Source of the DNA: a virus
IMG/VR virus record: IMGVR_UViG_3300020152_000019
Length of the DNA stretch: 64,000 nt
Strand: one strand, 5' to 3'
In this document: positions 1-64,000 of the stretch, one piece after another
Layout of the letters: each line of letters begins with the position of its first letter
Position numbering within the stretch: the first letter of the stretch is position 1
Translations under genes and position numbers: made by a program
Notes under the pieces: generated by a model
What the model saw: only the letters and a program-made list of their open reading frames with translations
Database searches by the model: none
Told to the model about the DNA's origin: nothing

Positions 1-56
1 TGGTTAATAGTAATAACTTCATATTGACAATGGACGTGTATTCGACGGAGGGTTAA

Positions 57-617
57 GTGTTAAACATGGCGTTTTTACCGGCTAAAGAAAACCGAGAACT
101 GCAAGCCGAACTTAAACTCGAATACGTTAAGCTGGATTATGTATGTTTCGTGAACGAATTATTGTTCTATCTTAATAACAGAGATCCTCAACTTACCGTA
201 CAAATATGTAATAATCTGTTGTTCGTATTGAACAAGATTTTGCTCGATAATCTATTTAGACATATTGCATATAAGACACCTGAAAGACTAATGGTCTTAC
301 TAGCCAATAGAACGTTTAGCAAGGATATTTATATCAATCCGTTTTACACTTCACAGATCATCGAAGCAACCGGTCTATATATTGAAGATAAAATGGAAGT
401 AGAAAACCATATCAATAAAAAGCTTCAACAGTACATAGACAGCATCTATATGTCTAACTCTGATGCGTTAAACGTTTGCTTGATGAATATGTTTAATGTC
501 ATGTATCAGAACTTTCATCATATCGACTTTTCGCATTTTAAGTTTGAATTACTTGATTACAGACAGCCAATGCTTCTATATACGGAAAGACAGCATGAAG
601 TCCATCTACATACCTGA
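57..617 (+). CDS. hypothetical protein
   Basis: 186-aa ORF, GGAGG Shine-Dalgarno before the GTG start. Confidence 0.7.
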   Translation: MLNMAFLPAKENRELQAELKLEYVKLDYVCFVNELLFYLNNRDPQLTVQICNNLLFVLNKILLDNLFRHIAYKTPERLMVLLANRTFSKDIYINPFYTSQIIEATGLYIEDKMEVENHINKKLQQYIDSIYMSNSDALNVCLMNMFNVMYQNFHHIDFSHFKFELLDYRQPMLLYTERQHEVHLHT

Positions 618-1149
618 ACACCATATAAGAAATCTATTTCACTCTCTTACTTTGAACGATGATTCACGTACTGTTCTGAATAACTTAGTCTTGAAGTTTG
701 ATTACAGTTATTCTAAATTCATGTACATGATTTTTAGTGCTTATGCGAATATGTATGTGAGCGTACTCGATGAACATTCTCGTCTCACGCAACAAGAAGT
801 GAAACGTGCGATGAATAAACTGTCAGTTCTTAGAAGAGAAATTAATGTAAATAATGTTTATGTAGCCGATAAGTATGATATGCTGTATGGTATCACTTGC
901 ACTGGTACTATTGGCAATATGCGGTTTAAAGACTATCTTTACGAAGATATGTATAGTCGGTTGGAAAATCTTCTTGGTGTAGCATACGCTACGAATTACT
1001 TAGAAGATATCTTCGATAGCATCGAATGCATTACGACTTTGATTGAAAGTAATTTAATCTCTGTCAGCGAAGATCCGGAAGATGTTGACGGAAATATTAT
1101 TTTCTATCTCGACATTCAACAAGAGGGTTTGTTATTCATCATAATCTAG
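595..1149 (+). CDS. hypothetical protein
   Basis: ORF-track frame 496..1149; the ATG at 595 (MKSIYIPEHH) overlaps the end of the previous gene and is the more plausible start. Confidence 0.7.
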   Translation: MKSIYIPEHHIRNLFHSLTLNDDSRTVLNNLVLKFDYSYSKFMYMIFSAYANMYVSVLDEHSRLTQQEVKRAMNKLSVLRREINVNNVYVADKYDMLYGITCTGTIGNMRFKDYLYEDMYSRLENLLGVAYATNYLEDIFDSIECITTLIESNLISVSEDPEDVDGNIIFYLDIQQEGLLFIII

Positions 1150-1182
1150 CTATTCCTGCTTAAGGAAAAAAAGGAGTTTAGT

Positions 1183-1539
1183 ATGAAGGATGTTAAAGAA
1201 ATAAGTAACACACCAGAAGGTGTATTAGTAAGACTTAAAGAAAAGATACGTCTTAAATTAGGTTTGGACGTGTACAATCTTAAAGTTCTTATAGATAGAT
1301 TCGTCTCGAACGCCTCTCAGGGCGTAACCAGTAGCAAGACTCATTTTGCTAAGGTAAACATTTACAACGAACTATCGAAACCCAAGATGACGATTAAAGT
1401 CTTCTTTAAGTTTCTAAAGATTATTAACATCAAGTCTGTAAAAATCAGCATTACCGTAGTGACTCCTAAAGACAGAGAAGTGACTGTCACTGAAGAGATT
1501 AACCTCTTTAGTAAAGGAGGACTAGAAGATGAGGAATAA
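1183..1539 (+). CDS. hypothetical basic protein
   Basis: 118-aa ORF with AAGGAG RBS. Confidence 0.75.
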   Translation: MKDVKEISNTPEGVLVRLKEKIRLKLGLDVYNLKVLIDRFVSNASQGVTSSKTHFAKVNIYNELSKPKMTIKVFFKFLKIINIKSVKISITVVTPKDREVTVTEEINLFSKGGLEDEE

Positions 1540-2023
1540 CCTTTATACGGAATACGTCGATATCACTCCTGATCTTGATGCTATTCTCAAGAAGTGTTTT
1601 GTGAATCATCTTCTTGTATACAATCAAGCGTTAGCTTTTCTATATGAAAACGAAGAGCTAACCTTTAAGAACCTTAAGAAAATGATAGTAGCTTATATCG
1701 GTGAAAGGAAGTTATCTCCGATCATTGAAATTGCGTTGTATAACGAAATCTACTATCAATATAAAAAGTTTAAGCGGAACATTAAAATCCAGAAACTTAT
1801 TACAGACATTCAATACTTTACATTTCTTTGTAAGGGTTATACCACAAAGAGTTTAACGGTATCGGATGATCGAAAGACTATTCGTTTCGATGATTTTGCA
1901 GGTCATATAGAACTAAAGAAAGAACTTCCTCCTGTGACAGATGAAGAACTAATCTATATGAATCTGAGCTTTAGTAACATCGAAAACAAGTATATGATTT
2001 CTATTTATCGATCCAGTGGGTAA
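1529..2023 (+). CDS. TnpB-like N-terminal (REC/WED) protein lacking RuvC
   Basis: MRN-x26-VYNQALA has the same spacing as the IS200/IS605 TnpB N-terminus; YKKFKR and the terminal YMISI strand also match; the ORF stops before any RuvC-I motif. Confidence 0.55.
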   Translation: MRNNLYTEYVDITPDLDAILKKCFVNHLLVYNQALAFLYENEELTFKNLKKMIVAYIGERKLSPIIEIALYNEIYYQYKKFKRNIKIQKLITDIQYFTFLCKGYTTKSLTVSDDRKTIRFDDFAGHIELKKELPPVTDEELIYMNLSFSNIENKYMISIYRSSG

Positions 2024-2033
2024 CAGTAAAGAA

Positions 2034-2061
2034 AGCCTCCTAGGGAAAACCCTAGGAGGCT
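2034..2061. terminator. bidirectional intrinsic terminator
   Basis: perfect 12-bp hairpin AGCCTCCTAGGG-AAAA-CCCTAGGAGGCT between convergent genes. Confidence 0.85.
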
Positions 2062-2064
2062 ACT

Positions 2065-2295
2065 TTATTTTTTTACCACAGTGATAGGTTCTTTCAATGC
2101 AGCAGGACATATTAAACTCACTCTTTCGTAAATTGTGTTTAATTTCGCTACGAGATAAATCGTAAAGAATACATTAAGCACTAATATCATGATAGTGAAA
2201 AAACGAATAGGATTGAAGTGCTTACTGGTGATATTATATTCGTCTTTTCTAAACAACACTTTTAATACAAACGTCTCTAACAGTTTTAAATACAT
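2065..2295 (-). CDS. small single-pass membrane protein
   Basis: 76 aa, hydrophobic FFTIMILVLNVFFTIYLVA, GGAG RBS. Confidence 0.65.
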   Translation of the reverse strand: MYLKLLETFVLKVLFRKDEYNITSKHFNPIRFFTIMILVLNVFFTIYLVAKLNTIYERVSLICPAALKEPITVVKK

Positions 2296-2346
2296 AGTTA
2301 TCTCCCCTAGGCCATTTTTTGATTACTTATTGAAGGAACATTTATT

Positions 2347-3666
2347 ATGACTAAAGAAATTAAAGGGTTTATAACCCGTGATGATTTTATCAGCAGTAAT
2401 AATGCTACCGTATCTCCAATATATGAACTTTCTGACATAGGGTTTACCTATGCCAAGAGTAAGTTACAATACTATTCTTCGGTTGATCCGTTATATAGTA
2501 TGTACTTGTTTAAGCTTAAGGAATTGACTAGCTTAAGCCAAACTGAAGTAGATGACATTATTGCAGTAGTGAAGAAGTTTAGCGCATTTTTAACTTCTAC
2601 GCTAGTAACTAATAAGCAACAAGCGATTGTGTTGTTTTTAAACAACTACAACTCTGAGAACCCGACGAAGCCTGTGACGAACTTTAGTTACAACGCTATT
2701 GTTTCTCATAACAACATCAAGACTGTAGATTACATCACATTTAAGATTCATGATGTAGTATGCAATTTCTGGATGAGTGATTCGGTATTTAGAGCGTTCT
2801 ATCCCGAATACGATATTAATGTAGTGCTGCCTTTCCAGAACTTCACATCTATTGTTAACAATACCAGTGAATTCATTAACGCTATTGATCATTTCAACTT
2901 GATTGAATTCAATCGACGTGTAGAAGAAGATAAAAATAACCTTCCGTCTACATATACAAAGATTGTGAATATTCCGTATCGTGTTCCCAACACGACGGTG
3001 ACGAAGAATGTGTACTTTGCATTTAACATTTATGGATTGCAAGGTAACTACGATTACATTCTGAAGCTTGAGTTGTATAACAAGTTAGTGAATGGATTAG
3101 GATTGGATGGTACTTTCATTGAAAATATCTTCCCGACGATTCTGAATATCAATGAGTTCTTCATTACGCCGCGTTGGGATAGAATGGCGATTCCGTCGCA
3201 GATTGGACAGACAGGTATCAATAGCCAAATCTCGTTAAGTTTTGCTGAAACGTTTGATCTTAATAAATTCATTAAGGTCTACAACAACGTTAACTACTTA
3301 AGAGACAATACGTATGATGTGCCTTTTGACTATAACAATATTCTGTTACAAGTAACGAACGGCTATTATACTGAAGCTGAGATTAAAGACTTCGCTGCGT
3401 ATTACAGCGATATGATTACAATCACTTCGACCCATCCTGACTTTGCTCGGATGAAACAAAGAACACAAAAGTTCATTACGCTGTTAGAGAACATGTTGAA
3501 TGTTGCTAACTCTGCTAACTCTACTGAGTTGTTCAACAAGATCTTACAGAACAATGACTATCACTTTACAATTATTTCTAGAAGTGGGGTGAATTACCTG
3601 TCGTTCTTCTATGAAGAACATCAGATCTATGTCATTCCTCGATATGAATTCCTTCAAAATCTCTAA
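2347..3666 (+). CDS. putative virion structural protein (phiKZ-like)
   Basis: 439-aa ORF with RBS; resemblance to phiKZ-group structural proteins recalled, not searched. Confidence 0.55.
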   Translation: MTKEIKGFITRDDFISSNNATVSPIYELSDIGFTYAKSKLQYYSSVDPLYSMYLFKLKELTSLSQTEVDDIIAVVKKFSAFLTSTLVTNKQQAIVLFLNNYNSENPTKPVTNFSYNAIVSHNNIKTVDYITFKIHDVVCNFWMSDSVFRAFYPEYDINVVLPFQNFTSIVNNTSEFINAIDHFNLIEFNRRVEEDKNNLPSTYTKIVNIPYRVPNTTVTKNVYFAFNIYGLQGNYDYILKLELYNKLVNGLGLDGTFIENIFPTILNINEFFITPRWDRMAIPSQIGQTGINSQISLSFAETFDLNKFIKVYNNVNYLRDNTYDVPFDYNNILLQVTNGYYTEAEIKDFAAYYSDMITITSTHPDFARMKQRTQKFITLLENMLNVANSANSTELFNKILQNNDYHFTIISRSGVNYLSFFYEEHQIYVIPRYEFLQNL

Positions 3667-3677
3667 GGAGATAAGAC

Positions 3678-4325
3678 ATGCCTGACGTTACAATAAATAC
3701 ACCAAGTGTAGGCTTGGAAGCTTATTTCACATTCAAAGAGCCAGTGAACTATTACATCCGTAATAAGTTCAATCTTAACTCTCTTTCGATTAAGTTGAAA
3801 GTTATTAGTATCATCTCGATGAAAGATATGATACGTAACGATCTTCGTGATCCTTATACTGAACTTTATGAGCCTGCGGCGATTCCTGAAGTCGAGTATA
3901 AGAAAGACTTAATCGACAATATTCCTGTCGTTTCTTTTTCTTATTACGATAGAAACGGGGTAGAACGGTATATTCGTTCTCCGTTAAACTATATTGATAG
4001 CATGTCGAATGTATCGAATGTAGAATACATTAACAAGCTGTTAGTAGTAGATTTAAATAGATTACCGAAAGAATTAGATACCACTGTTTTCTTTTCTGAT
4101 CTTGCTGACTTTGTTGAATCTCGATTAGGTATTGTGCCTGAGATTAAAGAAGTAGCAGTAGGTCAAGTGGAGTTAGTTGACACTAATGAACACGAGACGA
4201 GAGAAACAGTACGAACCAATATGATTACAGTACATAAAACTTTACAAGTTCAACTTGAAGAAGCGAATTTACGTCATGATCAAATATTAGAACGCCTGCA
4301 AACATTGGGGATTTCTTTAGGCTAA
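3678..4325 (+). CDS. putative virion structural protein
   Basis: 215 aa, AAGGAG RBS, co-oriented with the previous gene. Confidence 0.5.
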   Translation: MPDVTINTPSVGLEAYFTFKEPVNYYIRNKFNLNSLSIKLKVISIISMKDMIRNDLRDPYTELYEPAAIPEVEYKKDLIDNIPVVSFSYYDRNGVERYIRSPLNYIDSMSNVSNVEYINKLLVVDLNRLPKELDTTVFFSDLADFVESRLGIVPEIKEVAVGQVELVDTNEHETRETVRTNMITVHKTLQVQLEEANLRHDQILERLQTLGISLG

Positions 4326-4373
4326 GGGAAACCGCCATGAAATCATGTGACTTTTTGAAAAGGAGCCGAAATC

Positions 4374-4781
4374 ATGGCTAGCTCATTTACACAGGAAGAT
4401 ATTAGACTATTAGAGAAGACAATTTCTATTCGAGAACGTGTCTTAGATAAGTTAATTGAGAATGGCAATATCTCTACTTCTGCTAAAGATGTCGAAGCTT
4501 TAACCGGTTTAGCAGACAGTATGGATAGAAGTATTTTCACTAAAGCGAAAATTAGTATTGATGAAGCGAATAGCAAAGTTAATGAAGAAACGAAAGAAGT
4601 TCTGCGTGATCTTCTATTGGATCTCCATAAGAACAATGCTGTTCCAACTGCTTCCGCAAATCAACCAGCGAAGGAAGCACCTTCTTTTGAACCTCGTGGG
4701 TTAGAAGTGAAGGAAGGTGAATTAATTCCGAAACATGATCAGACTGATGTGAATCAGTTCTTAGAATCTCGTCAAACGTAA
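4374..4781 (+). CDS. hypothetical protein
   Basis: 135 aa, AAGGAG RBS. Confidence 0.75.
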   Translation: MASSFTQEDIRLLEKTISIRERVLDKLIENGNISTSAKDVEALTGLADSMDRSIFTKAKISIDEANSKVNEETKEVLRDLLLDLHKNNAVPTASANQPAKEAPSFEPRGLEVKEGELIPKHDQTDVNQFLESRQT

Positions 4782-4783
4782 AC

Positions 4784-4816
4784 AAGACTACTGGAGGTTA
4801 TGCCTCCAGTAGTCTT
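4784..4816. terminator. bidirectional intrinsic terminator
   Basis: 14-bp hairpin AAGACTACTGGAGG/CCTCCAGTAGTCTT between convergent genes. Confidence 0.85.
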
Positions 4817-5052
4817 TAATATTTCACTTTACTATTTAATAACTGCGTTGAAGTATTAAACTCAGCAGGTTTATTAGTACTAGCGATATAGATGGCTTTT
4901 TCCGTAGTTAATTCATCAGCTTCTATTTCAGCTTGAAACTTTTTATAGAAACTATCCGAATCAACTTTATTCGGAAGGATTACTTTTTCATCAGTAATTT
5001 CCGTATTGATAATCACGTCTATGGGCTGTTTCGCTAAGAAATCGTTAAGCAT
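4816..5052 (-). CDS. hypothetical protein
   Basis: 78 aa, start overlaps the stop of the upstream minus-strand gene. Confidence 0.65.
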   Translation of the reverse strand: MLNDFLAKQPIDVIINTEITDEKVILPNKVDSDSFYKKFQAEIEADELTTEKAIYIASTNKPAEFNTSTQLLNSKVKY

Positions 5053-6274
5053 ATTGAGTTCCTAAAAACACTTCAGTCGTTGGATGCATATCATGCGTTC
5101 TATGCGAAGTATCGACATAATCAATCTTCTCTAGATGTTCCTTTTCTGCAGGAGTAACAGCAGGCATGACTTTTTCGAAATCAAAGTCGCTAAAAGAACC
5201 AGACTCATGGGTTCTAGTCGCTACATCAGCAGACGTGCATGAGTTCTTTTTAAACTCTTGTACTTTAGTAAACAGTCCTCTTTCCAATTCTGAAAGATTA
5301 TACGTATTGACAGAGTTAAGATCCACGTTTTGAATATTCTTCGCCATACTACCAAGCTTATCAGAAAGATTCGAATACTGAATATTCTTATCTCTTCTTT
5401 CCGTGTGAATCAATGGCAGTTTAATTAATTCACCGCGTGCAGAAAGAAGGTTTCTATATTCATTACTGTGTGAAGGATATTGAGTAAGTTGTTGATCAAT
5501 ATCGTAAATATACTCTCTTCTAGCAGAGTGACTTATTTCAGAGTTTCTTAAGTTCAGTAAGTTATTTTTAAAGTTTCCAGATCTAGCACTCATAGTGAAA
5601 TCATTTCTACTTACCGGGGTAAGAAGAGGGATAGGTGATTTCGCATTAAGGTAACTAGCGTAAGTTTGTGTAAAGTTATTAAAGGTATTGGCAGCATTCA
5701 TCACTATACCTTTAGGACTAATGATTTTCTCAATAGACGAAAGAGGACCAGAAGCTTTCATTTCGGATTGAGTAAAACCTTTACAATACCGATCTAACCA
5801 ACTAAGCAATAACGCCGTAAGCAGACCTGCAATGATGTTTTTGTTTAAGGCGTAACCCAACATAAACAATTTTAAGAAGTCAAGATTATTACAAAGAAAT
5901 TTACTACCGACATGCAGTAAATCTTTCATAAAGTCTTTTACACCACCTAAATCTAACTTCTTAAGAGAGTCAAAGATGTCTTTAACGATATCTGGCATTT
6001 CTAAGTTACTAATAGCGTCTATGGCCGCATTAAGTGCGTCCTTTAGGGTTTGCATTACCTCGGACGTAGCGTTCATTATAGCGTCTTGTAGATCGCTTAA
6101 AGAACTACTTACCTTTTCGATTAATTCATCTTTTTCTTTTGCTTCTGCAATCGCTGAATTAATAATTTCATCGACGCTATTATAAACCGAATTATCATTT
6201 AACTTACTAAAATCTACGGTAGGTAAGTTAGTTTCTTTATCTAAATACTTAAACCTTTGTGCTGCTATCGACAT
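5045..6274 (-). CDS. hypothetical protein
   Basis: 409-aa ORF, helical N-terminus. Confidence 0.8.
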   Translation of the reverse strand: MSIAAQRFKYLDKETNLPTVDFSKLNDNSVYNSVDEIINSAIAEAKEKDELIEKVSSSLSDLQDAIMNATSEVMQTLKDALNAAIDAISNLEMPDIVKDIFDSLKKLDLGGVKDFMKDLLHVGSKFLCNNLDFLKLFMLGYALNKNIIAGLLTALLLSWLDRYCKGFTQSEMKASGPLSSIEKIISPKGIVMNAANTFNNFTQTYASYLNAKSPIPLLTPVSRNDFTMSARSGNFKNNLLNLRNSEISHSARREYIYDIDQQLTQYPSHSNEYRNLLSARGELIKLPLIHTERRDKNIQYSNLSDKLGSMAKNIQNVDLNSVNTYNLSELERGLFTKVQEFKKNSCTSADVATRTHESGSFSDFDFEKVMPAVTPAEKEHLEKIDYVDTSHRTHDMHPTTEVFLGTQYA

Positions 6275-7058
6275 GACCTTTCTCCTCTTCAGAATCCTTA
6301 GACAGTGGTTCGTCCTTCAATACATCATTAAACTTATCTAGGTATAGAGAAGCCGTAACTAGATTGCTGTAGAATACAGCAGGTAAGAAATTTACGTTAG
6401 CCACAGTGGAGAACAGATATTCGGTGTAAGAGAACAAGTCTTTAAATCCAAGATCATTAATTCTTTTTAACTCCTTCTGATCAGGTGTTTCAAAGAACAA
6501 TGCAGGAAAATAAAGCAATACATCTGGTAGTTTTGTTTTTTCTAAAGAAGCAGAATGATGATTCATCCATTCTTTAAAGTTATAAATAAAGCAAGTAATG
6601 ATTCCATTAGTGCTGATGAAATAAGGACTTACTTCTTTCGGAGGAAAATTAATTACGTTTACTAATGTGTTCGTATCAAGCTTGACAAACAACATGTTCT
6701 GCAACGCTTTCATTTGCGATTCAGAAAACTTAAACGGATACACGTTTAAGATCACTTCTGGTATTTTCTTCTCATTGTAGAAATTATTTCTTTTCTCTAA
6801 ATTACTAAGCTTCGATTTGAGAGAAATGAGAATGTGTGTGACCACACTAAATGGAATAAGATCAACCGTTTTATTACTATTGATTCTATCGTAGTCTTCT
6901 TGATTCACGACAGAGAACTTATCGATTTGCCGAAAGTTATATTCTTCAGAATTCAGATAAGTAGTTAATTCGTCTTTCTTTAACAGTTGAAGTAGAATAG
7001 CTCCTCTGACATCTAACAGCGATTCAATATCAACGTAGATTTTGGAAGTTTCTTTCAT
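6249..7058 (-). CDS. conserved jumbo-phage hypothetical protein (possibly degenerate HAD-like fold)
   Basis: 269 aa, N-terminal IYVDIESLLDVR; directly downstream of the vRNAP subunit. Confidence 0.6.
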   Translation of the reverse strand: MKETSKIYVDIESLLDVRGAILLQLLKKDELTTYLNSEEYNFRQIDKFSVVNQEDYDRINSNKTVDLIPFSVVTHILISLKSKLSNLEKRNNFYNEKKIPEVILNVYPFKFSESQMKALQNMLFVKLDTNTLVNVINFPPKEVSPYFISTNGIITCFIYNFKEWMNHHSASLEKTKLPDVLLYFPALFFETPDQKELKRINDLGFKDLFSYTEYLFSTVANVNFLPAVFYSNLVTASLYLDKFNDVLKDEPLSKDSEEEKGHVDSSTKV

Positions 7059-7059
7059 A

Positions 7060-7725
7060 TTAAATACTATTCGAAATATGCATCGCAGTGAGATAGGTCT
7101 TTAATGTCTTAGTGGATTCCACTCCACTAGAGTATTCCGACAATGTTTTCAGATTTGCATTACCATATCGTAAGAACATTGCGTTATATGCATTAAAGCC
7201 ATTTCTATCACCACCGCGATAGCGAATGAGTTCAGAGATAGTGTTATCCAATCCCATACCGATAAGAACTTGTAATTCCGGATACGAGATCTTCGCGCCT
7301 TTACTTTCACCGGTAGGTTGGAACGTAAGTTCGTCAATAACTTTGTTGTGCTCAGGAATACTGGTTTTCTTTAGCAGCGTTTGTGATTGACGACGATAAG
7401 GTAGATCCACAACTAGATACTTGATCGGTGTTTTATAATCAGGAGCATCCGTGTTATTGGTAAATACTAAATGCTCGAAGAATTCAAGACCGTATTTCTC
7501 AGCGATCTTCAGATTGTTTTCCACCGTAATCGAGTTAGCTTGGTACATCGGTTTAAAGATAACGAGATACTTCTTACCGTCTCGGATATCTTTCATGTAA
7601 GTGTCGAAGTCTTTGTCGGACATATTGGCAAAGATCTTCTTATATTGTTCGATATTATACCCAGTAGGTTCGATATCTTTTAAGAAATCCAAGATGAATT
7701 TCTCGGCAGCTTTTCGGTTAGCCAT
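7060..7725 (-). CDS. virion RNA polymerase beta subunit, C-terminal fragment (phiKZ gp149-like)
   Basis: RRQSQTLLKK...QPTGESKGAKISYPELQVL parallels the RNAP beta C-terminal QP.GG...GGQR.GEME region; start at MANRK. Confidence 0.8.
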   Translation of the reverse strand: MANRKAAEKFILDFLKDIEPTGYNIEQYKKIFANMSDKDFDTYMKDIRDGKKYLVIFKPMYQANSITVENNLKIAEKYGLEFFEHLVFTNNTDAPDYKTPIKYLVVDLPYRRQSQTLLKKTSIPEHNKVIDELTFQPTGESKGAKISYPELQVLIGMGLDNTISELIRYRGGDRNGFNAYNAMFLRYGNANLKTLSEYSSGVESTKTLKTYLTAMHISNSI

Positions 7726-7855
7726 GGTAAATCCTTCACAAATATCAGTCAAAGTATCGAAAGAAATATAGAAAATAACAGTTGAGTTATCACGGCTATC
7801 CCTTGTGACTGAGGATCATTCTGTGAGTTTCCCTTATAAGTAAAGGAGTTTAGAG

Positions 7856-10750
7856 ATGCGTATTAATATAGTAAATCAAGGTGGTTACGGTAACGGTGGG
7901 TTTGATATTGCGGGTGCAACCTTAACGGGTCCGCTTATTCTTGCCGCTGATCCTACCACTGGTCTTGAAGCTGCGACTAAACAGTATGTTGATAATGCGG
8001 TTAATTCGTTAAACGCTGGTCACATTACGACTGGTATTTTACCTGTAGGAAGACTGCCTGCGTTTACTGGTGACTTAACTAGTACAGCCGGAAGTAATAG
8101 TTTAACTTTATCTAACTCTGGTGTTATTGCCGGTACTTATACTAAAGTTACAGTCGATGTTAAAGGTAGAATTACCAATGGTTTAGCTTTAACTGTAGCG
8201 GACATTCCTGATCTTAGTTGGAATAAAATTACTACTGGCAAGCCAACTACGTTAGCCGGGTTTGGTATTACAGATGGTGTTAAAAATACCACTGATTCTG
8301 TTACTGGTTATTTGACGGCACACGCTGCACCTACCAACGCAACTCATGCAGCTACTAAAGCGTATGTTGATAGTTTGTCGTCTGGTTCTGGTTCTTTATC
8401 AGTCGGTGATACGATTCGTCGTCCTAGCAGTGTAACTCCCACGGGTTTCTTACGTTGTAACGGCGGGCAATTTAGTAAAACGACTTACCCTGCTTTATAT
8501 AGCGTTTTAAGTTCGATGTATAGTTCTTATGCTAATATCGATTATACTAGTTACGCTGCTATGGGTAATGGTCAACCTTGGCGTCAACAGTTCGGTTTTA
8601 AAACTTCTGATGTAACTGATATAACTGGTTGGAGTATACACGGAACATTACCAACAGAAGCTATGGATGACGGTCAAGTCATTGTCACTAAAAACCGTGT
8701 TTATATATTAGGTAAAAATGCTAAAGCTACTGTACTTACCGCTCCTATCAACGCCGACGGTACGTTAGGTACATGGACCACAGGTACAAATTTACCAGTA
8801 ATTCTTTTTAAATCTCAAGTTGTCGTCACTAAGAATCGTGTGTATTTATTAGGCGGTAAGACTAGCGCTACAATGCTTACTAGTACTGTATATACCGCTC
8901 CTATCAACACAGACGGCACCTTAGGTACCTGGTCAGCTAGCCCTAATAGTTTACCTGGTAATTTAGCGCAGAGTCAAGCAGTAGTTACTAAGAATAGAGT
9001 CTATTTATTAGGTGGTGGTGTTAGTACTAGTAATCGTACCGCTAATATTTATTACGCGCCTATTAATAGTGATGGTACGTTAGGAGTCTGGAGTAGTGAG
9101 GGTAGTTTACCAACTTCTTTAATGGACTCTCACGCTGTTGTCACTAAAAACCGCGTATATCTGTTAGGTGGAAATAATGGTTCAATTATATCTACTATCT
9201 ATACTGCACCCATTTTCGATGATGGAGTAATAGGTTCTTGGAGTGTTGCTAGTAGCAGTTTACCAGGTCCTTTAGCAGATTCTCAAGTTATAGTCACTAA
9301 GAATAGAGTGTTTACGTTAGGCGGGCGTGATGGTTCTGATAGACATTCTAATGTCTACACCGCTCCTATCAATGCCGACGGTACGTTAGGTAGTTGGACT
9401 ACTGGTACACCTTTACATTCAACATTAGCTAATTCACAAGCTATTGTTACTAAAAATCGTGTTTATTTATTAAGCGGATTGGATGCTAGTGGTCTAGGAT
9501 CAACTACTAATATTTATACTGCATTGTTACCTGGTAACGAATCTTTTAACGATTACTCTAATTTCTATAACGGTACCATTAATAAGTTTGACGGCTCTGA
9601 CATTTCTGGAACTATATTGTTAAAAGACGGATATAGCGATAGTTTAGATTATACTCAATCTGGTAACGGTCAGCCGTGGCGTCAACAATATCAAATAAAC
9701 ACCCAACAAAGTGGTGATATAACCAATTGGGCTTTTAGCGATTATCCCTTACCTGCGACTATTACTGAATCTCATTCCATTGTTACTAAGAATAGAATTT
9801 ACTTATTAGGCGGATCTATCAACAGTGCTTATAGCAGTACTGGTTATACTGCAACTATTAACGCTGATGGTACATTAAATTCATGGAACAGTATCTCGTT
9901 ACCAGCTTCATTTAGCTATAGTCAAGCAATAGTGACTAAAAATAGAGTGTATTTATTAGGTGGAAATGTTAATGGTAGTTATTCTACTTCAGTTTACACA
10001 GCACCGATCAATAGTGACGGTACGTTAGGCGAATGGACTACCGGAACATCATTACCATTAACTATAGTATTTTCTCATGCTTTAGTAACTAAAAATAGAG
10101 CCTACTTACTAGGCGGTGAAATAAATGGCGCTAACTCGTCCGCAGTTTATACTGCTCCTATTGACGCAAACGGCATGTTAGGTAGTTGGACTAACACTAA
10201 TAATAATTTACCAGCATTTGTTAAAAGATCTCAACTTGTAGTTACGAAGAATAGAGTATACCTCATAGGTGGTTTAGTAAATGGTTCTAACTCATCTAAC
10301 GTTTATACCGCACCTATTAACTCTGACGGCACATTAGGTGTATGGGCTACGGCAAGTAATTTACCTGTCTCTTTATATGGTTGCCAATCTATAGTTACTC
10401 AAAATAAAGTATATTTGTTAGGTGGGTATGCTAATGGTTCCTATAGCTCTACCGTATATACAGCCCCGATTAATGCCGATGGAACTTTAGGTAATTGGAC
10501 TACTGGAACATCGTTACCAGGAAGTACAATGCTATCTCAAGCTGTAGTTGTAAAGAATAAAATATATTTAATAGGCGGAAATAATGGTTCGAATCTTGCT
10601 ACTATACATGTTGCGCCTATTTTAGGGGGTTTGAATGATTATTCTCCTTACTATAATGGCACTATAATTCCTGTTGAATCTGGTAATTTTAAATTACCGG
10701 ATACTACGTTAACTGATCCTGTTGGCATCTATACTTTTATCAAATACTAA
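7856..10750 (+). CDS. tail fibre/receptor-binding protein with collar domain and two six-bladed Kelch-like propellers
   Basis: AATKQYVD fibre repeats, GFLRCNG...YPALY collar motif, 12 (V/I)TKNRVYLLGG-type repeats, C-terminal FKLPD...FIKY. Confidence 0.85.
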   Translation: MRINIVNQGGYGNGGFDIAGATLTGPLILAADPTTGLEAATKQYVDNAVNSLNAGHITTGILPVGRLPAFTGDLTSTAGSNSLTLSNSGVIAGTYTKVTVDVKGRITNGLALTVADIPDLSWNKITTGKPTTLAGFGITDGVKNTTDSVTGYLTAHAAPTNATHAATKAYVDSLSSGSGSLSVGDTIRRPSSVTPTGFLRCNGGQFSKTTYPALYSVLSSMYSSYANIDYTSYAAMGNGQPWRQQFGFKTSDVTDITGWSIHGTLPTEAMDDGQVIVTKNRVYILGKNAKATVLTAPINADGTLGTWTTGTNLPVILFKSQVVVTKNRVYLLGGKTSATMLTSTVYTAPINTDGTLGTWSASPNSLPGNLAQSQAVVTKNRVYLLGGGVSTSNRTANIYYAPINSDGTLGVWSSEGSLPTSLMDSHAVVTKNRVYLLGGNNGSIISTIYTAPIFDDGVIGSWSVASSSLPGPLADSQVIVTKNRVFTLGGRDGSDRHSNVYTAPINADGTLGSWTTGTPLHSTLANSQAIVTKNRVYLLSGLDASGLGSTTNIYTALLPGNESFNDYSNFYNGTINKFDGSDISGTILLKDGYSDSLDYTQSGNGQPWRQQYQINTQQSGDITNWAFSDYPLPATITESHSIVTKNRIYLLGGSINSAYSSTGYTATINADGTLNSWNSISLPASFSYSQAIVTKNRVYLLGGNVNGSYSTSVYTAPINSDGTLGEWTTGTSLPLTIVFSHALVTKNRAYLLGGEINGANSSAVYTAPIDANGMLGSWTNTNNNLPAFVKRSQLVVTKNRVYLIGGLVNGSNSSNVYTAPINSDGTLGVWATASNLPVSLYGCQSIVTQNKVYLLGGYANGSYSSTVYTAPINADGTLGNWTTGTSLPGSTMLSQAVVVKNKIYLIGGNNGSNLATIHVAPILGGLNDYSPYYNGTIIPVESGNFKLPDTTLTDPVGIYTFIKY

Positions 10751-10756
10751 AATAGC

Positions 10757-10788
10757 AAGACACTACCAGGAACTCCTGGTAGTGTCTT
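10757..10788. terminator. bidirectional intrinsic terminator
   Basis: 14-bp hairpin AAGACACTACCAGG/CCTGGTAGTGTCTT. Confidence 0.85.
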
Positions 10789-10798
10789 ATCTCTATCA

Positions 10799-11110
10799 TT
10801 ATTTAAAAAACTTATCTTCGTTCTCTTTAAGAAAAGGAAGAATTACAATCCGGATATCGTCTAACCAACCATTCACATCCGTCGCGATATTAAGTGCTAA
10901 CCTAATTTGACTCGGAACAATATGTTCGCTATCCACTAGAATACCGTAAAACAACATCGTCAACATCGTGCGTTGAAGTTGGTTGTTTTTATCGTATGCG
11001 TCAATATAATGTTGACTCGATTTAATAGCATGAACACTGTTAGGATTAAACTGTAATCTTTCCATTTCTGAAATGATTATAGTACATAGGTTTATATTAA
11101 TATCGCTCAT
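10799..11110 (-). CDS. hypothetical protein
   Basis: 103 aa with GAGG RBS. Confidence 0.7.
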   Translation of the reverse strand: MSDININLCTIIISEMERLQFNPNSVHAIKSSQHYIDAYDKNNQLQRTMLTMLFYGILVDSEHIVPSQIRLALNIATDVNGWLDDIRIVILPFLKENEDKFFK

Positions 11111-11137
11111 AATTGCCTCTTAAGAATTTTTTAAAGA

Positions 11138-11560
11138 ATGAATCATACTTTAGTTATAACCACTATGGTCATATATATGTTATCCTTTTTTAAAAAATTA
11201 TTTACTAAGCAGCCTGTTGTTGTTAACGAAGAGGATGAGCTGTACTCTAAACTTCTAGAAATGGTGCATTATGAAAAACTGCATTCACTCATGTACTCTC
11301 CCGTTAATAAGCTGTATATACTTAATACGTATACTGCTGATTTTAACGATCTCATCAGTAATCTTTATAACAGTCATTTCCATCGACAGATTATTGCGAT
11401 TAATATTCATTCTTATTTTCAAAATAGCAAAGTCGATATCCAAAACGATCTTGAAAGAATCACTAAGTGTTTAAGAGATCATAAACCCAACGCGCAGCTA
11501 CAACATGATCTCCATGAAATAGTGAATGCTTTTGAGTACTTTAAGTCAATGGAGAAATAG
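11138..11560 (+). CDS. hypothetical protein
   Basis: 140-aa ORF; the start may be an internal Met. Confidence 0.7.
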   Translation: MNHTLVITTMVIYMLSFFKKLFTKQPVVVNEEDELYSKLLEMVHYEKLHSLMYSPVNKLYILNTYTADFNDLISNLYNSHFHRQIIAINIHSYFQNSKVDIQNDLERITKCLRDHKPNAQLQHDLHEIVNAFEYFKSMEK

Positions 11561-11562
11561 AA

Positions 11563-12378
11563 ATGTCCGAAAGTAATCTGAAACTACATTCGTTAGGTAT
11601 TGTAGTAGAGACGAAACCAGAAGGCACTGATTTTATTCTGGTCACGCCTATTGAAGAATTGAATATTCAAACTCCTGGCAACATTAAGGAGTATAAGAAA
11701 GAATATGAAGGTAGTAAGAAAGAGTTAGAATCGACTAACTTTAAAACAGAACACGAAGCTAAAAATTATCTCAGAGCGAAATGGCTTCCTTTTGGTCATA
11801 GCAATCGTAACAGTGCACCAGATGTGGTAGCAAACGAAACCGTTGTATTGTTTAAGTTTGCTGATGTGGATGAATATTACTGGACGACGATTTTCCGTGA
11901 ACCTGAGTTGCGTCGTCAAGAAACCGTTCAATATGCTTTCTCAAATCTTCCTAAAGGTATTGCTGCTTTTGATAAAGATACGAGTTATTGGATAGAAGTC
12001 TCTACCAAACATAAATACGTCCATCTTCATACCAGCAATAACGATAAAGAACACACGACCTACGATATCAAGATAGATACCAAGAAAGGTAACATTGAGA
12101 TTAAAGACGGTAAGAAGAATAACATCTTGTTTGATAGCGCAACAAATAGTTTAACTGTCAATACAGAAAATGCTCTTACTATTAATACTAAGAACATAGT
12201 GAATGTGAATACAAAAATAGCTAACATTGTAGCAAGTAGTGAGATGAATATCACTTCTCCAAATATCAATATGACTGGTAATGTTAATGTCTCCGGAAAC
12301 ATTAATGGTAAAGGTGACATCAAAGCTGCTGGTTCGATCATGGATGCTGGTGGTAATAGTAACCATCACTCGCATTAA
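11563..12378 (+). CDS. baseplate central spike protein
   Basis: OB-like N-terminus, repetitive beta-helix (NITSPNINMTGNVNVSGNI) and terminal HSH iron-binding apex motif as in P2 gpV-type spikes. Confidence 0.8.
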   Translation: MSESNLKLHSLGIVVETKPEGTDFILVTPIEELNIQTPGNIKEYKKEYEGSKKELESTNFKTEHEAKNYLRAKWLPFGHSNRNSAPDVVANETVVLFKFADVDEYYWTTIFREPELRRQETVQYAFSNLPKGIAAFDKDTSYWIEVSTKHKYVHLHTSNNDKEHTTYDIKIDTKKGNIEIKDGKKNNILFDSATNSLTVNTENALTINTKNIVNVNTKIANIVASSEMNITSPNINMTGNVNVSGNINGKGDIKAAGSIMDAGGNSNHHSH

Positions 12379-12429
12379 AAAATATTTCAATTCTCATCCT
12401 CTGATCCAATATAACTCACAGGGAACATC

Positions 12430-13854
12430 ATGCGATTAATGTTCAATAATACGCCTGCATTTACTGAAGTAGATCCGAACAAAATTCTGTACAATGTAGG
12501 AGCACTGATTGACCATTTGACAGGTAAATATGTTAAAGGTCAAAAAGGTGAAAATATCCTGAATGGCGGCTTGAGTGTGTTCACTGCTGTCATGGGTAAA
12601 CCGAATACTTATAAGACCAAGTTCGCACGGTATATGATGCTCTCGGCTGCTAGTAAAGTAGCTTATTCTGGTATCTTACCGTATATGAATACTTACGATA
12701 CAGAAGTTAACGTAGACGTAGATCACTGTCTGTCTTTAGCGCATAAGTTTGAACCGTTCCAAGGACACGATCTCATTAAAATGAAAGCGTGGAATATCAC
12801 TGATAAGACTCATCATCTTGGTAACGAATGGTTTAAGATGTTGAAAGACTTTCTGCGTGGTGAGAAGATCAAGAACCGTAAGGAATATACAATGGCTACT
12901 CCTTTTATTGATAAGGAGCTTAAAGTCATGTATACGATCTTCCCGTCTTTCAATGACCTAGATAGTGTATCGGAATTCCAAACTTCCGCTACCGAAGAAA
13001 TTCAGAACAAGAATGAAATCGGTGACTCTGGTGGTAATACGATTCACATGCGTGGTGGTCTTGATAAGACTCGTTTGTTGATGGAAATTCCTGGTATCTG
13101 TAATGCCGCTTCACATTACATGATCATGACTGCTCACATCGGTAAAGAAATTCCGATGGGTCAAGGTCCGATGGCAGCAATTCCGACGAAACAATTGCCG
13201 CACATGAAACCGGGTGAAGTGGTTAAAGGTGTTGCAGGTAAGTTCTTGTATCTGTCGAATCTGCTTTGGCAAACGACTCATGCTTCTCTGCTTAATAATC
13301 AAACGACTAAAGGTCCGGAATATCCTAAGACTCGTGAACAAGTCGATGAAGGTAGTGTAGACTTGAATCTTGTTACTGTCAAACTTGTGCGTAATAAGTT
13401 TGGTCCGAGTGGTTATAGCGTGGATCTAGTGATTTCGCAATCGGATGGTGTGTTACCTACACTGACTGAGTTCCATTATATCAAAGAGCATGGTCGCTTT
13501 GGTTTGGAAGGTAACGATCGTAACTACAGTCTTGCACTGTATCCTGGTGTTAATCTCCAACGTACTACCGTGCGTAGTCAGATTGACGCTGATCCGTTAC
13601 TGCGTCGCGCTATTAAGATCACCGCTGATCTGTTACAAATTAAGACGTACCATAAGAACATCACGTTAGAAATTCCTGATCTAAAACTGCTGTACGAAAA
13701 GCTTGACAAACAGTACGGTTGGAAGACGATTCTGGAAACGCGTGACTTCTGGACGTTTAACAATTATGAACACGCTGTACCGTTCCTTTCTACTTTAGAC
13801 ATTCTTGAAATGTATCACGACAAGTATGTCCCTTATTGGTATAAGAAAAAATGA
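12430..13854 (+). CDS. uvsX: RecA/UvsX-like recombinase ATPase
   Basis: Walker A GKPNTYKT, RecA-type strands (YMIMTAH, VKLVRNKFG). Confidence 0.8.
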   Translation: MRLMFNNTPAFTEVDPNKILYNVGALIDHLTGKYVKGQKGENILNGGLSVFTAVMGKPNTYKTKFARYMMLSAASKVAYSGILPYMNTYDTEVNVDVDHCLSLAHKFEPFQGHDLIKMKAWNITDKTHHLGNEWFKMLKDFLRGEKIKNRKEYTMATPFIDKELKVMYTIFPSFNDLDSVSEFQTSATEEIQNKNEIGDSGGNTIHMRGGLDKTRLLMEIPGICNAASHYMIMTAHIGKEIPMGQGPMAAIPTKQLPHMKPGEVVKGVAGKFLYLSNLLWQTTHASLLNNQTTKGPEYPKTREQVDEGSVDLNLVTVKLVRNKFGPSGYSVDLVISQSDGVLPTLTEFHYIKEHGRFGLEGNDRNYSLALYPGVNLQRTTVRSQIDADPLLRRAIKITADLLQIKTYHKNITLEIPDLKLLYEKLDKQYGWKTILETRDFWTFNNYEHAVPFLSTLDILEMYHDKYVPYWYKKK

Positions 13855-14306
13855 ACACTAATGTAATTCTTCAACCCGTATCGACTGATAACATATTAGC
13901 TTTGCTAGAGCAACAAAAGGATAACTTTCACGCTCTAGCAGAGTTTGTTAAGAGTAAAGATATTAAACCTTCGAGAATCTTCCTTCCGCAAACTCTAAAG
14001 GTATTGGATGCAGAGTTTAGCGTGAGGGAAGACCTCATTCTCGATTGCATCGATTATCTTGATGTAATAAAAATTTACAGCATCAGTGTATATGGTGATA
14101 GCGAAAGTTACCTTGAGGAAATAAAACGAACCATCGTTGAGAATAGAACTGCGAATTCAAACGCTACTATTCTTGCTCAAGATGCACTCGATGACTTTAT
14201 GTTTACTTCTAAGGAGGAAGCAACAACCTTTTTAAATAACAATAAATTATTGATAGCACTCTATCTATATTCTTTAGTTAATCTAATTTTTTATACAGAA
14301 GCTTAA
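13851..14306 (+). CDS. hypothetical protein
   Basis: 151 aa, overlaps the uvsX stop. Confidence 0.75.
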   Translation: MNTNVILQPVSTDNILALLEQQKDNFHALAEFVKSKDIKPSRIFLPQTLKVLDAEFSVREDLILDCIDYLDVIKIYSISVYGDSESYLEEIKRTIVENRTANSNATILAQDALDDFMFTSKEEATTFLNNNKLLIALYLYSLVNLIFYTEA

Positions 14307-14317
14307 GGGGAAATAAC

Positions 14318-15064
14318 ATGTCGCAACAAAAAGGTAAAATTAGTTTTAAGGATCTTAAGAAACAATTTAAGTCCAACGCTTATTACAACAGCCCCAATAA
14401 CGCTGGTAAAGAAGGCGAAGACCATATTAACATCAGTATTCAATCCGAAACTCGTCTTGGTAAGCTTCTAGACCCGGCTTATTTGAAGACGATCAATTAC
14501 CGTTATGTCGGTAAGTTTAACTCGGTCATGAGTCTGTGGTACTGGGTGCGCTCTCCGCAACTGGATGACAACTACCGTCGTCTGACCGGTCAAAAACTGA
14601 AAATGTACGCAGAAGCCAATGGCGTGTTTGGAAACTATATTCCGAACTTCAAAGCGATCATTGCTAAAGCCACTTGGGTGAAAGTAAAAGGTTACCCTAA
14701 CGTTCTGAAGGAAATTAAAGAACTTGATCCCAATATCAAGTTTTATTCTTATCATATCGTTAAGGCAAGCAATCTGCGCATCTGCACGAACTACGCTGCT
14801 ATGATCATTGAAATTGTGCAAGAGATCATTAAAGCAGTGAAGGAAAATCGTGAACCTAACTTTGAGATGTTCGTGGATAAACCGCATGTAGCTGGTCTGG
14901 ATTACCTCGAAGGCGTTCTGACTAAGATCCTTCCGAAAGAGAAGATCGAAGAAATGAAGGCACAAGGTGTTGAAACGGAAGAAGCTAACACTCTTGAAGA
15001 AGGTCAAGCTCCTACTGAAGATGATGCACGAGAAGAGAAAGCTCCTAGTGAAGCGACAAGCTAA
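14318..15064 (+). CDS. possible divergent NADAR/YbiA-like protein
   Basis: DHINISIQSETRLGKLL...GKFNSVMSLWYWV...RRLTG pattern; acidic tail. Confidence 0.4.
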   Translation: MSQQKGKISFKDLKKQFKSNAYYNSPNNAGKEGEDHINISIQSETRLGKLLDPAYLKTINYRYVGKFNSVMSLWYWVRSPQLDDNYRRLTGQKLKMYAEANGVFGNYIPNFKAIIAKATWVKVKGYPNVLKEIKELDPNIKFYSYHIVKASNLRICTNYAAMIIEIVQEIIKAVKENREPNFEMFVDKPHVAGLDYLEGVLTKILPKEKIEEMKAQGVETEEANTLEEGQAPTEDDAREEKAPSEATS

Positions 15065-15076
15065 CCTTTAGCTTAA

Positions 15077-15116
15077 AGATCATGACCTACAGGTGAAAGC
15101 CTGTAGGTCATGATTT
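15077..15116 (+). terminator. intrinsic terminator
   Basis: long hairpin ATCATGACCTACAGG/CCTGTAGGTCATGAT. Confidence 0.8.
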
Positions 15117-15141
15117 GATCACATAGCTAGAAAGGTCTATC

Positions 15142-15987
15142 ATGAATGCCCTGTTATACGCAATAAACGAAATCAATCACCAGATCCCGGCAGAGATTAT
15201 TCACGCAGGAATGACTATTGATGAACAACCCACTACGGTGAATTTAACTTCTCTTGATGATAAAATTCTTCGTAAAGTGTTAAAGAAAAGAGTGCTGGTA
15301 GACGCAAATATCGTCGGTGGTATCGAAGCTATCATCCCGTTAAATAACATTCAACCTAGCTTCTTTGAACACTTCTATACGGTATATCAGATTGCTCCAG
15401 AGTTAACCAATAACAAAGAAATCATTTCTGCGTTAAGTATTGCGTTTATGCCCGCAAATGGTTACTTCGGTCAAGTAGGTGGCGCACCAGGTTCTGCTGG
15501 TTTATCGAATAACTCTTCTTTAAGTGGCTTTAATACCTTTAATCCACTCATGAGTGTTGCAGATAGAATTGGTAATTCTGCTTCTACTACGGGTGTGTTA
15601 AGTAACGCGCATATTGAAATCGTAGGGTATAACACCTTATTAATTTATGCTCATTACCGCACTCTGGCAAACTTTGGTGTAAGAGTGGTGTTGGAAAATG
15701 ATAGTAACTTAAATAACTTACAACCGAGAAGTTATAAAAACTTTAGTATGCTTTGTGTGTTAGGTGTGAAGGCATACTTATATAACAAATTGATCATTGC
15801 TATTAACAGTGGTTATTTAGCTGGTGGTCAAGATCTGGGAATGTTCAAGAGTATTCTTGAAAACTATTCTACTGCAGAAGAAGACTACAATAACTTCTTA
15901 AAGAATGTGTGGGCTTCTACAGCGTTTATGAATGACACAACGAGATATAATCGTTATCTCGGCTCCATGATTGCTCCTGATCTTTAA
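15142..15987 (+). CDS. putative virion structural protein
   Basis: 281 aa; phiKZ-group structural protein resemblance (recalled). Confidence 0.5.
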   Translation: MNALLYAINEINHQIPAEIIHAGMTIDEQPTTVNLTSLDDKILRKVLKKRVLVDANIVGGIEAIIPLNNIQPSFFEHFYTVYQIAPELTNNKEIISALSIAFMPANGYFGQVGGAPGSAGLSNNSSLSGFNTFNPLMSVADRIGNSASTTGVLSNAHIEIVGYNTLLIYAHYRTLANFGVRVVLENDSNLNNLQPRSYKNFSMLCVLGVKAYLYNKLIIAINSGYLAGGQDLGMFKSILENYSTAEEDYNNFLKNVWASTAFMNDTTRYNRYLGSMIAPDL

Positions 15988-16097
15988 GCTAATATACACT
16001 CCTTGGATGAATTTCCAAGGAGTGTAACTATTATAAAAACTAATCATAAAAGAAATAGTACGGTGAAGTTATTAGTAATATCTTAAAGGATATAGTC

Positions 16098-16583
16098 ATG
16101 AACTTGGAACAGAAGAAAATTACAAGAGAAATCAATAAAGCTTTGAATGACGGTTTTAAGATCGATACTGATTCGGATCAACAATATCTGGATGGTCAGG
16201 ATTATAACTGGAACGATCTGAATAATTTTAAAGAAGAATTAGGAAGTAGTGTTGTGAAATTTGCACAACAAGTTAGTGAAATCACGGTTCGTCCGGAGAT
16301 TATTAACAATCTTGGCGATAAACGCGAACACTTTAATAAAGTCGTGACAGTCTTCTTTAACGACATCAATAGCTTTAGCAATAAAGTTAAAGAATTGCGT
16401 TTGCAACATGAACAGTTCTCGGGTCCGGTGAAAGATATTAACGAATTCAATCTGTATAACCGACTCGCTATTAGCTATCAAGCGCTATATACGGAACTGA
16501 CTACGTTAATCACTCCTACACTTAGTGATATCATGTTGACTGTTACCGAAATCCTCGGATCGGTAATCGAACAACCTACTTAA
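16098..16583 (+). CDS. hypothetical protein
   Basis: 161 aa, AAGGA RBS. Confidence 0.75.
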   Translation: MNLEQKKITREINKALNDGFKIDTDSDQQYLDGQDYNWNDLNNFKEELGSSVVKFAQQVSEITVRPEIINNLGDKREHFNKVVTVFFNDINSFSNKVKELRLQHEQFSGPVKDINEFNLYNRLAISYQALYTELTTLITPTLSDIMLTVTEILGSVIEQPT

Positions 16584-16608
16584 TAAAAAAAGTATTAGGG
16601 AGTAAGTA

Positions 16609-18171
16609 ATGAGTATTAATGAACCTAATGAAGAAAAAGTAACTGAGCACACACTACCGGTAGGGGAGGTGTCTAATGAAAACAATAAAAACGAACAAGT
16701 CGATGCGCAGGAAGTTACAGCGTATCCAGACCCAGCGAATGCTAAACCAGAACAAACCGTTCGATCCAGCAACGCTATTCAGACTGATGAATATTCCAAT
16801 AACACCTTCAAGCTTGGAAATTATTCTATATCTCTGCCTTCTCTTGGTCTTTTTGATTTTAATGCTAAGCTCAGGCGCTTTAACAATTCCAATCTAGAAG
16901 ATAAGATGGAAAGCCTTGAAGACTGGAAAGAATTGACCGAACAATCGATCAATTATTACACTGTCGGTGGTTTGTATCAAGATCGCTTTATCGATGAGAA
17001 GTCCCAGTTTAAACAAGGTATCGAGACGAAAGATGGGGATTTAAATACCATCTCGACGTTGAAGTTTAAGAAGACGGAAGGTGAACTTAAAGGCGAGATC
17101 GCTCTCCTTAAAGTTTCCAAGATGCTGGGTCTAGGAGATGTGATCAACGTTCCGCTACCGCACTCCGGTATTTGGGTAACGATTAAACCTCCTACTGAAA
17201 AAGATCTGATTGATTTTTATAACAGCATTTTCCGTGAAAAGATTATGTTGGGCAGAGCGACCTTTGGTCTTACTCTGACAAATTTCTCAGTACACATCAA
17301 TAACCGTTTGTTTGATTTTATTATCAAGCATATCCATAGCGTTAACTTCGGTGATATTCCTAAGGAAGAGTTAAAGAATTATGTACTCATCCATGACTTC
17401 CCGATTTTAGCATGGGGGTTTGCATGTACGATGTATCCGAATGGTTTCGAATACCAACGTGCTTGTGTAGACGACATTGAAGCGTGTTCTTACATTGCTA
17501 AAGCCACCCTGAATTTGACCAAACTTCTGTGGGTAGATAATTTCTCTCTGACTGACGCACAGAAAATCATTCTGGAAGAATTCAGACCGAATAAGCTTTC
17601 TATTGAAAACTATCGTAAATTCATTAGTGAACATACTCGGGTCACTAGTTCTACGTTCACCACGAAGAATGGTATTAAGTTCAAGCTTAAGATTCCGACC
17701 TTTAATGAGTATACCACGGATGGTCTTGCATGGATTAGTAGTATTAATTCTGCCATTGAAAATCTGATTCTTGCGGAATCTGATCAAGATCAAGCAGATG
17801 ACGCTAAGACGGAAATGCTCAATCAGTATGTAAAGACTTCGATTCTGCGTCAGTTTAATCACTTCGTCGATTACATTGAAGTAGAAGACAATGTCATTAC
17901 TGATCGCGCAACGATTAATCAAGTGCTCGAAGTGTTCTCGTCAGAAGACGATATTCGTGGAGAGATTACTGAAAATATCTTAAAGTTCAAAGCGAAGACC
18001 ACCATTGGTTTGATTGGTATTCCTGAATATAAATGCCCGAATTGTGGTAAGTCCCAGAACCCGACGCCGACGAACGATCACTTCGTTAACGTTATTCCTC
18101 TGGACGCGATGAACCTTTTTTTTACGCTAATAACTTTAAGAATTTCGAAGATCCTAGAGAGGGAAGTGTAA
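16609..18171 (+). CDS. putative tail/baseplate assembly chaperone (G-like product)
   Basis: 520 aa, C-terminal CPNCG, ends just after a T8 slippery run. Confidence 0.55.
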   Translation: MSINEPNEEKVTEHTLPVGEVSNENNKNEQVDAQEVTAYPDPANAKPEQTVRSSNAIQTDEYSNNTFKLGNYSISLPSLGLFDFNAKLRRFNNSNLEDKMESLEDWKELTEQSINYYTVGGLYQDRFIDEKSQFKQGIETKDGDLNTISTLKFKKTEGELKGEIALLKVSKMLGLGDVINVPLPHSGIWVTIKPPTEKDLIDFYNSIFREKIMLGRATFGLTLTNFSVHINNRLFDFIIKHIHSVNFGDIPKEELKNYVLIHDFPILAWGFACTMYPNGFEYQRACVDDIEACSYIAKATLNLTKLLWVDNFSLTDAQKIILEEFRPNKLSIENYRKFISEHTRVTSSTFTTKNGIKFKLKIPTFNEYTTDGLAWISSINSAIENLILAESDQDQADDAKTEMLNQYVKTSILRQFNHFVDYIEVEDNVITDRATINQVLEVFSSEDDIRGEITENILKFKAKTTIGLIGIPEYKCPNCGKSQNPTPTNDHFVNVIPLDAMNLFFTLITLRISKILEREV

Positions 18172-18623
18172 TAGTTGGAGATAAAGAAGTACCGAAACAT
18201 ATCTCTAACTTTCATTTTGGTTATTATATAAACTTTGACGAGTTTATAGAAGAGACCATTCGACATCTTAAAGGTAATAAAGATTATTTCTATAACAAGC
18301 AATTGTTTATAGAAATTTATGAAACCAAGTATCGGATCTGTGATCATCTCAACACAGTCAATCCTCTGTCTTCAGTGCAGTTTAATGAACCAGAAGACTA
18401 CTTTAGTAAAACTCTGTATGACGGATACTTAAATATTTTCATCTATAGAGAACTAGGAAAAAAACTTAATATGTCTTTTGATGATTTTATTAATAGACCT
18501 CGATACGAGATTGAGGCTATGATAAAGGTTGTCGAAGATGTAGATAAGAAAAAGATAAAAATGAATGAGGATATCGCTAAGGACTTAGAAAAAAATGTTC
18601 CTAAACCTCCTCCTACTGAATGA
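18123..18623 (+). CDS. -1 frameshift extension (GT-like); alternatively a TTG-started ORF 18303..18623
   Basis: frame open from 18090 to 18623 with no ATG before about 18470; entered by a -1 slip at T TTT TTT 18117-18123. Confidence 0.55.
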   Translation, partial: YANNFKNFEDPREGSVIVGDKEVPKHISNFHFGYYINFDEFIEETIRHLKGNKDYFYNKQLFIEIYETKYRICDHLNTVNPLSSVQFNEPEDYFSKTLYDGYLNIFIYRELGKKLNMSFDDFINRPRYEIEAMIKVVEDVDKKKIKMNEDIAKDLEKNVPKPPPTE

Positions 18624-18688
18624 TAATAAAGAGACAACCACAGTCTAGTGCTGTGGTTGTTTTCTATCTTTGTAAAGGAAAAAAACAC

Positions 18689-20752
18689 ATGGTACTAAAT
18701 AAACACCATGGCAATATACCTTTCGATGCTATCTATATCGGAAGAGGAAGTAAATGGGGTAATCCGTATGAAATGGGTAAAGACGGTAACCGCGATGAAG
18801 TATGTGATAAATATGATCGGTATTTAGAAGAACAAATAAAAACTGGTAAATTCACATTAGAAGAACTAGCCTCGTTACATAATAAAGATTTAGTATGTTA
18901 TTGTCATCCTAAGAGATGTCATGGACATTCATTAGAAAAAGCCGCGAAATGGGCTTGGAATAAATTAAATAAAGATAAAGAAACATTCTTTTTTCACACA
19001 AAAGTGAATGACGTGAATAAAGAATTGGAGCCTAAAATGTCTAAAGAAATCGTCAAAAAGGAAGTGCGGTTTGCATGGCATCTTCCTAGAAACGACTACA
19101 GGCCAGATCTACATTATGTTCGAGAAGATATTACCTACAAAGATGGTACTCAAGAACCTAATTGTTATTTCGCTGAAGATTTTGAACGTCCGGTGTACGT
19201 AACTAAAGAAAACTTTAGAAATCACTACGATAAAAAAGAGTTTGAATATCGAGATAAACTCAATCGTCAAATGACTACTCAATCGGATATGGAACGAGTA
19301 GTGCGTGGCATGCTTGGTCACAAAGAGAATGAAAGAGTCAAAGGAGAAGTAAAGAACTCTCCTTACGTGTACGCTTATGATGTTACCTCTACCTCTCTTA
19401 TCAAATATACCACGTTAAAGAAGAATGATTTTATTCAATCTCCCTATAGTGTAGCGGCATTCGATATTGAAACAAATCCCGATACCCAAGAAATTCTTTT
19501 GTCGACGGTCGCGTTTAAGAATAAAGTGCATACTTCTATTCTTAGAAAGTTTGTCAAGAATATCGCAGACGTAGAAGGTAGAATCAGAAAAGCAATTGCG
19601 CATTATCTGCCGGACTACGTAGGATTAGAATATAGCTTTGGTGTGTATGATTCTGAAGTCGATCTGTTAAAGGATAACTTTAGAGTCATTAATAAATGGA
19701 AGCCTGCGTTCTTAGCTATTTGGAACATGGATTTCGATATTCCCAAGATCTTAGAACGACTGAAGCATTATAACGTGAATCCGACCGATGTGTTATGCGA
19801 TCAAGCGATCCCAAGACCTTATCGGATGTGTCGTTATAAACAAGGTCAGAAGAAGAAGGTTACTGCGTCAGGGGTGGTAAAACCTATTAACCCCAGTCTG
19901 CAATGGCATACTTTAATTGTGACGGCTCCTTACTATGTAATTGATGCGATGTGTGTATATCGCCAGTTACGTATGGCAGGACAAGAAGAAACGAGTTATG
20001 CTCTTGATGCGATTCTAAAGAAAGAAGGCATTGGTGGTAAGTTAAAGTTTGAACCAGCCAATGGTTATTCTGGAATCAAATGGCACTTATTCTTACAAGA
20101 GAATTACCCGATTGAATATATCGTATATAATATCTACGACTGCTTAGGAATGCTAGAGTTAGATAAGAAGATTAAAGATCTTTCTTCTACTCTGCCTTCG
20201 TTTGCGGGTATTACTGATTTCCAGAAGTTTAGTAGTCAAGTACGGAAGATCTCTGACGCTGTGTTTCTGTTTGGTTTGGAAAAGAACCGTATCATTGGTA
20301 CAGTTCCCAAGATTGAAAAAACAGAAGAAGAACTGGTTGATGTACCTGACGAAGTATTAGACAATAATGGTGACGATGAAGAAGAAGACACTGAAGATAA
20401 ACCTAATAAATATAAGACATTAGATCTTAAAGGGTGGATTCAATTACTTCCTCAGAATCTATTATTACATGAAGGTCTACAGTGTTTAGAAGAATATCCC
20501 AACGCTGTGACTAATCTTAGAGGTTTAACTTGCGATCTGGATGCTACTTCTTCTTATCCGTCTTGCACTCTCGTTGGTAATGTATCGAAAGAGACGTGTG
20601 TAAACGAATTGATTCGTATCGATGGAATTGATGAAGAAACATTTAGAGAACAAAACCTAAGTATTTGTTTAGGCAATGCTAACATATTGGAATATTTCAG
20701 CGTGATGTTTGGGATGCCGAGTATGTCAGAAATAGATGCGTATTTAGATTAG
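18689..20752 (+). CDS. DUF4326 domain fused to the split family-B DNA polymerase exonuclease subunit
   Basis: IYIGRGSKWGNPY...LVCYCHPKRCHG; ExoI FDIET, ExoII WNMDFD, ExoIII YNIYD; PolB motif A DLDATSSYPS; internal GGAG-ATG at 19037. Confidence 0.8.
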   Translation: MVLNKHHGNIPFDAIYIGRGSKWGNPYEMGKDGNRDEVCDKYDRYLEEQIKTGKFTLEELASLHNKDLVCYCHPKRCHGHSLEKAAKWAWNKLNKDKETFFFHTKVNDVNKELEPKMSKEIVKKEVRFAWHLPRNDYRPDLHYVREDITYKDGTQEPNCYFAEDFERPVYVTKENFRNHYDKKEFEYRDKLNRQMTTQSDMERVVRGMLGHKENERVKGEVKNSPYVYAYDVTSTSLIKYTTLKKNDFIQSPYSVAAFDIETNPDTQEILLSTVAFKNKVHTSILRKFVKNIADVEGRIRKAIAHYLPDYVGLEYSFGVYDSEVDLLKDNFRVINKWKPAFLAIWNMDFDIPKILERLKHYNVNPTDVLCDQAIPRPYRMCRYKQGQKKKVTASGVVKPINPSLQWHTLIVTAPYYVIDAMCVYRQLRMAGQEETSYALDAILKKEGIGGKLKFEPANGYSGIKWHLFLQENYPIEYIVYNIYDCLGMLELDKKIKDLSSTLPSFAGITDFQKFSSQVRKISDAVFLFGLEKNRIIGTVPKIEKTEEELVDVPDEVLDNNGDDEEEDTEDKPNKYKTLDLKGWIQLLPQNLLLHEGLQCLEEYPNAVTNLRGLTCDLDATSSYPSCTLVGNVSKETCVNELIRIDGIDEETFREQNLSICLGNANILEYFSVMFGMPSMSEIDAYLD

Positions 20753-20907
20753 GGAAATAATATGGAAGAAAAGGGTTGTGGTGACTATCACGTTTGTCGG
20801 AAAGCGTGATTTCTTCTTTGTTTGTCTCCTTAGTTGTGTTTTTATGACCACCAGTGTTAAGTCACTGGTGGTCATTTTTTGACATTACTAACAATTTTAG
20901 GCTTCTT

Positions 20908-22236
20908 ATGAAATCGCTAGCACTGGAACTAATTGATTACCAGAATAAAGATAAGTTTCCAGAGAAACTTACCAATATCATTGAAGACATTTATAAAGAA
21001 ATAGACGATCAAAAGTATACGAAAAACATTGAGTTAATTGGTAAATCTGAAAACGCAAGACGTATAGAAAAGTTAATTCGTGAACGTTTTAATTTGAATG
21101 TTGTTTTTGATAAAGAGTTTTCTGAGTTTTACATGGCAGCGATTTTGCCATTCATGTCAGATTACTTATCCGCTAGTTCTACATTGAATAATATCTCCAC
21201 GAAAATCTTTAGCGATCTCTTTTCTGGTATTAATATTTACAAGCACTATCATGAACTAGAAACAGAAAGAGAAAAGTATTTTAAACGTATCCATAACCGT
21301 AAAGGATTTGTGGATAAAAAGAACGCGCGTGTCGGTGGTTATCTATCCGATGTCAAGAACTACTTGCTGGTGAACTTCTTTATGATGAAAGCAGAAGACA
21401 TCACACCAGCAGAAGCAGCGGCGATCATTACCCATGAGATCGGTCATGCGTTTGTAGGATTAGAGACGCATCATCGTTTAACGACGACCAATTCGACGAT
21501 CATGGATATCATGGATAATATCAATAAGAATAAACATGATAAAGCTATTTATATCTTTAAAAAGAATTTTGACGTTGAAGACTTAGAAAAAACTTCATTG
21601 GATAACAGTAAAGAAATTACGGATTTCTACGGGAAGCTTGCGAATAAGTATTTAGGTGAATTGAATTCTCAACTCATCAACAATAAGTACGATGAAACGA
21701 ACTTTGAGAATCTCGCAGATAGTTTTGCTGTACGTTTCAATATGGGTAAAGATTTGTTTAGCGGTTTATATAAATTACATACTCAATATGGACATATCAC
21801 ACAAAGAAGTAGTTTCATGTACTGGACTGCGTTAATCATTGAAGCGATCACCTTAGCTATTCTTCTTATTCTCTGTGGACCTATGGCACTCGGTGTGGCT
21901 GTCGTTATTCTAATTGCGTTAACGAATCTTCCCAGCGGACATATGACCTATGATAACGCAATGGATCGTTATAACAGAATAAGAAACGGTATTATCAATA
22001 ACCTCAAGAATGAAAAGTTACCTGCTAATATCGCGAAAGACTTGGTAGATCAATTTGTCGTCATTGACACTGTCATGAAAAACAGTACACATTTTGATTC
22101 GATCCTTGATACGCTCTTTGGTGCATTAGATTTCGGTAACAGTTCAGATAACTATTACATCAAATTACAGCAAACTATAGAGAATTCTCTGAACAATATT
22201 CTCTTTGTTAAATCTTCTCAGTTAAGAACACTTTAA
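20908..22236 (+). CDS. putative head protein with zincin HEXXH motif and hydrophobic segment
   Basis: THEIGH, ENLADSFA, N-terminal ALE processing motif, hydrophobic ALIIEAITLAILLILCG. Confidence 0.7.
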   Translation: MKSLALELIDYQNKDKFPEKLTNIIEDIYKEIDDQKYTKNIELIGKSENARRIEKLIRERFNLNVVFDKEFSEFYMAAILPFMSDYLSASSTLNNISTKIFSDLFSGINIYKHYHELETEREKYFKRIHNRKGFVDKKNARVGGYLSDVKNYLLVNFFMMKAEDITPAEAAAIITHEIGHAFVGLETHHRLTTTNSTIMDIMDNINKNKHDKAIYIFKKNFDVEDLEKTSLDNSKEITDFYGKLANKYLGELNSQLINNKYDETNFENLADSFAVRFNMGKDLFSGLYKLHTQYGHITQRSSFMYWTALIIEAITLAILLILCGPMALGVAVVILIALTNLPSGHMTYDNAMDRYNRIRNGIINNLKNEKLPANIAKDLVDQFVVIDTVMKNSTHFDSILDTLFGALDFGNSSDNYYIKLQQTIENSLNNILFVKSSQLRTL

Positions 22237-22246
22237 GGAGTTTTTC

Positions 22247-22708
22247 ATGTATGCATTTTCTTCAGATCTGTCCGGTAGACTCAATCTCCTGCAACAGAGG
22301 AAGTTAGGTAAGGGAGAAATCTTCTTACTGGCTAAAGCAATCGCCGATTCTATTCCGTTAGCACCGGCTGAAACTGATAACATCGCTCTGTTTACGATTA
22401 ATCATCGTAGCTTCATGAACAATGTGATTTACTCGATGGCTGAGTTTACTTACATTGACGACGAAAACGTGAAGACGATTTACCGTCTGGTGGATGAATT
22501 GAGTCTGTGGCGTTATAGCGTTGCTCACAATCCGCCGAGCATTTTGTTTAGAGGCGACACGAACACGGTGATTGATGATATCTCTTGCTTGCCGCGTTAT
22601 ATTGACGTATCGAATATGTGTGCCGTAGCTGATATCGTAGATAAAGCTAACTGGGTTTATAACATGTTTAGAGACGTTGCTAAAGAAGTTAAAGCTGCTA
22701 AACAATAA
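22247..22708 (+). CDS. hypothetical protein
   Basis: 153 aa, AAGGAG RBS. Confidence 0.75.
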   Translation: MYAFSSDLSGRLNLLQQRKLGKGEIFLLAKAIADSIPLAPAETDNIALFTINHRSFMNNVIYSMAEFTYIDDENVKTIYRLVDELSLWRYSVAHNPPSILFRGDTNTVIDDISCLPRYIDVSNMCAVADIVDKANWVYNMFRDVAKEVKAAKQ

Positions 22709-22730
22709 CTTCTTAAGGTAGGAGTTCACA

Positions 22731-23693
22731 ATGTCTCTCAACCAAATTCTAAATGACATACAAGATAACGTCAACAATATCCCGATAGCCACTGAAGGTA
22801 TAGTGTTAACGAATCAAAAAGAATCTAAGTTCAAAGTTGCTCCGACTAATCTAGATCAAAAAGTTCTAGAGAAGTTTAACACTTTGTACAACGTTATTAC
22901 GACTAGAAAAAACATCTATCCTTTAACTAAAGTAGATCGTAAAATTGCTCAAGAAGTATTTACGATGTTGCCTGAAGTTAATCCGGTAGAACAAGCGAAG
23001 ATCACGAGTTATCCTTCCACGATCAATAAAGACATCTTAGATGGTGTGTTAAATAAGATTGTGGAAACGATGCCGACAGAGATCATTACTCTGTTCACAG
23101 AACTCGCAGACCAAATCACTAGCAATACCGAAAACATCGAGAAGGTTGTCGAAGGCGTCACGTTATACGCTGACGTGTACGATAGAGAATCTAAACGACT
23201 CTCTGTGAATAAACCTCTCATTATCTATGATAAAGATAGTAAAGATTTGTTCCAGAGCGATCTAATCAATTGCATGTATTTTAAAGATACTGAATTGGAT
23301 TATGAAAAGTATGCTGGAAAGTTAAATAAGATGTTTGAGGAGTTGTATTACGATCCGACGCTTCAAACGTTCTATGAGCATTTCATTCCTAAGACTGAAG
23401 GACAACCTTCCGTAACGATTAATTCGACAAGCTTAGCAAGTTTATGCGAAACACTGATTAACTTAAAGAACAGTGTTACAGCGGATAAATCGTTTTTGAA
23501 TCATTATTCTGAAACGCTTGTTAAGAATTTAACTAATGATTCTAAGACTATTACGGACGATAGTGTTTACTTAGTTAATAACTTTAATTCGATTGTTTCT
23601 TGTCTGAATACGTATAAGGTGTTGTTTGATATCTTCGATCAACAAGATCACTTTTTCGAAAAACTCAAGAGACTTCTTGAGTTCCTTGATTAA
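22731..23693 (+). CDS. putative processed head protein
   Basis: 320 aa, IPIATE-G maturation motif near the N-terminus. Confidence 0.6.
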   Translation: MSLNQILNDIQDNVNNIPIATEGIVLTNQKESKFKVAPTNLDQKVLEKFNTLYNVITTRKNIYPLTKVDRKIAQEVFTMLPEVNPVEQAKITSYPSTINKDILDGVLNKIVETMPTEIITLFTELADQITSNTENIEKVVEGVTLYADVYDRESKRLSVNKPLIIYDKDSKDLFQSDLINCMYFKDTELDYEKYAGKLNKMFEELYYDPTLQTFYEHFIPKTEGQPSVTINSTSLASLCETLINLKNSVTADKSFLNHYSETLVKNLTNDSKTITDDSVYLVNNFNSIVSCLNTYKVLFDIFDQQDHFFEKLKRLLEFLD

Positions 23694-23795
23694 TACTTCC
23701 GAGAACAGAAGGAGCAATCCTTCTGTTCTCTTATTTAGCTTGCTTTCTTAAGATCATCCTGTGAGTTTCAGCCTATAGTCAAAAAGGAGTTTAAC

Positions 23796-26678
23796 ATGAG
23801 ATTTAAGATTCTTAAACAGGGCGGATATAATAGCGGCGGTATATCTGAAACCGGTGGTAACATGTCCGGTCCGTTAGTGCTTGCTGCTAATCCTACCGAA
23901 AATTTACATGCCGCTTCGAAGTCCTATGTGGACACCGCGTTAGGTAATTTAAACGCAGCAAGTCTTACTAGTGGTCTTATTCCGGCTGAAAGATTACCGG
24001 CAATGACCGGCGACATTACCAATGTTGCTGGTAGTAATTCGTTTTCTTTATCTGATACTGGTATATCTCCTGGCACTTATGCTAAGGTTACTGTCAATGC
24101 AAAAGGTCGTATCACTAATGGTTACCCATTAGCCGAATCTGATATCCCTAATTTAGATTGGAGTAAGATCGTCACTGGTAAACCTACAACTGTCGCTGGT
24201 TATGGCATCACTGACGCTGTGCCTTCTACCGGTGGTACGTTAACTGGAGATTTAGTTGTTAATACCTCTCCCAGTAATCCATTACATATCGTCACTAAAG
24301 CTTATGTAGATTCTCTCGCGCAAAATAATACTAGTGGTATGAATGTGAATGTCGGTGATGTGGTGAGAAAAATCACTAACGTTACTCCTGCTGGTTTCTT
24401 GCGATGCAATGGTGGACAAGTCAGTAGAACTACTTATAGCGCTTTATTTAATGTTATAAAAGATCCATATACAGTTAAAGCTACAGTAGATTATACTAGC
24501 TATAGTGCAATGGGAGCTGGTACTCCTTGGAAACAACAATACGATATTAATTCTTTACAAAGCGGAGATATTACTGGCTGGACCACGAGTGGTTCGTTAG
24601 ATAGTAAAAATACTATTAACTCGTTAATAATTGTAACGAAAAATAAAGTCCATGCAATTGGCGGTAATGCTATGCCGGGTGGTTCGCTTCAAAATGTTGT
24701 TAATACAGCTACGATAAGGGACGACGGCACATTAACCGGATGGAGTGCTTCTACACCTTTCCCGTATACTATAAGTTATGGTCAAGCTGTAGTTACTAAA
24801 AATAGAGTCTATGTGTTTGGTGGTTTTATTAATGGATCTTACACTGCGACTGTATATACGGCTCTTATCAACGCTGACGGCACGTTAGGTGCTTGGACTA
24901 CCAGTGAAAATAGTTTACCAACACCTGTAGGTTTTTCTCAGATTGTCGTCACTAAAAATAGAGTATATAGTTTAGGCGGAGCTAATTCTAGCGGAAGTAT
25001 TACTGCTGTTTATACTGCTCCTATCAATTCTGATGGCACGTTAGGTGTATGGACTACTAGCTCTAATTCTTTACCTGTAGCGATAAGAAACTCTCAAGTT
25101 GTTGTTACTAAAAATAGAGCATACTTATTAGGCGGTGATGTAAATGGCACTAATTCTTCTGTCGTTTACACTGCGGTTATTAATAGTGACGGTACGTTAG
25201 GTGCTTGGTCTAACGCGAATAATAATTTACCAGGAGGTATCGCGTATTCACAAGCTATTGTCACTAAAAATAAAGTTTATATGTTGGGCGGACACAATGG
25301 TAGTCCCGTTTCTACGGTATACACTGCTCCTGTTAACGCTGATGGTACATTAGGAACATGGTCTACTAGTACCTCGTTACCTGCTGTTCTATCCAATTCC
25401 CAAGCTATTGTCACTAAAGGTCGGGTATACTTATTAGGTGGAAGTACTTCCGGAGAATCTAGTCCTACTATTTACACTGCTACTATAGCAGGAGGAACAG
25501 CAGATTATTCTATTTTCCATGATGGCACCATCAATAAGTTTGACGGCTCTGACATTTCTGGATCTACTATTTTATATGATACGTATGACGATTTTTCATT
25601 AAATACGCAACCTGGTTCTGGGCAACCTTGGAAAAATCAATATGAAATAAATTCATCTCACACTGGAGATACTTTATCTGCTTGGACTACGACTACTTCT
25701 TTACCAACAACGATAACTGAATCTAACGCTGTAGTAACTAAAAACAGAGTCTACTTATTAGGCGGACATGTAAGCAATAATCAATCTTCGGCTATTTATA
25801 CTGCTCCTATCAATGCCGATGGTACCTTAGGTACTTGGACTACAGCAGGTAATTTACCTATTAGTATATCTTCAACTCAAGCAATAGTCGCTAAAAACAG
25901 AGTTTACATTATAGGTCCTTCTACAATTTATTCTGCACCGATTAACACTGACGGTACTTTAGGTGTTTGGTCGTTAATTGGTAACGCACCAAGTAACGCT
26001 TACGATTCTCAAGTAGTAGTTATTAAAAATAGACTTTATATATTTAGCGGTCTTAATACCATTTCTTGTATCATTAATGATGATGGAACATTAAGTAATT
26101 GGACTACTGCTGCTACTTTTACTGATTCCATGTATTATGGACAAGCTATAGTTATAAAAAATAGAGTATATATTCTTGGAAGTGTGGATAGTTCTCTTTC
26201 TCTTCCAAGTAATAAAATTTATTACGCTCCTATTAATGCTGATGGTACTCTGGGCAATTGGACTTTATATAGTACGATGCCAACGAGATTATGCGAATTC
26301 CAGTTTTTTGTTAGTAAAAACACGTTATTTATCATTGGTGGATGTAGTCAATTTACTTATGGTTCTGCGAGAACTGATGTTTATTACTGCGCGATACAAA
26401 GCGATGGTAGTTTAGGAGCTTGGCTACCTGGTAATAGTTTACCAGTAGCAATGTTCGATCACCAATTGATCGCTACAAAAAATAGATTATATCTGTTAGG
26501 TGGCGCTGATACTGTTACGAATATTTCTACTGTTTACACTGCTACTATATCTGGAGGGTTAAATGATTATTCTCCTTACTATGATGGCACGATAACTGCT
26601 ATTGAACCTAATAACTTTAAATTGCCTGATTATAGCAATAAAGAACTTCCTGGTTCTTATAGTTACATCAAGTATTAA
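23796..26678 (+). CDS. second tail fibre paralog with collar domain and two Kelch-like propellers
   Basis: same architecture as 7856..10750; 12 blades; ends FKLPD...YIKY. Confidence 0.85.
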   Translation: MRFKILKQGGYNSGGISETGGNMSGPLVLAANPTENLHAASKSYVDTALGNLNAASLTSGLIPAERLPAMTGDITNVAGSNSFSLSDTGISPGTYAKVTVNAKGRITNGYPLAESDIPNLDWSKIVTGKPTTVAGYGITDAVPSTGGTLTGDLVVNTSPSNPLHIVTKAYVDSLAQNNTSGMNVNVGDVVRKITNVTPAGFLRCNGGQVSRTTYSALFNVIKDPYTVKATVDYTSYSAMGAGTPWKQQYDINSLQSGDITGWTTSGSLDSKNTINSLIIVTKNKVHAIGGNAMPGGSLQNVVNTATIRDDGTLTGWSASTPFPYTISYGQAVVTKNRVYVFGGFINGSYTATVYTALINADGTLGAWTTSENSLPTPVGFSQIVVTKNRVYSLGGANSSGSITAVYTAPINSDGTLGVWTTSSNSLPVAIRNSQVVVTKNRAYLLGGDVNGTNSSVVYTAVINSDGTLGAWSNANNNLPGGIAYSQAIVTKNKVYMLGGHNGSPVSTVYTAPVNADGTLGTWSTSTSLPAVLSNSQAIVTKGRVYLLGGSTSGESSPTIYTATIAGGTADYSIFHDGTINKFDGSDISGSTILYDTYDDFSLNTQPGSGQPWKNQYEINSSHTGDTLSAWTTTTSLPTTITESNAVVTKNRVYLLGGHVSNNQSSAIYTAPINADGTLGTWTTAGNLPISISSTQAIVAKNRVYIIGPSTIYSAPINTDGTLGVWSLIGNAPSNAYDSQVVVIKNRLYIFSGLNTISCIINDDGTLSNWTTAATFTDSMYYGQAIVIKNRVYILGSVDSSLSLPSNKIYYAPINADGTLGNWTLYSTMPTRLCEFQFFVSKNTLFIIGGCSQFTYGSARTDVYYCAIQSDGSLGAWLPGNSLPVAMFDHQLIATKNRLYLLGGADTVTNISTVYTATISGGLNDYSPYYDGTITAIEPNNFKLPDYSNKELPGSYSYIKY

Positions 26679-26683
26679 TTAAA

Positions 26684-26722
26684 AGATATCCCTACCAGAG
26701 TAATCTCTGGTAGGGATATTCT
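26684..26722. terminator. bidirectional intrinsic terminator
   Basis: hairpin ATATCCCTACCAGAG-TAAT-CTCTGGTAGGGATAT between convergent genes. Confidence 0.85.
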
Positions 26723-26725
26723 ATC

Positions 26726-29602
26726 TTAAGTTAACATGAATGATACCGATACGTCTTCTTTCAGGTTGTACCCATCAGCCTCGGTAATAAGAAGCTTATT
26801 CAAACTCACTCTAGCATTTGCATCCAGAATGTTTATATATTCTTCATTAAGTTCAGTAAACTCGTCAATACTAACACTGTTGACAAACTCTTTTAATTTA
26901 TTAAATAAGACGTTTAACAGTTCAGTCTTACTTAACGAAGTCGTGTTGTACAAATAAGTATCAATTTCATCTACAATCGTATAAACAATACTGTCACGAG
27001 TTTCAATGTCATTGTAAACACGTTCATTCACAAATACATTCACTCTAAACTTTTGCATCGAATTAATATATGTCGTCTTAGTCGGTGTCTTGACTTTGAT
27101 CTGACTGATATTCTTCGGAACCACTACAAAAGCTTCCGTATTCTCTAACAATTGGTTTTGAACGACATTCGCATTCTCGACGATCTGTTCCGTCAAATAC
27201 GTTTTGACATATGCTCTATAATCTTTAATGATCGTCTTATTGCTGATCGTTGCTTTATAATCGATAAATAATAGATTAATATAACGATTTAATTCAAGTT
27301 CATTCACTGGAATGGGTTTACCATGTTCATCTAACTTAATGTCACCTTTACGATGTACGTAAACGATTTCATTTTGACCATTGTAAACAATATCGTTAAC
27401 CTGGTGCACGATTTCATTCTGTGCATTATAGACTGTATTTTTATATCTTAAAGGAACGTCTTCTTGATGTATTTCATATTCATAAATACCAGTGCTGGTA
27501 TGCACCTGAGTAAACAGTCGTTCTAGATAATCGCCAAACTTGACTTTGATTTCTTCTAACGTAACTACTGCTCGACCAACAGCTAAATAGCTGTTATAGA
27601 TATAGTTATCCAAATCAGAAGCAATGTAATTGCCAGGCACGATATTACTAATATAGATGATCTCTAAATTACTATTGAGATCAAGACTAATGTTAGCAAC
27701 ATTGTCATTGACATCTTTAAAGTTACTGACACTGATCCGATTGTTCGCATCAATGTAGTAATTACTGTTCAATTCAAACCGATAAACAGGATTATCATTA
27801 ATCGTTGTAAACAGTCTACCTTCAAGATAGAAAGCACTATCGTCGTTATCACGATACACGATGTAAGGCTTCACATTCGTTTCATTAATCGTGTTCACAT
27901 ATTTCTTTAAGTTCGCAAGAATATCAATGACGAACCCATTCGGAGTCTTAACGATATTCGTGTTGCTGGTATTAATACCTACTTTTGCAGTAGGATTGAA
28001 TTCTTTAAAGTTAATTTGTTTAATGACAGGTTTACTGATGTCATAGGCACGTAAATTAGTTTCATCATCAGTAGTATCGAGTACATAATGATAGAATACC
28101 GACAGATACTTATTATTGTTAACAGCAGTTGTTAAATCAATGTCTGATAAACTGATAAGCTGCGTATGCTCTGTTTTATCCAGAATCCGCAGTCCGTCTT
28201 CCGTCATCTTGAAGATAGTATTTTCAGGAATGATCGTAACGTGATCATTGATAGCAATTACGCCATTTGTATTTAAACGCAAGTGACTCACTGTCGTTTT
28301 GTATTCCATGATATCTAAGTTGAACTTAGTAATCGGATAACGAGTCGTCGCGTTAGGAATACCGCATTCTAATAAGAACATGCGTTTAGTGACAACGTCA
28401 ATATCTTTAATCAACTTAAAGTTATTTTGACCACTGGAGAAAGCAATCTGCTTGCTTGTAATCGGTAGTTTACGATCGCCGATACTGTTTTCAATAACGT
28501 TATTCTTCAATTCAATAAAAGGCATTTTACCTTTACCAGCAATCACTTCATCTTTAATATAGATAACTTTAGAGATAAGTTGCAATGGCTCGGTATATTG
28601 ATCTAATTCTTCTTCTTGGAACACTGGGTTGTATTCCACACTGAAGTCGCTGATCTTGTAATCATTGAAGTTAACATTGATTTCACCGTTTGTGGTATAA
28701 ATCAAGAACTTGACTTTTGTACCAATCTTTCCACTGTTAACGTAAACAGGAGGAATGTAGTATTCTAAGCTATTGCTTTCTTGTAAAACCTTAATGATAC
28801 AAGTAGGCTTATAAATATCATACACTTGATCGGTATGAGTAACTAACATTTCATTCCACTTACTGTCTTTAAAGTAGAATGCTCTAAAATAATAAAACTG
28901 TCGATTGGGATTATATGTGATATTGTTTTTAAACAGTTTAGATTTCTCTACAGGAATCTCTACTGTCTCAATATCAATTTCTGGTAACTTCAATTCAAAG
29001 TTCAAATACGTTTCGTTTTGATTGAGCTTATAGATGTTGAAGTTAATGTAGTTAGTTTGGATCGGAAACAAGTTATTGAAATCTTGATTCTCGAACTTTA
29101 CGTCAATAACACCATTTTCGGTTAAACGAATAATGATCGCGCTAGTTAGAGTAAAGATGTACTTATCAACAGAAAGTTTGAAATGCCTAGGTAACTTAAG
29201 AACATATTCTTTCTGAATAGGATCGTAAGTGGCTTTACTAGTAAAGTCATTAAACAGAATATTAAACAATACGTTTGCATGTGCTGGTTCAGAGAAACGA
29301 CCCAGATAGTCTTCATCCGACATATGAAGATACAAGTCTTCTTCTTGGTTAGCTAAGCGAGGATACAGCTTTCTCGTTAACAGTGTATACTCTTGCACAG
29401 CAAAAGCGGTGTTTAAGCAATTGGTTTCTAATAGATAAGTAAACGGATTCGAAGGATCGGTAATTTCTACCTTACCAGCTAACATATCTTGTAATCTGTT
29501 TAAAGATACATTTAAAATACCGTTAGGATGATATTTGTATAGAGCTAGCTTATCTAACTCATCCTGTATGTTAAGATTTACACTAGGGGTGATATTGGGC
29601 AC
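26726..29602 (-). CDS. large virion structural protein (baseplate wedge-like)
   Basis: 958 aa; lies at the start of the phiKZ-like structural block; function inferred. Confidence 0.55.
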   Translation of the reverse strand: MPNITPSVNLNIQDELDKLALYKYHPNGILNVSLNRLQDMLAGKVEITDPSNPFTYLLETNCLNTAFAVQEYTLLTRKLYPRLANQEEDLYLHMSDEDYLGRFSEPAHANVLFNILFNDFTSKATYDPIQKEYVLKLPRHFKLSVDKYIFTLTSAIIIRLTENGVIDVKFENQDFNNLFPIQTNYINFNIYKLNQNETYLNFELKLPEIDIETVEIPVEKSKLFKNNITYNPNRQFYYFRAFYFKDSKWNEMLVTHTDQVYDIYKPTCIIKVLQESNSLEYYIPPVYVNSGKIGTKVKFLIYTTNGEINVNFNDYKISDFSVEYNPVFQEEELDQYTEPLQLISKVIYIKDEVIAGKGKMPFIELKNNVIENSIGDRKLPITSKQIAFSSGQNNFKLIKDIDVVTKRMFLLECGIPNATTRYPITKFNLDIMEYKTTVSHLRLNTNGVIAINDHVTIIPENTIFKMTEDGLRILDKTEHTQLISLSDIDLTTAVNNNKYLSVFYHYVLDTTDDETNLRAYDISKPVIKQINFKEFNPTAKVGINTSNTNIVKTPNGFVIDILANLKKYVNTINETNVKPYIVYRDNDDSAFYLEGRLFTTINDNPVYRFELNSNYYIDANNRISVSNFKDVNDNVANISLDLNSNLEIIYISNIVPGNYIASDLDNYIYNSYLAVGRAVVTLEEIKVKFGDYLERLFTQVHTSTGIYEYEIHQEDVPLRYKNTVYNAQNEIVHQVNDIVYNGQNEIVYVHRKGDIKLDEHGKPIPVNELELNRYINLLFIDYKATISNKTIIKDYRAYVKTYLTEQIVENANVVQNQLLENTEAFVVVPKNISQIKVKTPTKTTYINSMQKFRVNVFVNERVYNDIETRDSIVYTIVDEIDTYLYNTTSLSKTELLNVLFNKLKEFVNSVSIDEFTELNEEYINILDANARVSLNKLLITEADGYNLKEDVSVSFMLT

Positions 29603-29613
29603 AGTCTTTCTCC

Positions 29614-30828
29614 TTAACCTGAATATTCTTCACTTCTGTCTACACCATAGTTTTCGATTTTATCTTTAAAATCTTTATCGTTGGCGTTGGTAAACAAACG
29701 GCCATCAACCCACCATTCTAATTCATTCGTGACAAGATTGATATATGGGTAAGCACGATGATTTACGTTAAAGAAGTTATTACTAAAGACACTTGTATCC
29801 ATACTCATGGATAAGTAATGAGGAAGCTTCACATACGGACAACCTGGTATTTTATAACTAACCATTCCGTTGTCTCTAGCTTTAAGCTCATCACTCGCAT
29901 CACCCATATCGTAATCCAATACTTTCTTCATTCCGGGATTGAAGATAGCAAGTGTCTTATTGAATTCGAGTTTAAGGATGTCTTCAAAAGCAGTAAAGCC
30001 TAAGCTTCTGAAACGAATATTGATTTCGCTATTCTTTGTGTTATAAGGTGTATCGATATTAAAATCGAAGAGATTGCCGGTGGGGACGTTGATGGGGAAA
30101 CTAGCACCAGTAGCCGCTATATAAGTGACATAGCGTTTTTGTTGGTCTAGAATCACGCGATAGATACGAGTATTATAATCAATCTCGTTCTCAGTGATCA
30201 TGTCGATATAAGGATTGAGAATGCCTTCAAACACTAAGCTTTCGTATTTAATCCAAATATAGAATAAGTAGATAAGAGGATTACCTTTGGTGTTTCTAAA
30301 AGTAGCATCTAAATCAAAACTTTCGAAATGGTTTGTAGTACCATCAACAAAGCTATGTTCTTCTCCGTATAATCCCGCTTCGCTAGTGTAGGTAGGAACA
30401 GCTAAGTCAGGCCAACCAGAGATTGAGACAAGGTTATTTGTTAGAATCGAAAAGAAAGGATTTTGACTATCCACAAACGGACACTTTAAACCATTGTTCA
30501 ACGCTAAACGAGGGTCAAGTGCTAAACGAGTAAAACGCTGATAACTTAATTCGTTATTAGTAAGAAGGTTATAGAACCCACGGTAGTTGGTAATATTGAA
30601 GTTATGTAGGTTTAATTGAGGACGGGTAAAGAACGTAAAACCGTACATATCTTTAGACCGAGGAACCACATTTCCTGTCTGTCTAAAGTTAATACCGAAC
30701 ATGTTATTACCGAGTGCTTTCGCTACACTACCGATGGGTAAATTTTCAAGCATCTGGTCGATGGACGAGTCAAATACGATCTCCCCGCCACCTGACGCTT
30801 GATTACTATTTAAATCGTCAATAGCCAT
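29614..30828 (-). CDS. virion structural protein (tube/baseplate-like)
   Basis: 404 aa, FFTRPQLNL...ISGWPD motifs. Confidence 0.55.
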   Translation of the reverse strand: MAIDDLNSNQASGGGEIVFDSSIDQMLENLPIGSVAKALGNNMFGINFRQTGNVVPRSKDMYGFTFFTRPQLNLHNFNITNYRGFYNLLTNNELSYQRFTRLALDPRLALNNGLKCPFVDSQNPFFSILTNNLVSISGWPDLAVPTYTSEAGLYGEEHSFVDGTTNHFESFDLDATFRNTKGNPLIYLFYIWIKYESLVFEGILNPYIDMITENEIDYNTRIYRVILDQQKRYVTYIAATGASFPINVPTGNLFDFNIDTPYNTKNSEINIRFRSLGFTAFEDILKLEFNKTLAIFNPGMKKVLDYDMGDASDELKARDNGMVSYKIPGCPYVKLPHYLSMSMDTSVFSNNFFNVNHRAYPYINLVTNELEWWVDGRLFTNANDKDFKDKIENYGVDRSEEYSG

Positions 30829-30883
30829 AATAAATACCCTAAAAATATTGTGATTTTCAACTGATTTGCAAAGGAATAAAATT

Positions 30884-32047
30884 ATGGCAACCGCTAACGG
30901 GGAACCTGGAGTTCTGGAAGTTATTCGTAATGTAATCGTGACCTATAAAGGTACTGTCGGCGATCCAGTTTCTCTTGCTGACATTTCCAAAATTGCACGT
31001 ATTGAACCCATTACGTTGATCTCTTCCAATCTCGCTGGAAATAAAGAACTCTATAACATCCTGCACGGTGTTTTAAATATTTACGCTGCTTACTATTTAC
31101 AAGCAGTGCATATTCTGTCGGCCCAGTTAGCTGACGTTCGTATTTTAAAGATTTTAGATAAGACTAATCCTGATCGTGACTTAAAGACGCTGTTAGCTTC
31201 TGGTTATACTGCGTATGAAAGTTTTGGTTCTAGTTCCAAGAACATTAAGACGCTGTCGCTGGAAGGTTGCCAATTCAAGCTGCCGATGTTAAAGTCGGAT
31301 AAGACGGAACTGGCTATGGAAGATATTTTCAACGAAGACGATACTAACAGCTTAACTTCTTCGATGCGTAAACTGGATACGTTTGAAAAGCTCGGTTCTG
31401 CGGTTGGTAAAGTGATCGAACTGAAGTTTAACGTCAAAGCTAAAGAAGATTCGAAGGGTAAGCCTGATGAAGTAACCATCCCGGTTGTGGTGAAACTGGA
31501 TAACATGGTTATTCCTTCTGAAGTGATTGACCGTATCATTACTTCTAATAAGGATGAGATTACTTTAGGTAGTCGTTTCAAAGACGCTATTTCTGGTCGT
31601 ATCAGCTTCATTAAAGACTTCCTGCTCTGCTCTGATTTGATCAAAGCACAGAAGAAGACGATGATTAAAGATCCGACTGGCTATTACAATCAACTGTTAA
31701 AGCGTATTAATAACTCTCGTTTGTATTCTGCTCTGTCTGGGAATATCTCGTTGGCTGGTATTTCCAGTATCGTGGTGATCTCTGAGCAAGATGAACAAGA
31801 AGTGCAAAAGTTGATCGGTGGTAAGCTGACGAACCAAAAGACCCGTGATATCGTTTTCGACAATACCTCTGCGATGATGATCGTAGTGGTTGATAGCGAA
31901 TGGGAACGTGTATCGATCTATGTTAAGGATATCGATGGGTTCTCTCAGAATTCCTTCGACAGCTTTAAGCCGATGGCTGATAAAGGTAACAACAATATCA
32001 CTGACATCCTGAAAGCTTTCTCCCTTAACAATGCACCGTCGTTCTAA
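30884..32047 (+). CDS. virion head protein
   Basis: SLADISKIARIEPITLI motif; AME-D processing motif. Confidence 0.6.
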   Translation: MATANGEPGVLEVIRNVIVTYKGTVGDPVSLADISKIARIEPITLISSNLAGNKELYNILHGVLNIYAAYYLQAVHILSAQLADVRILKILDKTNPDRDLKTLLASGYTAYESFGSSSKNIKTLSLEGCQFKLPMLKSDKTELAMEDIFNEDDTNSLTSSMRKLDTFEKLGSAVGKVIELKFNVKAKEDSKGKPDEVTIPVVVKLDNMVIPSEVIDRIITSNKDEITLGSRFKDAISGRISFIKDFLLCSDLIKAQKKTMIKDPTGYYNQLLKRINNSRLYSALSGNISLAGISSIVVISEQDEQEVQKLIGGKLTNQKTRDIVFDNTSAMMIVVVDSEWERVSIYVKDIDGFSQNSFDSFKPMADKGNNNITDILKAFSLNNAPSF

Positions 32048-32059
32048 TGAGGTTTTAAC

Positions 32060-32983
32060 ATGTCTATGAACATTGCTGGTTTTATTAAAAAGCTGTTGCC
32101 TTCTTTCGATAAGAGTGATCTGGAAAGTGATCTTGAGATTTCGTTAGAAAGCATTGCTACTATTCAAGAGACTTACACTAATTTAGAACAAATCACGAAA
32201 GTTGCTAAGTTAGAAGCTAAGGTTAATAAAGATCTGATTAAAGAGTTTTATAAAGAACTCGATACTATCAAGCACGTTAGACTTTCTCCTGCTAAGAATA
32301 TCGCTTTAGATACGCTCACGCTGTTTAAAAACGTGAAGATCAATGGTGATTATCTGCATAAGGAAATCTCTGACGCAGTCAATGACGTGGTTGTCAGCGG
32401 TGCGTTAACGGCTTATAAAGCTAATCTGCTGCGTGCAGTAGCGCACTACTACTTCATGACTCGTTTTGCTTTAGATCTGGCTAACTTCTTCTATATTGCT
32501 GAATCCGAAGAAGCGGGTATGGAACTCGGTAAAGACTATAAGCTTAACAACAAGCAGAAAGAATTCATCGTTAAGAATCTGTGGATTTATGCACGTATGC
32601 TGTCTGTGTACGGTATGGATCACGATGACTTCAAATCTAAGTTGGAAGCTATTGATGAAATTACTCTTCCGAAAGATCAAGTGGATGAAGTAGTTGACAT
32701 TTATAATTCGGATAAGGTGGATGTGTTTAACAATCTGCCTGCTGGTTTCATCGGCTCGCCGATCTATTCTATCCGCTTAGTGTTCGCACAATGGGAAGCT
32801 GATCGGTATAAGAATCTGAAAGATAAAAAGAAACTGCTGGAACTCCGTTATCTGCATCTGAAGTTGATGAAAGAACAAAATCAATCGGATATCAATGTAG
32901 AGAAAGAAATCGAGTATCTGCAAAAACGCATCACTGATATCGATTACAAACTAGCTAAAATTGAGGATAGTGTCGATGAATAA
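32060..32983 (+). CDS. virion head protein
   Basis: 307 aa, ISLE motif, coiled-coil C-terminus. Confidence 0.6.
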   Translation: MSMNIAGFIKKLLPSFDKSDLESDLEISLESIATIQETYTNLEQITKVAKLEAKVNKDLIKEFYKELDTIKHVRLSPAKNIALDTLTLFKNVKINGDYLHKEISDAVNDVVVSGALTAYKANLLRAVAHYYFMTRFALDLANFFYIAESEEAGMELGKDYKLNNKQKEFIVKNLWIYARMLSVYGMDHDDFKSKLEAIDEITLPKDQVDEVVDIYNSDKVDVFNNLPAGFIGSPIYSIRLVFAQWEADRYKNLKDKKKLLELRYLHLKLMKEQNQSDINVEKEIEYLQKRITDIDYKLAKIEDSVDE

Positions 32984-33557
32984 CGTTCATATATTAACTA
33001 CATCTGGTTTCATTCTTCCGAATAATCCGCACTATACCGTGCTGACGAAAGAGAAGATGGCTGATGTATCTATTTTCAATAGAACCGCTTTAGTCTCCAC
33101 TGACAGCAATGTCGCACAAATGGTCGATACCAATCAGATCTATCATTCTGATATTGCTAACGAAGCGTATAAAAAATTTGAAGCTTCTGGTAAGTTTGAA
33201 GACTTCATGGCAATGATCGATATTGCTACTGATGTGCTGTCGAAGGTGAACTACGATACCTTCTTTGAACTGCAAGCCAATAACCGTCATATCTCTGCCT
33301 TTAGTATTAAATTGTGTAATGAATTGTTGAACGGAAATTTTGTTCGCAATTATCATGAATACGCTACGATTCCTTTTAACATCCGTTTTACTGCTGACAA
33401 CGGTTTAACGTCTAGTCAAGCAGCGGATAGAGTAAAGGCTATGCGTTACAGTAAGACTTATTACTTAAATACTTGGCAAAATCTGCTTAGTATGTTAGCC
33501 AATGATCGTTCTGCTTTCTCTACCTTCTTCAAGTACGTGTTTGTAGATAGCTACTAG
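32976..33557 (+). CDS. hypothetical protein in the head gene block
   Basis: ATG overlaps the previous stop. Confidence 0.7.
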   Translation: MNNVHILTTSGFILPNNPHYTVLTKEKMADVSIFNRTALVSTDSNVAQMVDTNQIYHSDIANEAYKKFEASGKFEDFMAMIDIATDVLSKVNYDTFFELQANNRHISAFSIKLCNELLNGNFVRNYHEYATIPFNIRFTADNGLTSSQAADRVKAMRYSKTYYLNTWQNLLSMLANDRSAFSTFFKYVFVDSY

Positions 33558-33566
33558 GAGTGTAAC

Positions 33567-34949
33567 ATGATTAAGCTGTTTGCACTCGAAGAAGAACAAA
33601 AAGATCATCTTGAAAATAATGAACTGTTAATCGATAAGGTTCTGAACTACGCTAAGCAAGAAAAGTCTCCGATGTCGTTAACGGCAGATATTCTCACGCA
33701 ACGTAAAGAACTTAAAAAAGAAATCAATGATAAGTTAAACGAACCACCGGAAGATGATTCTTCTGAAGGTGATGATAATGACTCTGATGAAAACTCGGAC
33801 GATAATCAAGATAACGAAAACACGGACGATAACGGTTCCAAAGATGACGACGGTAAGAAAGACGATGCTAGCGATAGTGACGCCGCTGATGACAAAGACT
33901 CTTTAAAGTCTCTAGTCGGAAGTGGTCTCAGTGATTCTTCTAAAGGCGAAAGCAAGAAAGAAGAAGAAACCGCAACGGAATCTTTCAAAACGAAGTTGAC
34001 GCTGTCGAATATCTTTGCTCCGATTCGTGATCACTACACGTATTATTCTACAGCGTTAGAGACGTTTAATTTAAGTGCTAAGAAATTAGCCTTAGAAGAA
34101 CAACCGATCGTGTACGTTAAAGAAGCGGTGGAAAAATCTCTCAACAATCTCGTTACTTTAGCAAACAGCTATATCGACAACAATACAACGTTTGCCGAGA
34201 AAATTGCTGGCTCTGTTAAAGAGTTAAACGAGAAACTGACTATCTTTAGGCAGTTTGTTGAAAATGAAAAATTCCATTTTACCAATAAACTTATTAACGA
34301 TAAAGATATTCTGAGCAATGTCTCTTGTCCTGGTAAATCTGACATCACCGAGACGGCACGGATCTTATTGAATTACGTAGAAGATTCTACTAAAGCTAAC
34401 GCTCTTGTTATTAATAACGAGTTTAATAAATTAAGTAGTGGTTATACGACCTCCAACTTCCAACAAGAAGAAGGTGATCTCGTCTACAAAACCGCATTAC
34501 CTGGTTTTAACATTATTCGTTTGCATCTTGAACCGTATGTTAATTACCTTAAAACCGATATTCAAGAATATCAGTATTATAAACTCAAGGTGTTAAAGAC
34601 CGAAGATCTTTACAATCTTGAAGCTATTACGATCAGTGAAGATAGAGAGATCAATCGTCTGCTTGACACGGTAGATAAACTCCTTGTCAATATCTCTTTA
34701 ACCACCGACAATTTAAAAGATATTAACACTCACTTTACTAAGTTTATTGATGACATTAAAGTCATCATCTTCGACATAGAAAAAGATAAATATAAAGATT
34801 TAGCCTCTATAGATATTGATAGTAAAGTCCAAGACTTTATTAAGTTTAAACTGGTTATTGAAAGCAGTTATATAAACATTAACACAATGATTGAATACAT
34901 GACGAGTGTAATGTCGGTATTAAATATTTGTGTTGAATTAAAAGACTAG
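33567..34949 (+). CDS. head/inner-body protein with acidic propeptide
   Basis: ALE, ATE and ALE motifs; D/E/N-rich tract before ATE. Confidence 0.7.
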   Translation: MIKLFALEEEQKDHLENNELLIDKVLNYAKQEKSPMSLTADILTQRKELKKEINDKLNEPPEDDSSEGDDNDSDENSDDNQDNENTDDNGSKDDDGKKDDASDSDAADDKDSLKSLVGSGLSDSSKGESKKEEETATESFKTKLTLSNIFAPIRDHYTYYSTALETFNLSAKKLALEEQPIVYVKEAVEKSLNNLVTLANSYIDNNTTFAEKIAGSVKELNEKLTIFRQFVENEKFHFTNKLINDKDILSNVSCPGKSDITETARILLNYVEDSTKANALVINNEFNKLSSGYTTSNFQQEEGDLVYKTALPGFNIIRLHLEPYVNYLKTDIQEYQYYKLKVLKTEDLYNLEAITISEDREINRLLDTVDKLLVNISLTTDNLKDINTHFTKFIDDIKVIIFDIEKDKYKDLASIDIDSKVQDFIKFKLVIESSYININTMIEYMTSVMSVLNICVELKD

Positions 34950-35035
34950 AATTCTAGGCTACTAATTAATACTATGGTCAAAAATGCTTGACTATACGTA
35001 TAGTGTTAACAAACTTTTTTACGAAGGAAAATAAA

Positions 35036-36244
35036 ATGAGTAAGCTTTTTGCTCTGGAAAATCTGGAAGAAAACGTCGACGGCGTGGAACTCGAAGCAGC
35101 ACCGGAAGTTGGTGAAGTTGCTGACGTTCAAGTGGAAGTCGAAGCCGAAACCGGTGACGCTGATACCGCTGTTGCTGCTATCGATGAAGGCATGGGCGCT
35201 GCTGATCAACTGGAACAAGTTGAAGAAGTCGTCGCTGACGCCGCTGAAGGCGAAGGCCTTGATCCGGTTGCTGCTGAAGCTATCAAGATCGCTGTTGAAG
35301 CTATCTGTGCTCGCGTTGGCGCCAACCCGAAAGCAATGTACTCGCTGTACGCTACCGAGAACTTCCAATCCGCTTCGTCCCGTAAGGCTAACACCAAGAT
35401 CGCTCTCGAAGGCGTTGGTGAATTCCTGAAAGACATGTGGAAGAAGATTAAGGCAGCTCTGCAACGCCTGTGGGAAAAGGTTCGTGCATTCTGGGACAAG
35501 CATGTGTCGTCCCTGGGCCGTATCAAGAAGGCGCTGGAGTCGATGAAGGCCAAGGTTAGCTCTTCCAGTGGCAAGCTGAAGGACAAGGCTTTCATTGAAG
35601 ACGCTCCGAGTGGTCTGTCTGACGCAGTCGGCGGTGGCGATATCAGTGCTAAGTCGTTCGATTCCTTCGTTGCTGCTCACAAAGCTCTGCTGAAGAGTGC
35701 TGACGACGTTACCGCTGCAACCGCAGACTTTAACGCTGCTGCTGCCGCTGGTGTTGCTTCTGACGAAGCCGCTATCACTGCTGCTATCGGTAAAGTCAAG
35801 GGCAAGGCTCCTGGCAAGTCCGGTACGCTGGTTGGTGGCGTCACCATCGAGTACAAGTTCTCGGAAGAAGGCGAAGGCGTTGTCAATCTGGAAGTCGAAC
35901 GTGAAAACGTTGACAAGAAGGATAAGGGCGGTGTTTCGCTGGCTGAAAAGAACGACGTTAAGTCGGCTCTGGACGGCGTGCTGGCGCTGATCAACGACAA
36001 CATCAAGGCTAAGGAAAAGCAGAACAAACTGCAAGAGTCCTTCAACAAGTTCTCGCTCGCAATCGAGAAGGCCATCAATGGTGCTGACGCTGCTAAGCAA
36101 AAAGGTCTGCGCGATGCAATGAAAGTTGCATACAAGATCAACGCTAAAGCTCCGACGATTCAGAACGAAGTTCTGGGCCTGAACATCAAGCTGGCTAAGG
36201 CTGTGCTCGGCTACGCTTCTCTGTGCGTTAAGAACTACAAGTAA
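35036..36244 (+). CDS. abundant head/inner-body paralog A
   Basis: MSKLFALE start, ATE and ALE-G motifs, GC-richer biased codons. Confidence 0.8.
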   Translation: MSKLFALENLEENVDGVELEAAPEVGEVADVQVEVEAETGDADTAVAAIDEGMGAADQLEQVEEVVADAAEGEGLDPVAAEAIKIAVEAICARVGANPKAMYSLYATENFQSASSRKANTKIALEGVGEFLKDMWKKIKAALQRLWEKVRAFWDKHVSSLGRIKKALESMKAKVSSSSGKLKDKAFIEDAPSGLSDAVGGGDISAKSFDSFVAAHKALLKSADDVTAATADFNAAAAAGVASDEAAITAAIGKVKGKAPGKSGTLVGGVTIEYKFSEEGEGVVNLEVERENVDKKDKGGVSLAEKNDVKSALDGVLALINDNIKAKEKQNKLQESFNKFSLAIEKAINGADAAKQKGLRDAMKVAYKINAKAPTIQNEVLGLNIKLAKAVLGYASLCVKNYK

Positions 36245-36264
36245 TCTTTACTTGTTACTGTAAG

Positions 36265-36298
36265 AAGACTGCTAGAGGGTAACACCTCTAGCAGTCTT
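36265..36298 (+). terminator. intrinsic terminator
   Basis: AAGACTGCTAGAGG/CCTCTAGCAGTCTT plus T tract. Confidence 0.85.
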
Positions 36299-36367
36299 TT
36301 ATTCCCTTATGGAAAAATAGTGTGAAGTAATAACCTAGTTTATTTTAACCTGTTTAAGGAATATAAA

Positions 36368-37612
36368 ATGAGTAAGCTTTTCGCTATGGAAAATGACGAT
36401 ACCGGTCTCGTTGACGCACAATTGGAAGTAATGCCTGAAGAAGGCGAAGCTGCTGACGTGCAAGTTGACGTTCAAGAAGAAGCTGGTGGAGTCGCTGAAC
36501 AAGAAGCAGCCATCGACGAAGGTATGGGTGCTGCTGATCAACTGGAACAAGTTGAAGAAGTGGTTGCTGACGCTGCTGAAGGTGAAGGTCTGGAGCCGGT
36601 TGCTGCTGAAGCTATCAAGATTGCTGTTGAAGCTATCTGTGCTCGTGTCGGTGCTAATCCGAAAGCTGTCTATAGCCTTTATGCAACGGAAAACTTCCAG
36701 TCTGCATCTTCGCGTAAAGCTAACACCAAGATCGCTTTGGAAGGCGTTGGTGAGTTCCTGAAGGATATGTGGAGAAAGATTAAAGCCGCTCTGCAAAGTC
36801 TGTGGGCTAAAGTGAAAGCTTTCTGGGCGAAGCATGTGTCGTCGCTCGGTCGTATCAAGAAGGCGCTGGAGTCGATGAAGTCGAAGGTTGGTTCTTCGTC
36901 TGGTAAGCTGAAAGACAAAGCCTATATCGAAGAAGCTCCGAGTGGTCTGAAAGATGCATTTGGCTTTAGTAAAGACGTGAGTGTTGATTCGATTAAGGCT
37001 GTTATTGCCTCTCATCGTAATTTCACTAAAGGTGCCGATGATATCGCTAAGCATATTCAAGCGATGAATAACGTAGCTGATCATCTTCCTGACACTAGCA
37101 ATAAAGATTTTAGTAACATTCTGAGTGCTATTCTCAAGGATACTAATAAGACTGTTTCTTTAGGTAGTAAAGACGCTCCTCTGGTGGGTGGCGGCTATAT
37201 TACTTATAAGCTTGAAAGCGATAAAGCTGAAGGCGAATTCACCGTTGAAGTCGAACGTGAAAACGTTGAACGTGAATCGAAGATCGGTGTTAGTCTGTCG
37301 GATAAGGCTGGCGTACAAAGTGTTCTGCAAGATACGATCACTATCATTAACGACACGATTCGTCGTAAAGAAAAGATCGAAAAAGATAACGAAGCAACCA
37401 ATAAGCTGTTCGTTGCTATGGAAAAGCGTATCAATGAAATTGCTACTAATGGTACTCCGGAAGCAGTGAAGGCCATGCGCAAGATCATGAAGATTGCATA
37501 TAAGGCTAACGCTAAGTCGCCGATGATTCAGACTGAAGAAATTGGTCTGAATGTGAAGCTCGGTAAGGCTGTGCTCGGCTATGCTGCTCTGTGCATGAAG
37601 AACTACAAGTAA
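36368..37612 (+). CDS. head/inner-body paralog B
   Basis: N-terminal half nearly identical to paralog A; same C-terminal KAVLGY..LC.KNYK. Confidence 0.8.
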   Translation: MSKLFAMENDDTGLVDAQLEVMPEEGEAADVQVDVQEEAGGVAEQEAAIDEGMGAADQLEQVEEVVADAAEGEGLEPVAAEAIKIAVEAICARVGANPKAVYSLYATENFQSASSRKANTKIALEGVGEFLKDMWRKIKAALQSLWAKVKAFWAKHVSSLGRIKKALESMKSKVGSSSGKLKDKAYIEEAPSGLKDAFGFSKDVSVDSIKAVIASHRNFTKGADDIAKHIQAMNNVADHLPDTSNKDFSNILSAILKDTNKTVSLGSKDAPLVGGGYITYKLESDKAEGEFTVEVERENVERESKIGVSLSDKAGVQSVLQDTITIINDTIRRKEKIEKDNEATNKLFVAMEKRINEIATNGTPEAVKAMRKIMKIAYKANAKSPMIQTEEIGLNVKLGKAVLGYAALCMKNYK

Positions 37613-37620
37613 TCACTAAG

Positions 37621-37657
37621 AAGACTACCAGAGGGTAAAACCTCTGGTAGTTCTTTT
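37621..37657 (+). terminator. intrinsic terminator
   Basis: CTACCAGAGG/CCTCTGGTAG plus T tract. Confidence 0.8.
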
Positions 37658-37702
37658 ATCCATTTGTATTTTTTGATATACCTACAGATTAAGGAGTATT
37701 AA

Positions 37703-38377
37703 ATGTGTGACGACTTGTTTGACAGAATGTTCAAACACGCTCAGACTGTATCTCTAGAAGAGTTTACAGACGAAGACGTTGAACAAGAACAAATATATGT
37801 ACCCGAACTATCAGAAGACGATATCGCTATAGAAGGCATTGTTACTGCTATTGCTGGAGATATCGGTAGATTTTATACCGACGCTTATAAAGAACTTAAA
37901 GGTTGGTTCTTAGGTATAGAATCGAAAAGAAAATACATCAATGAGATGTGTGAAGATACGATTGAATGGTTAAAGGATGAAGATAGAAATAATCCTAAAG
38001 TTAGTCTCGATCTTGGTAAATTTAAAACGTGGATGAAAACATCTGAAACGTTTTATTGGAGATATTACTATGTTCTTTCTGATTCCGTTTATAACGATAT
38101 CATGAAAGAAATCAAGAAGAATGAAATCACCTCGATAGAAGTGCTGATGGATCTGAATATGTCTGAGAGAATGAAAGTCACCAGAATGTTAGATTCCGTC
38201 GATAATATTAAAGACCTTATTGTTATCGTTGAAAAATATAGATCCAGAGTTAATAACATTTTCGAAGGCTTATTAAAGAGGAAGAGAAAGATTCAAAGTT
38301 TCCCTTTCCAGATCATGCTGTTAGGTTATGCTGATCTTAATAAGACTGTTAAGAAGATTGTCAATCTCGCTACTTAA
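37703..38377 (+). CDS. putative processed head protein
   Basis: SLE and AIE-G motifs after an acidic N-terminus. Confidence 0.6.
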   Translation: MCDDLFDRMFKHAQTVSLEEFTDEDVEQEQIYVPELSEDDIAIEGIVTAIAGDIGRFYTDAYKELKGWFLGIESKRKYINEMCEDTIEWLKDEDRNNPKVSLDLGKFKTWMKTSETFYWRYYYVLSDSVYNDIMKEIKKNEITSIEVLMDLNMSERMKVTRMLDSVDNIKDLIVIVEKYRSRVNNIFEGLLKRKRKIQSFPFQIMLLGYADLNKTVKKIVNLAT

Positions 38378-38380
38378 TGA

Positions 38381-38418
38381 AGATAGATAGGAGGGTAACA
38401 CCTCCTATCTATTTTTTT
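38381..38418 (+). terminator. intrinsic terminator
   Basis: ATAGATAGGAGG/CCTCCTATCTAT plus T tract. Confidence 0.85.
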
Positions 38419-38437
38419 GTGTTTGAATTTTTTATGA

Positions 38438-38448
38438 TTACATATATA
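38438..38448 (+). promoter_or_regulatory. TTACATATATA phage promoter-like motif
   Basis: repeated motif with upstream TTGAA, placed before a small gene. Confidence 0.65.
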
Positions 38449-38521
38449 CTACTTGACTAAAGCTGCTTAGTTTTTGTTCCTATACTAAGTAATTATCGAT
38501 TAAAGGAAAAGGAGAATATTC

Positions 38522-38851
38522 ATGAACGAATTTTTGAGTGTTGAAAAAATCAAAGCTACTCTGGATGAAATGAAAGCGGGTTTCAAGAAAGCTGAAGGAA
38601 CGGTTGAAACAGTTCCGGTGGAAAAATTCTTGGAACAGTTTGGACAGTTGGGTGCTCTTTGCGAAGCCTTTGATATTAAACTTCACGACAGCTTAGGTGA
38701 AGTGACTATCTTTGAATCTTTGATTTCCGGGCTTCGTCTGCATGGTATCAAGGTGTTCGAAATGCATTTCCCGGATGGCGACCAATACGAAGTTGTCATG
38801 AGGTATCGTGAAAACGATACCCATGTTCGTACCTTCGCATATAAGATCTAA
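38522..38851 (+). CDS. hypothetical protein
   Basis: 109 aa, GGAG RBS, own promoter motif and terminator. Confidence 0.8.
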   Translation: MNEFLSVEKIKATLDEMKAGFKKAEGTVETVPVEKFLEQFGQLGALCEAFDIKLHDSLGEVTIFESLISGLRLHGIKVFEMHFPDGDQYEVVMRYRENDTHVRTFAYKI

Positions 38852-38944
38852 ACAAAGAAGAAGAGAGTTAAACTCTCTTCTTTTTTTTTTTCTTTAACAA
38901 TACTCTAGCAATTTTTTGAATCTTTACTTATCAGGATAATATCC

Positions 38945-40384
38945 ATGAAACTTTACGAAACTGAAAAAGAGAAAGTAGAAATTGGTGCTATCGTCAATAG
39001 TACAAATACTCCTTCTCTTCCTAGCGAAGAATATAATCTAGACAAAGATATCGTTACCTTAGAAAAGCATGTCGATGCTTTTAATAGCTTAAACACTGTA
39101 TATGATCAAGTAGCTACTGAACAGTTTAGTTTCATCGATAAAGGTAACTATATTCTTTATAACGAATACATTAAGAGTTTAACCAGTAATCTCGGTTTAA
39201 AACATGTGCCTGTGATTTCTCAGGAAGCGATTGACACTTTACCGACTGTTGCGATTAACCATCACATCTCTTTAGAAGGCTTTATTAAAGATATGTGGGA
39301 AAAGGTTAAGGGATTGTTTAATAAGATTGCTACTGCTATTAAAGAGTTCTTTGCAAAATACTTTACTCGTGTCGGACGTCTGAAAAACAAACTGAAGAAT
39401 CTTTCGGAAGTTCTGAAAGAAACTGATAAGGATATTGCGACAGTTAGTTTAGATACAGTACCGACTGGGATTGCAACTAAATATCCTGTTAACGGAACGA
39501 TTAACTTAGCTACGATTCAAGAGACGTTTAAGAATATCGCCATCATGGGGACTATTCTGAAAAACATTAACAATGAATCTATTGCTTTAGCGAAGAAAGA
39601 TATCCTGGATAAAGACTTTGTTGGTAAAGTAAAGAGTTTGAAAGATCTCGCTCGTAACAGTAAAGAGAAGATCGATCAAAACAACGCCGCGAAAGGCTGG
39701 AATCCTCTGTCTAAAAAGAACAGAGAATTGCGTAAAGACAATAAGAATCTTTCTGAAGTGGCAAAAGACGCCGAGAAAGAAGCGAAAAACGAAAAAGCCA
39801 AAGTCGATGAAGTCACAAGTGATCCGGCTAATGCTAATATTGAGTTTGATGATACGGAATTTAATGCAGCTAAGAAAGAGTTTGAAAACTTGATTGCTGC
39901 GATTAATTTAGATCTCGGTAAATTAAAGAATAAGCCGCTTGTGGGTGGTAAGACTATTACAAGTGTGCGTGTGGATAAAGATTCCGGTTTAGAATTAGAA
40001 ACCGAAGAAAATAAAGAATCTCCGGATGGGATTCATTTAAGTAGTAAGTCTGATCTTATTAAGTTAATCGATGACACTATTAAATTGATCACCGAAGTAG
40101 AATCTCTTTCTAAAGCCTACGGTCAAATTAACGATACTATCATGAAGAGTATGGATACCGTTGATAAGATCATTAAAGATATTGATGCGGTGAAGTTAGA
40201 AGAGCTGGGTAAGTATAAGACGATTCTGACTAACAAGGTGAAAGAACGCTTAAGTTTACTGAAGACTTTCTTCACCAATTATAACAAGATTTGTAAAAGT
40301 CTGTTCACTATGGTGGTTGACGCAGCAGAAGGTAACTGTGAATATACCGTGTTATGTTTAAAATACTTCGGGGATAGTAAATAA
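38945..40384 (+). CDS. head/inner-body paralog
   Basis: SLE-GFIKDMWEKVK motif shared with paralogs A and B. Confidence 0.75.
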   Translation: MKLYETEKEKVEIGAIVNSTNTPSLPSEEYNLDKDIVTLEKHVDAFNSLNTVYDQVATEQFSFIDKGNYILYNEYIKSLTSNLGLKHVPVISQEAIDTLPTVAINHHISLEGFIKDMWEKVKGLFNKIATAIKEFFAKYFTRVGRLKNKLKNLSEVLKETDKDIATVSLDTVPTGIATKYPVNGTINLATIQETFKNIAIMGTILKNINNESIALAKKDILDKDFVGKVKSLKDLARNSKEKIDQNNAAKGWNPLSKKNRELRKDNKNLSEVAKDAEKEAKNEKAKVDEVTSDPANANIEFDDTEFNAAKKEFENLIAAINLDLGKLKNKPLVGGKTITSVRVDKDSGLELETEENKESPDGIHLSSKSDLIKLIDDTIKLITEVESLSKAYGQINDTIMKSMDTVDKIIKDIDAVKLEELGKYKTILTNKVKERLSLLKTFFTNYNKICKSLFTMVVDAAEGNCEYTVLCLKYFGDSK

Positions 40385-42111
40385 TGAAACTATTTAGCGC
40401 TGAAGACTTCTCTGAAGTCAACGAAAATACTCAACAAAGAGAAAATGACATTGTAGACATTACTGCTGACATTGAAGAATACGCAAGTGATTTGGAAATA
40501 GCCACAGAACGTCTTACAATCGCTTCTAACGAATTAAATCTCGTTGGTGGTATCTCGGCTTCCCTTAACTCGAAAAAACTCGCTAGCGTGGATTATTTCA
40601 CGTCTATGGAAAACTATAGACCGGTGATTGAAGCTATTGCTGATAATCTCGGTGTCAAGAATAAAGTCCCTTCACTGGAAGACTTTAAGAATCCTTATGG
40701 TACTGAAGCCTCGCATCAAATTGCGATGGAAGGTTTCTTTGATTATATTAAGAAGATCTGGGAAAAGATCAAGGATATTTTCGTGGCTTTCTTTAAGAAG
40801 ATTAGTGTCTTCTTTAAACGTTTATTCAATGCTGAGTTAGATCTTGAAACCTACGAAGAATATCTCGAAGGTATGGTAGCTAAGATCAAAGCGAAGAAGA
40901 TGACTATCTCGGATAACAAAGTTCTTCTAGATAGTAAGTTACCTTCTTTACTCGCTAACGAAGGTATGGAATCGGTGAATTCGGATTTCATTCTGTCGGT
41001 TGGTGAAACGAAGATCAGACATTTGGTTGGTGTGACCAATACCGTTTTCCAAGATAACCTCACAAAGGTTTCTAAGGACGATCTGAAAGAATTGCATTCT
41101 AAACTTAAAGATGTAGTTAACGAAGGATTAGATCCTAATAAGACTGTCGATGAGATTGCTCTTGATTTAGATAACCTAAAAGCGCTTAGCATCAGTAGCC
41201 TGAATCAATTGTTTAGTCATCAAATCAGAGATATTCGTGAATTACCTGATACGGTTTATGACGCTATTTTCTATCATTTTGATAAGACCGAGATTGACGA
41301 TCTGTTAGTCAGCAGTCTGGTCGATAATACTCGCCACGGCGATACTCTGCCGAAGAACTTTAATGCTTATTATATTCTGTCTGATTCTGGAAAATTGTTT
41401 ATTTCCTCTAGCACAGAGTCGAATGGCTATACACAAAATAAGTTGTATCCTATTTCTAATGCGAATAATCTCGTTAAGTTCTATGAGTTCTATAAGAAGT
41501 TTAGCAAAGAACTTAACATGAAGAGAATTGATTCTACCATTGGTGACTTCCAAGATACCGTGGAAGATATCATCCAGTTGATGAGAACTAAGTTCGTAGA
41601 TCTTCTTGAGAGACTTCAGAAGAGTAAGAACTATTCTAAGCTGGTAGATAAAGTCACGACAAAAGAAATGGCTTTAGATACGTTAATTGGTTTCTTTGTT
41701 GAAGCGGACAAGCGTTTCCCCAATGATCCTAAAGTCAATCGTGCTTTATTTAACATGGCTAGTTTGTTAAAGATTGATGGTAGTGCTTTAGAGAATCTGG
41801 TAAGAGATAGAGATGTCGAAGCAAGTAGACAATTAATCTTAGATTCTATTACCGATGAAGATGAATTTATCGCAGAAACTAAAAAGCAAACCGGTGCGGT
41901 CAATAGCGCTACTGGTAACTCTTTCTCTAGAGAGGAGATGGAAGCTATTCTGAAGGAATACGAGGATCTGCAAAAGTTTTTGTTGAACTATCTGAATAGC
42001 TTACAAGTGATGCTTAAAGAAGTATCGATCAATCTGGCTGGTACTTACACGCAGCTTCGTTTTGAATTGGCTAAGTATATTTATAACTCGGCGAAGCTTT
42101 ACGTAGCTTGA
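40384..42111 (+). CDS. head/inner-body paralog
   Basis: AME-GFFDYIKKIWEKIK motif; several S/A-x-E sites. Confidence 0.75.
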   Translation: MKLFSAEDFSEVNENTQQRENDIVDITADIEEYASDLEIATERLTIASNELNLVGGISASLNSKKLASVDYFTSMENYRPVIEAIADNLGVKNKVPSLEDFKNPYGTEASHQIAMEGFFDYIKKIWEKIKDIFVAFFKKISVFFKRLFNAELDLETYEEYLEGMVAKIKAKKMTISDNKVLLDSKLPSLLANEGMESVNSDFILSVGETKIRHLVGVTNTVFQDNLTKVSKDDLKELHSKLKDVVNEGLDPNKTVDEIALDLDNLKALSISSLNQLFSHQIRDIRELPDTVYDAIFYHFDKTEIDDLLVSSLVDNTRHGDTLPKNFNAYYILSDSGKLFISSSTESNGYTQNKLYPISNANNLVKFYEFYKKFSKELNMKRIDSTIGDFQDTVEDIIQLMRTKFVDLLERLQKSKNYSKLVDKVTTKEMALDTLIGFFVEADKRFPNDPKVNRALFNMASLLKIDGSALENLVRDRDVEASRQLILDSITDEDEFIAETKKQTGAVNSATGNSFSREEMEAILKEYEDLQKFLLNYLNSLQVMLKEVSINLAGTYTQLRFELAKYIYNSAKLYVA

Positions 42112-42164
42112 AATAATTAAAGATTTATAAATACCAGTGAGCAGATAAATGACAGGATATTCTT

Positions 42165-42752
42165 ATGTCCAACGCTATCATTGCAGAGAAGTTTGTCAAA
42201 CAAGCTTTGTCTGTGCATGGAAATGCTTATGACTATTCTTTAGTGCTAAGTAGAAATAGATTAAATGAATCTATTCCTATCTATTTGAGTATTGACGCCC
42301 TTGTCTTTATTACTTGTCCTCGTCACGGAGAGTTTCTGATATCTCCAAGAGAGCATTTAAAAGGCAAGGGTTGTCCTCTTTGTCATCTAGATAAAAACTT
42401 AGATACTATTAAACACGTATTAACTAGAAACAATATTAGCTTTGAACCTGATTTTGTTATTCCAGTAGTAAGTTGGAAGTATAAGTATGACCTCTACTTG
42501 CCAGATTACAATACTGCGATTCAATTTCATGGACTAGATCATACTAAAGCTTTTGTCGAATACGAAGGCGAAAACTTTAGACTAATTAAACAAGACGACA
42601 TATTAAAAGATAGTTTAGCAAGAGAGTTTGGAATCAAGGTAATCTATATTACCTACAAACATCTCCGAGATTTCTCCTACGAGAAATTATCTAACTACAT
42701 CTTAAATATCTTACGTATGCACAGGTTTGGTGAAACAGATGGAACGCGATAA
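42165..42752 (+). CDS. putative homing-type endonuclease (Zn ribbon plus PD-(D/E)xK/Vsr-like)
   Basis: CPRHGEF...GKGCPLC and YDLYLPDYNTAIQFHG. Confidence 0.65.
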   Translation: MSNAIIAEKFVKQALSVHGNAYDYSLVLSRNRLNESIPIYLSIDALVFITCPRHGEFLISPREHLKGKGCPLCHLDKNLDTIKHVLTRNNISFEPDFVIPVVSWKYKYDLYLPDYNTAIQFHGLDHTKAFVEYEGENFRLIKQDDILKDSLAREFGIKVIYITYKHLRDFSYEKLSNYILNILRMHRFGETDGTR

Positions 42753-42813
42753 CTCATGAGAGAAGCAAACGCTTCTCTCATGAGATCGTTTGACCGTTAT
42801 TAGGGAGTAAACC

Positions 42814-44538
42814 ATGCCAGTTGTTTCTCTTACATTAGAAGACACAAATAGAACTATATTAGCTAACACTTATTTCAAGATCATTCAAGACATTGTCGAT
42901 ACCGTTAAGATTCCTTACGGTGCTTTAGTTGTTCTACATAAAGATTCTGAAGTAACGTTAACTGATAACAAAACCAATGCTACTTTAAATACCAAAGATA
43001 ATTTACCTTCTACTGTCTCTAGTCGAAGAGTACAAGCTTCTATCAATGAAGACTTTAATGAAGATGAATTAACTACTACTGCTGTTCATCAACCTGCAGC
43101 GTATCCTATCTTCTTAGATCCAGATGTAGATGTTTCTATCTACCCGATCTACGTTAAATCCGACATTACAATTAACTTTACTTATGTTTCTCCCTCTAAG
43201 ATTGAAGCGAATCGTATCCGCGATGATATCCGTTTACGGTTATCACAAACCAGAAATATCGACATCCATGAAATTGAATATTCGATTCTGATTCCTGAGA
43301 TTGTAGAAGAATTCATTGCCGATGTTTATGATCTAAAGAATAGATTAGTTCCGCAATCGCTAGAAGATTACTTTAGAGAGCATTCGACGAAAAGAATCTT
43401 TCCGATGACGGATATGTCAAACAAAGAAAACACGAAGCTTGCGGTACAAGAGAAACAAGTGCGCATTGTCGGTGTATATGATTTTAGCAGTATGCCGGAG
43501 AAGGTAGAACATGATAACGAAAACAGTAACTTTAAAGTGAGTTTCAGTTATCGCTTATCGATGGAAATTCCAAGAGCCATCGCTATGCGCTATCCGGTGA
43601 TGATTTGTAATCGTCCGTTACCGGCAAAATACATTCAATTCATCGAAGATAATAAGCGTAACTCGAAAGAAGAATGTAACAAAAATCTGAACTACACAGG
43701 TTCTCTTCGTTCGTTATCTCATTTTGAAGCGCATCGTCAATTAGAGAATAGAATAGATATTAAGCTACCGATGAATATCCCAGCTTTCGATGAATTCAAT
43801 CTTCGTCAAGGACATAAGGGTTACGGTATCTTAGTGTCGTTCCTTACCCAAGTGAATGAAGATGATAAGAGATCTCTGTTTAATTTAAGAGATCTAGATG
43901 AATACTATATCCCAGAACCCTTGTTAGAGTTCCTTAAAAATGGTGAGAGGAATTTTGTAACTAAACCTTATATGTCTTTCTTGTACTTTGGTTTACATCA
44001 AGGGACTAATCATTACGATAACAGTATTTTAGAAATAGATAGTGATCTAAACGTTAAATCTAAGGTAAATCTTTCACTGATGAAACCAGTACGAGTTACT
44101 ATCAGTATGAGTATTGATCTTAGTTATTTAGATAAGAATTGTATTAACAGGTTATTTGACAATCCTGAAATACTGTTTATTTTCTTAAACGAATATATTA
44201 ACGCTTACAATAATTTCAAAACAGAACAATCTAATTCTTTCATCACTGATAATACTTTCTATAGAGATTTCATTTTGATGCTATATAGATATTTAGGATT
44301 AGATAAATTTGATATTATTAAGAAGATGTTTCAAATTTTAAGTAGAGATAATTACTTATACTCTAACATACTTAACTTACTTAAAGGTGGTTATTTTGAT
44401 ATCTACAGAAGTTTAGTGCAGAAGGATATCTTACAAGGTGAAGTATATGACGGTGAACATAGAAGATCAGAAGTGGATTCTTTAGTAATGAAGACCGCGA
44501 TGATTAACTATGTGGTTGCCGGTAGAAGAGATTCTTAA
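42814..44538 (+). CDS. putative virion structural protein
   Basis: 574 aa, GGGAG RBS, phiKZ-like block. Confidence 0.5.
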   Translation: MPVVSLTLEDTNRTILANTYFKIIQDIVDTVKIPYGALVVLHKDSEVTLTDNKTNATLNTKDNLPSTVSSRRVQASINEDFNEDELTTTAVHQPAAYPIFLDPDVDVSIYPIYVKSDITINFTYVSPSKIEANRIRDDIRLRLSQTRNIDIHEIEYSILIPEIVEEFIADVYDLKNRLVPQSLEDYFREHSTKRIFPMTDMSNKENTKLAVQEKQVRIVGVYDFSSMPEKVEHDNENSNFKVSFSYRLSMEIPRAIAMRYPVMICNRPLPAKYIQFIEDNKRNSKEECNKNLNYTGSLRSLSHFEAHRQLENRIDIKLPMNIPAFDEFNLRQGHKGYGILVSFLTQVNEDDKRSLFNLRDLDEYYIPEPLLEFLKNGERNFVTKPYMSFLYFGLHQGTNHYDNSILEIDSDLNVKSKVNLSLMKPVRVTISMSIDLSYLDKNCINRLFDNPEILFIFLNEYINAYNNFKTEQSNSFITDNTFYRDFILMLYRYLGLDKFDIIKKMFQILSRDNYLYSNILNLLKGGYFDIYRSLVQKDILQGEVYDGEHRRSEVDSLVMKTAMINYVVAGRRDS

Positions 44539-44561
44539 TAATAAAAAATTACTATAGATTG

Positions 44562-44575
44562 TATATAGTGAACAG
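44562..44575 (+). promoter_or_regulatory. TATATAGTGAACAG motif upstream of the tRNA cluster
   Basis: identical 14-mer at 60477-60490 upstream of the second RNA cluster. Confidence 0.5.
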
Positions 44576-44584
44576 TAGTAATAT

Positions 44585-44620
44585 TCCCTGATAGCTCAGT
44601 CGGTAGAGCGACGGACTGTT
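44585..44620 (+). pseudogene. 5' half of tRNA-Asn, truncated after the GTT anticodon
   Basis: TCCCTGATAGCTCAGTCGGTAGAGCGACGGACTGTT followed by a T tract. Confidence 0.8.
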
Positions 44621-44633
44621 GTATTTTTTTTTT

Positions 44634-44709
44634 TCCGCAGTGACCAGAGTGGTAATGGCCTCGACTGTTAATCGAGTATTCACACGTTCGATCCGTGTCT
44701 GCGGAGCCA
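44634..44709 (+). tRNA. trnN: tRNA-Asn(GTT)
   Basis: TCCGCAG/CTGCGGA acceptor stem, CTCGA-CTGTTAA-TCGAG anticodon arm, TTCGATC T-loop, encoded CCA. Confidence 0.9.
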
Positions 44710-44749
44710 CGTATTCTTTAACTATGAATATTGCTTGAAAAATCCATAG

Positions 44750-44759
44750 TTACATATAT
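44750..44759 (+). promoter_or_regulatory. TTACATATAT promoter-like motif
   Basis: motif copy with upstream TTGAA. Confidence 0.6.
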
Positions 44760-44791
44760 TACATCTGTTATTAACAATAAGCGGGTGTAAT

Positions 44792-45205
44792 ATGAATGAA
44801 AAGAAAACAAATCAGTTAGGCATGAATTATAGTACTGCCTATAATCGTTTAATACGAGATATTATCTGGTCTTTGATAGTAGATTCAGGTAGGTATAGAT
44901 GTTGTCGTTGTAATGAATTTATGACGAGAGAAGACTATACTATCGAACATATTGAACCATGGCAAGACACAGAAGATCCTGTTAAGTTATTCTTTAGTTT
45001 AGAGAATATTGGTTTTAGTCATCATAAGTGTAATATGGAACATAAAAGAAGACATGGTTTTGCTTCTCAAGCTGTTCACGGGACATCGACTATGTATGAA
45101 AGAGGTTGTCGCTGCGATCCGTGCAAACAAGCTAGTTCCGAATATAGAAAAAGTAAATATACAATTGAAAAACGAAGAAAGAAATATTTAAAGAACGGTT
45201 ATTAA
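44792..45205 (+). CDS. HNH endonuclease
   Basis: CxxC...EHIEP...N.GFSHHKCN plus C-terminal HG...GCRCDPC. Confidence 0.85.
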   Translation: MNEKKTNQLGMNYSTAYNRLIRDIIWSLIVDSGRYRCCRCNEFMTREDYTIEHIEPWQDTEDPVKLFFSLENIGFSHHKCNMEHKRRHGFASQAVHGTSTMYERGCRCDPCKQASSEYRKSKYTIEKRRKKYLKNGY

Positions 45206-45242
45206 TTCTCGACTTTAGTCGGGGAGCCATAATTGAAGTGCA

Positions 45243-45332
45243 GGAGGTTTGGCCGAGCGGTCGATGGCACCGGTCTACTAAACCGGCATACGTGTAAACG
45301 TATCTAGGGTTCGAATCCCTAAGCCTCCGCCA
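45243..45332 (+). tRNA. trnS: tRNA-Ser(ACT)
   Basis: GGAGGTT/AGCCTCC acceptor stem, CCGGT-CTACTAA-ACCGG anticodon arm, long variable arm, G73, CCA. Confidence 0.9.
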
Positions 45333-45343
45333 TTAATAAAATT

Positions 45344-45378
45344 AAGAGAGCTAGAGGGTAATACCTCTAGCTCTTCTT
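45344..45378 (+). terminator. intrinsic terminator
   Basis: GAGCTAGAGG/CCTCTAGCTC hairpin. Confidence 0.8.
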
Positions 45379-45400
45379 GTCACATTTGGTATTTGTTAGA

Positions 45401-45411
45401 TTACATATATA
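45401..45411 (+). promoter_or_regulatory. TTACATATATA promoter-like motif
   Basis: motif copy. Confidence 0.65.
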
Positions 45412-45440
45412 TTATCTGTCACTCTAACCAAGGAATATAA

Positions 45441-46124
45441 ATGACCTTCACTCAAGCTGAATACGATCAGGCTTTAGCAGAAATAGGACCGATTCAAGAA
45501 GCTCGTTATCAGCGAGCATTCGCTGAAGCTGTAATGGCTAACTTGGAGCAAGCTATAAAACTACACGCTGGATATCCTTACTGCTCTGTATCATTAACTA
45601 CTCCGCAGCTACAGGAGTTTGAAATTATAATTAAAGAACGTCTTAATAAATGTTTAGACTTAAGTATTTACAACACTCAATATAAAGACTTCTTATCTAA
45701 GCTTGCAGTAAGTTTGGAAGTACCTGAACCAGGTAAGCTTGTTATTGTTCCAAACGAATATTTTAAATTACTGTACGAAGGCAAAGCTCCTGTAAAGTTT
45801 TATCAACCCACTCGTAAAAATCTTGAAGATTGGTGGAATCATCATAAGAAAACCAAAACTCAAATTCAGATTCGTAAGCACTGGATGGGGGCTACCGTTT
45901 TCGAATCAATGGAAACTTGCAAACTTATTCCTCCGACTTTAGAAGCTGTTAAACAATATTTCCGGGATACTGAAAAAGGTATACCTTATACTGAAGAGGA
46001 TTTATCAACTGTAAAAGTAACTTACTACAGTGACGCAGATCCGCGTATAAACTGGAAAGAAGTTTATATAGTTCAAATAGCTGGTCGTGTTGTTGCGTGG
46101 ACTAATGGTCCCGTGACTAAATAG
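45441..46124 (+). CDS. hypothetical protein
   Basis: 227 aa, AAGGA RBS. Confidence 0.75.
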   Translation: MTFTQAEYDQALAEIGPIQEARYQRAFAEAVMANLEQAIKLHAGYPYCSVSLTTPQLQEFEIIIKERLNKCLDLSIYNTQYKDFLSKLAVSLEVPEPGKLVIVPNEYFKLLYEGKAPVKFYQPTRKNLEDWWNHHKKTKTQIQIRKHWMGATVFESMETCKLIPPTLEAVKQYFRDTEKGIPYTEEDLSTVKVTYYSDADPRINWKEVYIVQIAGRVVAWTNGPVTK

Positions 46125-46139
46125 TTAAGAAAGATTACT

Positions 46140-46442
46140 ATGACTAATGAATATATAGATCCAGGTATAGCTTATGGTTATCCTGAATGTTGTCGTACAG
46201 CTTTCGATACTCTTAGTCATATAGGAGATCACGAACATTTCGAGAAGTTTAGAACAAGTGGATTCTTAGGTACAGGTTTTGTTCCCTGCGCAGAATGCCT
46301 GAAAAAAGATCCCCATGATTTAGTAAAAGAAATCAATTCAAAACGAAATCCTAAACTACCTCTGTTTGAATTGCATGGTGATGTTTCTCTCATGGATAGA
46401 GTTAAAGTAGTTAATGGAGGATTCGTCTTAACTAAGATTTGA
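46140..46442 (+). CDS. hypothetical Cys-rich protein
   Basis: GYPECC and CAEC motifs. Confidence 0.7.
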   Translation: MTNEYIDPGIAYGYPECCRTAFDTLSHIGDHEHFEKFRTSGFLGTGFVPCAECLKKDPHDLVKEINSKRNPKLPLFELHGDVSLMDRVKVVNGGFVLTKI

Positions 46443-46453
46443 ATTTTCTACGA

Positions 46454-46464
46454 TTACATATATA
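46454..46464 (+). promoter_or_regulatory. TTACATATATA promoter-like motif
   Basis: motif copy with TTGAA upstream and GTGA downstream. Confidence 0.7.
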
Positions 46465-46495
46465 ATAAGTGATCATTTCTGATAAGGAGTTTAAT

Positions 46496-46774
46496 ATGAA
46501 CACACAACATCCTGTTGGTAATTACTGCGAGTTTGGTCGTTCGACGATCATGTATCGACAACCGCCGAATTACGACGACTACGGTTACAACGAAAAAGGA
46601 GAGAAGTGGGAACACCATTTCTGTGTGATGGATGATTTCGGTAACGCTATTCCTGTCGATCCATTCTTCTACAGTGAAGAAGGTTACAAACCGTATCACG
46701 CACCGGATCATGATCCTTCTACTCCGGTTGGTCAGCCTTACAAATATATTCAGTACACTCCGATGATTCACTGA
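46496..46774 (+). CDS. hypothetical protein
   Basis: AAGGAG RBS before the ATG at 46496. Confidence 0.75.
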   Translation: MNTQHPVGNYCEFGRSTIMYRQPPNYDDYGYNEKGEKWEHHFCVMDDFGNAIPVDPFFYSEEGYKPYHAPDHDPSTPVGQPYKYIQYTPMIH

Positions 46775-46825
46775 ATCTAAAGAGTTTTAGTCGTTATACA
46801 TTTTTCCACTAAAGGAAATTTAAAG

Positions 46826-47107
46826 ATGAATACTACTGTCACCCAAACCGCAGTTTGCCCAGGTCCGTTCTTCGTAGCTAACGTCACTGCTAATGTGATC
46901 ATGAAGGACATCGTTAAGGATAATGTTTTCTACGATCCGAAAGCTGCTGCTCTTCATGTGAATGAACTGAACATGGTTAGCATGGGAAATCCCACCTACA
47001 CTGTGGTTGACGAACACGGCACTCTGATCGATCACGACGGAAACTACACTCAAAATAAATTGCCGATTTATTTCGACGGCATTACTAAAGAAAATTGTCT
47101 ATATTAA
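46826..47107 (+). CDS. hypothetical protein
   Basis: 93 aa, AAGGA RBS. Confidence 0.75.
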   Translation: MNTTVTQTAVCPGPFFVANVTANVIMKDIVKDNVFYDPKAAALHVNELNMVSMGNPTYTVVDEHGTLIDHDGNYTQNKLPIYFDGITKENCLY

Positions 47108-47120
47108 AAAGGAGTTTAAC

Positions 47121-47399
47121 ATGAATACCCAAGTTTCTAATTTGCCGTGGATTAACAAAATTGCTGCACAGATCCATCAACCGGTAGTTAATCACAACAC
47201 CTTCACTATGTATGACAAAGCAATGGAAATTGTTGATGTTGTGCTTGGTGAAGATCTCGGTGAAGTATTTAAGATCAGCGTCGTTAATCAAGTTTGTAAA
47301 GTGAAATTTCCCCTGTATGTGTCGTTGCTTCCGTTGCAGTTCCGTGAAGATATCACCGTGGATATGGGCGAAGATTTCACCGTTATCACTATCCATTAA
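47121..47399 (+). CDS. small protein, probable member of the ~70-aa paralog family
   Basis: C-terminal region parallels 50088..50300 (ends VITIH). Confidence 0.6.
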   Translation: MNTQVSNLPWINKIAAQIHQPVVNHNTFTMYDKAMEIVDVVLGEDLGEVFKISVVNQVCKVKFPLYVSLLPLQFREDITVDMGEDFTVITIH

Positions 47400-47411
47400 T
47401 CGGAGCACAAA

Positions 47412-47633
47412 ATGCTCGACAATCTTCTACGGCTTCTTGGTTATCTGAAAAGCTTGAAGTTGGGCGATTTGGAAAACAGCATTGAAGTCATGGCTGAAGA
47501 AAAGAAACTTCATGTTAGTATCGGAACACGGCTTAATGACGATCAGTTGCTTAAAGCATCTAAGTTCATTGAAGTCGATCAGCTTGAAGTTCTTGTTCAG
47601 CCGAAAAGAACTTACTTCAGTTTAGTAGCATAA
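47412..47633 (+). CDS. ~70-aa paralog family protein
   Basis: LKSLKLGDLENSI motif. Confidence 0.7.
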   Translation: MLDNLLRLLGYLKSLKLGDLENSIEVMAEEKKLHVSIGTRLNDDQLLKASKFIEVDQLEVLVQPKRTYFSLVA

Positions 47634-47686
47634 ATAACAGAAGAGGACACATAGTCCTCTTCTTTCTTTTTATAAAGGAATAGAAA

Positions 47687-48013
47687 ATGTTTGATGCATT
47701 CACTGCTAAAACGATGTTGCAAAATGTTAATAGTAGTAACGTCGATCAAATGGCTGATCTCTATAAATCTCTGAATAATAATTCTGCTGGCGGTCCTACT
47801 GAAGAAGCTCGTGCTTTCTTTGAGCAGAATAAAGGCAAAGCTTGTAAGATCAGGTATACCGATCACGAAGGTATTGTTCTTCGCTTGAATGAAGCGACTG
47901 CTGGTTTCTATCCTGGTTCTGTGTTCCCTATTCACGTTGAAATCACCAACGGAGAAAACAAGGGAACGATTTTTGAATACGGTCTCGAACAAGTAGAGAT
48001 TGTTGGTAATTAA
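47687..48013 (+). CDS. hypothetical protein
   Basis: 108 aa, AAGGA RBS, flanked by terminators. Confidence 0.75.
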   Translation: MFDAFTAKTMLQNVNSSNVDQMADLYKSLNNNSAGGPTEEARAFFEQNKGKACKIRYTDHEGIVLRLNEATAGFYPGSVFPIHVEITNGENKGTIFEYGLEQVEIVGN

Positions 48014-48069
48014 TAAATAGAAGAGAGCCATGTAGCTCTCTTCATTTTTTCCTGGGCTAGGAGACAAGA

Positions 48070-48279
48070 ATGTATAAACAAGCTATCGAATTTTTGAATA
48101 GTCTTTCCTTAGGAGATTTTAGAGGAGAGATTGAAATACAAATAGAAATGAGTATAATCACTATTCGAATAGATGAAGTATTAAATAGAAAACATATTGA
48201 AGATGTAGCAGAAAAACTCAAGCGTGTTGTGGAGGTCACTGTTAACGATACTAACACAGTGATAGTTATTAGGCCGTAA
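48070..48279 (+). CDS. ~70-aa paralog family protein
   Basis: LNSLSLGDFRGEI motif. Confidence 0.75.
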   Translation: MYKQAIEFLNSLSLGDFRGEIEIQIEMSIITIRIDEVLNRKHIEDVAEKLKRVVEVTVNDTNTVIVIRP

Positions 48280-48292
48280 TTAAGGAGATAAA

Positions 48293-48508
48293 ATGATTCA
48301 AGTGGTTGGCGAAATCCTTACTAGTCTTTCGATGGAAGATTATAGAGGAGAAATCAATGTGATTCTAGAAGGAAACAGAATCAATATTGGATTCGATTGT
48401 ATTTTGACGCCCGACCAAATCCGAAGTATAGATATTGATAAGAAAGATACCTTGATGATTGGTATCGATGAACAAAAGAAAAAAAGCTATATTTCAGTAG
48501 ATCTTTAA
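48293..48508 (+). CDS. ~70-aa paralog family protein
   Basis: LTSLSMEDYRGEI motif. Confidence 0.75.
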   Translation: MIQVVGEILTSLSMEDYRGEINVILEGNRINIGFDCILTPDQIRSIDIDKKDTLMIGIDEQKKKSYISVDL

Positions 48509-48571
48509 GAGTGAGTTAAGAAGAGAGCACATAGCTCTCTTCTTTTTTTCTTTTTTCTGAAATAATTAAAG

Positions 48572-48582
48572 CTACATATATA
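48572..48582 (+). promoter_or_regulatory. CTACATATATA promoter-like motif
   Basis: one-mismatch motif copy followed by GTGA. Confidence 0.6.
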
Positions 48583-48611
48583 ATACGTGATACCAACTAT
48601 AGGAGAATTAA

Positions 48612-49313
48612 ATGCCTTTCACTTTGAGTTTGTTTAGGGAGTTTATAAAGTTTTTCATCCGAGTTGAAGGTGGTGGTAAAGAAGATAAAATAGATACTCT
48701 CACTTTCAATGTCATAGGTAATGTTAAAGTAAAGACGCCTGAAAAAGAATTTGAATTTCCTCTTGCAGTTACTATAGACGACGCATTCAATAAAACAGCT
48801 TCTTTGTTTAAAAGTAAAGACGGAGCTATTAGAATAGTATTCTATATTGATTTTCTTTCTAAGCTGTTAAACCATCCGTTTCGTAATGCTTTATTAGCCA
48901 CTTGTGCTCATGAAGTAGGACATTACTTAGCTGGACATTTTGATAACGATACATCCAGTGCATATCTGAACGTCAAGCCAGAAATACAGCAATTCTTCTT
49001 TAATCGTTATTCAGAAACTAAAGACGTTAAAGATGAAAACAACTACATGCGATGTGTTGCTACTTGCTTATTAAAAGGCGGAGTTATCGTAAGAGAACTG
49101 GAAGCCGATATACAAGCATTGAATTTTATTGATTTAGCAGATGTAGTCCATATGCACAGTTTAGATTTTGATAATAAAAAGAATCCATTTACTGTGTTAG
49201 AAAAGGTAAATAGAATTAAGCAACTGAATGCTTACGCACAGAAATACGAAATCGATACAGAAGGTTATGAATTACTGGTTGAATTTTATCAAAATAAATC
49301 AAAGGAGAACTAA
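48612..49313 (+). CDS. zincin-type metallopeptidase (M48/ImmA-like)
   Basis: CAHEVGHYLAGH and RELEADIQA. Confidence 0.7.
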   Translation: MPFTLSLFREFIKFFIRVEGGGKEDKIDTLTFNVIGNVKVKTPEKEFEFPLAVTIDDAFNKTASLFKSKDGAIRIVFYIDFLSKLLNHPFRNALLATCAHEVGHYLAGHFDNDTSSAYLNVKPEIQQFFFNRYSETKDVKDENNYMRCVATCLLKGGVIVRELEADIQALNFIDLADVVHMHSLDFDNKKNPFTVLEKVNRIKQLNAYAQKYEIDTEGYELLVEFYQNKSKEN

Positions 49314-50012
49314 ATGGAACTTGACGGAAAAGAGTTATATCGTTTCATTAAACATTTCGAAAATTTAGGAAGAGTGATAGAAATTACTTCCTTTGTTGAT
49401 TTTATCGGCTCGGGTGTAGTACAAACACCTAATAATAAATATGTGTTTAATATTTATAAAGTCGAAGATGAAAACATTACAAGATCTATAGCATATTCAG
49501 CTATAAACGAAGAAGGGGAGTTTGGTCTTGCTGTTCATAAAGACTTATACGATAAACTAACTTCTACTATACCTTCTGCTATTTCTATCCGAACGCTATG
49601 TCTTCGAGAAATCATTCGGATGGTGTTCTCGCATTTGCCAAATAATCTTCCTACTGAATTGGATGGAAACTATCCTTGGTTACTTGATAGAAGACCAGAA
49701 GATCAAATTTTCTATTATAAGCGTAGCATGATTGATCCTTTTAATCGAGAAGATACTCATTTGTTTTATAGATGTATAGTTGCGAATTTATTAAAAGGTG
49801 CGGTGAACATTAGAGAATATCTAATCGATAGAGAAGCTTCTACGTTTGTTGATGTGAAAGATCTCGCTGAAATACTAACTGAAGAAGTGAGACACACTGA
49901 TAACATATTTTTCCAATTAGAAAGAAACAATAGAGCGAAAAAACTTTTATCCGATGTTAAGGATGAAAGAATAAATATGCTGGAATATGATGTTGAAATC
50001 GATCTTATCTAA
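49314..50012 (+). CDS. degenerate paralog of the adjacent metallopeptidase
   Basis: YRCIVANLLKGAVNIREYLIDREA matches MRCVATCLLKGGVIVRELEADIQA; HEXXH replaced by REIIR. Confidence 0.6.
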   Translation: MELDGKELYRFIKHFENLGRVIEITSFVDFIGSGVVQTPNNKYVFNIYKVEDENITRSIAYSAINEEGEFGLAVHKDLYDKLTSTIPSAISIRTLCLREIIRMVFSHLPNNLPTELDGNYPWLLDRRPEDQIFYYKRSMIDPFNREDTHLFYRCIVANLLKGAVNIREYLIDREASTFVDVKDLAEILTEEVRHTDNIFFQLERNNRAKKLLSDVKDERINMLEYDVEIDLI

Positions 50013-50030
50013 AATTTGAATTAAATAGAG

Positions 50031-50041
50031 TTACATATATA
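50031..50041 (+). promoter_or_regulatory. TTACATATATA promoter-like motif
   Basis: motif copy. Confidence 0.7.
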
Positions 50042-50087
50042 ATGTGTGTAGTTCTCAATTGTCTTATTTAATAACTAAGGAGTTTAC

Positions 50088-50300
50088 ATGTTTAATCAAG
50101 TCATGGCTTTGCTCGCTGCTCTTCAACTGCAAGATTTCAAAGGTGAAATCTACACCAGTCTTGCAACTACCAAAGCCAGCGTCACTATTTTGCCGAAACT
50201 GCCTGATGAAAAGATTACCCTGATTCCGGCAGAGATTCGCGCTAAGGCTACTCTGATCACAGACGACGAAGATCAGACAATCATCACAATTCACCAGTAA
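50088..50300 (+). CDS. ~70-aa paralog family protein
   Basis: LAALQLQDFKGEI motif. Confidence 0.75.
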   Translation: MFNQVMALLAALQLQDFKGEIYTSLATTKASVTILPKLPDEKITLIPAEIRAKATLITDDEDQTIITIHQ

Positions 50301-50376
50301 TAACAATAAGAAGAAGGGACTTCGGTCTCTTCTTTTTTCTTTTGAATTTTTTGATTATATACTAAGGAAGTCCATT

Positions 50377-51744
50377 ATGGGTATCGTAAAACTTCAACCT
50401 GACGCACCAGCTCCAGGACAAACTACTTCACCGATTACTATCGAAGCTCCTGCTAAATCTATCTTTACTGCTTTAGTACCGGAATCTAAGATTAACTCTC
50501 TCTTGAAATATGTAGAAGGTTATCCTTGGACTGTGGATTTCTATGGTCAAATTCTCAACACCAATAACACGGTAGAGTACTTTGATCCTTCTACACCGAA
50601 TCTTACACAACCTTATTACAAGGTTAATAAACTTATACTTCAAGTATCTTCTCCGTTATCCAGTTCCTATGATCAATCCAATGGCATCACGACTATCACT
50701 GGGTCAGCAATTACACCTTATAAAATTACCCCTAATGTGGGTGACGTGTTTATCGCACAAGTAGACTCCGGCGAAGACGCTATCTTTATTATTAACACCG
50801 TTACTCGTAAAACCCATCGTAAAGACACGTTGTATGAGATTTCTTATTCCCTGTACTCTTATACTTCATCTAATCCTAATTTCATTACTACACTTTTATC
50901 CAGAGTTAATGACGAATATTTTTTTAACAGTGATACAGATTTTTTTAACAGAGATATCCTCATTAAGCCATCTGTTAAGGAAGCTATTGATCGTTTAAGA
51001 GGATTCTTGTACGAGTCTCAAGACTTTTACTTTAATACCTTTGCTCAAAAACAAACTGGTTCTATTTTAATCCCTGGTATCCAGTATAATGTATATGATC
51101 CGCTTTTATTGAGTTTCATCTCGAAGATAGTCGATTACAGTGTATTAGTAAATACTTCGTTCTATAGATATACTTATTTCTCTGCTCAGATTGACCAACC
51201 ATCTCTCTTTGATGCTTTGCTTAATCGTTCTGCTAGCTATCTTGCTACGATTAATAAAACTTATAACTTTGTGTCAGCATCAGCTATTCCCAATAAAGCG
51301 AGGTTTGGTAGCGCTTATCATGCCGGTGTAGATTACATTCTTCACCCGACTAATCCAGATCGTAGAACTGAAATTGGTAGTGTACGTTCTGTGGATTCTC
51401 ATGAATTCATTAATACAGTTAAGACTACGAAGAATTATTCAGGCGCTGCACCTATCATCATTAAGACTACCAATAACAACCAAGTCTTTGATAAACCATT
51501 ACTTCATCAGTTGTTTGAAGAAGATTACTATATCGTTAGTAAGAACTTCTATGAGTATCAAACTGATAACTCCGCATATGAAGATATTAGTTATATGGAG
51601 TTAATGATTCATAAGTTCTTAAATAAACAAGCTATTGCAAAAGAAGACTTAGCTATAGCGGTAGAAAAGTATATGAATTGGTCTTTACTGCATCAATTAT
51701 ATTTGTTACCTGTAATGTGGTTGATTGTGAAAGCAAGCACTTAA
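50377..51744 (+). CDS. putative virion structural protein
   Basis: 455 aa; YVEGYPWTVDFY...PNVGDVF pattern seen in phiKZ-like structural proteins (recalled). Confidence 0.55.
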   Translation: MGIVKLQPDAPAPGQTTSPITIEAPAKSIFTALVPESKINSLLKYVEGYPWTVDFYGQILNTNNTVEYFDPSTPNLTQPYYKVNKLILQVSSPLSSSYDQSNGITTITGSAITPYKITPNVGDVFIAQVDSGEDAIFIINTVTRKTHRKDTLYEISYSLYSYTSSNPNFITTLLSRVNDEYFFNSDTDFFNRDILIKPSVKEAIDRLRGFLYESQDFYFNTFAQKQTGSILIPGIQYNVYDPLLLSFISKIVDYSVLVNTSFYRYTYFSAQIDQPSLFDALLNRSASYLATINKTYNFVSASAIPNKARFGSAYHAGVDYILHPTNPDRRTEIGSVRSVDSHEFINTVKTTKNYSGAAPIIIKTTNNNQVFDKPLLHQLFEEDYYIVSKNFYEYQTDNSAYEDISYMELMIHKFLNKQAIAKEDLAIAVEKYMNWSLLHQLYLLPVMWLIVKAST

Positions 51745-51794
51745 AAGAAGAGAAGGGATCGCTCCCTTCTCTTCTTATCTTGAATTTTTTATGA

Positions 51795-51805
51795 TTACAT
51801 ATATA
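51795..51805 (+). promoter_or_regulatory. TTACATATATA promoter-like motif
   Basis: motif copy with TTGAA and GTGA. Confidence 0.7.
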
Positions 51806-51837
51806 GTATGTGATCTTACCGGATAAGGAGTTTTACT

Positions 51838-52086
51838 ATGTCGGATAAACCTACACCATACCTATTAGGTAAGAATAAAGCTTTTTTAGATAAATGTCAA
51901 GAAAGAGCTAAAAGAGCTTCTCAAGAATTAGATAAACTTGAGAAAGGTGTAGTGAAAGACTATATAATTGTAAGACTTTACATACTAGATAAAATATTTA
52001 CTAACAAAGATTTTAGCAGTAGAACTCTTCACACAGTTGAAGCGCAGTTAGAAGAAATAGAAGCTATTCTTAATATTAATAACTAA
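51838..52086 (+). CDS. hypothetical protein
   Basis: 82 aa, AAGGAG RBS. Confidence 0.7.
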   Translation: MSDKPTPYLLGKNKAFLDKCQERAKRASQELDKLEKGVVKDYIIVRLYILDKIFTNKDFSSRTLHTVEAQLEEIEAILNINN

Positions 52087-52096
52087 GGAGTTAATA

Positions 52097-52507
52097 ATGA
52101 ATATCAATACTGATTCAATCTTTAAAGAAGCTCTGCAAGAATTTCTTCCGGATTTCAAGAAGAAAGCGAAAGACTTCTTCCGTACTTTCTTTGAGCGGAG
52201 ATTGGGAGCTTACTTTCTTGATCCGCACGAAGTGCAGAAGATGAAGCAAGATCCGGGAATGGCTCGTTTCCGTGGTATTAATCCGAACGATCAAGATCTA
52301 GGGTTGGCTTACAATATGATCGATGGTTTCATTACGGAAAACATTCTGGAAGAAAACTTCAAGCAATATATGGAAGATTACATGAAGACCAACTTCCAGA
52401 AACATCTCGACGAAGCGATGGATAAAGCTATGAAACACAAAGCAAGTTCCATGGCTTTTCATGCTATTCGTAACCGTGCCATGGAAAACTCATACGCAAA
52501 ACGGTAA
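52097..52507 (+). CDS. hypothetical protein
   Basis: 136 aa, AAGGAG RBS. Confidence 0.8.
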   Translation: MNINTDSIFKEALQEFLPDFKKKAKDFFRTFFERRLGAYFLDPHEVQKMKQDPGMARFRGINPNDQDLGLAYNMIDGFITENILEENFKQYMEDYMKTNFQKHLDEAMDKAMKHKASSMAFHAIRNRAMENSYAKR

Positions 52508-52544
52508 ATAATAAGAAGAGAACCTTAACGGTTCTCTTCTTTTT

Positions 52545-52838
52545 TTATCTAACATTGACCGCTCTTAGTCCTTGTGATGTTCTTTGTTGATTATTAAGTA
52601 ACATCTCAATCATGCGCTCTTGACGACTTTGAGATTCTACTAGAGCTTGTGTTCTTTCTTCCGTTCGACTCAATTGAATCCGCATCTCTTTAATTTCTTT
52701 CTGCGTCTCACTGTGCTGTTTCACCGTTTCTTCCAGCGTTTGAATCTTTAATGTACCTTGACCATACGCTACGGAGATAGAAAAGAACACTGTAATTAAG
52801 AACCAATATTTCCTCAACCATTCTGCTGTATTTTTCAT
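52545..52838 (-). CDS. single-TM coiled-coil membrane protein
   Basis: GGAGG RBS before MKNTAEW; TM segment YWFLITVFFSISVAYG. Confidence 0.65.
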   Translation of the reverse strand: MKNTAEWLRKYWFLITVFFSISVAYGQGTLKIQTLEETVKQHSETQKEIKEMRIQLSRTEERTQALVESQSRQERMIEMLLNNQQRTSQGLRAVNVR

Positions 52839-53016
52839 TATTACCTCCATCCTAAATTAACCGATAAATTACATATCAGTATTACAAACATACAAAAGAA
52901 CATTGTAATTATGAACCTATGTTCCCTTAGCCATCCTATAAAATTCTTCACCACAGCCTCCCTTAAAATAAATATATCAATGAATTATGTATTGACTGTG
53001 CTTGAAATTTCTTTGA

Positions 53017-53027
53017 TTACATATATA
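53017..53027 (+). promoter_or_regulatory. TTACATATATA promoter-like motif
   Basis: motif copy with TTGAA and GTGA. Confidence 0.7.
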
Positions 53028-53066
53028 TTAGGTGACTCTACTCTGTTAATTATTTAAGGGGGTAAC

Positions 53067-53495
53067 ATGAATACGACTTACAATATCGATCATAAGGATT
53101 TCGAAGTAGCGAAACCGAAAGATCTTCTTGAAATCTTTAAGAAGAATAAGAACATCACGATTAAACGTCGACAAGACGAAGAAATCAGTATTACTTATAC
53201 CAGTGGTTTGCCTTACGGTATTCGTTTTGCTGAAGTGATTGTACTCCAACATAGGAAGAGTAATCCTCCTCCGGTTCATACTCCTGATGATGATTGGACT
53301 GTCACCATCATTTATCAGAAAGTGCTGTCGCCTTTGGATTTCAAGAAGGCTATTGCAAACCTGCGTTTGTACTACAACAACATGGTTCAGGGTAAGAAAA
53401 CTAATATCAAAGATCTTACCCCTGAAGAGATTGAAGAGATTGTCTGGACTCTGAATGCTCCGATAGGAGAAGACAGGGTCTATGCTCCTAATTAA
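53067..53495 (+). CDS. hypothetical protein
   Basis: 142 aa with RBS. Confidence 0.8.
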   Translation: MNTTYNIDHKDFEVAKPKDLLEIFKKNKNITIKRRQDEEISITYTSGLPYGIRFAEVIVLQHRKSNPPPVHTPDDDWTVTIIYQKVLSPLDFKKAIANLRLYYNNMVQGKKTNIKDLTPEEIEEIVWTLNAPIGEDRVYAPN

Positions 53496-53591
53496 TTGTG
53501 TTCCCTTTTGCTACCAGAGACTAACCTCTCTGGTAGTTTTTTTTTCACGTAAATATAAAATTTAGTGATTATAACATTAAGGATTTCTATC

Positions 53592-54137
53592 ATGTCCTTC
53601 GCAAGTCAACATGCTAGTAAGATATGGAATAAACTGTATGTAGTATTAATCCCGGATCAAGTTACTTTAGAAAAAGGATATATTCAGAAATTTGGTACTC
53701 ATGTCACTGGCAACAAACAAGTAGATGAGATGCTAAGTAAGAATCAGACACGGGTAATGATTCCGGTGATTAAGATTCTTGAATACTTCGAAGATGGTAT
53801 TGAAGTACAAATACCTTCACGAGAAGATATGATCCAAATGCATAAAGATATGGAAGCTTATCTCGCAGAATGGAGAGACCATATCAAATTCGATATTAAT
53901 TTAAGTGTGAATCAAAATAAAGAGTTATTGCTTGCTTTAGAAAAGCTTTCTAAGCATATTTACGAGAAAGCTCGACCAAGGGAACTTATTGACAACCTGT
54001 TCTTGAGTAAGCGCATTGGTATTGTGAATCCTCTGCAACAAGTTGCGGAACAAAAGAAAGAAGTCGTCAAACCGGATTATGAAGGAATCGGTAGACTGGT
54101 GCGGAGTAAAACACCGAAACCTCAAGGTAGATTCTAA
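53592..54137 (+). CDS. hypothetical protein
   Basis: ATG at 53592 after AAGGA. Confidence 0.75.
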   Translation: MSFASQHASKIWNKLYVVLIPDQVTLEKGYIQKFGTHVTGNKQVDEMLSKNQTRVMIPVIKILEYFEDGIEVQIPSREDMIQMHKDMEAYLAEWRDHIKFDINLSVNQNKELLLALEKLSKHIYEKARPRELIDNLFLSKRIGIVNPLQQVAEQKKEVVKPDYEGIGRLVRSKTPKPQGRF

Positions 54138-54172
54138 GAGAGTATTTAAGAAAAAACACTAAGGGAGTTATT

Positions 54173-54415
54173 ATGATAGAGAGCAGTATTAACAATGTTA
54201 TTATTGACGGTAAGTCGTATATCGGTATTAATGATTTCAAAGTAGAAGATCTCGAAGAGCTTTTGCGTTTAGCTACTAGAGACGTTGAGTACTATAAAAA
54301 GTTTCCTAAAAAGTCTAGTGCTTATCTTGGCCTTCTGATAGAAAGAAGAGAAAAGGTATTGATTCATCTAGGAAATAAATGTCAAGAAAAACATAAGAAT
54401 AGATTCACAGCGTAA
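54173..54415 (+). CDS. hypothetical protein
   Basis: 80 aa, GGGAG RBS. Confidence 0.7.
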   Translation: MIESSINNVIIDGKSYIGINDFKVEDLEELLRLATRDVEYYKKFPKKSSAYLGLLIERREKVLIHLGNKCQEKHKNRFTA

Positions 54416-54431
54416 TTATTAAGGAACTATT

Positions 54432-54764
54432 GTGGCTACTAGACATTTTGTTAAGAACGAAGTAGTACGTTGGATTGACGGTGATACTGTTGTATTAAAC
54501 GTCGATCTTGGCTTTAAAATCTGGTCCGCACAAACGTTTAGACTAGCCAGAATTAATACACCAGAAAAAGGTAAACCTGGTTACGCTGAAGCAGTCAATC
54601 GAGTAAATCAATTAGCTCCTGTAGGTTCTATCGTTGCTATTGATTGCGTAGGGCTTGATAAGTATGGTCGATGGGTGGCAGAAGTATTTGTACCTAATGC
54701 ACTTGGTATGAATATTTCTGTAAATCAGACTCTTATTAGTGAAAACTTAGCGGTTGTTTATTAA
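54432..54764 (+). CDS. thermonuclease (staphylococcal-nuclease-like)
   Basis: IDGDTV, RLARINTPE, DKYGRWVA. Confidence 0.85.
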   Translation: MATRHFVKNEVVRWIDGDTVVLNVDLGFKIWSAQTFRLARINTPEKGKPGYAEAVNRVNQLAPVGSIVAIDCVGLDKYGRWVAEVFVPNALGMNISVNQTLISENLAVVY

Positions 54765-54800
54765 CTTTTGTTCACGTTAAGAATAATATAGAAGGTTAAA

Positions 54801-55445
54801 ATGAATAAAAAGAAAGTTCTTTTAGCTTGGTCGGGTGGATTAGATTCGACATATTTAATTCAATACTATCTACAAGCAGGTTATTCTGTTGATGTTGTAA
54901 ATTGTAGTTTTCAGAATTCTTCTCAAACTCAAATGAAACGAGAAGATAAAGCCATTAAAAAAATGTTGAAGGGTTACTTTAAAGATAAAGATGTGAAGCT
55001 GTTAGGGAAGTCTACTATAACCTTTACAGGATATTCTTTTAGTAAACTGTTTTTAGGTCAAGTTCCAACTTGGGTTTATAACCTAATCAATTATTTAAAC
55101 TCCGAGCACACTGAAGTGGCGGTCGGATATGTAATGAACGATGATGCTATTTCATTCTTAGATGATATTCGTAAACTCTGGAATAGTTATGCTGGTTTAG
55201 TAAAAGAAACACTACCACCCTTGGTGTTTCCTCTTATTAAATATACGAAAACGTTTATCTATGGAGATTTACATCCAGAGTTAAAAAAACATATCACTTG
55301 GTGTGAAAGCTTTGGACCGGCAGATCTTTGTGGTACTTGTCATTCTTGTAGACGCATGATTGATCTAGGAATACAAACACCACCTATGATTCAGATAGAA
55401 GAGCCTATGAAACCACAATCTATTAAGAAAACAAGAAAGAAGTAA
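54801..55445 (+). CDS. queC: QueC-family PP-loop ATPase
   Basis: LAWSGGLDST PP-loop; TWC...CGTCHSC zinc site. Confidence 0.75.
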   Translation: MNKKKVLLAWSGGLDSTYLIQYYLQAGYSVDVVNCSFQNSSQTQMKREDKAIKKMLKGYFKDKDVKLLGKSTITFTGYSFSKLFLGQVPTWVYNLINYLNSEHTEVAVGYVMNDDAISFLDDIRKLWNSYAGLVKETLPPLVFPLIKYTKTFIYGDLHPELKKHITWCESFGPADLCGTCHSCRRMIDLGIQTPPMIQIEEPMKPQSIKKTRKK

Positions 55446-55531
55446 ATAACAGACAAGAGAGGATAAACCTCTCTTGTCTTTTTTTATTGTTGGCAATATC
55501 TTCTGATCGTATTTTACTAAGGGAGAATATA

Positions 55532-55804
55532 ATGGCTAAATATATTGTTGTTAAGCACGCTGGGGACAGTGCATGGGAATATTATTTTGTTTCTGACCCT
55601 AAAGAGTTCGATTGCCATATCAGCGTTTCCGCATTCTATACTCCTACCGGTAATGAGATTTGCAATCTTTATTATACCGAAGAACAACATGATCTTGCGC
55701 TACAACACTGCGCGAAGATGAATGAAGTTAATCCTTCTGGACATTATCGTGTATGCCGTGTCTCGGAAGACAGTTTAAAAGAAGTATTAGAACAGAAGGA
55801 ATAA
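55532..55804 (+). CDS. hypothetical protein
   Basis: GGGAG RBS before MAKYIVV. Confidence 0.75.
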   Translation: MAKYIVVKHAGDSAWEYYFVSDPKEFDCHISVSAFYTPTGNEICNLYYTEEQHDLALQHCAKMNEVNPSGHYRVCRVSEDSLKEVLEQKE

Positions 55805-55806
55805 CC

Positions 55807-56139
55807 ATGTTAGATTACGTAACCCAAATAGTAGTTTACTTAGTAATGGTCAGTGTCGCGGCTGAACGCTTGACAGATATTTTTAAGCGTGTATTTGTAG
55901 AAACATTCAAAATACCTACCTTTAATGGAGCGTTATATCAAGCTTTTGCTTGTATATTCGGAGCCCTTATAGCTCGTATAAGTCCGCCAGATATTCCTGT
56001 TATCCATTTAAATGAATATGTTCTAGTCATTATTATCGGATTAGCTGTTTCCGGTGGTAGTGGTGCTTGGAACAGTATCTTAGATATTCTTAAGCAATTA
56101 TCTGCTAGTAAGAAAATAGAAAACAATATTAAAGGATAA
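55807..56139 (+). CDS. holin-like multi-TM membrane protein
   Basis: three hydrophobic segments, GLAVSGGS...ILDIL, basic C-terminus. Confidence 0.5.
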   Translation: MLDYVTQIVVYLVMVSVAAERLTDIFKRVFVETFKIPTFNGALYQAFACIFGALIARISPPDIPVIHLNEYVLVIIIGLAVSGGSGAWNSILDILKQLSASKKIENNIKG

Positions 56140-56142
56140 ATC

Positions 56143-56463
56143 ATGACTTTATATCATGATTCTCTTTTTAATCCAAGACAACCGACAGCTATTTTTAGTA
56201 ACGCTAGCTTATCTCCTACCAATAGTTCTGCATCAACGGTTGGTAACATTAAGATGAAGTTAGCAATTATAGATTGCTTAACCAACGGTACAAATACATA
56301 TACAATATCTAGTTCAGTTAATACAAATGTGCTTAAACAAGAACTAAAGAAATTACAGAAAATACTTCAGAAGCATCCAAAACGTACTGATATTAAATTA
56401 AGAATATTAGAAATTCAAAAACAAATTAAAGAGGAACATAAAAATGCAAAACAACGAGTGTAA
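56143..56463 (+). CDS. hypothetical protein
   Basis: 106 aa, AAGGA RBS. Confidence 0.6.
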   Translation: MTLYHDSLFNPRQPTAIFSNASLSPTNSSASTVGNIKMKLAIIDCLTNGTNTYTISSSVNTNVLKQELKKLQKILQKHPKRTDIKLRILEIQKQIKEEHKNAKQRV

Positions 56464-56635
56464 GACATGTAAGAAATGTAATAGTAAAGGTGACGGTATC
56501 GGTGATACTCTTTTAGGTTGCATGATTGCCGTCATTCTTCTTTTCGTTTTATTTAATGGTGAACCGAATATTGCGGAAAGCTTAAGAGTAGTTGCACAAC
56601 GCTGGGCTGAAACATTTGGATATTGTAATCGTTAG
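56444..56635 (+). CDS. small membrane protein with CxxCxxC
   Basis: CKTCKKC plus a hydrophobic stretch; GAGGA RBS. Confidence 0.65.
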   Translation: MQNNECKTCKKCNSKGDGIGDTLLGCMIAVILLFVLFNGEPNIAESLRVVAQRWAETFGYCNR

Positions 56636-56672
56636 TAGAAGAAGTTAATACTAAACTATACTGGAGTCTAAC

Positions 56673-56906
56673 ATGTCTATTGATTATAAAAAACTAGAAA
56701 CAATGGAAGAATGTGAAAGAGATGCTTACTTAAAAACTCTTCCTAAAGAAAATCTATTAAAGATTCTAGAACATTATACTGAAAAGCTGTTGACTTGCAC
56801 ACAACGGATGACTGAGGTGGCTTATGAAAGATTGGATCAACAACTTCCTACTCATTTGCCGTCTAAAGTTGAAACTAACAATTTACTTAATAGACTAATG
56901 TCTTAA
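56673..56906 (+). CDS. hypothetical protein
   Basis: 77 aa, GGAG RBS. Confidence 0.7.
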   Translation: MSIDYKKLETMEECERDAYLKTLPKENLLKILEHYTEKLLTCTQRMTEVAYERLDQQLPTHLPSKVETNNLLNRLMS

Positions 56907-56943
56907 GAGGTTTTACAATTAAATATAAATAGGAGAAGGGGTT

Positions 56944-58485
56944 ATGTTTAAAAATGTGAAAATTAAAACACGATTAATATTTGTATTGATGTTTCTATCT
57001 TTACAATTAATCGTAGGTGCGGTAATTGGACTTGCTGGAATTTATGCCGGTAACGAAGAGATGAAGTCTTTGTATGAAGATCGTCTTGTAGCGCTTGCTG
57101 ATTTAGACCAGTTGATTCGTCTTCTTAACATGAATCAACTTGATCTTGCAAAATCAGTGACTGATACTAATCCTGATGAAATAAAATCTATTCTTGCTTC
57201 AATTGAATCACGACGAGACATTTTCGAGAAAACGTGGAATGCTTACATGGCTACCACTTTAACTGCAGACGAAAAGCTCTTCGCAGACCAGTTGACTATC
57301 GAACGTCAAGTTTTCGTCAATGAAGGATTAAATCCTACCATTGAAGCAGTTCGTAAAGGTGACACTGCTGCTGCGATCGAACTCATCCACGGTAAAATGG
57401 AAAAGACCTTCGTACCGGTGCGTGAGTCTATCAATAAACTAATTAAATTGCAAACCGATGTCGCTCTTGAAAGTTATAACGCATCGCAAAGACAATACGT
57501 TTTAATTCGTAATTTTTGTATTTTCGGTGTAGCCGTTGGTTTGTTAATGGCTTTTGGTTCTTGTGTATGGTTAATTAAATCCATTACCACGCCGATAAAT
57601 AAAGCTATTGATATTGCTAAAGGCGTTGCGAATGGTGATCTCACACAACAAATCACTGTTGACTCCACCAATGAAATGGGTGAGTTAATGAAAGCTCTAT
57701 CTGATATGAATAACGGTTTGCAACAAATCGTACTTCAAGTCAGAGGAGGCACCCAGCTTATCAATACCGCGTCTAATGAAATTGCCAGTGGTAACGCAGA
57801 TCTTTCTTCTCGCACTGAACAACAAGCAGCTTCATTAGAAGAGACAGCATCGTCGCTTGAAGAACTTACTTCTACCGTTCATCAAAACGCAGATAACGCT
57901 AAACAAGCGAGTTCTATGTCATTAACAGCCGCAACAGTTGTTAGTGAAGGTGGACAAGCAGTTGAGCGGTTAATTAATACAATGTCTGATATTAGAACGA
58001 GTTCTAACAAGATTACTGAAATCATTGGTGTGATTGATGGTATCGCTTTTCAAACCAATATCTTAGCTTTAAACGCAGCAGTTGAAGCTGCTCGCGCCGG
58101 AGAACAAGGTAGAGGTTTTGCGGTAGTTGCAACAGAAGTCAGAAGTTTAGCGCAACGTTCAGCCGCAGCAGCAAAAGAAATTAAAGAACTCATTAATCGT
58201 TCTGTAATGAATGTGGCTACCGGAAGTGATCAAGTTGAACATGTAGGTACAAAGATTAAAGACGCAGTAGCAAGCATTCAACGAGTCAATGATATCATGA
58301 CTGAAATTGCAGCAGCTAGTGCAGAGCAATCGACTGGCATTGATCAAATCAATACTGCTGTTTCACAAATGGATCAGGTAACTCAACAAAACGCAGCTTT
58401 AGTTGAACAAGCAGCAGCAGCGGCGGAAAGTATGAAAGAACAAGCTAATCAGTTAGCTCAAATCGTAAGTACTTTCAAAGTTTGA
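56944..58485 (+). CDS. methyl-accepting chemotaxis protein (full length)
   Basis: TM1, four-helix sensor, TM2, HAMP, signalling hairpin IAFQTNILALNAAVEAARAGEQGRGFAVVATEVRSLA, methylation helices. Confidence 0.97.
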   Translation: MFKNVKIKTRLIFVLMFLSLQLIVGAVIGLAGIYAGNEEMKSLYEDRLVALADLDQLIRLLNMNQLDLAKSVTDTNPDEIKSILASIESRRDIFEKTWNAYMATTLTADEKLFADQLTIERQVFVNEGLNPTIEAVRKGDTAAAIELIHGKMEKTFVPVRESINKLIKLQTDVALESYNASQRQYVLIRNFCIFGVAVGLLMAFGSCVWLIKSITTPINKAIDIAKGVANGDLTQQITVDSTNEMGELMKALSDMNNGLQQIVLQVRGGTQLINTASNEIASGNADLSSRTEQQAASLEETASSLEELTSTVHQNADNAKQASSMSLTAATVVSEGGQAVERLINTMSDIRTSSNKITEIIGVIDGIAFQTNILALNAAVEAARAGEQGRGFAVVATEVRSLAQRSAAAAKEIKELINRSVMNVATGSDQVEHVGTKIKDAVASIQRVNDIMTEIAAASAEQSTGIDQINTAVSQMDQVTQQNAALVEQAAAAAESMKEQANQLAQIVSTFKV

Positions 58486-58500
58486 TAAATCTATATTCTA

Positions 58501-58531
58501 AGAAGAGGTGTCTGATGATACCTCTTTTTTT
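58501..58531 (+). terminator. intrinsic terminator
   Basis: AAGAGGTGTC/GATACCTCTT plus T tract. Confidence 0.75.
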
Positions 58532-58586
58532 ATTATTTATTTTTTACAAACTGACATAACCCTATGAGAAAGAAAAAGGATATATC

Positions 58587-58967
58587 ATGTCTACTACTGA
58601 TGTCGAAGTTATTAATGAAAAAGTGATTTTATATAAAGGTGTGAGGTTTGTAGCAGATCCTGATATCGCTAATAGAATTAGTATCTTTCTGGTAAGAGAT
58701 AACCATTCCACTATTAAAGTGTACGGTACTACCCCAGAAGCTATTTTGACTGAAGTAAATCGAATTCTTAAAATCTTCTCCGATGCAGATAGTGGCGTTA
58801 TCTTTTTAATGCATGATCGAAAAGAAATTAAGAGATATAGCTTTACTATAGATGAAGAACAAGCTAAGAAACAAAATAGCTGTTATAGAGATAAGTATCT
58901 TGGTGATATACTTAAATTAGAAGACGTTAAAGTTCTTCTGCCGAAAAATATTGATCCTAAAAATTAA
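58587..58967 (+). CDS. hypothetical protein
   Basis: 126 aa with RBS. Confidence 0.75.
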   Translation: MSTTDVEVINEKVILYKGVRFVADPDIANRISIFLVRDNHSTIKVYGTTPEAILTEVNRILKIFSDADSGVIFLMHDRKEIKRYSFTIDEEQAKKQNSCYRDKYLGDILKLEDVKVLLPKNIDPKN

Positions 58968-59022
58968 AAACACAATAAGACGACTCAGATGGTTTTTCCA
59001 TCTGAGTTCGGATCTTTTTCAA

Positions 59023-59033
59023 TTACACATATA
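59023..59033 (+). promoter_or_regulatory. TTACACATATA promoter-like motif
   Basis: one-mismatch motif copy. Confidence 0.55.
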
Positions 59034-59063
59034 ATAACTGATCTTTCCGGTTAAGGAGTTTAA

Positions 59064-59570
59064 ATGTTTGGTTTTACAGGTGCAGGACCTTTCGTTATCA
59101 TTCTAAATAAGAAAGATAACATTAAGTTTATTTCTATCCCTTTCTTGTTTACATATAGTAACACAGAGAAAGATGTTAGCGATTATATAGGAGATGAAAG
59201 TTCTATCATTATTCATCTTGGTTTTTTAAGTGGCTTACTGCGATTCAAAAAGAAGAGCTACAACTATGATATTCCTGAAACGTTGTTCGGGAGAGTAGAA
59301 CACGAACTGGTTGAAACAGGTAAGACTACAGTTGTTACTACCAATCTTGGTGAATTCGTCGTAGTAGAAGGTCAAGCGATATTTAAAAGGTCTAGAAGGA
59401 AAAAGGTTCTTGAAAGAACTTCTGTCTATATCTTTAAGAAAGCTCCGATCAATATAAGGAAAAACTTAAATTACGTTCAAGCTTTAAGTCCTGAACATGC
59501 GGTAGTACGAATTCAAGAAGTGGTGAATATCGTAAATCAATTACAGAAAGATTTCGATTTAAAGGAATAG
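59064..59570 (+). CDS. hypothetical protein
   Basis: 168 aa, AAGGAG RBS. Confidence 0.75.
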   Translation: MFGFTGAGPFVIILNKKDNIKFISIPFLFTYSNTEKDVSDYIGDESSIIIHLGFLSGLLRFKKKSYNYDIPETLFGRVEHELVETGKTTVVTTNLGEFVVVEGQAIFKRSRRKKVLERTSVYIFKKAPINIRKNLNYVQALSPEHAVVRIQEVVNIVNQLQKDFDLKE

Positions 59571-59592
59571 TTTATATTTAAAGGAGAGCAAC

Positions 59593-59967
59593 ATGAGATC
59601 AATGAAACTTCTTAAAGAAGCAGCTCATCTTCTTGAAACACCTGGTGATTTTACTGACGGAGAAAAGAGTAGCACTATCGCAGAGATAGGATCGTTCTTA
59701 TCTGAGCAACAAAAGAAAGCTGAAAGTAATACAGAAGACGGTATTCGGGTAAGCACCGACGGCGAGAACTGGGAGTATACTGACAACGTTCAAATTGTAA
59801 GTCACCTCACTCGTGCTGGACAAAAAGAAGTTCGAGAGTTTACTATGAAGACCAGAGACGGTGAATTAGACATCGATTTCAAAACAACGATTAACAGTGA
59901 GTCCTTAAATAACAAAGTCTCCTTTGATATCGAATCTTTAAACAACTTCACGATCAAGCATTTCTAA
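59593..59967 (+). CDS. hypothetical protein
   Basis: 124 aa, AAGGAG RBS. Confidence 0.75.
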   Translation: MRSMKLLKEAAHLLETPGDFTDGEKSSTIAEIGSFLSEQQKKAESNTEDGIRVSTDGENWEYTDNVQIVSHLTRAGQKEVREFTMKTRDGELDIDFKTTINSESLNNKVSFDIESLNNFTIKHF

Positions 59968-59979
59968 TAGGAGAAACAC

Positions 59980-60132
59980 ATGGCACACAATGCAGGTAAA
60001 GGTAGTGGTCGTCGTCCGAATCAAGTTCCTGATGAAGTAGTTGCTAACAACTGGGAACAAATCTTCGGTAAGAAGAAGCCGAAGCACGAGCAACCGCAAG
60101 AACAACAATCGTCCGACGTTAAGAAAGACTAA
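59980..60132 (+). CDS. small phage protein (GKGS.RRP...NW..IFGK type)
   Basis: 50-aa ORF below the ORF-track cutoff, AGGAG RBS. Confidence 0.75.
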   Translation: MAHNAGKGSGRRPNQVPDEVVANNWEQIFGKKKPKHEQPQEQQSSDVKKD

Positions 60133-60134
60133 AA

Positions 60135-60458
60135 ATGATTTATACGTTCGCTAATCGCACTGTAGGGCTTGTTGGGCAATTTGAGACGCCAATAGAACTT
60201 ATGCAATTGGCGATCTTTTATCTGGGCGGTAGATGTTTTGTTGTCTATAATAAAATAATCATTCCTGATGTGATTGTTATCGGGAAGCACACATCCAGTA
60301 AAGCCATCGAAGCTATCGAAAAACATTTCATGAATGGACAAATGTCAAGCATTCCTGTTTATGAAGCTAAGATTAACGACCACATGCCAGACGATAAAAT
60401 GTTTAGTGATATCCTCGATCGTGTAAAAGAAGAACTTCCTTGGTGTATTGGTTATTGA
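60135..60458 (+). CDS. possible stand-alone BRCT-like domain
   Basis: VGLVGQF...YLGG...DVIVIG...KAIEA...IPVY pattern. Confidence 0.45.
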   Translation: MIYTFANRTVGLVGQFETPIELMQLAIFYLGGRCFVVYNKIIIPDVIVIGKHTSSKAIEAIEKHFMNGQMSSIPVYEAKINDHMPDDKMFSDILDRVKEELPWCIGY

Positions 60459-60519
60459 AAAAATACTAGAAATCCATATATAGTGAACAGAACGCAACCT
60501 GCATTTGAAGTAAACACAA

Positions 60520-60530
60520 TTGCATATATA
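60520..60530 (+). promoter_or_regulatory. TTGCATATATA promoter-like motif
   Basis: one-mismatch copy with TTGAA and GTGA, heads the RNA island. Confidence 0.6.
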
Positions 60531-60572
60531 TTAAGTGATATAAGCATATGTGTAATTCCTATAGGAGATTAA

Positions 60573-60743
60573 ATGTCGACTGAAGAATTGAATGCTGAAA
60601 ATGCAAAGATTGCAGCAGACGCTAAGGAAGCACACAAAATCCTTTCTGAGCTTTGCTACAATCATGACGAGAATGCAACGCTTACTGATTTAGCAAATCG
60701 TGTGCGTAACATTGTAGTCGCTTCAACAGGTTGCGATCACTAG
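60573..60743 (+). CDS. hypothetical 56-aa protein
   Basis: AGGAG RBS; MSTEELNAEN...GCDH. Confidence 0.65.
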   Translation: MSTEELNAENAKIAADAKEAHKILSELCYNHDENATLTDLANRVRNIVVASTGCDH

Positions 60744-60752
60744 CAAGAATTT

Positions 60753-61343
60753 GCCCGAGTGGTGAAATTGGTAGACACAGCGGACTTATTGAAAAATTGA
60801 GCACCTACGAAAAATGCGGAAGTAAAACTTCAAACTAACCTTCCCGATCAAAAGGGAAAACTTGTAAGAAGGAATTTCGCAACCGAAAGGCGTATAAACA
60901 TTCTTCGGAATGGGTGAATCTCTTCAAATTCGGCGAACACTAAAAAAGCGATGAAGTCAGAGACTTCGCATAGTCGCATTAGCTCGGTGATACCGTCGAG
61001 CTAATTGATGTCAACGCCGAGCCAAGCCTGATAAGATCCTTTAAAGTATGGGTAAACTTCAGGAAGGTGTAGAGACTGTAAGGAGAGGATCTAAGTAGAG
61101 AGGGAGCAGGAATAGGTACCTGTTCACGGCAAGCAATTGCGTGTAATCAAATCGCCTTATCAAAACCCGATCTATACGATCAAGACACAGTCCAGACCAC
61201 GAACAGCGTATTCCATAAGTAGCTTCGGTCTTAACCTAAGCGAAATAGATGGTTGATCTCTGGCGTCGAAAGACGAAGTGGTAAGAAAATCCGCCGCTTA
61301 CCCGAGAGGGGGCGTACCGGTTCGATTCCGGTTTCGGGCACCA
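60753..61343 (+). tRNA. trnL: tRNA-Leu(TAA) split by a group I intron (exons 60753-60787 and 61286-61343)
   Basis: GCCCGAG/TTCGGGC acceptor stem; the splice rebuilds GCGGA-CTTAAAA-TCCGC; long variable arm; CCA. Confidence 0.92.
60788..61285 (+). mobile_element. group I intron (IC3-like, trnL(UAA) type), no ORF
   Basis: P/Q/R/S elements (CAAATTCGGCG, CGCCGAGCCAA, GAAGGTGTAGAGACTG, AAGACACAGTCC), P3 CTCTTC/GGAGAG, P9.0 ACCAC/GTGGT, terminal G after the U34 exon. Confidence 0.9.
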
Positions 61344-61345
61344 GA

Positions 61346-61990
61346 AAAGGTTCGGTAGTGAACCTCCCCTCTAAGCTTCGGCTTAGAGACAAGCCTCCTT
61401 TGGCAACTACCAAAAAGGCTAGGCAGGTAGCCTCCTCTCTGAATTTAGGTTTAGAGCCAAGTCCACTTGGACACCTGCCAGATTCACGTCGTGAGACGTT
61501 TATACTTAGACACCACCGTTGAAAGACGGTAAAGATCCAAAGCTTGCGTGCAGGGGCGGCCTGCTTCAAGAGCCATTTGAAATGCCGTAAAACCACCTGT
61601 AACTGGACTAAGTCCTAAGAGGGTGTAACTAATCCGGTAAGGCAACGGTAGTACTTGAATTAAGAATTAAAACGTGGATCGGTGAATCTTCTCAAAGTCG
61701 GTATGACTAAAAAAGCGATGAGGCTAGAGGTCTCTTAAGTTGCATTAGCTCGGTGTTATCGTCGAGCTAATTGATGTCAAAATCGAGCCAAGCTTAATGA
61801 TTCTATTAGATAACTTTCCTACCGGTGTGTTATTTGATAGTTTCTATTATGAAGGTGTAAGACTAATGGGAAGTACTGTTACTACTAAACTGACAGGAAG
61901 GGGAAGTTGGTAACAGTAAAAGGTCTAACCCATGAGCATAAATGAATCCTCCTGAGAAAAGTGTTCTGTTTATGTTTGTGGTTCTATTCT
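61346..61990 (+). ncRNA. free-standing group-I-derived structured RNA with a multi-hairpin 5' domain
   Basis: 61681-61930 is paralogous to the intron core with compensatory P3/P4 changes; 5' region rich in UUCG/GNRA hairpins; no exons found. Confidence 0.65.
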
Positions 61991-62006
61991 AAGAGAATAA
62001 GGAAAT

Positions 62007-62045
62007 ACCCTCAGGGAGCAATCCCTGAGGTTTCTAAATTTTTCC
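62007..62045 (+). terminator. intrinsic terminator-like hairpin
   Basis: CCTCAGGGA-GCAA-TCCCTGAGG followed by a T-rich tract. Confidence 0.65.
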
Positions 62046-62182
62046 TTGAGTGCGGTTGAACTGTATTTACGATTGTTCTTAGCTTTGCATTCGTGAGAGT
62101 GTAAGGATATTGTAAATGCGGTTGTTATTACCTCCGCATTCGAGAAGAATCAAGAGAGTAACATCTCTTGTATTATTGTCGT

Positions 62183-62515
62183 ATGGAGAGGGTAAAACTT
62201 CTCTGAGACTTTCAAGGTGAAAGGCTTCTGGACGCGGGTTCGATTCCCGCCTCGTCCAATAAGTACATTCTAACGAGTGTGGTTATTGGGCGAGTACTGG
62301 TTTCGACAGGGGTTAAGTAGGTGAGAAGGAACGACACGTCCATGAGCGCGGACGTTAATCTGGGTTCAATAAAGTAAATGCTGCTAATGATAGCCATTTC
62401 CGCGCTGCTGCCTAAAAACAGCTAACGGATGAGGTCACTAATCTAGTTCGCTAGGTTAGGTCGTCTACTCTCCCGATAATGACGGAGTCCTTATACCCCA
62501 AACAGGTAGACGACA
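62183..62515 (+). ncRNA. ssrA: circularly permuted two-piece tmRNA (acceptor piece ends 62258; coding piece starts 62288)
   Basis: T-arm GCGGG-TTCGATT-CCCGC plus CTCGTCC-A precedes GGGCGAG-TACTGGTTTCGAC; G3-U70 pair; tag ORF 62380-62415 (AANDSHFRAAA*); outer ends approximate. Confidence 0.9.
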
Positions 62516-62521
62516 CACGAC

Positions 62522-62598
62522 GTGCCCATAGCTCAGTAGGATAGAGCAACAGCCTTCTAAGCTGTGGGTCGGGGGTTCGAATCCCTCTGGGCGCGCCA
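62522..62598 (+). tRNA. trnR: tRNA-Arg(TCT)
   Basis: GTGCCCA/TGGGCGC acceptor stem, ACAGC-CTTCTAA-GCTGT anticodon arm, CCA. Confidence 0.95.
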
Positions 62599-62606
62599 TT
62601 GTTTCT

Positions 62607-62662
62607 GTAGTAAACTGAACTCAATCGAGTCAGAATTTTATAACTGTTATCTCGTTAAGGAG
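62607..62662 (+). repeat. leader repeat copy 1
   Basis: GTAGTAAACTGAACTCAATCGAGTCAG...AACTG...CTCGTTAAGG. Confidence 0.8.
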
Positions 62663-62668
62663 ATTAAT

Positions 62669-62872
62669 ATGAATGCTACCGCTCAACAAGCTGCGGAACA
62701 ATGTATTAGGAAGCATCATTTAGTATTAGATGAAAAACATAAACAGCTATTAATCGGACTTTTCGAGCAAGTCGAAGTTACGAAAAAAGGTATTTATTTA
62801 CACGAGCTTGGGAATAAGATAAGTAATTTTATCAAAACCCAAAAACGTAAACAACGCATGAAATTGAATTAA
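62669..62872 (+). CDS. hypothetical protein
   Basis: AAGGAG RBS before MNATAQQ. Confidence 0.7.
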   Translation: MNATAQQAAEQCIRKHHLVLDEKHKQLLIGLFEQVEVTKKGIYLHELGNKISNFIKTQKRKQRMKLN

Positions 62873-62874
62873 GA

Positions 62875-62930
62875 GTAGTAAACTGAACTCAATAGAGTCA
62901 GTCTTTTTTAAACTGTGTTCTCGTTAAGGG
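62875..62930 (+). repeat. leader repeat copy 2
   Basis: GTAGTAAACTGAACTCAATAGAGTCAG...AACTG...CTCGTTAAGG. Confidence 0.8.
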
Positions 62931-62939
62931 GAAATTAAA

Positions 62940-63305
62940 GTGTCAAATCTTCATATTGTAAAAACTGAATCTACTAAGCTTCAGTCTCGTATTTATAATG
63001 TAATCAAAGTTCTAGCTGGTTTAAATAAAACCACAATTATCAGGAAAGAAATTGTTGATTACTCTCGCTTCACTATCGAACATCCTCAGGCTTATGTTCC
63101 TGATTTTGACTTCGAGTGGTGCGACTCTAAAAAGCATTATCGAGTGTATATCCATCAAGCATTTACTAACGAAGCTAAACGCCGTCGTGGTTACTGCATT
63201 GCTGTGATTAACGGACCACTCGCTGCTACCGAATTCGTGCAGATGTATAAGTTCTTACATAAGCACCGCGCCAATAACAAAGATTCTATGCAAGAAGCAG
63301 CGTAA
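62940..63305 (+). CDS. hypothetical protein
   Basis: 121 aa, GTG start after AAGGGG. Confidence 0.75.
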   Translation: MSNLHIVKTESTKLQSRIYNVIKVLAGLNKTTIIRKEIVDYSRFTIEHPQAYVPDFDFEWCDSKKHYRVYIHQAFTNEAKRRRGYCIAVINGPLAATEFVQMYKFLHKHRANNKDSMQEAA

Positions 63306-63307
63306 AG

Positions 63308-63810
63308 AATACCCTCTGCAATACACAGAGTATGGATGACAAACTCATATTACCGGGGTAAGCGCAAGCAGCCGTCGGATAATGGTGATAAGGTCTACCC
63401 AATGTAGGAGCCGTGATAGTTAGACATTGATCTATACAGATTCGTGTCTACCAAGCGTCTAGGACATCGCCTTCGCACGACAAAGCGAACAAGCCTTGTT
63501 AAACGGTCTAGATAGATTCTTTACTGACTCAACCAGTTTATGAATGACGCTTTTGCTGCTGTTGAACTTATCGTGCTGAAACTGATCATTTCAGCGGTGG
63601 AGAAAACCTTTTATTCGGTAGACCTTGTTCGAGGAGTATAAGGTGGACATAGAAGCTAGATAAGAGCCGGGACCGCACTGACTGGCGGAGTGTCAAGTCG
63701 TCTGATACCAATTTGATTACGGGGTAGCTATATCCCTGACGGCTTAATAGAAGTGGAAGGAAACTTTTGCCTGAAGGCAGTTGGGAGTGGTATCCTAATT
63801 GTCTTTGGAG
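63308..63810 (+). ncRNA. unidentified large structured RNA
   Basis: GC-richer gene-free region with nested long-range helices (63370/63744, 63390/63626, 63453/63552); ends approximate. Confidence 0.6.
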
Positions 63811-63832
63811 AAAAGTTTTTAATAATAAAGAA

Positions 63833-63871
63833 ACTAGAGAAAGGAGTAACATCCTTTCTCTAGGGTATTCT
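63833..63871 (+). terminator. intrinsic terminator
   Basis: CTAGAGAAAGGA/TCCTTTCTCTAG then a T tract. Confidence 0.75.
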
Positions 63872-63930
63872 TTTTTTGCTGTACCTGAGTCACGGCGGGT
63901 CTCCGTGGCATTTTTAATAGGAGTTTCTAA

Positions 63931-64000
63931 ATGAAACTGAAATTCACGAAAGACGCACAAGCAGTTATCGATGAAATTGCTAAACTTCCTACTCAAACTT
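63931..64000 (+). CDS. partial CDS running off the window
   Basis: AGGAG RBS, MKLKFTKDAQ... Confidence 0.6.
   Translation, partial: MKLKFTKDAQAVIDEIAKLPTQT

Follow-up and report, generated by a model that had tools for sequence, protein, structure and literature searches.

The window, i.e., the whole stretch of 64,000 nt analyzed here, comes from a jumbo-phage context, as deduced from phiKZ internal head protein and tail collar domains. Besides group I introns and a permuted tmRNA, it harbors a split tRNA-Leu and one or more further structured stretches that are unassigned. One group I intron is located within the tRNA-Leu (60788–61287). Downstream, the permuted tmRNA and a tRNA-Arg precede a gene for a basic protein of 121 aa (pI 9.5), which is followed by the RNA described here and its terminator (Table 1).

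Table 1. Features of the stable-RNA island and elements of the predicted RNA fold (PK, pseudoknot; J, joiner; A1–A6, homolog alignments)
Feature	Position	Strand	Description and basis
Permuted tmRNA	62154–62506	+	Rfam and ARAGORN
tRNA-Arg(TCT)	62522–62598	+	Rfam and ARAGORN; same RNA island in relatives
121-aa basic protein gene	62940–63305	+	Homologs P0001–P0007; syntenic context
H1	63314–63330	+	5-bp hairpin CTCTG/CAGAG, 7-nt loop; 3/5 pairs with two-sided change, 100% of cells paired
PK-C 5′ strand	63322–63325	+	UACA in H1 loop; partner 63403–63406; 3/4 pairs compensatory
H2	63337–63396	+	Three-tiered long hairpin; contains AGCCGTCGG
J2/3	63397–63417	+	Near-invariant purine-rich joiner AATGTAGGAGCCGTGA; invariant columns in A1, A2, A6
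H3	63421–63450	+	Window-specific hairpin; MFE and per-sequence folds
H4a and H4 5′ strands	63453–63463	+	AAGCG (H4a), TCTAGG (H4, 63458–63463)
H4 3′ strand	63507–63512	+	TCTAGA; 3/6 pairs compensatory
H5	63516–63545	+	Hairpin; 4/10 pairs compensatory; loop TCAAC (63529–63533) is PK-A 5′ strand
H4a 3′ strand	63548–63552	+	CGCTT; closes three-way junction H4a/H4/H5
PK-A 3′ strand	63561–63565	+	GTTGA; partner is H5 loop
H6	63574–63596	+	8-bp hairpin; 6/8 stem pairs compensatory
J6/7	63597–63603	+	GTGGAGA; invariant columns in A4
H7	63604–63645	+	Hairpin region, variable in length and sequence; contains GGTAGACCTT; A4 gaps
J7/8	63646–63672	+	Conserved joiner GAC.TAGAAGCTAGA...AGCC.GGA; invariant columns in A4
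H8	63673–63688	+	4-bp hairpin, variable 8-nt loop; 100% of cells paired, 1 compensatory pair
H9	63690–63708	+	6-bp hairpin; 5/6 stem pairs compensatory; loop GTCGTC (63697–63702) is PK-B 5′ strand
H10	63721–63736	+	6-bp hairpin, loop GCTA; 2 compensatory pairs
PK-B 3′ strand	63738–63743	+	GACGGC, part of CTGACGGCT; 3/6 pairs compensatory
J10/11	63744–63760	+	Near-invariant purine-rich joiner TTAATAGAAGTGGAAGG; invariant columns in A4
H11	63761–63818	+	Long 3′ hairpin; lower stem AAACTTTT/AAAAGTTT; 16-bp upper stem, G-U-rich
Intrinsic terminator	63834–63875	+	12-bp stem, 6-nt loop, then GGTATTCTTTTTTT (T-run)

A predicted non-coding RNA gene downstream of the 121-aa protein gene

Searching with a homolog profile (nhmmer) placed the conserved core of the RNA at 63308–63824 on the + strand (517 nt) and revealed it as the sole copy in the window (E = 1e-126, no second match). 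A preliminary description of this DNA had reported a gene-free, GC-richer stretch with a highly structured RNA of about 500 nt closed by a terminator, and all of these points could be confirmed. The longest stop-free run in any frame comprised 79 codons in the window and 23–62 codons in four homologs, all six frames being broken in the window and these homologs alike, and the GC content of the RNA stretch amounted to 0.43–0.45 versus 0.32–0.38 in the flanking small genes. Folding of the + strand resulted in a minimum free energy (MFE) of −179.8 kcal/mol (z = −4.09), with none of 100 shuffled sequences being as good, compared to z = −2.78 for the − strand, and the homologs revealed strong covariation. 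The hairpin and T-run of an intrinsic terminator were identified directly behind the conserved core. A second terminator-like hairpin was detected at 63889–63909, ahead of the ATG of the next gene at 63932. A promoter for the RNA was looked for as well, and none was recognized. Because of the many conserved G-U pairs, found in H11, and the T-run of the terminator, we regard the + strand as the transcribed strand. An ORF of 33 codons on this strand (63540–63641) was rejected as a gene, given that it overlaps the covarying helix H6 and that the substitutions separating it from its homologs mostly affect first and second positions of codons. Altogether, we regard the region 63308–63875 (+) as a real non-coding RNA gene of roughly 520–570 nt with about a dozen helices and three pseudoknots in its predicted fold.

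Covariation and architecture of the fold

The core was defined on homolog alignments A2, A4, and A6. RNAalifold predicted 67 pairs for alignment A2, 36 of them compensatory. In this tiny and entirely metagenomic family, sequence kinship can inflate shuffle-based statistics, and the stronger control with slid partners resulted in 35–47% of cells paired versus 96.8% for the hand-curated structure of the 3′ two-thirds, and in 0–2 pairs changed on both sides versus 26. For the 5′ third, 98.9% of cells were paired (21–42% with slid partners) and 14 pairs changed on both sides (0–2 in the slid controls), so that both sub-alignments together displayed 40 two-sided pair changes. Compensatory changes supporting a common fold were present across the homologs, and each of the three pseudoknots contained two-sided ones. 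Covariation supports 11 helices and three pseudoknots in the predicted fold, though the covarying "pseudoknots" could equally be contacts between molecules.

As shown by covariation in the aligned sequences, the predicted fold consists of three modules linked by near-invariant purine-rich single strands, namely a 5′ module (H1, H2, and PK-C), a central module (H3, the three-way junction H4a/H4/H5 with PK-A, then H6 and the variable H7), and a 3′ module (H8, H9, and H10 with PK-B, followed by the long hairpin H11). The RNA also contains four conserved SD-like strings (UAAGG, AGGAG, GGAG, AAGGA). The helices had been described before as fully nested, which does not hold given the three pseudoknots. 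Overall, the hairpins of that earlier fold stood, while two of its three long-range helices were not conserved and the pseudoknots had been missed.

In the 5′ module, the 3′ strand of PK-C (TGTA, 63403–63406) is located inside J2/3, and the pairing UACA/UGUA of most sequences is replaced by UGUA/UACA in homolog L026 and CACA/UGUG in L009. H2 was deduced from RNAalifold pairs 39–54/102–118 of A2, which displayed many two-sided changes, and the same hairpin was obtained from single-sequence folds in six of seven sequences; the pair counts for the 5′ third included its outer and middle stems. Its tip is GCAA in the window and GAAA in most relatives, and its internal loop AAAC/GATAAGG is conserved. 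The long-range helix formerly drawn between AGCCGTCGG and CTGACGGCT was not conserved, each arm having a better partner: on the 5′ side, the sequence closes the local hairpin H2, and on the 3′ side, GACGGC (63738–63743) pairs with the H9 loop GTCGTC (63697–63702), forming the covarying pseudoknot PK-B.

In the central module, H3 had already been recognized as a hairpin and is real in the MFE fold of this phage, whereas relatives carry different hairpins at its site, namely two, one of them with the tip C(UACG)G or C(UUCG)G. The former helix AAGCGTC/GACGCTT was retained in five of its seven base pairs as H4a (AAGCG 63453–63457/CGCTT 63548–63552), the last two bases belonging to H4 instead; H4a displayed one-sided variation only (G-C, G-U, A-U). 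PK-A was paired in 100% of cells with one compensatory pair and one wobble change, the variants being UCAAC/GUUGA in the window, CCAAC/GUUGG in L006, and CCGAC/GUUGG in L026. H6, known from the preliminary description as the hairpin at 63575–63595, was upheld by its compensatory stem pairs, and its 7-nt loop CTGATCA (63582–63588), invariant in six sequences, contains the palindrome TGATCA. With about 11 loops in the RNA, it is not unusual for one of them to contain a 6-nt palindrome by chance, the expected frequency being roughly 3% per 7-nt loop by our estimate. The local hairpins of H7 differ in each homolog, with pairing to GATAAGG in only some of them. A helix AAGGTCTACC/GGTAGACCTT, also proposed earlier, is strong in the window, its −20.9 kcal/mol being equaled by 0.3% of shuffles, but is not kept across homologs: L006 has a weaker version, L027 uses another register, and L004 and L026 lack it. 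It is lineage-specific at best.

In the 3′ module, PK-B is formed by GUCGUC/GACGGC in the window, GUCGAC/GUCGAU in L006, GUUAAC/GUUAAC in L026, GUCuGAC/GUCGAC in L027, and GUCGG/UCGAC in L004. For H11, the tip of which corresponds to the hairpin noted before at 63778–63801, 20 pairs were counted, four of them compensatory, with 93% of cells paired. A long-range closing helix GUAGGAG/CU(U/C)(U/C)UGC, which competes with the lower stem of H11, was rejected with G-C to G-U changes only; unlike it, the lower stem has a true compensatory pair. Further candidates rejected were a group II domain-5-like hairpin starting GAGCCGU (which the window lacks), a tRNA-like reading of 63667–63745 (acceptor pairing not conserved), and an AGCUA/UAGCU pairing of J7/8 with the H10 loop (broken in L026).

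Homologs and family assignment

Collecting homologs and analyzing their covariation had been put forward as a check of the RNA, and homologs were indeed found. At the DNA level, the RNA is conserved at seven related phage loci from metagenomes; the homologs, recovered from metagenome contigs, comprise five distinct sequences of full or near-full length and two partial ones (nhmmer E-values of 1e-47 to 1e-20 for a single sequence, down to 1e-202 for profiles). Source samples are ENA ERZ27252484, SRR22387779, SRR29397367, SRR11108994, SRR5008235, and JGI 3300048672. Their gene order is permuted tmRNA, tRNA, a gene for a 122-aa protein, and RNA, with extra ORFs between gene and RNA in two relatives. 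The tmRNA and tRNA lie at most 1 kb upstream of the RNA in the window, L004, L006, L009, and L026, so that the tRNA-cluster context noted in the preliminary description is kept in relatives. Altogether, the RNA is kept beside a tmRNA/tRNA cluster in a few uncultivated jumbo phages. The tight linkage to the 121-aa ORF also fits a ribonucleoprotein or cis-acting role.

No DNA match to the RNA was obtained in phage, plasmid, E. coli, IMG/VR, or GTDB collections; this includes E. coli genomes and plasmids as well as GenBank phages, where BLASTn revealed no match to either the RNA of the window or its L006 version. In pattern scans, the 16-mer AATGTAGGAGCCGTGA resulted in 11 loci in IMG/VR, all of them chance matches without nhmmer support, a 19-mer from J10/11 in none, a two-block pattern in four loci of JGI metagenomes, all chance and coding, and structure-aware degenerate patterns in none in either IMG/VR or GTDB genomes. 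Using the 160-aa protein encoded downstream in the window as a query recovered only itself and no new homologs, and the 180-aa protein downstream in L006 led to nine clusters and contig L031 without the upstream region. Distant loci of the 121-aa protein family (L001–L003 and L028–L030) revealed no RNA by nhmmer or covariance model R1, with the downstream DNA of L028–L030 being too short to count as absence. Gene-free gaps in L028 and L029, considered as RNA copies, were identified as group I introns located within tRNA genes.

The preliminary description could not assign the RNA to a family, and this was borne out by cmscan against Rfam 15 (4227 models), which resulted in nothing at gathering threshold in the RNA stretch and nothing credible at E ≤ 10 on 63200–64000 or on homologs L005, L008, L026, and L027. 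As controls, the neighboring tmRNA and tRNAs were found, as was the group I intron (60814–61211, 37.9 bits, E = 1.2e-7). A literature search revealed no described jumbo-phage RNA of such kind. The best reading is that of a new family of large ornate phage RNA, akin to ROOL and GOLLD and a member of neither.

ROOL and GOLLD are phage or prophage RNAs "often near tRNA islands", with multiple pseudoknots and assembly via kissing loops, which include conserved palindromes, e.g., GAUC and AGCU (PMC12286853). ROOL, like the RNA of this study, comprises roughly 500–600 nt, is phage-encoded, often by tRNA islands, and harbors multiple pseudoknots; it has no known protein partner, and its contacts are mediated by conserved loops (PMC12286853). 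The location typical of ROOL, i.e., in a phage or prophage near tRNA genes, was also found here. However, the Rfam model of ROOL was not matched at E ≤ 10, and the host clade consists of uncultivated jumbo phages with a betaproteobacterial-type tmRNA. GOLLD likewise is encoded by phages close to tRNAs and combines a conserved part with variable regions, many helices, and pseudoknots. Its palindromic kissing loops, e.g., GAUC and AGCU, belong to a solved assembly; the RNA of this study has CUGAUCA as its invariant loop. Moreover, GOLLD possesses about 800 nt and 27 stems, compared to 11 helices in another arrangement here, and its covariance model, including the conserved 3′ domain, was not matched.

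Proposed role and competing explanations

As the best explanation, and one we hold to be reasonably probable, the locus is a stand-alone gene for a large structured RNA outside Rfam, acting in trans as a particle or scaffold. Since the stop codon of the 121-aa ORF lies 9 nt ahead of H1 and no promoter was recognized, transcription of the + strand would most likely occur by read-through from this ORF or the conserved cassette before it, and the transcript would end at the intrinsic terminator. The folded RNA may then serve as a particle or scaffold in trans during infection, as proposed for ROOL and GOLLD, in a role that would be linked to the module of tmRNA and tRNAs with which the phage provides translation and stable RNAs. 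For a contact between molecules, the H6 loop CUGAUCA is the best candidate, either as a symmetric kissing loop for self-assembly or as a docking site for a partner, because it is invariant while six of the eight stem pairs covary.

More tentatively, the RNA might represent a previously undescribed large catalytic or self-assembling class specific to this jumbo-phage clade, i.e., a ribozyme of the island or a third RNA-only assembly. GOLLD and ROOL were recently shown to be RNA-only nanocages, and OLE an RNA-only dimer. A third assembly of this type would be built via the invariant palindromic loop, and some of the covarying "pseudoknots" would be intermolecular.

Taken by itself, a new ribozyme that processes transcripts of the stable-RNA island (pre-tRNA, two-piece tmRNA) or cleaves or ligates itself appears rather unlikely. 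Large size, three pseudoknots, and near-invariant joiners are equally expected of a ribozyme, such traits being typical of catalytic RNAs in bacteria and phages (RNase P, group I and II introns). The RNA is accompanied by substrates of RNase P (tmRNA, tRNAs) as well as by group I introns, and a permuted tmRNA requires additional processing. Bacterial RNase P RNA in particular resembles it in size, pseudoknots, conserved joiners, and the genomic link to RNase P substrates. However, neither the Rfam ribozyme models nor, specifically, those of RNase P classes A and B matched at E ≤ 10, and no conserved cleavage-site signature or host-gene exons were recognized. The CR-I and CR-V motifs of RNase P are missing as well, partial look-alikes in the window, e.g., ACGGCTTAAT, not being conserved in the homologs (A2).

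A shade less probable than such a ribozyme is a ribonucleoprotein composed of this RNA as its RNA subunit and the co-transcribed basic protein of 121 aa. Gene and RNA are neighbors in seven of seven loci, with 9 nt between the stop codon and H1 in the window and the RNA almost abutting the stop codon in L004 and L027, and the protein combines a pI of 9.3–9.6 with a confidently predicted alpha-beta-alpha sandwich fold (AF2 model, pLDDT 89.7). On the other hand, an ORF separates gene and RNA in L005 (70 aa) and L009 (157 aa), the distribution of the protein family, with 85 clusters at 50% identity, greatly exceeds that of the RNA, and the distant family member in L001–L003, the only distant one with enough flanking sequence, has no RNA within about 3 kb downstream. 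Furthermore, the protein was matched to no known RNA-binding family or fold: searches resulted in nothing in Pfam or PHROGs, no Foldseek match in the PDB at E ≤ 0.001, and no tblastn match in GenBank phages. VIA-align revealed generic alpha-beta sandwich matches only, namely Med17 of Mediator (Z 8–9) and frataxin/CyaY (Z 6–7), a range that the tool calls common.

We consider it very unlikely that the RNA acts in cis, as part of the 3′ UTR of the 121-aa mRNA and in the stability, localization, or regulation of the latter, rather than in trans. It does lie directly 3′ of an ORF at every locus, no promoter of its own was recognized, and one terminator closes ORF and RNA together. Yet known bacterial 3′ UTR elements need far less than 11 helices and three covarying pseudoknots in a core of 517 nt, and in L005 and L009 the RNA follows another ORF and is therefore not tied to one mRNA.

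Just as improbable is membership in a known class from which the RNA, as a relic or otherwise, has diverged too far for covariance models to reach; group I introns (in degenerate form), GOLLD, ROOL, RNase P, and a chain of pseudoknots as in tmRNA are the candidates. Group I introns are plentiful in these islands (tRNA-Leu of the window, L028, L029) and of similar size, and the order H9/PK-B/H10/H11, read as a topology of a pseudoknot with an inserted hairpin and a subsequent 3′ hairpin, recalls their P3′/P7/P8/P9. Nevertheless, the group I model (RF00028) was not matched at E ≤ 10, no exons and no P4–P6 domain were found, in particular no equivalent between the H9 5′ strand and PK-B, and no host gene is interrupted: the RNA lies between the stop codon at 63305 and the terminator at 63834, flanked by an intact 121-aa ORF, full-length homologs of which carry no insert, and a separate downstream gene. 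The serial H-type pseudoknots recall tmRNA, of which a genuine permuted copy is present in the same island, but the RNA lacks both a tRNA-like domain and a tag reading frame and was matched by neither ARAGORN nor Rfam. In total, none of the 4227 models matched at E ≤ 10 in five sequences, although the true intron, tmRNA, and tRNAs were detected. Finally, we give hardly any credence to the absence of an RNA gene, i.e., to a decayed protein gene or conserved non-transcribed DNA, since the 136-aa ORF of the − strand overlapping this region (63586–63996) crosses the terminators and the start of the next gene and is not retained in the homologs, where all frames are broken, and since substitutions are compensatory within helices and not limited to third codon positions.

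To our knowledge, only a handful of intricately folded RNA classes of more than 500 nt exist in bacteria and phages. Some of them act as ribozymes or form the core of ribonucleoproteins (rRNA, RNase P, group I and II introns, tmRNA), and the others are ornate RNAs that await an explanation (OLE, GOLLD, ROOL). A new, unrelated family with the same genomic habit, i.e., location in a phage tRNA/tmRNA island, would offer an independent case on the role of such RNAs, and its compact size of about 520 nt makes it directly accessible to structural and biochemical analysis. In jumbo phages, stable-RNA islands thus contain more than tRNAs.

Genomic context of the RNA island

The window derives from an uncultivated jumbo phage. 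Domain searches matched its large ORFs to phiKZ-like internal head proteins, tail-collar/Kelch fibres and a PolB exonuclease, and only scraps of similarity to GenBank phages were found. Protein look-up located the same locus on ENA contig k141_498264 (L025; 234,290 bp), which ends at the point equivalent to window position 61547, the window running on for 61.5 kb further upstream; thus, the window stems either from another assembly or from a circularly permuted record of this phage, whose size is about 234 kb. It also encodes a chemotaxis protein and a tRNA-Ser with A34, which is unusual in a bacterial-type tRNA-Ser (see table).

The final 3.3 kb form an island of stable-RNA genes. Here, a group I intron of about 500 nt interrupts the anticodon loop of a tRNA-Leu(UAA)-like gene, an arrangement shared with the tRNA-Leu of cyanobacteria and plastids. 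This split gene was detected neither by ARAGORN nor by Rfam at gathering threshold; a permissive Rfam run over 60400-62300 placed RF00028 on 60814-61211 (37.9 bits, E = 1.2e-7), and joining the exons near 60787/61286 gave tRNA-Leu(taa) in ARAGORN. The second intron-like copy had no Rfam match; direct repeats linking the two (60910-61032 and 61678-61798) are 83-88% identical. The gene-free stretch between them (MFE z = -3.28, no Rfam match at E<=10) may be a second structured RNA outside known families. Group I introns seem to be common in the RNA islands of such phages: gene-free gaps beside remoter relatives of the 121-aa protein (L028:1157-1947 and L029:1-766) hold introns of the same type, with strings including GAATCTTCTCAAA..CGG and AAAGGTGTA.(A/G)GAC, and since the L028 gap terminates in tRNA-like sequence, this intron probably lies within a tRNA gene.

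Next come two small ORFs (67 and 121 aa). A copy of one intergenic cassette stands ahead of each and consists of a hairpin (ACTGAACTCAAT.GAGTCAG), a T-run and a conserved AACTGT..TCTCGTTAAGG including the ribosome-binding site. The cassette probably combines a terminator with a phage promoter or leader behind it.

Features of the window, the RNA island and the candidate RNA
Feature	Position	Remarks
Paralogous pair	7856-10750, 23796-26678	~960 aa each; phage tail-collar domain, Kelch-repeat propellers; likely tail fibres
710-aa protein	18620-20752	DUF4326 and family-B DNA polymerase exonuclease domains
tRNA-Ser	45243-45332	anticodon ACT (ARAGORN), A at position 34
Methyl-accepting chemotaxis protein	56944-58485	full-length, jumbo-phage-encoded; TarH, 4HB_MCP, HAMP, MCPsignal
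tRNA-Leu(UAA)-like gene with group I intron	60752-61343	
Gene-free stretch	61344-61660	~50% GC; between tRNA-Leu 3' exon and second intron-like copy
Partial group-I-like copy	61650-61920	core-like string GAAGGTGTAAGACTAATGGG
Permuted (two-piece) tmRNA	62154-62506	betaproteobacterial type; tag AANDSHFRAAA; Rfam, ARAGORN
tRNA-Arg	62522-62598	Rfam, ARAGORN
Intergenic cassettes	62607-62663, 62875-62932	ahead of 67-aa and 121-aa ORFs
Candidate RNA, conserved core	63308-63824 (+)	
H1	63314-63330	5' third
PK-C	63322-63325 / 63403-63406	H1 loop UACA with UGUA in invariant joiner AAUGUAGGAGCCGUGA
H2	63337-63396	long hairpin; GNRA tip in window and most relatives
H4a, H4		junction helices, counted with 5' third
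H5		loop pairs with downstream segment (PK-A)
H6		6/8 pairs compensatory; loop CUGAUCA invariant
H7, H8, H9, H10		in this order, 3' two-thirds; H7 variable
PK-B		H9 loop with segment 3' of H10
H11		long hairpin, 3' two-thirds
Terminator	63834-63875 (+)	intrinsic, textbook type; 12-bp hairpin, then T-run

A conserved candidate RNA with a covarying fold

Behind the 121-aa ORF lies a conserved non-coding plus-strand element of about 517 nt with 11 helices and three pseudoknots (PK-A to PK-C), closed by a terminator and situated in the tmRNA/tRNA island of a small jumbo-phage clade. No plausible ORF was found in 63308-63880, and all frames were broken here and in the four homologs examined. The GC content is 0.43-0.45 compared to 0.32-0.38 immediately upstream. 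Folding of the plus strand gave an MFE of -179.8 kcal/mol (z = -4.09), equalled by none of 100 shuffles (minus strand: z = -2.78), and conserved G-U pairs in H6, H9, H10 and H11 identify the plus strand as the RNA.

Direct DNA searches revealed no homologs. The 121-aa protein has six close relatives in metagenome assemblies (56-61% identity in alignment), on whose contigs the same location is occupied by a conserved non-coding block (0.5-0.6 kb). Full or near-full copies were identified in L004, L006 (identical to L008), L007, L026 and L027, partial ones in L005 and L009, with profile nhmmer E-values of 1e-202 to 1e-16. The family comprises five distinct full or near-full sequences and two fragments, all metagenomic. 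Among full-length copies, divergence is greatest for that of the window, an advantage in covariation analysis. A covariance model (R1) of the best-conserved 105 nt found one copy per phage locus and none in loci of remoter protein relatives. The loci share one gene order: a permuted tmRNA comes first, in some cases followed by an HNH endonuclease gene, and next are tRNA-Thr or tRNA-Arg, the 122-aa gene (the counterpart of the 121-aa ORF) and the RNA; in L006 the tmRNA is likewise permuted and in the same position as in the window. L006 (1497-1586), L007 and L008 carry one more hairpin, about 15 bp long and including two G-U pairs, in the interval from the 122-aa gene to H1; judged from the sequence alignment, it may be a lineage-specific 5' extension of the RNA.

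RNAalifold on eight sequences yielded 67 pairs, and compensatory changes occur in 36. This fold was refined by hand and checked by explicit pair counts against the same helices with one strand slid. In the 5' third, 98.9% of cells were paired (slid: 21-42%) with 14 two-sided pair changes (slid: 0-2); for the 3' two-thirds the values were 96.8% (35-47%) and 26 (0-2). The two strands of each pseudoknot vary in concert: PK-A is UCAAC/GUUGA in the window and CCAAC/GUUGG or CCGAC/GUUGG in relatives, PK-C changes to UGUA/UACA in L026 and CACA/UGUG in L009, and PK-B occurs as GUCGUC/GACGGC, GUCGAC/GUCGAU, GUUAAC/GUUAAC, GUCuGAC/GUCGAC and GUCGG/UCGAC.

The three hairpins of the preliminary description were all present, though the one at 63421-63450 belongs to this phage, relatives carrying other hairpins there, one UNCG-capped. 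Five pairs of its AAGCGTC/GACGCTT helix are correct (H4a), while the last two bases go to the covarying H4. Its pairing AGCCGTCGG/CTGACGGCT is not conserved: at -16.8 kcal/mol in the window, it drops to between -1.9 and -9.7 with irregular pairing elsewhere, and its arms have covarying alternative partners in H2 and PK-B. The perfect 10-bp helix AAGGTCTACC/GGTAGACCTT extends to 13 bp in the window (-20.9 kcal/mol) but is not general: L006 has a weaker version, L027 pairs in a different register, and in L004 and L026 it does not outscore shuffles. Connecting the invariant GAUAAGG of the H2 internal loop with variable H7, it is at best a lineage-specific contact.

Possible roles and relation to known families

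A stable RNA would be produced from the candidate gene, probably through transcription running on from the 121-aa ORF, since H1 starts 9 nt past its stop codon and no promoter could be recognised. This RNA would act in trans as a folded particle. Alternatively, such a fold could represent a new ribozyme. The 121-aa protein could also be its partner in an RNP, a possibility raised by gene position. This protein is basic (pI ~9.5), with a predicted helix, five-stranded sheet, helix fold (pLDDT 89.7); it belongs to no Pfam or PHROG family, and comparison with PDB structures revealed no informative likeness. Its family is wide (85 clusters at 50% identity), and in the most distant member with long flanks, from a chimallin-encoding phage (L001-L003), tRNA-Met and not this RNA comes next, which marks the protein as an inhabitant of phage tRNA islands. 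A cis-acting 3' UTR element would fit the short distance to the stop codon; in L005 and L009, ORFs of 70 and 157 aa intervene, showing that the RNA is not welded to the 121/122-aa gene.

As to a known class diverged beyond recognition, Rfam 15 gave no match in the candidate stretch at gathering thresholds, and at E<=10 only meaningless short matches there and no family match in four homologs, in agreement with the earlier failure to assign a family. The library includes ROOL, GOLLD, OLE, HEARO, raiA, RNase P, tmRNA, SRP, 6S and group I/II introns; as positive controls, tmRNA and tRNAs were recovered at gathering and the neighbouring group I intron at E = 1e-7 (permissive, 60400-62300). The candidate has no tRNA-like domain, no P4-P6 equivalent and no interrupted host gene around it. 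Strings resembling RNase P CR-IV/V and group II domain 5 in the window were not conserved in homologs. The RNA was absent from GenBank phages, PLSDB plasmids and complete E. coli genomes and, by pattern scan, from IMG/VR and GTDB genomes. Neither Rfam 15 nor the literature covered by the searches describes this family.

Among known RNAs, ROOL and GOLLD come closest in kind. Both are phage RNAs of unknown function, "often near tRNA islands" and rich in pseudoknots, which build RNA-only nanocages via kissing loops, some palindromic (GAUC, AGCU), and A-minor contacts (PMC12286853). By analogy, the invariant palindromic H6 loop, the purine-rich invariant joiners and the variable internal region (H7, distal H4) would fit this picture. 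Since covariation could not distinguish intra- from intermolecular pairing in ROOL (PMC12286853), PK-A, PK-B and PK-C could be bridges between molecules. Altogether, we place the candidate, as a new family, among the ornate phage RNAs of tRNA islands, a kind that is known and loosely defined, with a fair chance of being something mechanistically new.
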